From NCBI GenBank assembly GCA_964016885.1, contig OZ024740.1, forward strand, positions 442,370,001-442,434,000: DNA of 64,000 bases, written 5' to 3'. Source of the DNA: Eledone cirrhosa (lineage: Eukaryota). Position numbers and translations under genes: made by a program. The notes beneath the pieces are model-generated. The model saw nothing but the letters and a program-made list of their open reading frames with translations. It had not been told where the DNA came from and made no database searches. Positions 1-64,000 of the stretch are shown here, piece by piece (the stretch's first letter is position 1; each line of letters opens with the position of its first letter).

Positions 1-42
<42 letters not shown>

Positions 43-46
<4 letters not shown>

Positions 47-269
47 AAAACCACAGACTCTCAGATGTGAGAAAAACCTCAGACCCTCCATCTCAACTCT
101 ACTTTTGAAAAGCAGAAGAACTGCGAAACCGGTAAAGGAACCAAATAAATATATATATTTTTTTAAAAAATAAGACTCCAGTTGCATTTTCGATTTCATC
201 TTTTTTTCTTTATACTTTCACTCGTGTAGGACACTACGGTTATTTTTCATTGTGTAAAAAAAACCTCAC

Positions 270-277
<8 letters not shown>
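43..277 (+). mobile_element. Short non-coding PLE-type terminal element (family H) carrying a hammerhead, between (TA)n tracts
   Basis: Flanked by (TA)n at 1-42 and 278-336. Contains an HHR motif at 102-137 followed by AATAAA. Clearly homologous to 26131-26370. Confidence 0.65.
102..137 (+). ncRNA. Minimal type I hammerhead ribozyme, U3-A8 core variant
   Basis: CTT-TTGAAAA-GCAG(AAGAA)CTGC-GAAAC-CG-GTA-AAG: stem I CTT/AAG, stem II GCAG/CTGC, palindromic stem III ACCGGT, GUA cleavage triplet. Confidence 0.7.
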
Positions 278-339
<62 letters not shown>

Positions 340-1712
340 TGGAAAATGTGCGCGATCCTTGGTACAGTTAGGTATATTTGAAAAAAAGGAAAAGATTGAC
401 TTCACTTGTAGTGTTAAACATTTTTTATGATTTAATATTATAATATAATATTATAATATTATGAGTTGGTATATATATATACACCAGGCATATGTAAATG
501 ATGACACTTATATGCCATACATATTTAAATGATGACACTTATATGCCAGACATATCTAATTGATAATATTTATACCAGTCATATATTGTGGTCCATTCAG
601 TCTCTCCTTTCCTCTACTACTAATTTCTGATATTGTTAACATAAGAAATTATAACTAGTTTATATATAATTTGTGAGATCCATAATATTTAGTAGTAAAG
701 AAACATTACATACATCAATGGATATTCGTTTTGTTTATATTGATCAAACGAGGTGTAGAAATTATACTTTATAGTTTTCTAGAACTGAAAATAGAAACTA
801 AGCCGTAACTGTTTTTAAAGGAAACTTCAAAACATATATGTGTTTTCTATTATAAGGGTCTTTATAAGTCTGTGGTTGACCAGTGTCTATATATGTTAGT
901 CAAAACATATATGTGTTTTCTATTATCAATTTTAAGGGTTCTTATTGTTTATTTAAAGATTCACTTCTTTAAAATTTTCAAATGTCAACACTTCTGGTTA
1001 GCGTTCGCTTAAATAAACATTTATATATTTCCGTCACTAATTTTATCCTAATGCAGTTTATATATAATATCGTCTTTTTTTAAGGTATGGATTACGTTAC
1101 TGAGTACATAAGACAGTGTAACACAGTCTTCGTTCAATTTCTGTCTATATTGTCAATTACGATTTTATTTGATGTATCATATCTACATGTATATATACTT
1201 GCGTATGATATCAATATGCACACTACACAGGCTGGTTTTTCTGCTAGTTTTTTCTAATAACGATACAACATAACTTTAAAGTAGACGGACTCTTTCTGTT
1301 TGTGAATCCCTCCAATGGCGGAAAGAGTCTATATCCAAAATGGTTGCGACTTGTGTATGTTTTGGTAGTTGGTCAAAGGACAATTATTTATATATTTAAT
1401 TATCTTGCTTTAATATAACCTTTCGTTTTCTTTAGAGTTGTTGAGCCGCCGATTTCGGTATCCACTTCAGAATTTCAACCTACTTATGATTTCAAGTAAT
1501 TTTCTCTTCATTAATTTGACAGACAATTCAATTTGACAGCTATAGTTTAATAATTCATAGTTATACTATTGAGACGGATCAATTGTTTAGATTGCGTGTG
1601 TAGTTAGTCTAAACTTTATTCTTCTTCATAAGGTTGATGTTGATTTTCACAAAGACTTCACCTCAACTGCTATTTTACAATTTGAATTCAAAAGGTCATT
1701 TTTACTTTTTGA

Positions 1713-1744
<32 letters not shown>

Positions 1745-2343
1745 GTAGCCACAAAAAACAGCTTACAATATGATTCCGTTGAAACAAAGGGTGACCTTAT
1801 CATTTTAAAATGACCAGGGAATATAAAACAGAATCACAAAGTATCATTTTTCAAATATTTAATGACAAAATTAACCTCTGAACCTTCAGCTTTTGTAATT
1901 CAGTAAAATGTCAATTAATTAACATTTTTCTAAATATTTTTCCGTTTTGTTTTTATCTTTCCTCAAAGGAAAAATATATGGCATCTAATTTAATTCTAAT
2001 TGTTAATTCCAAAGACTTCTGTGTGCTGTTGCTTTTAACGTATTTGTTTTAAAACTTTTAAGAGTATCTTCACTCTGAATATATGAGATAGTATAAGATC
2101 TTATACAATATATAATATTAACAGATGAAGTTTAAAATATATTAAGAAAGGCAAAGGGAGTAGAGTTGATTATACTCATAAGTCCACATATTAAGATAAA
2201 GTATTATGACATTAATCTTAGATAATGTCGGATGTCTTACTATAGACTATCGTTGACTTCGATATAATTTGTGAAATCAACACATATTTGGATTGCTGCT
2301 TTCGTCTCTTACAATCTATTGACCCACAGATAGAGAGATAATT

Positions 2344-2438
<95 letters not shown>

Positions 2439-2547
2439 GTAGATTGATAGGTTGATAGATAGGTAGAGAGTGTTATATATAGATAGGTAGAAATAAATAA
2501 ATAAATATAGCTAACTATATATATATATATAGAGAGAGAAAGAGAGA

Positions 2548-4543
2548 TAAATAGATATATTTCTTTATTTGCCACAAGGGCGCAAAAAGATGGGGACAAA
2601 TACAGAGTGGGGAGTTTACATACATGCGTATAAAAAAATAGAATTAATAAAAATAACAAATAACAAATAACAATTAACAATTGAAATCCCCAACACATGG
2701 GTTGTACACACCCCGAAAACATGTACAACCCTCATCTCCAGGAGCACGTAGAGTGAGCGCTCCTTTCCTCCCTTCCTCTTTTTCCTCAACCTACAGGTTT
2801 ATATAAAGCGAAGGCCCAACCACTCGGGCCAACCTTGCCACATTCACCCACCTTTCGTAAAATTTGCTGGGGTACAGCTCCTCTCTCTCCACTCTGATTC
2901 TTCTTCTAAAATGATATTTGAAGAAGCGAACAAGTTGTTCGCCGGAGAGAAAGGTGTCTGACCTCAGCCCTTTCAGTCTCATCCGCCATATAGCCTCTTT
3001 CACCATAGCTGTTACACATAGGAAAACCGCCTCTCCTTCGTTTTTGAAGGAAAGTGGCGGTTTGATCACAGTAATGGACTCGGTGGTCAACCGGATTTGT
3101 CCCTCCCGCGACAGTAGTCGTTCTGCATAGCTCCACAGGTCGGTAACGCCCGGGCAGTGTACGAATGCGTGCGCGACGGTTTCTTCGTCCCGCACGCATC
3201 TCGGACAGATCTTTTTCGAGGGATCCCTTCCCAGGCGCCCGTGTCTGTAGAGCTTGTCTCGAACTGGTAGAGCTCCTCGGTAGCACTGCCAGGCCAGGAT
3301 CTTTTGGAAGTTGTCCATCGGTCCCGGGCGGAATGTTCTACAGAACAGACTGGCCAGTTCGTCTTGCTCTACGCCTAGAGTTTCTCCGAGAGTGTCGTCG
3401 CACTTGCTGCGGACTAACCCTTTATAGAATGACGAGGTGGAGTCTCCACTGATCGCCGGGTTCGTTTGACAGAGGACTTGAGCGCCTGAGCACATTCAAT
3501 GTGCCAGTCGCCGATTTCCTTGCTTGACCCAGGACTGGAGCTCGGTCAGCGAGACGAGTCGTGGGAAGGCTCGCCTCACGAACGGGACCCACACCGGTTG
3601 TTCGGTGAGGAACACGTGGAGGTGCCGCAGCCTGAGTGCGTGTTTGCGCATCGTCAGCCACGGCATTCCCAGCCCTCCGTTTGAAGGGTGTTGACAGCAG
3701 ATGGATCTTCTCACCAAAGGAGCCCGTTTCTTCCAAAGGAATTGGAAGAGCGCGCGCTCCATTTTGGTGAGCGTTTTACTTGGACAAGACACGACGGTCA
3801 AGCGGTAGTAGATGAAGGACGCTATGAAAGCGTTCACCACCTCCGCTCGACTTTTCAAGGATAGTTTGTACTCGGCCCACTTCTGGGCGAGCGCAAACAC
3901 CTTGGCCGTCACCTTGTTTTAGTTTTTCTCCACCTGGAGTTCCTGTCCGAACCAGACCCCGAGCAGCTTCACCGGTCCTTCAGTCCAGCGTCCGACGACG
4001 CCGTCGGAAGGCATCGGTTTGCCTCTCCATGATCCGAGTTGCAAACCGACGGACTTGTCCCGATTCAGCTTCGCTCCTGTGAACCTTTCGTATTCCTTCA
4101 GTAAGGTGTCGACTTCCTCGATTTGCGAGGTGCTCGACACCATTACTGCTACGTCGTCGGTGTAGGCCGGCGCCGCTTTCCGCAGTCCCGGTTCTAGAGG
4201 GATGCCATGCAATAGCTCCAACTTCCGTAGAAGTGGCTCGAGAGTCAGTACGTACAGAAGGGAGGAGAGAGGGCATCCATGTCGGATGGATCGTGTGATT
4301 TGGAACGGCTCCGAGAGGTAGCCATTCACCTTGACCCTTGAGCAGATGTTGCTGCTGTGTATTGCAGCAATCCCGCCCCTGAACACGGGTCCGAAGCCTG
4401 CCGCCGCGAGCACCGCATCCAGGTAACGATGGTCGACTCTATGGAATGCCTTTGACTTATCCAAATTTATCAGTGCCCCACCGAAGCCGGGTTCACACCC
4501 CACCCTCTCTACGATGTATCGCATGAGGTGGAGGTTGTCGTGT
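2548..4543 (-). mobile_element. Tx1-clade non-LTR retrotransposon, 5'-truncated copy A (RT C-half + C-terminal zinc-binding region, with stops)
   Basis: ORFs 3919-4543, 3496-3912 and 2791-3495 give LDKSKAFHRVDH, IRHGCPLS, AYTDDV, CPRC...ETVAHAFVHC. The 3' UTR ends GGCAAATAAAGAAATATATCTATTTATC. Confidence 0.9.
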
Positions 4544-4546
4544 ATG

Positions 4547-5709
4547 GATAGATAAATAGATATGTTTCTTTTATTTGCCACTAGGGCATCAAAAGTGGGA
4601 CAAGTACAAAGGGGGGAGTTTACACAAAAAGGCGTCCTCAATAAGGAGGAGGCAATAACAAAATATAAAAATAAAATAAGATATAACAAAAAATAAAATT
4701 TTTAACAAAATCCTCAATAGAGAGGAGGCGGCTTGGGGGGTCGCACACACCCCCGAAAAAAGTGTGCAACCCTTTTCCTCAGGAGCACAGAGAGGGGGTG
4801 CTCCCTCGTTCCTTCCTCTTTTCCACCTACAGGCTTATGTAAAGAGAAGGCCCATTCACACGGGCCATTCTCGCCACTTTCACCCACCTTTCATAAAAAC
4901 GACTGGGGTGCAGCACCTCTCTCTCCATCCTGATCCTTCTTCCGAAATGATATCGGAAGAAACGGACCAGTTGTTGGCCAGAGAGAAAGGTGCCTGACCT
5001 CAGTCCTTTCAGACGCGTCCACCATACAACCTCTTTCGCCATGGCTATTACGCACAGAAACACCGCCTCTGCTTCATCTTTGAAGGGGGGAGGCGGCTTG
5101 ATCATTACAATAGACTCGGTGGTCAACCGGATCGGTCCCACCCTTGACAGCAGTTGTTCGACATAGCCCCACAGATCGGCTACGCCCGAGCAGTGTACCA
5201 ATGCGTGTGCAACGGTTTCCTCGTCGCACACGCATCTGGGACAGATCTTTTTGGCGGGGTCCCTACCCGGGCGCCCGTGTCTGTAGAGCCTTTCTCGAAC
5301 GGGTAAAGCCCCTCGGTAGCACTGCCAGGCCAGGGACTTCTGGAAGTTGTCCATAGGTCCCGGGCTGAATGTCCTACCGAACAGGCTGGCCAGTTCGTCC
5401 TCCTCCATGTCTAGGGCTTCTCCGAGGGCGTCGTCGCACCTGCTGCGTACCAGCCCTCTATAGAATGTTGCGGTGGAGTCTCCACTGATAACCGGATCCG
5501 CCTGCCAGAGGGCCGTGAGCGCCTGGGCACACTCAGTGTGCCAGGCGCCCAGTTTTCTCGGTCTTTGCTTGACCCAGGATTGCAGCTCGGTGAGTGAGAC
5601 GAGTCTGGGAAAGGTTCGTCTCACAAACGAGGCCCACACCGGTTGTCCGGTGAGGAATACGTAGAGGTGCCGTAGCCTTAATGCGTGTTTACGCATCATT
5701 AGCCACGGA
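4547..5709 (-). mobile_element. Tx1-clade retrotransposon, 5'-truncated copy B (ORF2 C-terminus + 3' UTR)
   Basis: ORF 4827-5709 (PWLMMRKHALRL...CPRCVCDEETVAHALVHC). TATC repeats lie on both sides (5710-5748 and 4547-4562). Confidence 0.9.
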
Positions 5710-5869
5710 TAGATAAATAGATAGATAGATAGACAGATGGATAGATAAATTGGTAGCTTTGTTAGCCAATGAAGCAATATCTAAACCATACTCCTCCTGC
5801 TTACCATAGTATACTTACTTATGGTGCTTGTCCACAGTTATATGGCTCTAGCCAGCAAGACCTAAATTT

Positions 5870-8800
5870 CTTGGTCAAAGGTAAAGACAGTACCATTTAC
5901 AGGATACAATGGAGTTACGCTTCAAAATCAACCGCGTCCTGTTAAAATGTTTCTCCACCCACCCAAATGGAGATAGAACAACCCGATCTCCAGGAAACGA
6001 AAAGGTAAGTGCACCTTTTCGTCCTTTTTCACCAACTCTTCTCCACCAACATGGCTAGTTTACGAGTTGCAAGCGTGAATGTGCGTGAACTAGGGATGCC
6101 CTGGAAACAGGGCCAACTTTTAAACGACCTTAGGTCACACGGTATGGATGTGATAGCCATCACCAATCCAGGATCCACAACAGGCAGCAACTAACTCCCC
6201 ATCTTCAATGACTTTGAGATCTACGTATGTCTCTGTCAGCCAGGAGGTGGAGGGGGGAGTGGCTGTCATGTTTCGGAAAAACCTGGACGTCGAAGTACAG
6301 CAAGTACACTTGGACCCGGAGGGTAGACTGGTAGTCCGAGACATGAACAGTATTGGAGGTGGAGCCTTCAGACTGGTGGCCGTTTATGCCCCGACCAGGC
6401 AATCGCAATCGCGGCCAGACTTCTTTAAGCGTCTAGAGTCTTTTCTGGGAACATCTCGCTCCTTACTTTTAGTGGGGGACTGGAATGGTATCCTAGATGC
6501 ATGATGGGACTATGTGGGAGCCAGTCCCAGTAGAGGGGGTGCAACAACCTCAAAAATCTAATCGGCCAATTCCAACTGGCCAATAGATATCGACTAGATT
6601 TCCCGACTGCACCACAGTGGACGTGGGCAAACCGCAGCGGGACATCTAGATCGTATTTAGATAAGTTTTTCATTAGAAAGAAGGACAAGAAGATGTTAAA
6701 CTGTCCACAAATGCACATGGTTGCCTATTCAGACCACAAACTAGTCATCTGCATAGTCAACCGTGATAGAATACATAGACAAGGACCCGGATACTGGAAG
6801 CTGAACGTGTTGCTACCGACACGTAAAGCCTAAAGTGAACGGATAAGTAGATTAGTTAAGCAACAATTGACGGGAGCCATCGTCAACAACAGATGGTGGT
6901 ACTCCCTCAAGAAAGCAATTAGAGTAGAGTCGATAGACTTTAGCAGAGAGTTAGCCTTAGAGAGAAACAAAACAGAAACGGAACTAGTAGCCAAGGTAGA
7001 GGAGGTACTTAGGAGTGACAACGTAGCTAGAGTGCTAGCAACGAGAACGGCACTGGACCAGTTCTTCAACGCGAAACACGAAGGCTGCGTGGTCAGAAGT
7101 AAATCACGTGCTCTAGGAAACGACGGAGAGAAAGCTGTTAGCTGGGCCCGAGTGGCAGAGGCGAAAAGTGGCAACAAGTCCACGATTCGGTCTTTGAAAG
7201 ACCAAAACGGACGCGTACTACTTGACCCCAAGCGGATGTGCGCGGCCTTTCAGCAGCACTTTGCGCAACTGTTCGGGCAGAGTGGTGGTGCGTCGAATGG
7301 GGCAATGGACTTCGGTACATACCTCGACGGCCTGCCGCGTCTCTCGAGCATGGACGCAAATCACCCGGTCTAGATGGTCTACCCTATGAGTATTTACATA
7401 GGCATGCCGGACTTGTTCTCTGGCGTCCTCGAGGCCATCTACTGCAACTGGCAGCAGAACGGGAGAATTCCCAGTTCTGCAGGCAAGGGCGTAGTAACGC
7501 TGATCAGGAAAGACAAGAACAAGGGGGACGAAATAAATAATTTCAGGCCCATAACTCTTCTCAACACAGAGTTAAAGATTTTGGCCAAGGTGTTGGCAAC
7601 GAGGTTGGCGCTTGTTGTCGAGAACCTGGTAGGGAAAGCGCAAACGTGTGCAATCCCGACCTGGTCCCCACACGTCAACCTCCACCTCATGCGATACATC
7701 ATAGAGAGGGTGGGTGTAAACCCGGCTTTGGTGGGGCTCTGATCAATTTAGATCAGTCTAAGGCGTTCGATAGGGTCGACCATCGATACTTGGAAGCGGT
7801 TCTCAAGGCGGCCGGTTTCGGACCCGTCTTCAGAGGCTGGATCGCGGCAATGCACACCAACATCTGCTCGATGGTCAAGGTGAACGGCTACCTATCGGAA
7901 CCGTTCGCAATCACGCATTCCATCCGACAGGCATGCCCTCTCTCCTCCATTCTGTACGTATTGACTCTAGAGCCACTACTGCGGAAGCTGAAGCTGCTGC
8001 AGGGTATTCCGTTGGAACCGGGACTGCAGAAAGTGGCGTCAGCTTATGCCGACGACGTAACGGTAATCGTGTCGGAAGCCTCCGAAATCGGGGCGATCGG
8101 AAACTTACTGCAGTAGTATGAAAGGCACACAGGAGCAAAACTGAACCCGGACAAATCTGTCGGTTTGCAACTCGGAATGTGGAGAGTCGTCGGACGCTGG
8201 ACGGACGGACCGGTGAAATTGCTCGGGGTCTGGTTCGGTCCGGACCTCCAGGTGGAGAAAAACTGTAACGAGGTCACGGTCAAGGTATTTGCGCTCACCC
8301 AGAAATGTGCAGAGTGAAAAATATCCTTGAAAGGACGAGCGGAGGTGGCAAACACTTACATAGCGTCCTTCATCTACTACCACTTGACCGTCGTGCCTTG
8401 TCCCTGTGAACACCTCACCAAGATGGAACACATGCTCTTCCAGTTCCTTTGGAAGAAACCGGCTCCACTGCTGAGGAGATTCGTCTGCTGTCAGCACCCC
8501 GAGGGCTGGGAATGCCGTGGCTGATGATGCGCAAGTATGCACTGAGGCTACGTCATCTACAGGTATTCCTCACCGACCCCCGACCGGTGTAGGCACCATT
8601 TGTGAGACAGGCCTTCCCGCAACTTGTCTCGCTGACGGAGCTGCAGTCCTGGGTCAAGCGAAGACCGAATAAGATGGGCGCCTGGCACATTGAATGCGCT
8701 CAGGCGCTCACAGTCCTCTGTCAATTGGGCACGACAATCAGTGGAGACTCCACTTCGACATTCTGTAGAGGGTTAGTACGTCACAAGGGCGACGACGTGC

Positions 8801-9576
8801 TCGGAGAGACTCTAGGCGTCGAAGACGACGAACTCACCAGTCTGTTTGGTAGGACTTTCCGCCCAGGACCCATGGACAACTTCCAGAGCTCCCTGGCCTG
8901 GTAGTGCTACCGAGGAGCTCTACCCGTTCGAGATAAGATCTACAGGCACGGACGCCCCGGCAGGTATCCTTCCAAGAGGACGTATCCAAGATGCGAGCTG
9001 GACATTGAAACCGTCTTGCACGCAATTGTACACTACCCGGGAGTAAGTGACCTGTGAAACTATGTAGAACAACTGCTGTCGCGTATGGGAAAAATCCAGT
9101 TGATTGCCGAGTCCATAGTAAGGATCAAACCGCCAACTTCTTTCAAAAACGAAAGAGGCGGTTTTCCTCTGTATAGTGGCTATGGTGAAAGAGGTTATAT
9201 GGTGGACGAGATTGAGAGGACTGAGGACAGATGCCTTTCTCTCCGGACAACAACTCATTCCCTTCTTTAGATACCACTTTAGAAGGAGAATCAGAGTGGA
9301 GGGAGAGGCACTGCACCCCAGGAAATTTACTGAAAGGTCGGTGAATGTTGCAAAAATGGCCGAGTGATTGGGCCTTCTCTGTATATAAACCAGTAGGTTG
9401 AAGAAGAGAGCAAAAGGAAGAAAGGAGCACTTGAACAACACGCTCCTGAAGTTGAGGGTTGTTCTATCGATGGGGTATTAAACAAACCATTTGTGGCGCC
9501 TGCTCCCTATTGGGGAATCCCCGGAATGTCTTTGTTGTGTCCCCTTTTGTTGTGCGCCCTTGTGGCTAATAAAGAA

Positions 9577-9610
<34 letters not shown>
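5870..9610 (+). mobile_element. Tx1-clade retrotransposon, older degenerate copy C (ORF1 tail + whole ORF2 with many stops/frameshifts)
   Basis: ORF2 starts at ATG 6051 (MASLRVASVNVR). APE motifs LVGDWNGILD, SDHKLV and RT motifs [17 protein letters not shown] are present. Ends AATAAAGAAA(TCTA)n at 9568-9610. The 5' boundary is approximate. Confidence 0.88.
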
Positions 9611-12414
9611 TTGAAGGAAAGGGAGTTGGTAGATAGTGTAGAAGAGGCAATTAGAAGCGGCGACGTGGCCAGAGTGCTAGCGTCGAGAACGGCCCTGGGC
9701 CAGTTCTTCGACGCGAAACACGAAGGCTGCATCGTCCGAAGCAAAATACGTGCTCTGGGAAAGGAGGGGACCAAAGCTGTTAGCTGGGCCCGCGTGGCAG
9801 AAGCTAAAAGAGGGAGCAGATCCACTATCCGGTCTTTGCGAGACCAGGATGGACGGGTGATCCTTGAACCTAAGCAGATGTGCGAGGCTTTTCAAAAGCA
9901 CTTTGCCAGATTGTTCGGAAGGGGCGGGGGGCCGGTTGGGGATGTGGACTTCGGTCCATACCTCGACGGCCTGTTGTGTCTCTCGGACAGGGAGGCGAAG
10001 TCCTGCGAGGAGCCGATTTCAGCCGCTGAGATAGAGGACGTGCTGAGCCAATGCGGCAAACGCAAATCCCCGGGTCTCGATGGTCTTCCATACGAACTAT
10101 ATCTAGCTATGCCGGACTTGCTCCTCGATCTCCTCGAGGCGGTCTACTGCAACTGGCAACAGAACGGGAGAATTCCCTGTGCTGTGACCAAGGGCGTAGT
10201 CACGCTAGTGAGGAAGGACGAGAACAAGGGGGACGATATAAATAATTTCAGGCCCATAACTCTGCTAAATACAGAGTTACAGATTTTGGCCAAGGTGCTA
10301 GCAAAGAGGTTGGCGCTTGTCGTGGGCAACCTGGTGGGAGATCCGCAGACATGTGCTATCCCGTCCAGGTCCATCCACGACAACCTCCACCTCATGCGAT
10401 ACATCATAGAGAGCGTTGGGAACGAACCCGGCTTTGGTGGGGCCCTGATCGACTTGGATCAATCTAAGGCATTCGATAGGGTCGACCATGGTTACCTGGA
10501 TGCGGTGCTAGCGGCGGCAGGTTTCGGACCCGTTTTCAGGGACTGAATCAATGCCATGCACAGCAGCCGCATCTGCTCTAGGGTCAAGGTGAACAGCTAC
10601 CTCTCGGAGCCGTTCGAAATCGCGCGGTACATCCGACAGGGGTGCCCTCTCTCCTCCCTTCTGTATGTAATGACTCTAGAGCCACTGCTGCGGAAGTTGG
10701 AGTTGTTGCAGGGCATCCCGTTGGAACCGGGATTGCGGAAAGCGGTGTCAGCCTACGCCGATGACGTAACAGTAATGGTGTCGACGGCCTTGGAAATCGG
10801 GGCGATCGGCACCTTACTGGAGGAGTACGAAAGGTTTACAGGGGCTAAGCTGAACCGGGACAAGTCGATCGGTCTGCAACTCGGCACGTGGAGGGGCAGA
10901 TCGATGCCCTCCGATGGCGTCGTCGGGCGCTGGACGGAGGGCCCGGTGAAGTTGCTCGGGGTCTGGTTCGGACCAGACCTCCAGGTGGAGAAGAACTGGG
11001 GTGAGGTAACGAACAGGGTGTTTGCACTGACCCAGAAGTGGGCCGAGTGCAAACTGTCTCTGAAAGGTCGGGCGGAGGTGGGGAACACTTATATAGCGTC
11101 CGTCATCTACTACCGCCTGACCGTTGTGCCTTGCCCAAGGGAAACGCTCGCCAAAATGGAGCGCGCACTCTTCCAATTCCTTTGGAAGAAGCGGGCTCCT
11201 ATGGCGAGGAGATCCATCTGCTGTCAACACCCTTCGAAAGGAGGGCTGGGGATGCCGTGGCTAATGATACGTAAACACGCATTAAGGCTACGGCACCTTC
11301 AGGCATTCCTCTCCGGTCAACCGGTGTGGGCCCCGTTTGTGAGGCGAGCCTTTCCCAGACTCGTCTCACTCACCGAGCTGCAATCCTGGGTCAAGCAAAG
11401 ACCGAGAAAACTGGGCGCCTGGCACACCGAGTGTGCCCAGGCGCTCACGGCTCTCTGGCAGGCGGACCCGGCTGTCAGTGGAGAATCCACCTCGTCATTC
11501 TATAGAGGGCTGGTGGTTAGCAGGTGCGATGACGCCCTCGGAGAAGCCCTAGGCATGGAGGAAGACGAACTGGCCAACCTGTTCGGTAGGACATTCAGCC
11601 GGGACCCATGGATAACTTCCAGAGGTCCCTGGCCTGGCAATGCTACAGAAGGGCTCTGCCCGTTCGAGAAAGGCTCTACAGACACGGGCGCCCGGGTAGG
11701 GACCCATCGAAAAAGATCTGTCCCAGATGCGTGTGCGACGAGGAAATCGTTGCACACGCATTGGTACACTGCTCGGGCATTGCCGATCTGTGGGGCTATG
11801 TCGAACAACTGCTGTCAAGGGTGGGACCGATCCGGTTGACCACCGAGTCTATTGTAACGATCAAGCCGCCTCCCCTCTTCAAAAACGAAGGAGAGGCGGT
11901 GTTTCTGTGCGTAATAGCCATGGCGAAAGAGGTTGTATGGGGGACGCGTCTGAAAGGACTGAGGTCAGACACCTTTCTCTCTGGCCAACAACTGGTCCGT
12001 TTCTTCCGATATCATTTCGGAAGAAGAATCAGGATGGAGAGAGAGGTGCTGCACCCCAGCCGTTTTTATGAAAGATGGGTGAAAGTGGCGAGAATGGCCC
12101 GTGTGAATGGGCCTTCATTCTACATCAGACTATAGGTGAGGAAGATGAAAGACCAAGGGAGCACCCCTTCTCTGTGCTCCTGAGGAGAAGGGTTGCACAC
12201 TTTTTTTCGGGGGTGTGTGCGACCCCCCACGGCGCCTCCTCTCTATTGAGGACTTTGTTATAAATTTTATTTTTTGGTATATTTTATTTTATTTTTATAT
12301 ATTGTTATTGCCTCCTCCTTATTGAGGACGCCTTGTTTTGTAAACTCCCCCCATTGTACTTGTCCCACTTTTGATGCCCTGGTGGCAAATAAAAGAAACA
12401 TATCTATTTATCTA
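9611..12414 (+). mobile_element. Tx1-clade retrotransposon, 5'-truncated copy D
   Basis: Begins directly after the (TCTA)n tail of copy C. RT motifs KSPGLDG, FRPITLLN, QGCPLS, AYADDV and a C-terminal CPRC/HC are present. The 3' UTR ends AATAAAAGAAACATATCTATTTATCTA. Confidence 0.92.
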
Positions 12415-12598
12415 CCTGGAGATGAGGGTTGTACAGTTTTTCGGGGTGTGTACAACCCCTGTGTAATACCTCCCCCCTATTGGAGATATCAATTGCTATT
12501 TGTTATTTTATTAATAGTTTTATTTTCATATACCTGTATGTAAAGTCCCATTTGTATTTGTCCACTTCTTTTTTGCCTTTGTGGCTAATAAAGAAATG

Positions 12599-12681
<83 letters not shown>

Positions 12682-12700
12682 ATATCCAACTATCTATCTA
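12415..12700 (+). mobile_element. Tx1-clade retrotransposon, 3'-UTR-only copy E with long (TATC)n tail
   Basis: CTGGAGATGAGGGTTGTACAG...GTGTGTACAACCC matches the 3' UTR of copy A. (TATC)n runs 12598-12700. Confidence 0.85.
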
Positions 12701-13444
12701 CCCGTTCGGGACAAGCTCTACAGTCACGGGCGCCCGGGTAGGGACCCTTCGAAGAAGATCTGTCCGAGATGCGTGCGTGACGAGGAAACCGTTGCAAACG
12801 CATTCGTACACTGCCTGGGCGTTGCTGACCTGTGGGGCTATGTGGAACGAATACTGTCGCGGGTGAGACCAATCTGGTTGACCACCGAGTACATTGTCAT
12901 GATCAAACCGCCTCCCCCTTTCAAAAACGAAGGAGAGGCGGTTTTCCTCTGTGTGATAGCTATAGCGAAAGAGGTTGTATGGTGGACGAGGTTGAAAGGG
13001 CTGAGGTCAGACACCTTTCTCTCCGGCCAACAACTGGTCCTTTTTTTCAAGTACCCCTTTAGAAGAAGGATCAGAATGGAGAGAGAGGTGCTCTACCCCA
13101 GCAAGTTTTATGAAAGGTGGGTGAAAGTGGCGAGGATGGCCCGAGTGAATGGGCCTTCTCTCTATATAAGCCTGTAGGTGAGAGAGGAGAAGAAGGAAGA
13201 GAGGAAGGGAGCACCCGCTCTTTGTGCTCCTGAAGAGGAGGGTTGCACATTTTTTTCGGGGGTGTGTGCGACCTATGTCAACGTCCCCTCCCTATTGAGG
13301 ACTTCGATTGTTAAATTTAATTTATGTTTTTTTACACGTCTTTTGAAATGTATGTAAACTCCCCCCCCCCTTGTATTTGTCCCAATCTTTGATGCCCTGG
13401 TGGCAAATAAATAGAAAATTATCTATCTATCTATCTATCTATCT
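12701..13444 (+). mobile_element. Tx1-clade retrotransposon, 5'-truncated copy F
   Basis: ORF2 C-terminus PVRDKLYSHG...NGPSLYISL* ends 13177, followed by the 3' UTR and a (TATC)n tail at 13420-13444. Confidence 0.9.
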
Positions 13445-13648
13445 TGATAGAGTAAGACACGCTTCACATCGGCTCCGCTATTCCATCAGGATTTACCCTT
13501 ACTATTGTAAGTACCGGATAAATTTTTGAGTGCAAGACATTTGGAACACTAACCCCTGTTATTTAGGGAAACATTTTTGCATTTACCCCCTTTTTAGGGG
13601 GTAAAATAAATATCTATTTTTTTGCCGAAAAATTTCTTTCTTGGCAGC

Positions 13649-15328
13649 ATGGCGGAAAAGATGGCAGACATGTCTGCCATTAGCTCTGCCACGCCCCCCA
13701 AGTCTGAAGAACAAAAAATAATTACAACAAAATTAGACAACGAAACAAACAAGGAAAATGAAAAAACAAATGTTAAAGAAAATGAGCAAACGGAAAACAA
13801 ACAAACAGAAAATAATACAAATAACAACAGGGCAACTTTCGCCCAGAAAACTAAACAATCCATAATATACACACCAATTGACTTAACTGCCGCCAGAGAA
13901 AAACTGGCCGAAGCGAAAAAACAAATAGTCTTGGGGGAGAACGGAATGTTTTCCATTAACTCCCCCCCAGAATTCAAGAAAGCCAGAACAGAGAGCACAG
14001 TTCTCTTCAGAACTATACTGAACCAGACAAGAAAGCCAGCACAGCCCAGCCAAATGGAAATAGAGTTGGTCCTAAAAGACTATATGAAGAATATTCTCTT
14101 CATACGAAAGGACCGACTCTATGGCAGCATTTCGGTCCTAACAAAAGACAAGGAAACGGCGGAGAAGCTTTCCCTAAGCCCACTCTCATCGACAACATAC
14201 AGCTTCTATCCCTCCTACATGGGTAGAAGAACACAGAGAGTAAAAGTAAAAACAATGCTGCCCACAATGGACTTCTGGTGGGCTATTGCTGGCTTCATAG
14301 ACATGGGCGAAGACACAATGCTGTCAATGGGGAAGGCAACTGGAGATGCGTTCCTGGGAATGGGCCTCGACATACTAGTCCAAATGAGGCCCGAAAGAAT
14401 AGCACAAATTCCGGATCGCATCTGGCTGGATGACCTTACCCCAATAGACATAATTGTAGAGGGGAGAAGACCAGCATGCTATTTATGCATGGAAAGGGGA
14501 CACGTTAAGGCTAACTGCCCGAAACGTATCCCCCAAAAAGGACTATTGCCCACACCCACCACAAACAGTACACCAACACCACCCACCTCCAAAAATACAC
14601 TAATACCACACACAGCAAACAAAATACAGACACCACCAACCACAAACACAACACAAACATCACCACCACCAGCACCAAACACAAGCACGACACAAAAATC
14701 ACCACCACCAACCACAACACAAACATCACCACCACCAACCACAAGCACGACACAAACATTACCACCACCACCACAAAACCCATTCCAAACAAATAATAAA
14801 AAAAACAGTAACAAATCTACCCCTCCCGAAAAGAAAAAACAACCACACAACACGTCCCTCCCACCTAGCGCTGAAGAGTTTCCCCCAACTTCTGAAGAAG
14901 AAGGAGGAGAAGCCTTCAGACAAGTTAAAAGAAAAAAAAGAAAACACACACCCAGCACACCACAAATATCCCACACACAAACACCAACTCCAATCAAAAA
15001 CACCCCACCCTCAACAAACAAAAATAAATCTGCGCCTCCCCTCTCCGAAACATTGACAGCATCACAAAAAAAGACGTTGCAATACACATATATAAATAAA
15101 GAAAACAAAAAACTGGTTAAATTAATAAACAATAACCCTATGGTGCAGACCGAAGGGCCAAACTTTATCTCAACAGAGAACTTCACCCATTTAAAAATGA
15201 TAAAGGTCCCTCTGGACCTTTATCGTTCCTTAAAAGAACAATTTAGACGGGACGTGAGCCCCCCCCTGTTTAAAACCGTTAAATCGCGTCCTCTTGAAAG
15301 ATTTCCCCATAACCGCCCCTCTCCCTGA
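13649..15328 (+). CDS. Tx1 ORF1 gag-like protein with CCHC zinc knuckle and Pro/Thr-rich region
   Basis: Open from ATG 13649. The motif VEGRRPACYLCMERGHVKANCP is typical of L1/Tx1 ORF1. Confidence 0.88.
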   Translation: MAEKMADMSAISSATPPKSEEQKIITTKLDNETNKENEKTNVKENEQTENKQTENNTNNNRATFAQKTKQSIIYTPIDLTAAREKLAEAKKQIVLGENGMFSINSPPEFKKARTESTVLFRTILNQTRKPAQPSQMEIELVLKDYMKNILFIRKDRLYGSISVLTKDKETAEKLSLSPLSSTTYSFYPSYMGRRTQRVKVKTMLPTMDFWWAIAGFIDMGEDTMLSMGKATGDAFLGMGLDILVQMRPERIAQIPDRIWLDDLTPIDIIVEGRRPACYLCMERGHVKANCPKRIPQKGLLPTPTTNSTPTPPTSKNTLIPHTANKIQTPPTTNTTQTSPPPAPNTSTTQKSPPPTTTQTSPPPTTSTTQTLPPPPQNPFQTNNKKNSNKSTPPEKKKQPHNTSLPPSAEEFPPTSEEEGGEAFRQVKRKKRKHTPSTPQISHTQTPTPIKNTPPSTNKNKSAPPLSETLTASQKKTLQYTYINKENKKLVKLINNNPMVQTEGPNFISTENFTHLKMIKVPLDLYRSLKEQFRRDVSPPLFKTVKSRPLERFPHNRPSP

Positions 15329-15472
15329 CACAACTCCAAATACCCCAACCCCACCACACACGGGTACCCCCACACCACCACAAAACATCCCTCCACCCAA
15401 CACACCTGATGCCATGGAAATTACACAACCCGGAGAGGTAGGTGCTTTTCTTTCTTCACTTTCAACACCAAA

Positions 15473-18400
15473 ATAGATCAATTGAGAGTTGGCTGTTTGA
15501 ACGCGCGTGGCCTGGGCTCAGCTTGGAAGCAAGCAAAGCTTCTAAGTGACCTCAGGTCACAAAGTATAGATGTGATGGTTGTTTGCGAGAGTCGGATCAG
15601 CAGCGTGAGACAGCTGGCGCCCGCCTTCGATGACTTTGAGATGCACGCATCTCTCTGTCAACCCGGAGGCGGGGGGGGGGGGGGGGGGTTGCCGTACTGC
15701 TGGATAAACGTCTGACTCTCGACGTACAGATTGTTCACTCGGACCCCGGGGGTCGATTACTGGTGCTGGACGTCGGAGGCGGTGAAGGCGGGGCTTTCAG
15801 ACTGGTCGGTCTTTATGCTCCCTTCGGGGCGGAAAGAGCCGACTTCTTCCAGCGTCTGGAGACTTTTCTAGGAACGTCGCGTTCCCTGCTTTTAGTGGGG
15901 GACTGGAATGGAATCCTAGATGCGCGTTGGGACTATGCAGGGGCATGTCCCGATAGAGGGGGGTGTAGCAGCCTCAAGGGGTTACTCGATCGATTCGACC
16001 TGGTCGATAGATTTCGACTAGATTGTCCAACTGCGCCAACCTGGACCTGGGCAAACCGCAGTGGACAATCTAGATCGTACCTAGATAGGTTTTTGGTTAG
16101 GAGTAAGGATAGGGACGTATTTAGTTGTCCAGAACTGATCATGGTTGGCTATTCAGATCACAAATTAGTGACCTGCGTGGTCAACCTTGATAGAACGCAT
16201 AGACAGGGTCCCGGTTACTGGAAGATGAACTTGTCCTTGCCGACAAAGAAAGATTACAGGAACCGGATTAGTAGCTTAGTTAAGATGCGGTTGACGGGAG
16301 CGATCGTCAACAGTAGGTGGTGGGTATCTCTAAAGAGAGAGATTAGAGTAAGTTCGATAGGTTACAGTAAGGAACTAGCGGCGAATAGAAATAGGAAGGA
16401 AAGGGAGTTAACAGATAAACTAGAAGAGGCGATTAGGAGCGGAGACGTAGCCAGAGTGTTAGCGGCGAGAACGGCGTTGAGCCAGTTCTTTGACGCGAAG
16501 CACGAAGGCTGCGTTGTCCGAAGTAAAATACGTGCTTTAGGAAACGAGGGGACCAAAGCTGTTAGCTGGGCCCGCGTGACAGAAGCCAAGAGTGGGATTA
16601 AATCCACCATTCGGTCTTTGCGAGACCAGGATGGACGGGTGATCCTTGAACCTGAGCGGATGTGCGAGGCCTTTCAAAGGCACTTTGCTCGACTGTTCGG
16701 AGGGGGCGGGGGGCCGGACGGGGATGTGGACTTCGGTCCATACCTCGACGGTCTACCGCGTCTTTCGAGCGGCGAAGCGGAGTGCTGCGAAAGGCCAACC
16801 ACAGCCACTGAAATCGGGGAAGCGCTCAGCCAATGCAGCAGACGCAAATCTCCGGGTCTCGATGGTCTACCATACGAACTTTTTTTAGCTATGCCGGTCT
16901 TGTTCTCCGAACTCCTCGAGGCTGTCTATTGCAACTGGCAACAGAACGGGAGAATTCCCTGTTCTGTGACCAAGGGCGTGGTCACGCTAGTGAGGAAGGA
17001 CGAGAGCAAGGGGGACGACTTAAGTAACTTTAGGCCCATAACTCTGCTGAATGCAGAGTTACAGATTTTGGCCAAGGTGTTGGCGTAGAGGTTGGCGCTT
17101 GTGGTGGGTGGTTTGGTGGGAGACGCGCAGACATGCGCTATCCCGTCCAGGTCCATTAACGACAACCTCCACCTCATGCGATACATCATAGAGAGGGTTG
17201 GCAACGAACCCGGCTTTGGTGGGGCCCTGATCAACTTGGATCAATCTAAGGCGTTCGATAGGGTCGACCATGGTTACCTGGATGCGGTGCTAGCGGCGGC
17301 GGGCTTCGGACCCGTTTTCAGGGGCTGGATTTCTGCCATGCACAGTGGCAACATCTACTCTAGGATTAAAGTAAACGGCTACCTCTCGGAGCCGTTTCAA
17401 ATCACCCGGTCCATCAGACAGGGGTGCCCCCTCTCCTCCCTTCTGTACGTATTGACTCTCGAGCCACTGCTGCGGAAGTTGGAGTTGCTGCGGGGCATAC
17501 CCCTGGAACCGGGATTGCACAAAGCGGTCTCGGCCTATGCCGACGACGTAACAGTAATGGTGGAGGACGCCTCGGAAATCGGGGCGATCGCCACCCTACT
17601 GGAGGAATACGAAAGGCTGACGGGGGCTAGGCTGAACCGGGACAAGTCAGTCGGTTTGCAACTCGGAACGTGGAGGGGCAAACCGATGCCGTTAGACGGT
17701 GTCGTCGGGCGGTGGACGGAGGGCCCGGTGAAGCTGCTCGGGGTCTGGTTCGGACCGGACCTCCAGGTGGAGAAGAATTGGGGCGAGGTGACGAGCAGGG
17801 TGTTTGCGCTGACCCAGAAGTGGGCCAAGTGCAAACTATCACTGAAAGGTCGGGCAGAGGTGACGAACGCTTACATAGCGTCCGTCATCTGCTACCGCCT
17901 GACCGTCGTGCCTTGCACCAAGGAAAAGATCACCATCATGGAACGCATGCTCTTCCAGTTCCTCTGGAAGAAGCGGCCTCCCATGGTGAGGAGATCCATC
18001 TGCTGCCAGCACCCTTCGAAAGGAGGGCTGGGTATGCCGTGGCTGTTGATGCGTAGGCACGCATTGAGGCTACGGCATCTACAGGTATTCCTCACCGGTC
18101 AGCCGGTGTGGGCCCCGTTTGTGAGGCGAGCCTTCCCACAGCTCGTCTCGCTCACCGAGCTGCAATCCTGGGTGAAGCAAAGACCGAGAAAACTGGGCAA
18201 CTGGCACACCGAGTGTGCCCAGGCGCTCACGGCTATCTGGCAAGCGGACCCGACTGTCAGTGGAGAATCCACCTCGACATTCTATTGAGGGCTGGTGGAT
18301 AGCAGGGGCGACGACACCCTTGGAGAGTCGCTAGGCATGGAGGAGGACGAACTGGCCAGCCTGTTCGGTAGAACTTTCGGCCCGGGACCCATGGACAACT

Positions 18401-18919
18401 TCCAGAGGTCCCTAGCCTGGCAGTGTTACCGGGGGGCTCTGCCCGTTCGAGAAAAGCTCTACAGACACGGGCGCCCGGGCAGGGATCCAGCGAAAAAGAT
18501 CTGTCCCAGATGCGTGCGCGACGAGGAAACCGTTGCGCATGCACTGGTACACTGCCCGGGCGTTGCCGATCTGTGGGGCTACGTCGAACGACTGCTGTCG
18601 CGTGTGGCGCCGATTCGATTAACCGCCGAGTCTGTGGTGAACATCAAGCCGCCGCCTCCCTTCAGAAACGAAGCAGAGGCGGTCTTTCTGTGCGCAATAG
18701 CCATGATGAAAGAGGTTGTGTGGTGGACGCGCCTGAAATGTCTGAGGACGGGTGACTTTTTTCTCCGGCCATCACCTGGTTTACTTCTTCCGATACCACT
18801 TCGGAAGAAGGATCAGGATGGAGAGAGAAGTGCTTGGCCCCAGACAGTTTTATGAAAGGTGGGTGAAAGAAGCGAGAATGGCTCGTGTAAATGGGCCTTC
18901 TCTCTACATTGTTCTGTAG
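15473..18919 (+). pseudogene. Tx1 ORF2 (APE endonuclease - reverse transcriptase - C-terminal zinc-binding), disrupted
   Basis: Start appears mutated ATG>ATA at 15473 (xDQLRVGCLNARG, cf. MASLRV in copy C). Frameshift in the poly-G at ~15671-15688, TAG at 17086-17088, TGA at 18286-18288, another frameshift near 18760. Motifs GDWN, SDH, QGCPLS, YADD. Confidence 0.92.
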
Positions 18920-19184
18920 GTGAAGAAGTGAAGAGGAATGGGGGAGCGCCTCCTCTCTGGGCTTCCCCCGCGAAAAGGGTTGCACACTTTTCGGGGGTAT
19001 GTGCAATCCCGAACACGCCCCCTCCCTTTTGAGGACTTTTTATTATTATATTATTATTGTTATTCCTTTTTCTTTACTCGATTTATGTAAACTCCCCCAC
19101 TGTGTATTTGTCCCCTTCTTGTGTGCCCTCGTGGCAAATATATAGAAATTTATCTATCTACCTATATATCTGTCTATCGACACA

Positions 19185-19445
19185 TAAACTCGCACACGCA
19201 CACACATACACACACATGCACAGACGCAACAGACACACACACAGACGCGAACACACACGCATTCACACACAAACACAGACACACACAACCACACACACAT
19301 ACACACACATACACACACACGCACAGACGCAGACAAACACACACAAACATACAGACACAGACACACACACGCACATGCACACACATACAGACAGACACAA
19401 ACACAAACACACATACAGACACAGACACACACACAAACACACACA
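19185..19445. repeat. Degenerate (CA)n microsatellite
   Basis: Visible CA/CAGA repeats. Confidence 0.9.
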
Positions 19446-19640
19446 TCTATAAAATAGCTGTTGTAAGAGATATAGTAGTATTTGTTTTAGTTGTAACCAG
19501 TGATTCATACCTCTGTACATAGCATAAATAGCAGTAATCGATTAAATATCAATAAATGATCGGTCACTGAGTGAAGTTTTTATTGCAAGAAAATGTTTCT
19601 TATCGATGTTGAATTAAATTATACATATATATACACACAA

Positions 19641-19707
<67 letters not shown>

Positions 19708-19708
<1 letters not shown>

Positions 19709-19900
19709 CAAAAAGTATGACCCCGACGGCAGAGCTCAAGCCGTTTCGACGGCTATTTCTGGACTCTAGAAATAGCCGTCGAAACGACTTGAGCTCTGCC
19801 GTCGGGGTCATACTTTTTCCTATTTCCCACTCTACTACCCTAAGTATTGAGTACTCTGGTGCGTTATGGTCCATTTGGTTCCTTACCACACTTCCTTTGT
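19708..19900 (+). mobile_element. Short fold-back element (family E) in (TA)n with hammerhead-like motif
   Basis: 51-bp inverted arms 19710-19760/19768-19818, then a unique tail to 19900. A second copy lies at 26399-26558 (minus). Confidence 0.65.
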
Positions 19901-19982
19901 TATATATATATACACACACACATATATATATACATATACATATATATGTGTGTGTGTATGTGTGTGTGTATGTGTATGTATA

Positions 19983-20060
19983 CAGGGAGGGGCATCATGC
20001 TCCCCCTCATTCTTCTTATATATCCCTTCAAAATGTGGGATATCTTTATGCCCCACCCTG
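19983..20060. mobile_element. Tiny Tc1/mariner-type MITE
   Basis: TIRs CAGGGAGGGGCAT / ATGCCCCACCCTG (12/13 match) with TA on both sides. Confidence 0.6.
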
Positions 20061-20274
20061 TATATAAGAAAATAACTGTAACCACTGTCAATTGCTATAG
20101 AGAATAACTTAGAAAGTTTGGTAGACGGAGAGAAAGTGAGCTCAGCCTCTGACAGATTAGTTACCGCTCCCAGATGCTCCTCGTGTACATCAGAAGATGC
20201 TGTTGCAATCGGGTATAGGAGATCAGCAAAGTATTCTCTCCAGCTCGCAAGGATGCACCTCTCTGAAGAGAGGA

Positions 20275-21395
20275 GAACTACAAACGCTTTCCCGGTAGCA
20301 GATGTGGAGGAAGCCCCTTATTACGAAGTCGATGAATGGTCTGCCAGAACTTTTTTTTTTGCTGATCTGAAGTCGGATTCCAGCTTAACCCCAAAGTCCT
20401 CCAGGTCTTAATTTTAAACGCATTTACTGTCTCTGCTGCGGTCTTTCGTCCCTGCTTGTACCGGAAGTGCAACAAGGTGGACCTATTTCCAAGCCAAGCA
20501 TTGTAGGCCTTCTTCTTACCTCGGATGGCATCCTTGACTTCTTAATTGAGCCAAGGAATCTTCCTGCTATCCAGCGCCCAACCAAGCCTCTTTTTTCCAC
20601 ACCATTCAACAGCTGAAACAGAAACTGTTGATCTGTCCCAACGTCCTCAACGTCCTCAATGTTCTCAGTGAGTTCTCTAAATTTCGATGCAGTAGTATCT
20701 GCATATCTAGTCCTCACTTCCTTATCCACCAACGCTTCCCACGTTATCCTGTAGGTCTCCCTGGACAGCTCAGCCCCTCTCTTAACACAAACAACCAGCA
20801 CAGAATCAAAGAGATCAGAAACAATAACAAAATCAATTATTGATCTGTCCCTGAATCCTCTTATACCATGTATATTTATGGATGTCTCTGAGCTGGAAGA
20901 GAGAGTCTATTGCTAGAACAGAAGTATATTAAGGCCTCTCTATTTGTATTTAGATCGGGGTCACCATTCCTTCCAATCACTCCTTTCCATGTCAGGTGGT
21001 CAGTGCCAACATATGAATTGAAGTCTTCCACCAGGTTATATGACTCAGTCTTAACTACATCTAATGCAGTAGTGACTTGAACAAGGAAGGACCAGTATTC
21101 GGACTCCTTTTTTGGTACATAAACCTGTACCATCCGAACAAGATCCAGTCCATAACACATTCTGATAGCTGGGGGAGGGGGGAGGGGGCTTGTGTGTATC
21201 TCCTCTCCTGTCTGTGCAGTCCTTTCTAGCACCACACCTAAATATTGGAGTTTTCATCCCCCATCCAAATCTACAGTATCAGAGTCAAGGAACTTTGTTG
21301 AGGAAACCACCACTATATCTAGCTGGTAGTATCTAGTATCCTCCACTACTTCCTGTTCCTTACTTGTTAGGGTTGTGATGTTCCAGGTCCCAATT
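20275..21395 (-). pseudogene. Degenerate RTE-clade (Expander/Rex3-like) LINE, APE domain and linker
   Basis: Minus strand gives IGTWNITTL near 21390 and EDFNSYVGTDHLTWKGVIGRNGDPDLNTN...FCSSNRLS, which match the RTE-clade APE pattern. Many stops and frameshifts. Confidence 0.75.
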
Positions 21396-21961
21396 GTCAT
21401 GGTTTATTCCCTTTCGAACCCTCTTTGGGATTTCGGGATACACAATGTTTGTGTGTCCATCCCACACCTCTCAGGACAGGTCGCAGGCCCATCGCCAGTT
21501 TTTGCGAGATGAAATGGCGACTACAATATATTTTTTCGCACGGGCCCCTCCCTCTATCCAAGGCCTGATGCGTCCCTTGTTAACCCACGCGAAGTACGAT
21601 GTTGTATGTATCTTTTTGTTCCTCTCACCATACTGCAGTAGCAGTTTCAGTGGTTTTATTCGTGCCAGACATCAATCTGGTACATTGTCAATCCCGCGAA
21701 GACTACGCTTTGTTAGAGGCGGCCTTTACTCGCCTCATCATAGCTAGGTCAGTGGGTTGTGAGAGTTTTTTGTGAGCTACAGGTATCACCCATTGCTCTA
21801 TCTCCCCTAGTAGTTTACCTCTGTTGGTCCGGGATTGCTTATTCATCCGGCAGTTGTCCGCTTATATCGCAACTAACCTTCGTATCTGGTGGCCGTATCC
21901 TGCGCCTGCGACCCGTTCTCTAGCAGAACAGCTCTGTCGGGAAATATATATATATATATAT

Positions 21962-22060
21962 AAACGGAAAAAATAAAACGAAATTTCATTTCCCACTCTT
22001 AGTACGGCTGTTACTTAAATATAAGTATGTATACGTACATACATATATGTATACATACTT
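21962..22060 (-). mobile_element. Fragment of retrozyme-like family A
   Basis: AAACGGAAAAAATAAAACGAAATTTCATTTCCCACTCTTAGTACGGCTG... is nearly identical to 37632-37720, with the same junction to (TA)n. Confidence 0.8.
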
Positions 22061-22075
22061 ATATATATATATATC

Positions 22076-22477
22076 CAGGAGAGATGACCCCTTAGCCTTT
22101 GTCAAGGCAGAATTCTAGAAGGAAAACTCTGATATAATACCTGCAAACCTGATGGTATCCAATGATGTTGACTTGTTCTTCTTTTTGGTAAATATCATCT
22201 TGGTTAAGAGAGTGGGACTGGCTTTGTGCAGTGCCTTTGCTCACTATAAAAGTTTCACGGCACAGGCATTGCTTTATATCTGGAGATCTCTCTGCACTTG
22301 TCGTTACATGGTACCATGGGCCCAGCACTGTGTCAGTAATTGTCACAAGTGTAGTGTTTGTACCAGAGTTTTCCGTCGCTGGCTGGACTAAAAAGTCACA
22401 CTCGTTCAGCGCATCGATAGGGGTTCTCCTACATGGATGTAAAGTAGTGGCCGTACTCGAAAACGAGTTGGCAGCCA

Positions 22478-22479
<2 letters not shown>
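22076..22479 (+). mobile_element. Non-coding element family D (RTE 5'-UTR-like SINE), 5'-truncated copy
   Basis: Near-identical reverse complement of 41902-42312. Contains CTAGAAGGAAAACTCTGAT, resembling RTE 5' UTRs. Flanked by (TA)n. Confidence 0.6.
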
Positions 22480-22512
<33 letters not shown>

Positions 22513-22783
22513 TACACACATATACATATATATATACACACATACATATATATATATATATATACATATATATACATATATATACACACACACATATATG
22601 TATATATAATGAAATATGGCGTTAATAGCAGTTGAATAAATCCAGAAAAGTAGCAGCTATTTATTATGTACAGTTATCGACTATTATTAGAATTATCTGC
22701 ATTGTGGCGACTGTATCTCCAAAGTTCAAACCTTTCAATGGTTTATGAACCAATCAAATCTCATTACGCACACACATACTCGC

Positions 22784-22858
<75 letters not shown>

Positions 22859-22933
22859 TCAGTATATAAAGAGAAGTACACATCGTAACTCCATTTTTTA
22901 ATTTGATATATAATATGTATATGTGTGTGTGTA

Positions 22934-23100
22934 TCCCGGGTTAAATCGGTGGTAACCACAGTAAGGTACTCAATACATAGCAGAGCATAAATATTAAATA
23001 TAGAAATGGCTTCTACAGGACTAGAACTGTTTCATCGGAAGGAAATCATCAGGAAATCTTTGAAACAGTTCCAGTCCTGTAGAAGCTATGTCTATATTAA
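22934..23100 (-). mobile_element. Short PLE-type terminal element with hammerhead and 5' inversion
   Basis: Inverted arms 23006-23034/23061-23089. The minus strand has TTTC-CTGATGA...GAAACAG-ttctagtc-CTGTA-GAAG. Confidence 0.6.
23010..23056 (-). ncRNA. Hammerhead ribozyme motif with weak stem II
   Basis: Stem I TTTC/GAAG, core CTGATGA, GAAA, stem III ACAG/CTGT, GUA triplet. Stem II (TTTCCTTCCGAT) pairs poorly. Confidence 0.45.
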
Positions 23101-23566
23101 ATATATATATATATATACACGGGTACACAAATACATACACACATACATTTCTTTCTATATATATATACATAATTATATATATACATACATACATACAGAC
23201 ATACACTCATACATCTCTCTATATATATACATATATAAGCACACTTAAAAAAACACACACAACACTACCCTACACGGCACCCCATGTACCTCCCTACCGC
23301 ACCCCACCTCACTCCCCACTCTAACTGAAATCCTATATCAGACAGTATATTTCACTATATATACATCACTATATATACATCACTATATATCCCTATATAT
23401 ACATCACTATATTTACATCACTATATATACATCACTATATACATCACTATATATACATCACTATATATACATCACTATATATCCCTATATATATATATCA
23501 CTATATACATCACTATATATACATCACTATATATATACATCACTATATATACATCATTATATATAT

Positions 23567-23743
23567 TGGCAGTATCGGTAGAGGGTCGGACGCCATGCTT
23601 TCCAGCATAGTTACGTCCCTTTATGATCTGAGTTCAAATCCCGCCGAGGTTGACTTTGCCTTTCATCCTTACGGGGTCGATAAAATAAAGTACCAGTAAT
23701 GCACTGGATAATTGCTGGCCTTGTGCCTAAAGTAGAAACAATT
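23567..23743 (+). mobile_element. tRNA-derived SINE with Nin-type central domain
   Basis: A-box-like TGGCAGTATCGG, B-box GAGTTCAAATC, then GCCTTTCATCCTTACGGGGTCGATAAAATAAAGTACCAG. Confidence 0.8.
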
Positions 23744-23757
23744 ATATATACAGTGGA

Positions 23758-23936
23758 TTGGTAGTATCGGTAGAGGGTCGGACGCCATGCTTTCCAGCAT
23801 AGTTACGTCCCTTTGCGGTCTGAGTTCAAATCCCGCCGAGGTTAACTTTGCCTTTCATCCTTACGGGGTCGATAAAATAAAGTACCAGTAATGTACTGGG
23901 TTATTGATGGCCTTGTGCCTAAAGTAGAAACAATTA
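23758..23936 (+). mobile_element. tRNA-derived SINE with Nin-type central domain (tandem second copy)
   Basis: Near-identical to 23567-23743, consistent with local tandem duplication. Confidence 0.8.
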
Positions 23937-24431
23937 TTTATATATCACTATATATATATATACATTACTATATATACATCACTATATATATATCACTATA
24001 TATATATACATCACTATATATACATCACTATATATATATATATATCACTATATATACATATCACTATATATACATCACTATATATATACCACTATATATA
24101 TATATCACTATATATATACCACTATATATATATATCACTATATATATATCACTATATATATATATATCACTATATATATATATACATCACTATATATATG
24201 TATCACTATATATATATATACATCACTATATATATATATCACTATATATATATCACTATATATATATACATCACTATATAGCTATAAATGCTGTAATATA
24301 CAGTATAGATCCCTGTAGCGTTCCAGTGAAGTCTCGCGGGATTTACTGTTTTATGAAACTATCTCACTTTTAATTTTCTCTTCGTTCCATTTCATGCATG
24401 AGCTGGTCTTTTGTTAGATATTCTACCCCAC

Positions 24432-24620
24432 TTCCTCTCTCTTTCTCTCTCTCTTTCTCTTTCTCTCTCTCTATCACTATCTCTTTCTCTCTCTCTCTTT
24501 CTCTCTCTTTCTCTTTCTCTCTCTAACACTATCTCTTCCTCTCTCTTCCTCTCTCTTTCTCGATCTTTCTCTGTCTCTATCACTATCTCTTTCTCTCTCA
24601 TTCTCCCCCTCTTTCTTTCC
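24432..24620. repeat. Degenerate (CT)n microsatellite
   Basis: Visible CT/CTTT repeats. Confidence 0.85.
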
Positions 24621-25149
24621 TGTTCTCCATTAGAGAGGAAAGCAGTGTTTCGTTTTGATGTATTTTGACTGCCTCCGCTTCCATCCACATTGTATCCCTT
24701 CTCTTTCACCTTTTCTCTTTATCTCTCTTTCTTTCTATCTTCATCACCGACTTTTCTCTCTCTTCCTTCTTTCATTCCTTCTTTCTTTCATATTTTCTTA
24801 GTTCATCTATTTCTTCACTCTGTAAGATTTACTTATATATTTACACCCACACGTACATGCACACAGACATACATACATATGTATTATACATCTATGTGTG
24901 TATGTATGTTTATATATATGTATGATACAAATAAATAAATAAATATATATATATATATATATAAATTAAAATGAAGAATTAGAAATAGGACTATCCTATC
25001 CTAGTGATCTACTAGCCATCATAGGCATTTCTTCTATATACATACAAATATGTATATATATATATTTATATATATATATTTATTTGTATGATACGTATAT
25101 ATAAACATACATACACAAATACATGTATAATACATATATTACTAACATA

Positions 25150-25612
25150 TCATCAGGGTGGAGTATCTGCAGATTTCTCATCAGTTCTGCATAAATATTC
25201 TCCTTTACACTAATCTTTGATATTATATTGGCATCTGCTGGGCAGCTAATATCCACTACTGTCCATGCTTTCTTTTCCCTGTCCCATATCATAATATCTG
25301 GTCTGTTATGCCTGCACTTTATTGGGGTTTTTACTGGAACATTCCACCAGTACTCTTTCATATTATGTATATGTATGTCTTCCACAATGCTGTAGCTTTT
25401 AATGTGTTTATTATCGGGGCTATCTTTTCTATGGATTGCATTGTACAGTGTTTTGGCCACTACATCATGCCTCAGAGGTAGATAGTACCGCGATGACATA
25501 TTTGGACACCTGCTTATGACATGGGTGACATCTTCGATGTTAATTCTGCAGAGTCTGCACTTGTTATCACATCTTGTTGTTTTGCCTGCATCCCTATCTC
25601 TTTTGTGGATCA
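25150..25612 (-). pseudogene. R4/Dong-like non-LTR retrotransposon fragment: CCHC knuckle + restriction-like endonuclease
   Basis: CRLCRINIEDVTHVISRC, LRHDVVAK (RHD motif), HNRPDIMIWD...VDISCP...K (PD-(D/E)xK). Confidence 0.85.
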
Positions 25613-25741
25613 GGTATGTATGTATGTATATATGTATGTATGTATGTTTGTATGCATGCATGTATATATTTATATATATTTAAGTATATATATGTATGTA
25701 TATATGTATATATGTATGTACGTATATATGTATGTATGTGT

Positions 25742-25900
25742 GCAGGGGCGTACCTTAATGGTGTTTTGCCCACAATCGCAAAGTCACGAGTTCAATTCCC
25801 TGCGACACATTAAGTCCTTGAGCAAGACTCTTTCACGTCGCAGCAATTCAATCAATCGAAAGAAATATTTCTTACTGTAATGGAACCAGTCTTGTCACAT
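25742..25900 (+). mobile_element. Degenerate tRNA-derived SINE
   Basis: B-box GAGTTCAATTCC followed by a CORE-like GTCCTTGAGCAAGAC. Confidence 0.55.
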
Positions 25901-26130
25901 ATTGTCTCTTATTGACTCTTCTTGTGAACTACATTAAGAGTACACGTGTATGTGCAATGGTCTGCGACGTTAACCACGTAGCTATGCTTGCCTCTATATT
26001 CGTAAACTCCCATATTTTATATTTGGAGGATTGGTTGTAATGTCTTTATGTTGTTTTTTATTACAAAAATTTAAAATAAATTGTTATTAAAATGAAAGCG
26101 ATAGCAATAAATTGATAATATATATATATA

Positions 26131-26370
26131 GGGAAAAAAGAAGAAATCGAAAATGCAGCTGGAGTCTTTTTAAGAATATTTAAAAACCACAAACTCTCCA
26201 TGTCAATTCTACTTTTGAAAAGCATAGGAACTGTGAAACCGGTAAAGGAAACAAATAAATATTCTTAAAAAGACTCAAGTTGCATTTTCGATTTCCTCTT
26301 TTTCCCTCATACTTTCACTCGTGTACCACATCTCGTTTTTTTCCCATTTAAAAAAAAACCTCAATTACTT
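26131..26370 (+). mobile_element. Family H element with 5' inverted segment and U3-A8 hammerhead
   Basis: Inverted arms 26131-26181/26257-26307. HHR at 26212-26247 (TTGAAAA core, weakened stem II). Homologous to 43-277. Confidence 0.7.
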
Positions 26371-26398
26371 ATATATATATATATACTCGTATATATAT

Positions 26399-26558
26399 AA
26401 CAAAGGAATTGTGGTAAGGAACCAGGTGGACCTTAACGCACCAGAGTACTCAATAGGGTAGTAGAGTGGGAATTAGGAAAAAGTATGACTCCGACGGCAG
26501 AGCTCAAGCCGTTTCGACGGCTATTTCTGGACTTCTGCCGTCGGGGTCATACTTTTTC
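26399..26558 (-). mobile_element. Family E fold-back element, second copy
   Basis: Reverse complement of 19768-19900 plus an inverted piece CTGCCGTCGGGGTCATACTTTTTC. Confidence 0.7.
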
Positions 26559-26984
26559 ATATTTACGCTCACACGGCTTCCATACCTTTGGAATATAACC
26601 TGACTACCGGCTCAACCCCGATCTAATCCGCCGTGACCACTCTCTGAACTTTCCACACACCTTCCCACACTTGTTTTTACCTTCCACGCATTACCTTTGT
26701 TTGATTTTTTATTGTACTTGTTTATTTCTGTATATGATTTTTTGCCTGTGTTTTTACGATTTTATTTCTTTCTATGATTTTTTGTCCACGATTGCCTGTG
26801 TTTTTACCTTTATGATTTTTTGTCTTTATTTTTCCTGTGTATACTCCCCCCTCCTTACGTTTTTCTGTTTCATTTTCCCTTCCCCGTCTCTGCCTATCCT
26901 TCGCACTCACTCCTTCGTTCAACACCACCCCGCTTCACACACCTGCTTTCTCATCTCTCCCCCTGCTTTCACCCAACGCCCACC

Positions 26985-29766
26985 ATGCCCAGCCTGAGAT
27001 CCTTTCTCCACCAACTACACACTAGCCTCAAACTTTTCCTCACCCCCCTCCTCCCACACTGCTATCTCCCCTCTGCCCTTCAACTCTCCTACCTTCTCTT
27101 CGCCAAAACCCGGCACTCCAGCCACATCCATTTCCTCAGCCACTGCCTCCGCGTCCACCTTATACCGCTCGGCTTCCGTCTACACTTCCACACTTCCCCC
27201 GCCGCTTCCCTCTCCACGCAACGTATCCTCACCCGATCCTCACGCCGCTTAATGCTCAACTCCATCCGCGCCTCCCGTTCCACCCTCCGCAAACTTGACC
27301 ACCAACTGACCCCCACCCTCCTCCGCCTTAACTCCACCTGCTACCCCCTCCTCGCCCAAGCCATCCTCCTCTTCATCCAAAACCTCAACCACGACCTCTT
27401 CTCCTTCCTCACCTCCACCAAAGCCCGCAAGCTACACTCACTCCTCTCAACCACCCCCATCCACTACCACCCTCCCCTCTCAATGAGCCCCCCCCACTCT
27501 CCACCCCTCCCTCGACCCACACCCCTACCCAATCTCCACCCCCACCTCAACCCCACCTCACCCTCCCTTCCCCCCTCACACACCCAAACCCCACCACTTG
27601 TTGTCACCATACCCCCTGACTTCCCCCTCTCCGCACCTGAGCGCTCACTCCTTAGTAGAGGCCTTCGCTTCATACCCCACACTCCGCACAGTGACGAGTT
27701 CCGCACCCGAACGGAAGTCGAGCGATTCGTGCGACGCACGAAGCTACAGGCACATTTCGGCCGAACACCACCGGTTCCAAACACCCCAGACCCGTTTCTC
27801 GCCCTGGGCCGACGACCATCTTCTTGGACGGCGGCCCCAGGGAAATTTAGCACCCTGGACGCGTTCGTCGATGCCAGCCATAGCGCCGTAAATCGTTTCG
27901 ACTTCCGCCACCATTCCAAACGGAATAACATCACACGGGGCGAACTCCTCGCTCTCCGCTCCCTCCGTAGCCGAGATGACATCGTCATCAAACCAGCGGA
28001 CAAGGGAGGCGCCGTGGTGGTATGGCGCGCGGACCTCTACACGGCGAAGCCCTCAGGCAGCTCCGTAACCCCCTCTTCTACCGCCCTCTACCCTCCGATC
28101 CCACACCCCTCTACCAACAACAAGTTTCCTCCACCATCCAACACCTTGTCTCCTCCTCCCTCCTCCCCCACCGCTTCCCACCTCATCGTCCGCAACCCCG
28201 CACCCCCACCATCTACTTCCTCACCAAACTCCACAAACCCGACAACCCCGGCCGCCCCATCGTCTCCGCTTGCAACTGCCCCACCGAACTCATCTCCGCC
28301 TTTCTCGACTCCATCCTCGCCCCCCTTGTCACCACCCTCCCCTCCCACATCTCCGACACCAACCACGCCCTGCGCCTTTTCGACTCCTTCACCTACCCAC
28401 CCGGCCCACAGCCCTTCCTTTTCACCCTAGGCATCAAGTCCCGCTATACCGTCATCCCCCCACGCCGACGGCCTACGCGCCCTTAAACACTACCTCGACC
28501 TTCGCCCCTCCTCATTCCCTCCACCCCCATTCGCCTCGCCGAGCTGGTCCTCACCCTCAACTGTTTCTCCTTCTCGGGTGAGTTTTACCAACAGGTCACG
28601 GGGGTAGCCATGGGTACAAGAATGGGCCCAAACTATGCCAACCTTTTTGTTGGCCATGTTGAGGCCCAAATCTTTGCCCCGAACTGTACGGTCGTTACAT
28701 CGATGACTGTATCGGAGCCACGACCCTCACCCGAGAACAGCTCGACTCCTTTCTCTCCTTCTTCTGCTCCTTCCACCCCTCCCTCCAGTTCACCACCTCT
28801 ATCTCCACCACCCACGTCCACTTCTTAGACATCTCCGTCGCCTTCGACCCTCCCACCACTCCTTCGTGACCTCCGCTTTCTTCAAACCCACCGACTCCCA
28901 CTCCTACCTCGACTTCACCTCTTCCCACCCAACACACACTAAACACTCTATTCCCTACTCCCAACTCCTCAGGATCCGCCGCCTCTGTAGCCGAGATGCT
29001 GACTTTGAGTCCCAGGCCCTTTCCCTAGTCAGCCATTTCATCCGCAGAGGTTACCCCCCCCCCCCCCCTCTCGTCCACACCGCTCTCACCCGCGCCCGTG
29101 CTGTCCACCGCTCCACCACCCTCACCCCACGCCACCGCACACCCACCCACCGTCTCCCCTTCCCCATCACCTACCACCCCTCCACCATACCCCTCCACCG
29201 CACCATCCTCCGCCTCCTCCGACACCTCCAGTCCGACCCCTCCACCTCCCACATCTTCCCAGCCTCACCACTCCCCTCCTTCAAACGCGCACGCAATCTC
29301 CGCACCCTCCTCGTCCACAGCTCCCTACCCCCAATCCACGCTCCCCCCCGGTTCCTTTCCCTGTTCTAGGCCCCGCTGCAACACCTGTCCCCACATCACC
29401 AACACCACCACCTTCCAGGGTCCCAACGGCCACTCTCTCTCTGTCCGGCATACCTTCCGCTGCACCTCCTCCAACCTAGTCTACGGACTTCGCTGCACGG
29501 AGTGCAGCGCGACTTACGTCGGACAGACTGGACGTCGCCTGGCGGACAGATTTACTGAGCACCTCCGGGATATTCGTCTCGGTGGTAGTTCCTCCATCGC
29601 CCGCCACTTTGGTGCCCCTGGACATTCCGCACACCACCCCACAGTCTGTGGCCTACTCCAATGCCACGGAACACCCGCCAATCACCTAAGAGTCGAACAA
29701 CGAACCATCTTCATCCTACAGACCCACACTCCCCTCGGCCTGAACTCCCCACCCTTATTCCTTTAG
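26985..29766 (+). pseudogene. PLE polyprotein (RT, zinc finger, GIY-YIG endonuclease), frameshifted
   Basis: LLSRGLRFIP, IVIKPADKGGAVVVW, KLHKPDNPGRPIVS, AMGTRMGPNYANLF, RYIDD (~28694), KPTDSHSYL, IPYSQLLRIRR, CSRPRCNTC, VYGLRC..C...YVGQT.R...RF.EH, PLGLN. Confidence 0.92.
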
Positions 29767-31202
29767 CCTTCGACCGCCCCTCCCTCACACATATCCCCCA
29801 CTAACACCACTAACACGCCCCTCCTTTTCACCGCCCACCCCACAACTAACAATACTAACACCTCCACCCCACATCCGACCACCCTTCCCCAACTAACATA
29901 CTAACATCCCTCCCTTCTTCTCCTCCCCCCTCCTTATCACACGCACACACACACCGGTACATATATACACGCGCTCACACTAAACACACACCCTACTACC
30001 ATCACTAAACCTCACCCCCACACATCCACCCCACCACCCTGCAACTAACATCACTAACACCCCCTGACCCCAAGCACACGAACACACACACCCACTTACA
30101 CCACCCACTCTACACGCAACTAACAACACTAACACCCCAACCCTACGCACACGTACACACACACCCTCTTACACCACCCACTCTACACACCCTACCACCA
30201 CTGACCCCCACTCACACCAGCATTCAACCCTTTCTCCACCTCCAGTATACTAACACCCACTAACACCCCCTTCACCACACACACACCAGTACACTACACT
30301 CCCTCCATCGTCCCCACACCCTTTCTCAAACACTCACTCATCCCACCAACACCTCTACTAATACACACACACCCTCTCCTCACTCAAACTTTCACACCTA
30401 CCCATCCTTCCCCTGTCCACCGCACCTCCACACACACTGACACACCTTCACTTACCATTCTACCCTACTGCTGCTATGCCCTCTGACCACCTCCGCGCAC
30501 ACACAGACACACAACCCTCCTCCTGCCTTGACCCTCTGACCACTTCCTGTTGCGCGCGCACCCCACATCTCCCCTCTTCCGACCAATCTCTTCACGGATT
30601 ACACATATGTGAACCTTGATCCCGAGAATCTACCGCATCCCACGATTTTACTCAGCATTCCACCACATCTTTTTACGGAATTACCTTTATGACTCACCCC
30701 AGACACACACCCAAAACACTTTTTTTCCCACACGCCACCTACATCAACAATACGCATAAACACCACACACACACGTGCGTACCACCACATATTTACACAT
30801 TCAGCCTCCGGAATCCTCTCCCCCCACCCCTCTATCCACACACGCACACACACTCCGATCTACACCCCGCCCCACACACACACCTCTTCCTGAACATGCA
30901 ACCCCGTTCTTCCCCCAACCCTTGCTTTCACATACACACACACACACACACGTACACCTACACACACACACCACCTTCAGCCCTCCCCGCTCGGACACCC
31001 CGTCTCCCTCTCCCCACTCCACCCGCCACCACCCCTACACGCCCACACCCTTCCACCATCTGTTTTACCCCATTTTAATTTTATTTTGATCATGCCTTTA
31101 TTTTTAATTTCATTTGCACCGTTTCCTCTCACCCCCATTTTGCTATATGTCTCTCCACCACTCCCCTACACACCCTTTGAACTCTCTTCCCACACACTTT
31201 TC

Positions 31203-31234
31203 ACCTGAAGAAGGGCTTATGCCCGAAACGTCGT
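31203..31234 (+). ncRNA. Minimal hammerhead ribozyme of the PLE 3' terminal repeat
   Basis: AC-CTGAAGA-A-GGGC(TTAT)GCCC-GAAAC-GTC-GT. Palindromic ACGT stem III, GUC triplet. Confidence 0.8.
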
Positions 31235-31319
31235 TCCCCACCACCACCCCACTCTCAAGAGCGTGAAATTAATAAACCTTTGTTCGTACTGCCTCTCTGT
31301 TTTGTTCCCGTTCAATTTT

Positions 31320-31396
<77 letters not shown>

Positions 31397-31879
31397 TGGT
31401 AGAAATCCGTAGATGAAAGATCAAGGAAAACACTGCTCGATATAAACAAGGCCAGATCGATACAGATCGAGCCTTGAGCTGATCAATCTCGAAACGCGCG
31501 TCACACCTGAATAAACGTAATAAAGATCTAACACCTCGTCCTTTTTATTATATATATATATAATAAAATATAAATAAACTTTTCAAATCTAAAACCAATA
31601 AATAAAACACGGAAGTGGCGAAAGGATTGTTGATTAAAATGAAGGTAACATATGAAGTATTTAGAGAAGATATATTTGAAGTTGACATGTAATATGTTTG
31701 GAGAGAGAAGATTGTTAATGAAGTTTTGTGAAATGTGTGAAAAGGGTTGTTATTTAGCCAGAGATGAACCCTGATAATATAGAGCTAAGATATAAGATCC
31801 AGTCGTGTAGAGTTAAACTGTAAGGTGTGATTTGGGGGAAATGTCACTTCTATCGAAGGATTGCATAGATGTTACTTCG

Positions 31880-32290
31880 TTAACACAAGACCAGAGGTAT
31901 TTTTGCTTTTGTTTTGTATGAGACGGAAGGTTTTCATGGATGTTTGTTGAAAGAGTGCAATGCTCAGTTGGTTCCAAATCAGACAACAAACGTGGGAACT
32001 TCGTCCACGATATAGTGCGAATAAAATCAAGGTAGAAGAGGGATGGTTAAGGGGATTTGGCAAATCTATTTGGGATCATATTAGTAAGGTAACCAGAAGG
32101 ATTGACTGCAGTTTTTGAGGTAGAACAAGTTGCAATCTGTGTGTAGCACGAATTCATCTTTTGCTTTGGGGATGCAATAGCAGATAAAGCTACCGAGCTG
32201 GTTGAAATAAATGGTTTTTACTAGCAGTGTCTCCAATAAATCAGAGGTGAAGAATATTTGTTGTGAAATTGTAATGAAGAACTGGAGGAG
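31880..32290 (-). pseudogene. Possible highly decayed CR1/L2-like LINE 3' end
   Basis: Minus-strand translation has LIWNQL...F, resembling LINE ORF2 C-termini. Weak evidence only. Confidence 0.3.
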
Positions 32291-32492
32291 GAAATGTCAT
32301 TATATGTGGATGTGTGATGAGTAGTTGTGATAATATATTGGTGGAATACTTAAATAGGGACAGAGGAGATAAAGGTTTGGTCGAGGATGGATTTGAAGAT
32401 GATAAAAATAAAATAAATATTTCGTGTCTGTATAAATTATATTTCCATATGCTAACATATATGTAAATTAAAATCTGCTTGAAATGTTTTAT

Positions 32493-32615
32493 TGTGAAGG
32501 CACATGGCTTAGTGGTTAGCGAATTGGATTTGCGATCGTGTGGTTGCAAGTTCAATTCCCCGACCGACCGATGCGTTATATCCTCGAGAAAGACATTGTA
32601 TTTCACATTGTTCTT
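32493..32615 (+). mobile_element. tRNA-derived SINE (CORE-like)
   Basis: A-box TGGCTTAGTGG, B-box AAGTTCAATTCC, then TCCTCGAGAAAGACATTGTATTTCAC. Confidence 0.7.
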
Positions 32616-34603
32616 TCTGCCAGGAGTTGCGATCGGTAGATTATATCAGCAATGGAAGGACCAATGGAAACATTGTTTCCTTTGTCCGATTTGACGAGTT
32701 CTGCCTAATTCAGTAAGCAAATGAGGTCTAGGAATCTGTCGATCATTTTTCTATTCTACTCTCTCTCTGTCAGTAAATATGTTTCTCTAATTAAATTTAG
32801 AGCCTAAGTTTTATTGGGTAGATCCTTCATGGCAAGATTCTGTACATGTCGTCAGTCTTTATGAACCAGTCTTCAAAGTAACTGTGATACTCAGATCATT
32901 GTCATTGTGTCACTAAGGCAGTAACTGTCTTCCTCTACTCTAATTAGTGTCCTAGATAAAATAATAACAGATTGTGTTCGCAACAATCAGAACTCTGCAT
33001 GTTTGAACTCCCATTGTGAAGAAACGAATATCTGTCTGCAGCTGTGATCTGTACTTCTTCATTGTGAGAAACATATTGACAGTTAAGTATACTGATAGAT
33101 ACAGATGAGAACGTGGGATTCACTTTATGACTGGAAGCCTGACACCCTAACTAATTGGCCTTCTGCAGCTTTCAGGGAGAGAAAGAAAGCAACGAAGAAT
33201 ATATATAATGACTTTAATATATTCATACATGCATAAATCCAAAAAACATTTTCTGTCATATACTTTTAATTATTAGTATGTTCCAGTTCGAGGCATTGTC
33301 TTTGTAAATATTCTTTTTATAGATTATCTTTAGTGATAAAATATGTTTTGAAAGTTTACAGAAAACAAACTGAATTGGAAATTGCAGGAAAAAAAATAGT
33401 GAATGTGAAAGGTAAAGAGATTAAGGGAAAGTAAAAGAAAAAAAAATAGAAGAAAATGTTTACAAATAGAATTCAGAAAGATCGGGTCATCTGATGAATA
33501 ACAGCGTTTCTGAAAAATTATTTTAATACAATTTTGAGTTGCTTCAGCCATTTTGTTTGTGGTAGAGAGCAAGAAAATTATACATATGCTTTCTCAATTT
33601 AAAAGTGAATGTTACATCTTGGCTAGACAGAATGGAAACAATTGGTTGATAAACTTAACAGTTAAGGATGCACCTTTGCCTTAACTGTTAATGGTATAAA
33701 ATAAAACTTATTTTATTCCCTTGGTATCTATTCAATTTTCTGTTGAGGTCGTTCTGTCAGCTAAACTAAACATTGAAATTACTTACCAAAATCGATTTTT
33801 AACTAGTGGCACTATTTAATAAACAAATTTATTATTCAAATAGAAATATCACAAAAATGGGATATGAAACATCGTACTACACTGCATGTAAATAGAATAT
33901 CGCACATTCCTCTGCTTATATTGCTATCTCTCTACCGCCAAATTTATCAGCCTTTGAGCAGTGGAAACTCTTTCCCAACTAGTTTGATAGTGAGAGATGG
34001 TGAGAGTGAAAGAAGGAAGCAGTCACAATGGGAATTTCATCCTATTAGGTGCAGTCTTGTTAGGAACATTTTTCATAACCATAAAAGTTTTTTAACTATT
34101 AATACCCATCTCTTTTATTTTTCTATATCTCTATTGCCATTCTGCAATTCTGGAATATTCCAAGACATTAAAACCTTTCGGTGACACTCCAAAATAGGGG
34201 GAGGGAAATTATTTGGAAATGAAGAAGAAAAAGATACTTTTATGAATGTAGTTGATTTGTCAATGCTTCTTATTACTAGATTATTAGGTTAAAAGTAAAG
34301 TTAGAATTGCAGATCCCCCCCCCCCCATAAACAATACTATAACTAGTTTGATGGATTTATTAATCAACAGATTAGACCATCTCTCGGCGGGATTTGAACT
34401 CAGAATGGCAAGGGCCGTAACTCTATGCTTACTGCCTAATAATAATGCTGCAAGGTGATGGTGGAGAGAACACAGACAGATCAAATGTCTTCCTTCGTTA
34501 CTCAGTGAGACATAGTAAGTAGTAGAGAGGGAGATAGATGGGAAGGGAGGGGGACATGTAGGAGGATAAGTATATGAGAGGATCAATGGGATATTAAAGA
34601 ACC

Positions 34604-35133
34604 CCACTACTACCACTACCACTGCACCACCACTACCACCACCACTACCACCACCACTACCACTACCACTACAACCACCACTACCACCACCACCACCACC
34701 ACTACTACCACCACCACCACTACGACTACACCACCACTACCACCACTACCACCACCACTACCACTACACCACCACTACCACTACACCACCACTACCACTA
34801 CACCACCACTACCACCACTACCACCACCACCACCACTACACCACCACTACCACTACACCACCACTACCACCACCACCACCACCACTACCACCACCACTAC
34901 ACCACCACTACACCACCACTACCAACACTACCACCACCACCATCACTACCACCACCACCACCACTACCACCACCACCACTAACACCACCACTACCACTAC
35001 CACTACCACTACCACCACCACTTCCGCCACTACACTACCACCACCACTACCAACACCACCACCACTATCACCATCACCACCACTAACACCACCACTACCA
35101 TTACCACTGCCACTACAACCACCACTACCACCA
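34604..35133. repeat. (ACC/ACT)n trinucleotide-type repeat
   Basis: Continuous CACCACTAC units. Confidence 0.92.
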
Positions 35134-35214
35134 ATATTCTCCATATTAAGCTTGAAGCATAAGTTAAGGTTCGCCTGAAATTATAATAGAAATATTTTAG
35201 ATAAATATAAACAT

Positions 35215-35807
35215 TTTTGTACAATAGAACGAGGGCCGGTTCGGGTTGTTTTGTACAATAGAACGAGGTTCGGGTTGGTTTGTACAATAGAACGAGGGCC
35301 GGTTCGGGTTGTTTTGTACAATAGAACGAGGTTCGGGTTGGTTTGTACAATAGAACGAGGGCCGGTTCGGGTTGTTTTGTACAATAGAACGAGGTTCGGG
35401 TTGGTTTGTACAATAGAACCAGGGGCGGTTCGGGTTGGTTTGTACAATAGAGCGAGGTTTGGGTTGGTTTGTACAATAGAACGAGGGACGATTCGGGTTG
35501 GTTTGTACAATAGAACCAGGGGCGGTTCGGGTTGGTTTGTACAATAGAACCAGGGTGGTTCGGGTTGGTTTGTACAATAGAACGAGGGGCGGTTCGGGTT
35601 GGTTTATACAATAGAACCAGGGGCGGTTCGGGTTGGTTTATACAATAGAACCAGGGCGGTTCGGGTTGGTTTGTACAATAGAACCAGGGGCGGTTCGGGT
35701 TGGTTTGCACAATAGAACCAGGGGCGGTTCGGGTTGGTTTGCACAATAGAACCAGGGGCGGTTCGGGTTGGTTTGCACAATAGAGCGAGGTTCTGGTTGG
35801 TTTGTAG
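35215..35807. repeat. 25-30 bp minisatellite (~20 units)
   Basis: Unit TACAATAGAACCAGGGGCGGTTCGGGTTGGTTTG and shortened variants, with no unique spacers. Confidence 0.92.
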
Positions 35808-35929
35808 CAAAAGGGTTAAATTGTAGAACATGGCATTATTTACAGTTTAATGTTTTACTTAGACAGGTGAAACACCTTCTCTATTCTGCCCGCCGGGTCG
35901 CCGGGGCCGCCAGCGGTGGGCTCCCATTG

Positions 35930-36136
35930 TGAGAGATGGAGAGTGCAAGAGAGACGGAGAGAGTGAAAGAGATAGAGAGAGTGAAAGCGAGAGAGTGAAA
36001 GCGAGAGAGAACATCTACAGTGAGAGGGGAAGACAGTGAAAGAGAGAGAGATCTACAGTGAGAGACGGAGAGAGTGAAAGAGAGAGAGAGAGATTTCTAC
36101 AATGAGAGACGGAGAGAGACAGAAAAAGAGAGAGAA

Positions 36137-36188
<52 letters not shown>

Positions 36189-36210
36189 GGAGAGGGAGAG
36201 GGGGAGAGAC
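35930..36210. repeat. Degenerate (GA)n repeat
   Basis: GAGA/GAGAGTGAAA units. Confidence 0.85.
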
Positions 36211-36778
36211 AACATCTATACACACTTGATAAGACTGTGTATTGTATACATTATACTAAAACCCGATAAAATTTGCTCATTCTTCCACAGCCAACCACAC
36301 ATACACAGTAGTTATACTATTGATGGATGATGCTAAGTCTACCTTGGAATATAGTGACTCAATGCTCTTAAAGGTTCGTTTAAGTCTGAGTGAACTTGCT
36401 TGGAGTTTACGTAACACCATCAGGTTCAACTACTGTATCAATGGTGACCCACGAGGGGAACCATTACATAGGAGGGGGGCTTGGTTTGCTAGTAATAGCA
36501 GCTAAATGACTTGAAAATCATATCATACCGACTAAAAACATGAGCGACATATTAGATAGTGTAGTTCTTAGACATATTAGATAGTGTAGTTCATGGATAG
36601 AATGCTGTGGGAACAACAGCAACAACTACTACTACTACTACTACTGAAAAATGTATTTGAGCAGACAAAATAATAATTTATAAAACGAAATACATCTATA
36701 CCCGGGTTTATATATATATACATATATATGTGCGTATATGTGTATATGTGTGTGTGTGTATATATATACATATATATA

Positions 36779-37495
36779 TACTAGCCGAATTACCCGCGCC
36801 ATGCTGCGTTTCACACATCAGCAATCAAACGCTGTTGTCTTTCTTCTTGCAAATATATGGCGAAATCTATCTTGTTTCTGTCTTTCTTGGTGCTCACCAA
36901 ATGTTTCATTTTACCGAGACTCTGTTTACCTCTGTCTTTGGCTAGAAAGTCGTTCTCCCCTTACATCACAGCTTTCAGATTGACGACGAAGCCTCATCCT
37001 TTTTCCATGTGGATTATTTGCATAACTGGATTTTCTTTTGCGTGGTATAAGGGATGTCTGAAAAAAATGTCTAAATTAGCCAAATTTTACTATGAAAGAG
37101 AGGTGCTTTTTTGTTGATTTACGTTTAATTAATAGAAAAACCCCGTGATAATAAATGTTCCAATACTCAAGTTATGGGCTTCCAAAATGTTCACTATAGG
37201 GGGTTTAACTCCCATTACGGTGTCTTAATATTATTGAAATTTGGTGTAATTTTGTGAATAGGCAACATATCTTATTATTTACCTATGGTTTAAATTTCAT
37301 ATAAATCGAAGTGAAAACATTTTCAGCGGGGGTTTGTGCACCTTTTGATTAAAATGAAATATACTTATCCAAGTACACTGGGCAATGTAGTTTCAGAATA
37401 TATATGGTTATAGGGGGGTCTATCTCCCAAACCATAGAAGGAGTTCCTGAACAAACAAACAAACAGACAGGAACTACAACTTTATATATAGAGAT
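36779..37495 (+). mobile_element. Non-autonomous Helitron/Helentron-associated element (HINE, Lep1/DINE-1-like)
   Basis: Starts TACTAGCCGAATTACCCGCG and ends ACAAACAAACAAACAGAC...AACTTTATATATAGAGAT, the terminal pattern of these elements. Confidence 0.6.
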
Positions 37496-37551
37496 ATATA
37501 TCAAATAATAGTTAAGCCGGAATTATTTCATCATAATTGTTTATTGCATAT

Positions 37552-37635
<84 letters not shown>

Positions 37636-37899
37636 GGAAAAAATGAAACGAAATTTCATTTCCCACTCTTAGTACGGCTGTTACTTAAATATAAGTGTGT
37701 ACACGTACATACATATATGTATACAGACGTACAGTAGTATGTATATATATATATACATACATGCACACATATATATATGTACGTATGGATTCACCGAACA
37801 TTTATTATAATGCTCGGTGTGTTTGCAAACAAACATCCCGTATTAAGCCGTAGTGTCCAGCAACCATCGTTGCTCGTTTGTTCAACACTGACAAAGGAA

Positions 37900-37940
37900 C
37901 GCTGTACTAGTTTCAAGCTTATTAGCTATCGTCAGCAACG
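37900..37940 (-). ncRNA. Minimal type I hammerhead ribozyme (family A, inverted copy, intact core)
   Basis: Reverse complement reads CGTTG-CTGACGA-TAGCT(AATA)AGCTT-GAAAC-TA-GTA-CAGCG. Confidence 0.82.
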
Positions 37941-38208
37941 TATACCTTCCTGCCTGATTGTTGACGTATACCTTCCTGCCTTATGCATATTAACGGCTGA
38001 GTAGCCCAATTTGCATATCGAGTGGGTTAATCGGCAGGGGGCACCGAAAACGATAATATACATACTACTGTACGTCTGTATACATATATGTATGTACGTG
38101 TACATACTTATATTTAAGTAACAGCCGTACTAAGAGTGGGAAATGAAATTTCGTTTCATTTTTTCCGTTTATCGTTTTCGGTGCACCCGGCCGATAAACC
38201 CACTCGAT

Positions 38209-38256
38209 ATGCAAATTGGGCTACTCAGCCGTTAATATGCATAAGGTAAGTATATA
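38209..38256 (+). promoter_or_regulatory. Putative snRNA-type promoter: octamer + TATA (family A)
   Basis: ATGCAAAT at 38209-38216 and TATATA at 38251-38256, just upstream of the HHR. The same spacing occurs in family B. Confidence 0.5.
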
Positions 38257-38283
38257 CGTTCAACAATCTGGCAGTAAGGTATA

Positions 38284-38324
38284 CGTTGCTGACGATAGCT
38301 AATAAGCTTGAAACTAGTACAGCG
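38284..38324 (+). ncRNA. Minimal type I hammerhead ribozyme (family A, unit 1, intact core)
   Basis: Stem I CGTTG/CAGCG, core CTGACGA, stem II AGCT/AGCT, GAAA, palindromic ACTAGT, predicted cleavage after 38319 (GUA). Confidence 0.85.
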
Positions 38325-38714
38325 TTCCTTTGTCAGTGTTGAACACATGAGCAACGATGGTTGCTAGACACTGGACGGCTTAATTCGGGATGTTTGTTTA
38401 CAAACACACCGAGCATTATAATAAATGTTCGGTGAATCCATACGTACATATATATATATGTGTGCATGTCTGTATATATATATACATACTACTGTACGTC
38501 TGTATACATATATGTATGTACGTATACATACTTATATTTAAGTAACAGCCGTACTAAGAGTGAGAAATTTCATTTAATTTCATTTTTTCCGTTTATCGTT
38601 TTCGGTACCCCGGCCGATTAACTCACTCGATATGCAACTTGGGTTGCTCAGACGTTAATATGCATAAGGAAAGTATATACTTTCAGACGTTCAATCATCT
38701 GGCAGGAAGGTATA

Positions 38715-38755
38715 CGTTGCTAACGATAGCTAATAAGCTTGAAACTAGTACAGCG
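38715..38755 (+). ncRNA. Hammerhead ribozyme (family A, unit 2) with core mutation G5>A
   Basis: Same as 38284-38324 but the core reads CTAACGA. Confidence 0.7.
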
Positions 38756-38961
38756 TTCCTTTGTCAGTGTTGAACCGATCAGCAACGATGGTTGCTAGAC
38801 ACTGTACGGCTTAATACGGGATGTTTGTTTGCAAACACACCGAGCATTATAATAAATGTTCGGTGAATCCATACGTACATATATATATGTGTGCATGTAT
38901 ATATATATATATACATACTACTGTACGTCTGCATACATATATGTATGTACGTGTACATACT

Positions 38962-39014
<53 letters not shown>

Positions 39015-39507
39015 TAAGTTAAAAAAATTACATCTACATATGCATACTGAAATACTAGTGTGTATATGAATACACACACGTATACATATGTATATGTAAC
39101 AAGTCTTTCACTGGTTGCTTTACTGTGAGCACCCAGCTATTCTGTATGTAAACACACAGACAAACCGGTTTTTAGAGTCATACTGGTTTTTGAGGGAACA
39201 CCTTCCCTCTATTCTCCAGAAAGCCAGACAAGGACTCTAAAAACCGGTTTGTCTGTGTGTTTACATACAGAATAGCTGGGTACTCACAGTAAAGCAACCA
39301 GTGAAAGACTTGTTACATATACATATGTATACGTGTGTGTATTCATATACACACTAGTATTTCAGTATGCATATGTAGATGTAATTTTTTTAACTTAATT
39401 GTTTAAGCGTCAGTCATACAAAAGTGAGTTACAAACGAAACGAAATTTAATTTCGTTTCGTCATTTGTTTTTATCGTCTCCGCTGAACCAGTGCGTACTC
39501 ACACTCT

Positions 39508-39555
39508 ATGCAAATTAGTCTGCCCACTACTAATTTTCATAGAAAAAGCATATAA
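39508..39555 (+). promoter_or_regulatory. Putative snRNA-type promoter: octamer + TATA (family B)
   Basis: ATGCAAAT at 39508-39515 and TATAA at 39551-39555. Confidence 0.5.
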
Positions 39556-39600
39556 CGATAAGTGCTTTTACAATTCTCCAGAAAGGCCGGTAGATAGGTA

Positions 39601-39645
39601 AATGTTGCTGATGAGTTGAAACATCAACGAAACTAGTTCAATATT
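39601..39645 (+). ncRNA. Type I hammerhead ribozyme (family B)
   Basis: AATGTTG-CTGATGA-GTTGA(AACA)TCAAC-GAAAC-TA-GTT-CAATATT: 7-bp stem I, 5-bp stem II, palindromic ACTAGT, GUU triplet. Confidence 0.9.
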
Positions 39646-39836
39646 CCTTGTCTGGCAATTCAACTTTTCAAATACAATTCGATGTTGTACGGTATGTCAA
39701 ATCTATTTATCTATAAAACTGTTTATATTGTATTTTGTCTGAGGAAGGCATAGCATATTGTTAATATGATATCCCTGAAATATATATAATGAAATAAATA
39801 TGGTTTTATAAATATAGTTTCCATTTATTTAATATC

Positions 39837-39876
<40 letters not shown>

Positions 39877-39883
<7 letters not shown>

Positions 39884-40373
39884 TAAAAAAATAATGAATA
39901 AAACAATGAAACAGTTCCTTATATTAAACAAAAAAAGTTCATTATTTAACGATCGTTTCTAGGATATATATGTGTTAGAATTGGCATGCATATTCAACAG
40001 ATCTATGTACAAAATTATACAAAATTATACAAATTATCAAAATTAAATATACACACCAAACACATATATATGCCGTCTTCAGAAATCTTTATTTCTGAAG
40101 ACGGCATATATATGTGTTTGGTATGTATATTTAATTTTGATAGTTTGTATAATTTTGTATAATTTTGTACATAGATCTGTTGAATATGCATGCCAATTCT
40201 AACACATATATATCCTAGAAACGATCGTTAAATAATGAACTTTTTTTGTTTAATATAAGGAACTGTTTCATTGTTTTATTCATTATTTTTTTAATATTTT
40301 ATCTTGACTCTGTATTCCGTTTATCTTTCACCGAAAGTGATTTTTCATTGCATCTCTTCTTTCCATGATATCC
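39877..40373 (+). mobile_element. Family C fold-back element with long-stem-II hammerhead (cut by the gap)
   Basis: ~210-bp inverted arms 39877-40086/40091-40300. CTGAAGA at 40095 and GAAACGATCGTT at 40218. Confidence 0.75.
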
Positions 40374-40573
40374 NNNNNNNNNNNNNNNNNNNNNNNNNNN
40401 NNNNNNNNNNNNNNNNNNNNNNNNNNNNNNNNNNNNNNNNNNNNNNNNNNNNNNNNNNNNNNNNNNNNNNNNNNNNNNNNNNNNNNNNNNNNNNNNNNNN
40501 NNNNNNNNNNNNNNNNNNNNNNNNNNNNNNNNNNNNNNNNNNNNNNNNNNNNNNNNNNNNNNNNNNNNNNNNN
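40374..40573. other. Assembly gap (200 N)
   Basis: Run of exactly 200 N. Confidence 0.99.
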
Positions 40574-41207
40574 GTATATGTGTGAGTAAATGAATGTGTG
40601 TGTATATGTGTATGCGTATTTTATCTGTAGTTTGTGGACATACAGAGACATTAGCCTTGAATTTTTGTATTTACATACATCTTTTTGGCATGCGTATGCA
40701 TGTGAATATATATCTTTATGCATATCTATGAACGAAGTTAATTACATATATACACACACCTAACTGTATAAACTTTTTGTATTTCATTGGTCAATTTGAA
40801 CTCTGTTCCCAAACAGACTTGTAATTTTGAATTGTTGTTATTATCAATAAATATATTTCATTATTTCTGAAGACGGCATATATATGTGTTGGTATGTATA
40901 TTTAATCTTGATACTTTGTATAATTTTGTATAATTTTGTACATAGATCTGTTGAATATGCATGCCAATTCTAACACATATATATCCTAGAAACGATCGTT
41001 AAATAATGAACTTTTTTTGTTTAATATAAGGAACTGTTTCATTGTTTTATTCATTATTTTTTTTATATTTTATCTTGACTCTGTATTCCGTTTATCTTTC
41101 ACCGAAAGTGAAATTTCATTGCATCTCTTCTTTCCATGATATCCGGATTACATTGAGTTCTTCATACGGATTGGACACTACCGTAAACTCTTGGTAGATT
41201 TATCTAC
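40574..41207 (+). mobile_element. Family C PLE-type terminal repeat element
   Basis: 40860-41143 matches 40089-40373. The 3' end TTGGTAGATTTATCTAC joins (TA)n. Confidence 0.7.
40857..41010 (+). ncRNA. Hammerhead ribozyme motif with ~115-nt extended stem II (family C)
   Basis: 10-bp stem I TTCATTATTT/AAATAATGAA, core CTGAAGA, long imperfect hairpin (ATATATATGTGTT/AACACATATATAT), GAAAC-GATC-GTT. Confidence 0.68.
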
Positions 41208-41901
<694 letters not shown>

Positions 41902-41903
<2 letters not shown>

Positions 41904-42458
41904 GGTAGCTGCCAACTCGTTTTCGAGTACGGCCACTACTTTATATCCATGTAGGAGAACCCCTACCGATGCGCTGAACGAATGTGACTTTTTAGTCCAG
42001 CCAGCGACTTGAAAACTCTGGTACAAAGACTACACTTGTGACCATTATTGACACATAGTGCAGGGCCCATGGTACCATGTGATGACAAGTGCAGAGAGAT
42101 CTCCAGATATAAAGCAATGCCTGTGCTGTGAAGCTTTTATAGTGAGCAAAGGCACTGCACAAAGCCAGTCCCACTCTCTTAACCAAGATGATATTTACCA
42201 AAAAGAAGAACAAGTCAACATCATTGGATACCATCAGGGTTGCAGGTGTTATATCAGAGTTTTCCTTCTCCTAGAATTCTGCCTTGACAAAGGCTAAGGG
42301 GTCATCTCTCCCAGTGATTTTGGATGGCTATTGACTCTTAAGAGCTCCCTTGCCCTTTGACAGGTTTTGTTTTTAGTCCTGCAGGATGTCCAAAGTCACC
42401 CTCCTCACCAAGAAACCTTGGTGGGGTTGCCAGTTTAGTCGCCAACGACCCGACCATG
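41902..42458 (-). mobile_element. Family D (RTE 5'-UTR-like non-coding element), longer copy
   Basis: Homologous to 22076-22479 and extends ~150 bp further 5'. The first ~23 nt are duplicated again at ~42498-42520. Confidence 0.6.
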
Positions 42459-42520
42459 ATATATATATACATATATATATACATATATATATATATATAG
42501 TCGCCAACGACCCGACCATG

Positions 42521-48056
<5,536 letters not shown>

Positions 48057-48073
48057 CATATATATATAAATAC

Positions 48074-48126
<53 letters not shown>

Positions 48127-48128
48127 CT

Positions 48129-48196
<68 letters not shown>

Positions 48197-48372
48197 TATA
48201 TATACATATATATATATTGTTATACTTTGGGAGGGTCATGTTGCCAATAAGAAACACACGCACCAGTTGCTTTCACTTCAATTTAATTTATTATATATTT
48301 ATAAATTTACAAATTTATAAATTTCTGGTTGGTTGGTTGGTTCCACAACCAGATAGTTGTTTATATATATAT

Positions 48373-48417
48373 AGTCATAGTTCTTTCGTCACACACTCTG
48401 TGACCTCTTCAGTGACT
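48373..48417 (-). ncRNA. Minimal type I hammerhead ribozyme
   Basis: Reverse complement reads AGTCA-CTGAAGA-G-GTCACA(GAGTG)TGTGAC-GAAAG-AA-CTA-TGACT (CUA triplet). Confidence 0.85.
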
Positions 48418-48797
48418 GGGGATTTCTTTCTTCGTTTCTGTGCCTTTCCTTTCTTCTATCCTACGCCATTTTGTTTGTGTGTGGGTTGCGTGCTCAGTTT
48501 GCGCATGCGCCACATTCGGGTGTCTGTGTGTGTTTGTGTTCATTTTTCTATTCTTCTATTTATATCTTCCTACTTGTTTGTTTATTTATTTATTTATTGT
48601 TGGTTGGTTGTTTGTTTGTTCTATGTGTGTGTGTGTTTTCATTTTGTCTTGTGTGTGTTTTCATTTTGTGTGTGTTTTCAATTGTAAGTTGTTTGTTCTA
48701 TGTGTGTGTGTGTTTTCATTTTGTCCTTAATTGTAAGTTGTGATGTTGCTGTTCCACTCATATTTTCTATTTAATTTTGGTTTTAATTCTTTTATGC

Positions 48798-49165
48798 TTA
48801 CTGCCTCTGTAATTTGCCTAAACATTGCGCTTTCTTGTGTGTGGATTCTATTTTTATTTCTATGCTCTCTAATTTACCCCTGTGTTCTATCTTAGCATGT
48901 TGGTAGAGCACAGATGATTCTTTACTATCTTGGAGGTCTCGCCAGTGTTCATTTATTCGTTCCCCTATACTACGAGCTGTCTCACCTATGTACACTATAT
49001 TTTTGTTTCTACATTGTCCTTCAGTACATCTTATGCTATATACTACATTTCTAGTTTTACAGTTAATATGGGGGCTTATTTTACAGGTTATACATTTCTT
49101 ATCTATACATGAGGGTCTTTGGAACGGGTATGTCTTGCTAATAAGTGTTTTTACGGAGGTACCAG
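48798..49165 (-). pseudogene. PLE zinc-finger + GIY-YIG endonuclease fragment
   Basis: GTSVKTLISKTYPFQRPSCIDKKCITC...CKTRNVVYSIRCTEGQC...YIGETARSIGERINEH. Confidence 0.85.
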
Positions 49166-50293
49166 GTGCGTGTGTTTCTTATTGGCAACATGACCCTCCC
49201 AAAGTATAACAATATCGGTTTCAACACACGATTTCAGATAAAGAATCTTGCTAAACAAATTCAGAAACTAAATATACTATAGTTATAAATAAATTCGATA
49301 TACTATCATAATTCGATATACTATAATAAATTATAATATATTCGATATACTACAATAAATAATAGAACAGAGCATAAAAGAGTGGGGGGGGGTTAATATA
49401 ATCATATTCAATCTAGGGGGGTTGACAATAAGTTTATGCGTGCATGGGGGGGGGGGGGAGAGGGGGGGGGGGTTAATAGATAAATCAGAATAGACTTAAA
49501 AATAAGAATAGACTTAAAATAAAAATAAAATAAAATAAAATAAAAATATAAATAGAATTGAAAATAAAAAATAAAAATAAAAATAAAAATAATGTTAAAA
49601 TTAAAAATAATGTTAAAATTAAAAATTAAAGTTAATGATAATAAAAGAATATATAAAGGTAATAACGTGTGTAATCTTATGTGTACTAACAAGGTGTAAT
49701 AGTGAAGACATAGATACGGTACAGTGGCCAAATGATTATGAGAACTAGAATGAAGAGTCATAAAAAACCAATGTTAATAATAGTGTTGGCAAACAAAAGA
49801 ACCCAAACAAAGAACTAAGTAATGGAATATATCTGCTAATGGGTTCGATTTGTACTACTAGAACATTTGGGTTTATAATAAAAGTAAGAATTAGAAATTG
49901 CATGGGGGCAAGAAGAGAATATCTCAGACTTTCTATTCAGTAAGGTTACGCTACATTTATTATGTAACCCAATTACGCTACATTTATTATGTAACCCAAT
50001 ATGAACCATGTTGTACATATGGTAATTGTTAATATAATGTTCACTGTGACATCTATATTGTTTCTGTAAATTAACCGGATATATATATTCTTATTTTATA
50101 TATATTCTACTTTATTATATTGTATTATATTATATAATTTTGTTGTTTATTATTTATTATAAGTGTTTCTTGTAATTATTGCCCCATGTATATTGGGTAG
50201 ATATATTAGCATTATTTTCACTATTACCATGTTTATTTTTAATATTTTTGAGGCTTAATTTCTGTGTAATAGAAAATAGATATGTGTATTGTA

Positions 50294-50330
<37 letters not shown>

Positions 50331-50655
50331 TGTGCGCGCACATATATACATGTATATATCGCACCTTTTGATTTTTGATTTGGAATTTCAGTGTTGGTAT
50401 AGATATATTATTATTAGAACGTATTATACTGTTATATATAATTCCTGTTCTATATAACCAAATTTGTTTAGATTTAAGTTGGTGACTTTGGACCATATTT
50501 GTAATATGGTTCTTAATGTCATCTACATCCTTAGTTATTATAGTTTTATCCTCATTTTTATTATCCTATATCCTTGTAAGACATTAGTATATGTAAACCC
50601 CATATTCTTCAGAGTTTCTGGCTTGTATCTGCCGAAATTACTTCTTGTTGTTTTG

Positions 50656-50700
50656 ATTGCCCTGATGAGTCCTTAATAGGACGAAACATTGTCGGCTAAT
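50656..50700 (+). ncRNA. Minimal type I hammerhead ribozyme in a solo PLE-type terminal repeat
   Basis: ATTGCC-CTGATGA-GTCCT(TAAT)AGGAC-GAAAC-ATT-GTC-GGCTAAT, followed by AATAAA. The element ends at (TA)n near 50849. Confidence 0.9.
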
Positions 50701-50848
50701 AAAAACTTTTGATGTATTAAAGGATTCTTTGTTTTACTCTCTTAATTTTTCGGCTCTGTTTAACTGCATTGAGCTATACCTTTTACTGTCATTTCTATAA
50801 TACGAAGAGGGTGTTTGACTCAAACACGCTCCAGTATTCTAATCCTTA

Positions 50849-51677
<829 letters not shown>

Positions 51678-52358
51678 GGAATAGAAAGGGCTAAAGCAAT
51701 AGGCATTGATGAATTACGGAAACAGAAACAAATTCAAGGTACGTCCAATATTCTATCATATATCTCAACACACAACCCAAGAAATGCGGAAGCTTACAAC
51801 ACTATTCACAATAACATCCCACTACTAAAACAAAACCCAAGAATGAAAAAAGCCCTTGAAACACACAAAATAATCAAAAGCAAAAGACAACCAAAATCAC
51901 TGAAAACATTACTCACCAATGCCAAATTACCTACCACAAACCCACAACCAAGTATCAAAAAATGTGGTCGCTCTAATTGTGGAACCTGCACTCACCTCAT
52001 TGAAGGCAACACGTATACATTTAAATCAGGACAAAATTTTACTGTAAAAAATCACTTCACTTGCTCATCAAAAAATCTACTTTATGCCATTAAATGTAAA
52101 GGATGCAATGAAGATTATATAGGACAAACTAAACTCACACTCAGAAACAGAATGACAGTTCATCGCCAACAATTACGAGATCCAACCACGAGACAAATAC
52201 CACTAAGTGCACATCTAGACATTTGCGCAAGTAATAAGACACCCAAATTCCAAGTCTTCCCATTTTACCTTTGCGCTAACAATACAACAGAACAAATGCG
52301 AATAAATAAGGAAAATATGTTTATTCAAAAATATAGACCAACATTAAATAAGGTTTAA
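51678..52358 (+). pseudogene. 5'-truncated Neptune-like PLE ORF (linker, zinc finger, GIY-YIG), reading frame intact
   Basis: [66 protein letters not shown]. Confidence 0.88.
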
Positions 52359-52849
52359 TATACATTATGTCAACACCACAATATGACATACACACACACA
52401 CATAACACCTACTCTAGAAAATAAAAACCCGAACTAAATAAACCTTAAACATACGTTTGCACTGGCAATACAACAGCAAACACGAAAAAGTCAGGAAAAT
52501 ATGTTCATTCAAAAATATTCCTACTAAAGGAATCATTTTGCTACACACACACATACACACACACAATATATATATATATATATATATATTCTCTTCATCT
52601 TAACATGTTAACCATACTCCCACACACATAACACCCATACACACACATAAAAACCCCCACACCTACAACACCCTCCCCATTTCTACTAATAGAACCACTT
52701 TCCTACACACATATATATATACACACACACAACAAATATATATTCTCTCTATCTAACATACTCGCACACACACACATAACACCCATATACACACACACAC
52801 AACACCCTCCCCCATCTCTACTAATAGAATCATCTTCCAATACACACAT

Positions 52850-52882
<33 letters not shown>

Positions 52883-53142
52883 AGCACACAAATAAACACA
52901 TATCTTCAGTCTCAATAGAAAATCTGAACTCTGACACCTGAACTCTGACAGCTGGCCATATTCACTGAACCAGAACATTTCTCCCAATCCCTTTTCCCTT
53001 GACCACTATCTCTCCATTGTCATAACATTCACTATAAAGACTACAGAATAGTTTTCCAAATAAGGGCGCAAAAATGTAATGAAAACTTGTTCACGTGACA
53101 GCCAAATTTCATTTATAACCAACCAAAAAAAAAAAAAAAAAA

Positions 53143-53877
<735 letters not shown>

Positions 53878-53953
53878 AACTTTGAAATGTTTTGGCCAGT
53901 ATTGGCCCAGGCCATGTCTAACTTAATAGCACCACCTGGCGAAGTCTTTCAAT

Positions 53954-56900
53954 TCAGGATTTGGGCACCATGGCCCATTCGAGAAGAGAATTACTGTTTG
54001 CGGAGACATATCCGGGTGTGGGTGGTTTGTCCGGGATTACTTGGAGGAATTTGTCCAAAGACTTCTTGAATTTTGTGTGGTCAGTTTCTGTTTTGACGTG
54101 TCCTGGTGTGATGTTGAAGAGAGCAGGGCCGATTGAGGTGAAATAATTGTGCCGTATTGTTGTTATGAGTTGCGATTTAGATTTTTGAATGGGACGGATA
54201 GCACGGGGCCCAAGCCTTGGGTGTATCTTGAAGGCGATGCCAACATCATTTGGGCAGTGATGATGGAACATTTTCCACATCATGCAGATAATATAACGCT
54301 CACGGCGACGTTGGAGTGAGTAAAGTTTCAGGTTTTCTAATCGACCCCAGTAGTCAAGGTCTGACATGCCATCTATCTTTTTCGTGATCGCCCTTTGAGG
54401 AGCTTCAAGTTTCATGATACTTTGTTTCGTGTGGGGAGACCACAGTGGACAACAGTATTCAAGGTGTGGTCGGGCAAAAGTAGAGAAGAGAAGGATAATG
54501 GTGCGGGAATCTCTCGACTGAAAGGTTCTGAGGATCCAGGAACACATTCTGCGGGCCATGTCAACTTTGCTGCTTATATGCGTGGTCCAGCTTATGTTGC
54601 TGTCCACGGTTACTCCCAAGTCTCTGATGTTGTTAGATGCCACGAGAGTTTCCCCGGAGGGAAGGGAGTACGGGAGTTTCAGAGCATCCTCTTTTCCAAA
54701 GTGGATCAGTTCGAATTTGTCTTCGTTCAGTAACATGTTGTTCTTTTCCGCCCATTGAGTAACAGCCAGTAGGTCTGACTGAAGGCCTATCCGGTCATCC
54801 ACGCCATTGATGACCTTTTGGAGCTTGGAATCATCAGCGAAAATTTTAATGTTGCTGTGTTTGATGATGTCAGTGATGTCATTAATATAGATGATGAAGA
54901 GAAGTGGGCCCAACACAGTGCCTTGTGGGACCCCACTACTGACTTTGGCTGGGCTGGATTTGACTCCCTCAACTACAACATGTTGGGTTCTGTTTGACAG
55001 GAAGCTCTTGATCCACTGCAGCAGCTTTCCAGTGACACCAATATTGGACAGCTTTCTCAGTAGAATGTTATGATCAACCCTGTCAAAGGCCTTGCTGAAA
55101 TCAAGGTAGATAACATCAGTGTTGGAACCCTCTCCCAAGGCTCTCAAAATGTCATCAAAGTGATGCAGTAGCTGCGTCAGGCAATCCCTTCCATTACGGA
55201 ATCCATGCTGGTTGGAGTTCAGCATATTGTTACTCTCAAGGAAGTGGGTCATTCGCGATCTCACCACTCTCTCAAATACCTTAATGATATGAGAGGTGAG
55301 TGAGATTGGACGGTAATTCACGGCAAGGGATTTGTTTCCCTTTTTGAAAACTGGGACAACAGACTGGGATAGAAGGTTTTCTGGCACATATCCAGCATCC
55401 AGTGAGTTCCGCCACAGATTGGCAAGAGGAGATGCAAGTTGGTGTTGACACGCCTTCAAGACACAAGCAAGGAACCTATCGGGACCTACTGCTGAATTAT
55501 GCTTGATTTCCTTTATTGCCGCCAAGACATCAGGGCGCCAAACGTTGTCCGATAAGGTGTAATGGGGAGTAACATCGCCGATACAGCCCAGATCGGCCAT
55601 ATCAGGATTGCTGAAAACAGAGCAGTATTGTTTCTGCAGTATCTCACCCATGGTTTTAGCATTGTCTTGAAGAGTGCCATTTTCATCAATTAGAGGGCCA
55701 ACAGTAGAGCCAGTGATTTTGTGTTTTTTTGCAAAGGAAAAGAACACTTTGGGATTGAGTTTGATCTTCTCAATGGCCCAGGCCTCTTCAGCTCTTCTCT
55801 GATTGTTGATGAGGGACATTATGTTGTTTTGGAGGTTATGTTTTTTAATCTCTAGTGATGAAATGGCAGTCAAGTTGATGTGTTGCTGCTGAAAGTATTT
55901 CAGCTTGTTGATTTTTTTTGTTCGTTCTCTTAATTTTTCTGATGAGCGTTTTTCTATTTCTAGAGATTCTGCTCTTAGATTTGTTTATAGTTCTTAATGG
56001 GGTGTGTTTAGCACATATGTTTGTAACAGTGTCCACAAATGTCTGCCAGGACTTTTTGATGTTAGTGGGTGTATGAGTGTGCGTGAAGGACCAGTCGACA
56101 TGTGCAAGATCATGACTGATCGCTTCCCAGTTTGCATTGTGGAAATCCATAGCGTCAAACGGATGGACAGGAGAGATGACATTGGGTTTGTATATTGGAC
56201 GGTGGAATCTCAGATCACAGAGAACCATGTCATGATCAGAGAGTAGAGTTTTCTCCACTGCAATATAGTGGATATTGTCAGTGTGATTGCTGAAAATTAA
56301 GTCTAGGACGTTTTTGTGGCACCTCGTTGGTTCGAGCACCAGTTGGGATAGGAAGAAATCATCCATGAAGTCAAGAAGCGATTCTACAGCTTCCCTGTCA
56401 GAGGTTGAGGCAGAAGAACCTGGTGGCAGGCTGTTTGTGGACCAGTCAACTCCGGGGAGGTTGAAGTCCCCCATCATTAAGATGTTGTCAGGGTGACACT
56501 CTTGGATGAAACACTTTATGCTGTTGAGGCATTCCTTGAAGCATGGTACAGGCGTTTGGGGTGGCCTATAGAGCCCAACTACTAATAGGTTGTTGGTTTG
56601 ACTGAATACAGTGACTGCCTCACAGTATCCATTAGTGAATATGTTCATAGCCTCTGTTGAGAAAGAATTATGGACATAAATGGCAGTTCCGCCCTTTCTT
56701 CTGCCAGCGCGATCAGCACGGATGGCTTTGAAATTTTTCACTTTCACCTCGGCTTCCAAGTGGAGGTTACTGAGATGGGTTTCAGTGAGGACGAAGAAAG
56801 GGATGTGGTTTGGATGGACATCAATCCAGTCCTCCAGGAATTTGATCTTCCATTTTTGAGTATTGGTGGAAGGGCTGATGCCTTGGGCGTTAAGCAAAAA

Positions 56901-57089
56901 TGTAGAGGCGAGAGTGGATGGTTTCAATTGTTTTGGTGTGTTGTTAATTTGTTTGTTTGTTAATGGCAGCAATGGGAGTTTGTGCAGTGGGGTGATAGTG
57001 GAGGGTGGTGCTGGGTGATAGCTCGAATGTTTTTTTCCAGTACTTTTGCCAAATTCATTATGGCTAAAAAAGAGGAAGAAGTTTCCTGT
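53954..57089 (-). pseudogene. CR1-group ORF2 (APE-RT), one frameshift near 55915
   Basis: ORFs 55845-56972 and 53954-55873 together match copy 1 ORF2. The frame is open upstream to TAA at 57090-57092. Confidence 0.9.
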
Positions 57090-58116
57090 TTAGAAGACTG
57101 TTGGTGACTGTGGTAGTGGTTATTTTTATGTAGGTTATGGTTTTTGTTTTTGTTTTTATTTTTAATTTTATTTTCATTTGTCCGACGGGTCCCCGGGAGA
57201 TGGGTAAAGGGACAATCCCGGTCTAAACACAATCTGTCTCGCAGGGAAAAGCGGCAGATTTGTGGATTCCTTGTTTGAGTTATTGGTGGTTGTGTTGGTG
57301 TTAAATTAGAGTATGTATTATGGTGGTGGCTGTTTGTGGGGATAGATCGTTTTGTCCTAGGTAAATGGGTGAATTTGCAGCCACTATCCGTACATATTCT
57401 ATAGCGTAGAGAGTAGCGGCAAATGATGGGGTTTCGAGTGGGTGGGTATGTGGGTGTGTGTGTTGTGAGAGGTGTAGATGATGGTTTGGGTAGGATTTGA
57501 CGACCTTTGTGGACTGTGGGAGGGAGAGTTCTTGTTCTGGTATTAGAAGGTAAATTCCTTGACATAGCAGTAGACAAAAGTGTTGTAGTAGTAGTAGTAG
57601 TAGTAGGCAGAGATGTTGGCAGTGGTGATGATTGGACTGCTGGGCCAGAGAAAGGATGTGGCGTTTCATGCTGTGAGACAGAGGCTACTGGGGGGTCAAT
57701 AGTTTCATTTAGTAGATCGGCCATTGTTGATGAATCAAGGAGTGGTTCACACTGTTGTTGTCGTTGTTGTTGTTGTTGTTGCTGTTGTGATGTTGTTGTT
57801 GTTGTAGCTGTTGTTGTTGTTGCCGTTGTAGCTGCTGTTGTTGTTGTTGCTGCTGCTGGACAGCATTCGAAGAAAAAACACACCGTAGTTTATCCAAATG
57901 TTTATTGATTAATTTAAAAGCAATTTCGATTTGCTTTAATTTATTTTGAATCTGTTGTTCAGATCGAGTTTTCAAAAATTGAACTGTACGTTTAGCAATG
58001 TCGTTCAGAGATGAAGCATCTATATCTTCTGTTTGGGTAAGGCAATGCCATGTGTTTATTAGAATGTCGATTTCATTATCAGACCAGTTCTGTTTGGATT
58101 TTTGCTGGTTAGCCAT
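56960..58116 (-). pseudogene. CR1-group ORF1: Myb/SANT-like N-terminus, poly-Q linker, two CCCH zinc fingers (one frameshift in the CAA repeat)
   Basis: MANQQKSKQNWSDNEIDILINTW...RSEQQIQNKLKQI; CRYSLRYRICTDSGCKFTH and CRFSLRDRLCLDRDCPFTH. Confidence 0.75.
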
Positions 58117-58529
58117 TCTAGTTTTGAGTGTGTGTGTTTTAGTTAAGTATTTCAATATATATATATATTTTTTTTAAATTTATTTTTGATTTATTTTTGT
58201 TTTTTGTTTTTCTTGTGTGTGAGTGAGAAGAGTATATATATATAAATATGAGTATATATATATATATGTATATTCTGGTTATTTGAAATTAATTAAGTTA
58301 ATGAAAAGACGAAAGTATATAATAATAATTTGTAGTTAAAGGAAAATGTACTCACAAGTTCGAAAACACGTGGTTTCAAATATATAATAATATAGATGTA
58401 TGTAAATGTATTAACCGGTCAATTTTTGTTTGTTTGGTTTTGTTTTGTGGTTTTGTTTTGTGGCTGTGTGACTTGCTGCTTACTCGGGGAGAGAAGTAAA
58501 AACACGTCCTTATACTTCAACTGCTCAAC

Positions 58530-60160
<1,631 letters not shown>

Positions 60161-60343
60161 AAAATAAAGTTAAATAAAAGTCAAATGATTAAAATTTTAA
60201 TTTTAATTTTAATCATTTGACTTTTATTTAACTTTATTTTACACTACTCCGGAGTAACCAAACCAACCTGCGCACTTCGTTGAGTGCTCCAGGCTGCATA
60301 CAGAGGTGTTGGTATACAACCAACATAAACTCAAAATATACAG
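60161..60343 (+). mobile_element. Short fold-back element in (TA)n (probable PLE-type 3' terminus)
   Basis: 36-bp inverted arms 60161-60196/60205-60240, then a ~100-bp unique tail containing TTGAGTGC. Confidence 0.5.
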
Positions 60344-63362
<3,019 letters not shown>

Positions 63363-64000
63363 TAACTTTGAATAACTTTGAAATGTTTTGGCCAGTATTG
63401 GCCCAGGCCATGTCTAACTTAATAGCACCACCTGGCGAAGTCTTTCAATTCAGGATTTGGGCACCATGGCCCATTCGAGAAGAGAATTACTGTTTGCGGA
63501 GACATATCCGGGTGTGGGTGGTTTGTCCGGGATTACTTGGAGCAATTTGTCCAAATACTTCTTGAATTTTGTGTGGTCAGTTTCTGTTTTGACGTGTCCT
63601 GGTGTGATGTTGAAGAGAGCAGGGCCGATTGAGGTGAAATAATTGTGCCGTATTGTTGTTATGAGTTGCGATTTAGATTTTTGAATGGGACGGATAGCAC
63701 GGGGCCCAAGCCTTGGGTGTATCTTGAAGGCGATGCCAACATCATTTGGGCAGTGATGATGGAACATTTTCCACATCATGCAGATAATATAACGCTCACG
63801 GCGACGTTGGAGTGAGTAAAGTTTCAGGTTTTCCAATCGACCCCAGTAGTCAAGGTCTGACATGCCATCTATCTTTTTCGTGATTGCCCTTTGAGGAGCT
63901 TCAAGTTTCATGATACTTTGTTTCGTGTGGGGAGACCACAGTGGACAACAGTATTCAAGGTGTGGTCGGGCGAAAGTAGAGAAGAGAAGGATAATGGTGC
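63363..64000 (-). mobile_element. CR1-group LINE copy 3 (3' end, continues beyond the window)
   Basis: Near-identical to 44890-45530, with a (TTCAAAGTTA)x2 tail. Confidence 0.9.

Follow-up and report, generated by a model that had tools for sequence, protein, structure and literature searches.

We propose that the hammerhead ribozyme (HHR) repeats of families A and B, which lie within a 64,000-nt stretch of Eledone cirrhosa DNA (the window; contig OZ024740.1), carry a small promoter inside each unit, in which an octamer block, a YCA core and a TATA box, spaced as in the host U3 and U13 genes, form a working snRNA-type promoter that is probably read by RNA polymerase II (Pol II). Comparison with host genes makes it likely that each A/B unit holds a working promoter of this type, whichever polymerase reads it. 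Since the layout of the repeat is that of host U3 and U13, each unit likely switches on its own transcription.

The region at 37632-39656 consists of one A copy in inverted orientation, a tandem pair of A units and two B copies placed head-to-head, with (AT)n runs at its bounds. All blocks described in an earlier sequence-only reading of the window could be located, with the octamer ATGCAAATT at 38209 (A) and 39508 (B) and octamer-to-TATA distances of 42 and 43 nt, respectively. Octamer block and TATA box lie, as had been suggested, inside the tandem unit, at a spacing that is fixed across unalignable families. A further block, TAAT...CATA, is indeed present, but it pairs with the octamer block in a hairpin, of which the octamer block forms the 5' arm and TAAT...CATA the 3' arm. 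The features are, by coordinates and strand:

37548-37632: (AT)n run, joined by the 3' end (hairpin + T6 + CCGTTT) of the inverted A1 copy
37632..38055, minus strand: family A1 copy, head-to-head with the plus-strand copy
37905..37935, minus strand: hammerhead core of the inverted A copy
38006-38017, minus strand: octamer block of the inverted A copy, intact
38056..38479, plus strand: family A1 unit of about 424 bp, first of the tandem pair
38140..38172, plus strand: family A 3'-terminal hairpin GAAATGAAATTTCGTTTC + T6 + CCGTTTAT, the main A integration end; AATTTCGTTTC at 38147, T6 at 38159-38164
38208..38219, plus strand: family A octamer block TATGCAAATTGG; host form TATGCAAAT[TG]AG
38225..38229, plus strand: family A YCA core TCAGC, at -56 from the predicted start
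38251..38257, plus strand: family A TATA box, 42 nt downstream of the octamer A; start predicted near 38281
38283..38325, plus strand: type I hammerhead A, core CTGACGA..GAAACTAGTA at 38289-38319
38480..38966, plus strand: second A unit, A2 type, ending at the alternative end, TACTTATAT joined to (AT)n
39007..39205, minus strand: partial family B copy, head-to-head with the plus-strand copy, ending at AACTTAATTG joined to (AT)n
39206..39656, plus strand: family B unit, which stops after the ribozyme (genomic unit 465-470 bp)
39385..39404, plus strand: family B internal T7 + AACTTAATTGTTT, the first B integration end
39435..39474, plus strand: family B 3' hairpin + GTCATTTGTTTTTAT, the second B integration end; AATTTCGTTTC at 39449, T5 at 39468-39472
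39507..39518, plus strand: family B octamer block TATGCAAATTAG, identical to the host U6b, tRNA-Sec and U13 blocks
39524..39528, plus strand: family B YCA core CCACT, at -57 from the predicted start
39551..39556, plus strand: family B weak TATA box (TATAAC), 43 nt downstream of the octamer A; start predicted at 39580/39581
39601..39645, plus strand: type I hammerhead B, core CTGATGA..GAAACTAGTT at 39608-39638

In the inverted A copy a local duplication stands in place of the TATA box and the cassette is damaged, and in the second A unit the block is mutated to ATGCAACT (38631-38642) and the ribozyme core to CTAACGA (38720-38726). LINE reverse transcriptase (RT) ORFs in the window were considered and set aside as unrelated to the ribozyme repeats.

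Hammerhead A comprises a 6-bp stem I, a 4-bp stem II closed by a T.T mismatch and a palindromic ACTAGT stem III, with an extended stem I from 38258 to 38345 and predicted GUA cleavage after 38319; hammerhead B has a 7-bp stem I, a 5-bp stem II, the same ACTAGT stem III and predicted GUU cleavage after 39638. Cleavage may be weak in view of the T.T closure of stem II in A and the GUU site in B. Rfam gave no match at gathering threshold over the whole window; at E-value level the B ribozyme was the sole ribozyme match in the window (Hammerhead_HH9, 33.2 bits, E 5.8e-6, under the gathering score of 52), with that of A absent and all others being (AT)-rich miRNA noise. The type I core, stems and palindrome recur in A, B, D, E and one of two C copies, with stem sequences that differ, and a short palindromic helix III is described in parts of PMC4209133 as typical of metazoan type I HHRs acting as dimers.

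Both families are genome-wide tandem repeats with units of 420-484 bp (A) and 465-470 bp (B), arrays of up to about 30 units, a GC content of 0.36-0.37 and no ORF, the longest stop-free frame being 113 aa in A and 60 aa in B. In circular folds of seven units the raw paired fraction is 65-69%. The combination of block, TATA and HHR core has 31,782 matches genome-wide compared with 0 for a reversed control, and exact matches number 11,207 for an A body 24-mer and 1,183 for a B body 22-mer. The genome holding the window measures 3.0 Gb. The two families had been described as differing in most of their sequence, which does not hold for the cassette, where A and B are 62% identical in alignment (z=10.4) and must be regarded as relatives. 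Due to this homology, cassette sharing between A and B alone is weak evidence.

Families C to G were first picked by a host-spacing pattern that contains the block (130 matches, control 0); C, D and E were re-examined with promoter-blind anchors, and F and G are known from the block-containing pattern alone. With the promoter-blind anchors, the block (at most one mismatch) was found upstream in 14 of 25 D, 17 of 23 E and 9 of 25 C loci, the remainder being mostly 5'-truncated or decayed copies. By alignment E is a clear relative of A, and between D, C or F and A/B the block alone aligns (0.92-1.0), with flanks at z of at most 2.7. The block is thus the only sequence common to A/B and otherwise unalignable ribozyme families, which supports the idea of an snRNA-type promoter. 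Octamer-to-TATA spacing is 42 in A, 43 in B, D and E, and 47 in C and G.

Host small-RNA genes were fetched through Rfam without the block as query, with the exception of U13, which was found by motif pattern and turned up in a search for distal element plus block. TATG[CG][AT]AAT[TG]AG lies at -76..-78, with TATA 46-48 nt later, in all seven host U6-class loci, namely three independent U6 promoters, U6atac, MRP and both tRNA-Sec genes; 25 of 48 U6 matches were fetched, retrocopy-like loci being without block, and one of eight fetched U6atac loci has a promoter. In host U3 a variant block with 1-3 mismatches was observed at -71..-74 in all four distinct promoters tabulated, with spacings of 42, 42, 42 and 40 and an A start. 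Eight of nine U3 loci have no T5 run and one ends in T7, a tenth fetched locus having been excluded because it has no promoter. Host U13 (49.7 bits, above cut-off) displays the exact block at -75, a spacing of 44, an A start and no T5 run. The exact block was not found in host U1, U2 and U5 promoters, and an early reading of the block as exclusive to Pol III genes was dropped after it was found in U13 and, as a variant, in U3. A 12-nt block matrix, built from five host promoters only, gave 14.7 for the A unit of the window (reached by 1 of 300 shuffles) and 18.7 for B (0 of 300), compared with at most 10.1 in upstream regions of host U1, U2 and RNase P.

The block TATGCAAAT(T/G)AG and the TATA box match host small-RNA promoters in sequence and position, which supports the snRNA-type promoter put forward by the sequence-only reading, and the similarity to host genes that it predicted was found in the U6-class, U3-variant and U13 promoters. 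The host distal element TTACCTCCCTT, located near -250..-285, is not part of the units: distal element plus block has 21 matches genome-wide, as against more than 30,000 cassettes.

With the predicted +1 set 30 nt after the TATA box, on which the YCA position depends, the element block falls at -72/-73; 16 nt further on, at -56/-57, A, B, D and E have the YCA core. The core reads TCAGC in 25 of 31 (A), CCACT in 39 of 41 (B), TCACC in 13 of 15 (D) and TCAGC in 12 of 16 (E). Among host genes, 14 of 16 U1/U2/U3/U5/U13 promoters have it at -55..-58 and none of the seven U6-class promoters does; it reads TCAGT in U1, U2 and U5, TCATT in U3 and CCAGT in U5 variants. Element cores differ at 1-2 bases from the host consensus TCA[GT]T, and a YCA-type core occurs at about 1% of positions within units. 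We infer that it represents a candidate PSE core. A, B, D and E display the host U3/U13 layout (block at -71..-75, TATA 40-44 later, YCA at -55..-58), and A and B lack the U6-class combination of a spacing of 46-48, a start 76-78 after the block and no YCA at -56. The U6-type geometry assumed earlier therefore does not apply, host U6-class spacing being 46-48 and that of A/B 42-43. Likewise, the TATA box had been taken as the determinant of Pol III, but TATA or TAAATA is present at -28..-35 in 15 of 16 host U1/U2/U3/U5/U13 promoters, with TATA-like boxes near -30 also in U1, U2, U3 and U5. TATA does not mark Pol III in this host, because the Pol II-type promoters have it as well.

Given the U3/U13-like spacing and the YCA core, and with TATA also present in host Pol II-type snRNA promoters, we consider it more probable that the A/B promoter is read by Pol II than by Pol III. 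Host U3 and U13 are themselves presumably Pol II genes, judging from human and yeast U3 and from the lack of T-runs; according to parts of PMC7277114, U3 is transcribed by Pol II in yeast and humans and by Pol III in plants. It should be noted that geometry is no proof of polymerase, since host RNase P, despite its U1-like geometry, ends in T9, host 7SK combines TCAGT with T8, and one U3 ends in T7. TATA-anchored matrices gave -19.2 (A1) and -30.4 (B) for the window units with the U6 class and -11.8 and +1.1 with the U3 class, a weak matrix of five promoters in which two of five leave-one-out scores are strongly negative; A1 of the window is negative on all three promoter-class matrices. Families C and G meet U6-class spacing and score best on the U6-class matrix, and C has a T/G step at 77 in most copies read. 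With respect to the size of the shift, sections of PMC7949045 report that human U6 is inactivated by a 5-bp spacer change, and sections of PMC4227766 describe a 4 bp spacing difference between Drosophila Pol II and Pol III promoters, where, however, the PSEA sequence decides.

Insertion ends were mapped in loci chosen by body motifs only, with distances measured from the cut site. In B, 3' ends lie at +222..232 (19 of 46) and +299..301 (20 of 46), in A at +272..276 (21 of 49) and +216..228 (20 of 49, a few possibly inside AT-rich body), and nearly all meet (AT)n in a TTAT-like overlap. In A, the main end is at least 6 nt beyond T6. The oligo-T block, previously linked to Pol III termination, is accordingly an integration end joined to (AT)n, and it is absent from family D, where the copies read have no T5 run. 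Units that continue past the T-run keep T6 in 69 of 79 cases (A) and T5-T12 in 114 of 115 (B), with T7 or longer in 30. Pol III would consequently have to read through T-runs inside continuing units, a cost that arises for Pol III only.

The 5' ends spread over the whole unit and through the cleavage site, and of 56 B ends only 2 come to within 3 nt of this site. Because a linear cut-to-cut template would stack 5' ends at the cut site, the template was probably a circle or an uncut multimer, and regeneration by tandem or circular copying, as suggested from the window alone, fits the fixed 3' ends and the 5' ends running through the cut site. Head-to-head inversions were flagged by script in 41 of 56 B 5' ends, a few of them spurious via (AT)n. 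A start-site peak was sought, in a test set beforehand, among (AT)n-flanked 5' junctions, and none was observed there: these junctions follow microhomology, with 3 of 14 B places at the predicted +1 and, in A, 1 of 31 places among the first 100 of 466 junctions. A slight enrichment of 5' ends in the interval 30-60 nt ahead of the cut site was noticed post hoc and is given no weight.

The cassette could alternatively be a Pol III promoter of the U6 type (type 3), the T-run ending most transcripts and rare read-through RNA being copied, a reading that we consider unlikely but the most serious competitor. It would explain that the exact block occurs in every U6-class locus and is missing from U1, U2 and U5, and it gains from the U6 geometry of C and G, from the lack of any run of four or more T over the 260 nt that follow the cut site in A1 and A2, from TCAGT promoters that can end in T8-T9 (RNase P, 7SK), and from schistosome HHR repeats, which are Pol III-transcribed in the account given in sections of PMC6765202. 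The spacing of A/B is, however, 4-5 bp under that of every host U6-class gene, the YCA core sits at the Pol II-type position, and the predicted start is mostly a C/A and not a T/G step. Moreover, insertions reach 6-13 nt past the T-run in A and at the first B end, the D copies read have no T5 run, and B arrays contain internal T7-T12.

A second alternative, which appears improbable, treats the block as the remnant of a host promoter once captured and retained for the sake of RNA structure or RT recognition, with passive transcription of the repeats within other Pol II transcripts. Block and TATA each sit in hairpins, and in a comparison of seven families with seven host loci the promoter regions of the elements folded better than those of the host (p=0.009), which suggests that the promoter segment is probably part of the RNA and makes a structural explanation possible as well. 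This alternative would also account for the missing start-site peak and distal element. Within families, the block had been expected to be better conserved than its flanks, and it is not (A 0.050 vs 0.046/0.049, B 0.009 vs 0.008/0.010), though this test is weak by design because copies decay neutrally; in addition, 5 of 38 A cassettes read TATGCATATTGG, a mutant octamer, among them one whole array. Against a relic, the partner strand of the hairpins changes between families, while block, the core 16 nt after it and the 42-43 spacing remain constant in A, B, D and E, and the TATA-to-HHR-core distance, which is not a promoter distance, varies from 38 to 57 nt across families. Structure by itself would not keep host promoter sequence and geometry. 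Least probable is that A and B are solo or tandem pseudo-LTRs (pLTRs) of an autonomous Penelope-like element (PLE), with the cassette as promoter of that element. The (TA)n target, inverted pairs and palindromic stem III would fit, and PLE ORF pieces adjoin B in two loci (L032, L055) and A in one (L007). However, among 20 copies of the PLE family at L032 the query copy alone is followed by B, most of the rest having a tail of their own that lacks the block and bears another ribozyme-like motif, and the ORFs at L055 and L007 run antisense to the unit beside them. A sense-flanked RT/GIY-YIG ORF as in a PLE pseudo-LTR was found in 1 of 20 copies of the one PLE family examined.

We infer that a PLE may mobilise A and B. 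Sections of bioRxiv 10.1101/2021.04.23.441226 give (TA)n targeting and inverted copies as traits of PLEs. One PLE family ends in ..TTCATTTCCTTT joined to (AT)n (also written ..GTATTCATTTCCTTT joined to (AT)n), and one B array is joined head-to-head to a 5'-truncated PLE ORF. With the HHR-bearing pLTRs of PLEs, as portrayed in parts of PMC4209133 and of that preprint, A/B have in common (TA)n targeting, tandem and inverted insertions, a palindromic helix III and a similar pyrimidine-rich 3' tail. In contrast to those pLTRs, no ORF is attached to A/B and the block is absent from the PLE family examined, and stems I and II, of 6-7 and 4-5 bp, are those of a canonical type I HHR instead of the min-HHRs ascribed to PLEs in these sources.

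In the Pol II model that we favour, transcription would begin some 72-73 nt past the octamer, which is 40-60 nt ahead of the cut site, and would cross the T-runs to enter the next unit. A unit-length RNA that carries the promoter near its 3' end would be released by two ribozymes, probably paired through the palindromic stem III, and a host ligase would close the circle. A Penelope-like RT/endonuclease would then nick (TA)n, prime at UU(U)AU just after the 3' hairpin and copy round the circle, rebuilding promoter-ribozyme-promoter arrays, so that the promoter would be passed on with each copy. As a more tentative scenario, a ribozyme superfamily may have captured an octamer-proximal host promoter, of which C and G keep the U6/Pol III spacing (47) and A, B, D and E the shorter U3-type 42-43; the 4-5 bp shift would have brought Pol II and freedom from T-run termination, and allowed the elements to multiply to more than 30,000 units that express themselves and produce circles.

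A and B fit tandem hammerhead repeats of the non-LTR retrozyme type. With the retrozymes characterised in sections of PMC7229834 they share short AT-rich tandem units, one type I HHR, no ORF, a self-paired predicted circle and PLEs as proposed mobilisers; retrozyme RNAs are given there as about 170-400 nt, compared with A/B units of 420-484 bp. Those sections report retrozymes as abundant circular RNAs and name no promoter, whereas A/B, known from DNA alone, offer a host-matched promoter layout and mapped integration ends.

An HHR repeat with an internal snRNA promoter is a concept already known from newt satellite 2, and schistosome repeats also have an internal promoter. The newt satellite 2 promoter reportedly has an octamer plus PSE. 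According to parts of PMC2220036 and PMC6765202, which cite Coats, Zhang and Epstein (1994), newt satellite 2 uses an snRNA promoter and is transcribed by Pol II. Both systems are HHR tandem repeats with an internal snRNA-type promoter, a probable one in A/B, with Pol II in the newt and, judged by sequence, Pol II as the likelier polymerase in A/B. A/B differ in their invertebrate host and in the host U3/U13 layout including TATA, and their group in its number of families (at least five to seven), part of which have U6 geometry, and in its dispersed PLE-type insertions. The schistosome Sm-alpha/Sj-alpha HHR SINE-like repeats are transcribed by Pol III, with the promoter at the 3' end of the cut RNA (sections of PMC6765202); there, as proposed here for A/B, each unit is driven by the one upstream of it, which makes tandem copies necessary. 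In contrast to these repeats, A/B have an external snRNA-type promoter: a tRNA search gave 0 tRNA in 7 loci, and no B box was found in four units, with loose A-box pattern matches only, which does not point to a tRNA-SINE. The compact human H1 promoter, as depicted in parts of PMC7949045, resembles A/B in placing the octamer beside PSE and TATA within about 100 bp, and by this comparison dual polymerase use is possible.

In the literature searched, which covered few subscription journals, no report of this promoter in cephalopod HHR repeats was found; supplements of PMC7229834 and PMC4209133 could list such repeats. What is added here is a sequence-defined, host-matched promoter layout that more than 30,000 units carry and for which a start base is predicted. 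With sister families of either polymerase geometry at hand, retrozyme drive and the relation of spacing to polymerase become directly testable, and A/B/D/E vs C/G would, if the proposal is true, constitute a natural polymerase-switch experiment within a mobile element. As a by-product, the analysis yielded a host snRNA promoter grammar for the U6, U3 and U1 classes, which is useful for guide-RNA vectors.

Promoters of host small-RNA genes, taken from loci fetched from the same genome (L061-L063, L086-L109, L110, L118, L189-L191, L195-L201, L433 and L439-L447), could be sorted into classes by type and position of the 12-nt octamer-containing block. U6, U6atac, MRP and tRNA-Sec carry the exact block at -77 relative to the transcription start, U3 and U13 a variant block at -71 to -75, and U1, U2, U5, RNase P and 7SK only TCAGT. 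A distal TTACCTCCCTT-like element at -250 to -285 is common to many of these promoters. The RNase P RNA gene (L189:1492-1841) displays U1/U2-like promoter geometry, yet T9 at the gene end. We additionally observed, in an invertebrate, a stand-alone U13 snoRNA gene (L433:1328-1436, minus strand) that possesses both a distal element and an octamer block of its own. Within the U6 tandem array, units L067 and L068 hold a SINE-like insertion in the TATA region, with the block displaced to -270.

The same block is carried by the further hammerhead (HHR) families C, D, E, F and G (L149-L188, L343-L417), with 78, 1,351 and 369 exact anchor matches for C, D and E, respectively, and with differing stem III palindromes (ATCGAT, ATGCAT, ACATGT). 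In an A-family array near 9.97 Mb of G000:C1 (L232-L239), units have ATGCATAT in place of ATGCAAAT. The block is absent from other HHR-like motifs (L008:590-690; L034:2499-2590; L043, minus strand) and is therefore not universal among the HHRs of this genome. One Penelope-like element family (L203-L222) features two alternative 3' ends and a 3' repeat with an HHR-like motif of non-standard core (TTGATAA...GAAACGTACGT).

L418:1500-1950 (plus strand) combines a distal element, the exact block and, at a distance of 42, TATA; the sequence downstream contains neither a ribozyme nor an Rfam match. This locus is a candidate for an unknown host small-RNA gene, or the layout arose by chance.

In the window, B is directly followed by a loose CTGAGGA..GAAA motif and then by a palindrome of 428 bp. 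Two additional occurrences of the palindrome arms elsewhere in the window mark another inverted-pair repeat family (39739-39784, 39875-40302, 40858-41144, 58696-59276). The window also contains LINE-type endonuclease/RT ORFs:

2791-5780, minus strand, LINE-type endonuclease/RT ORF
9482-11839, plus strand, LINE-type endonuclease/RT ORF
15640-18288, plus strand, LINE-type endonuclease/RT ORF
44977-48219, minus strand, LINE-type endonuclease/RT ORF, open 1080-aa frame with both domains
53954-57089, minus strand, LINE-type endonuclease/RT ORF
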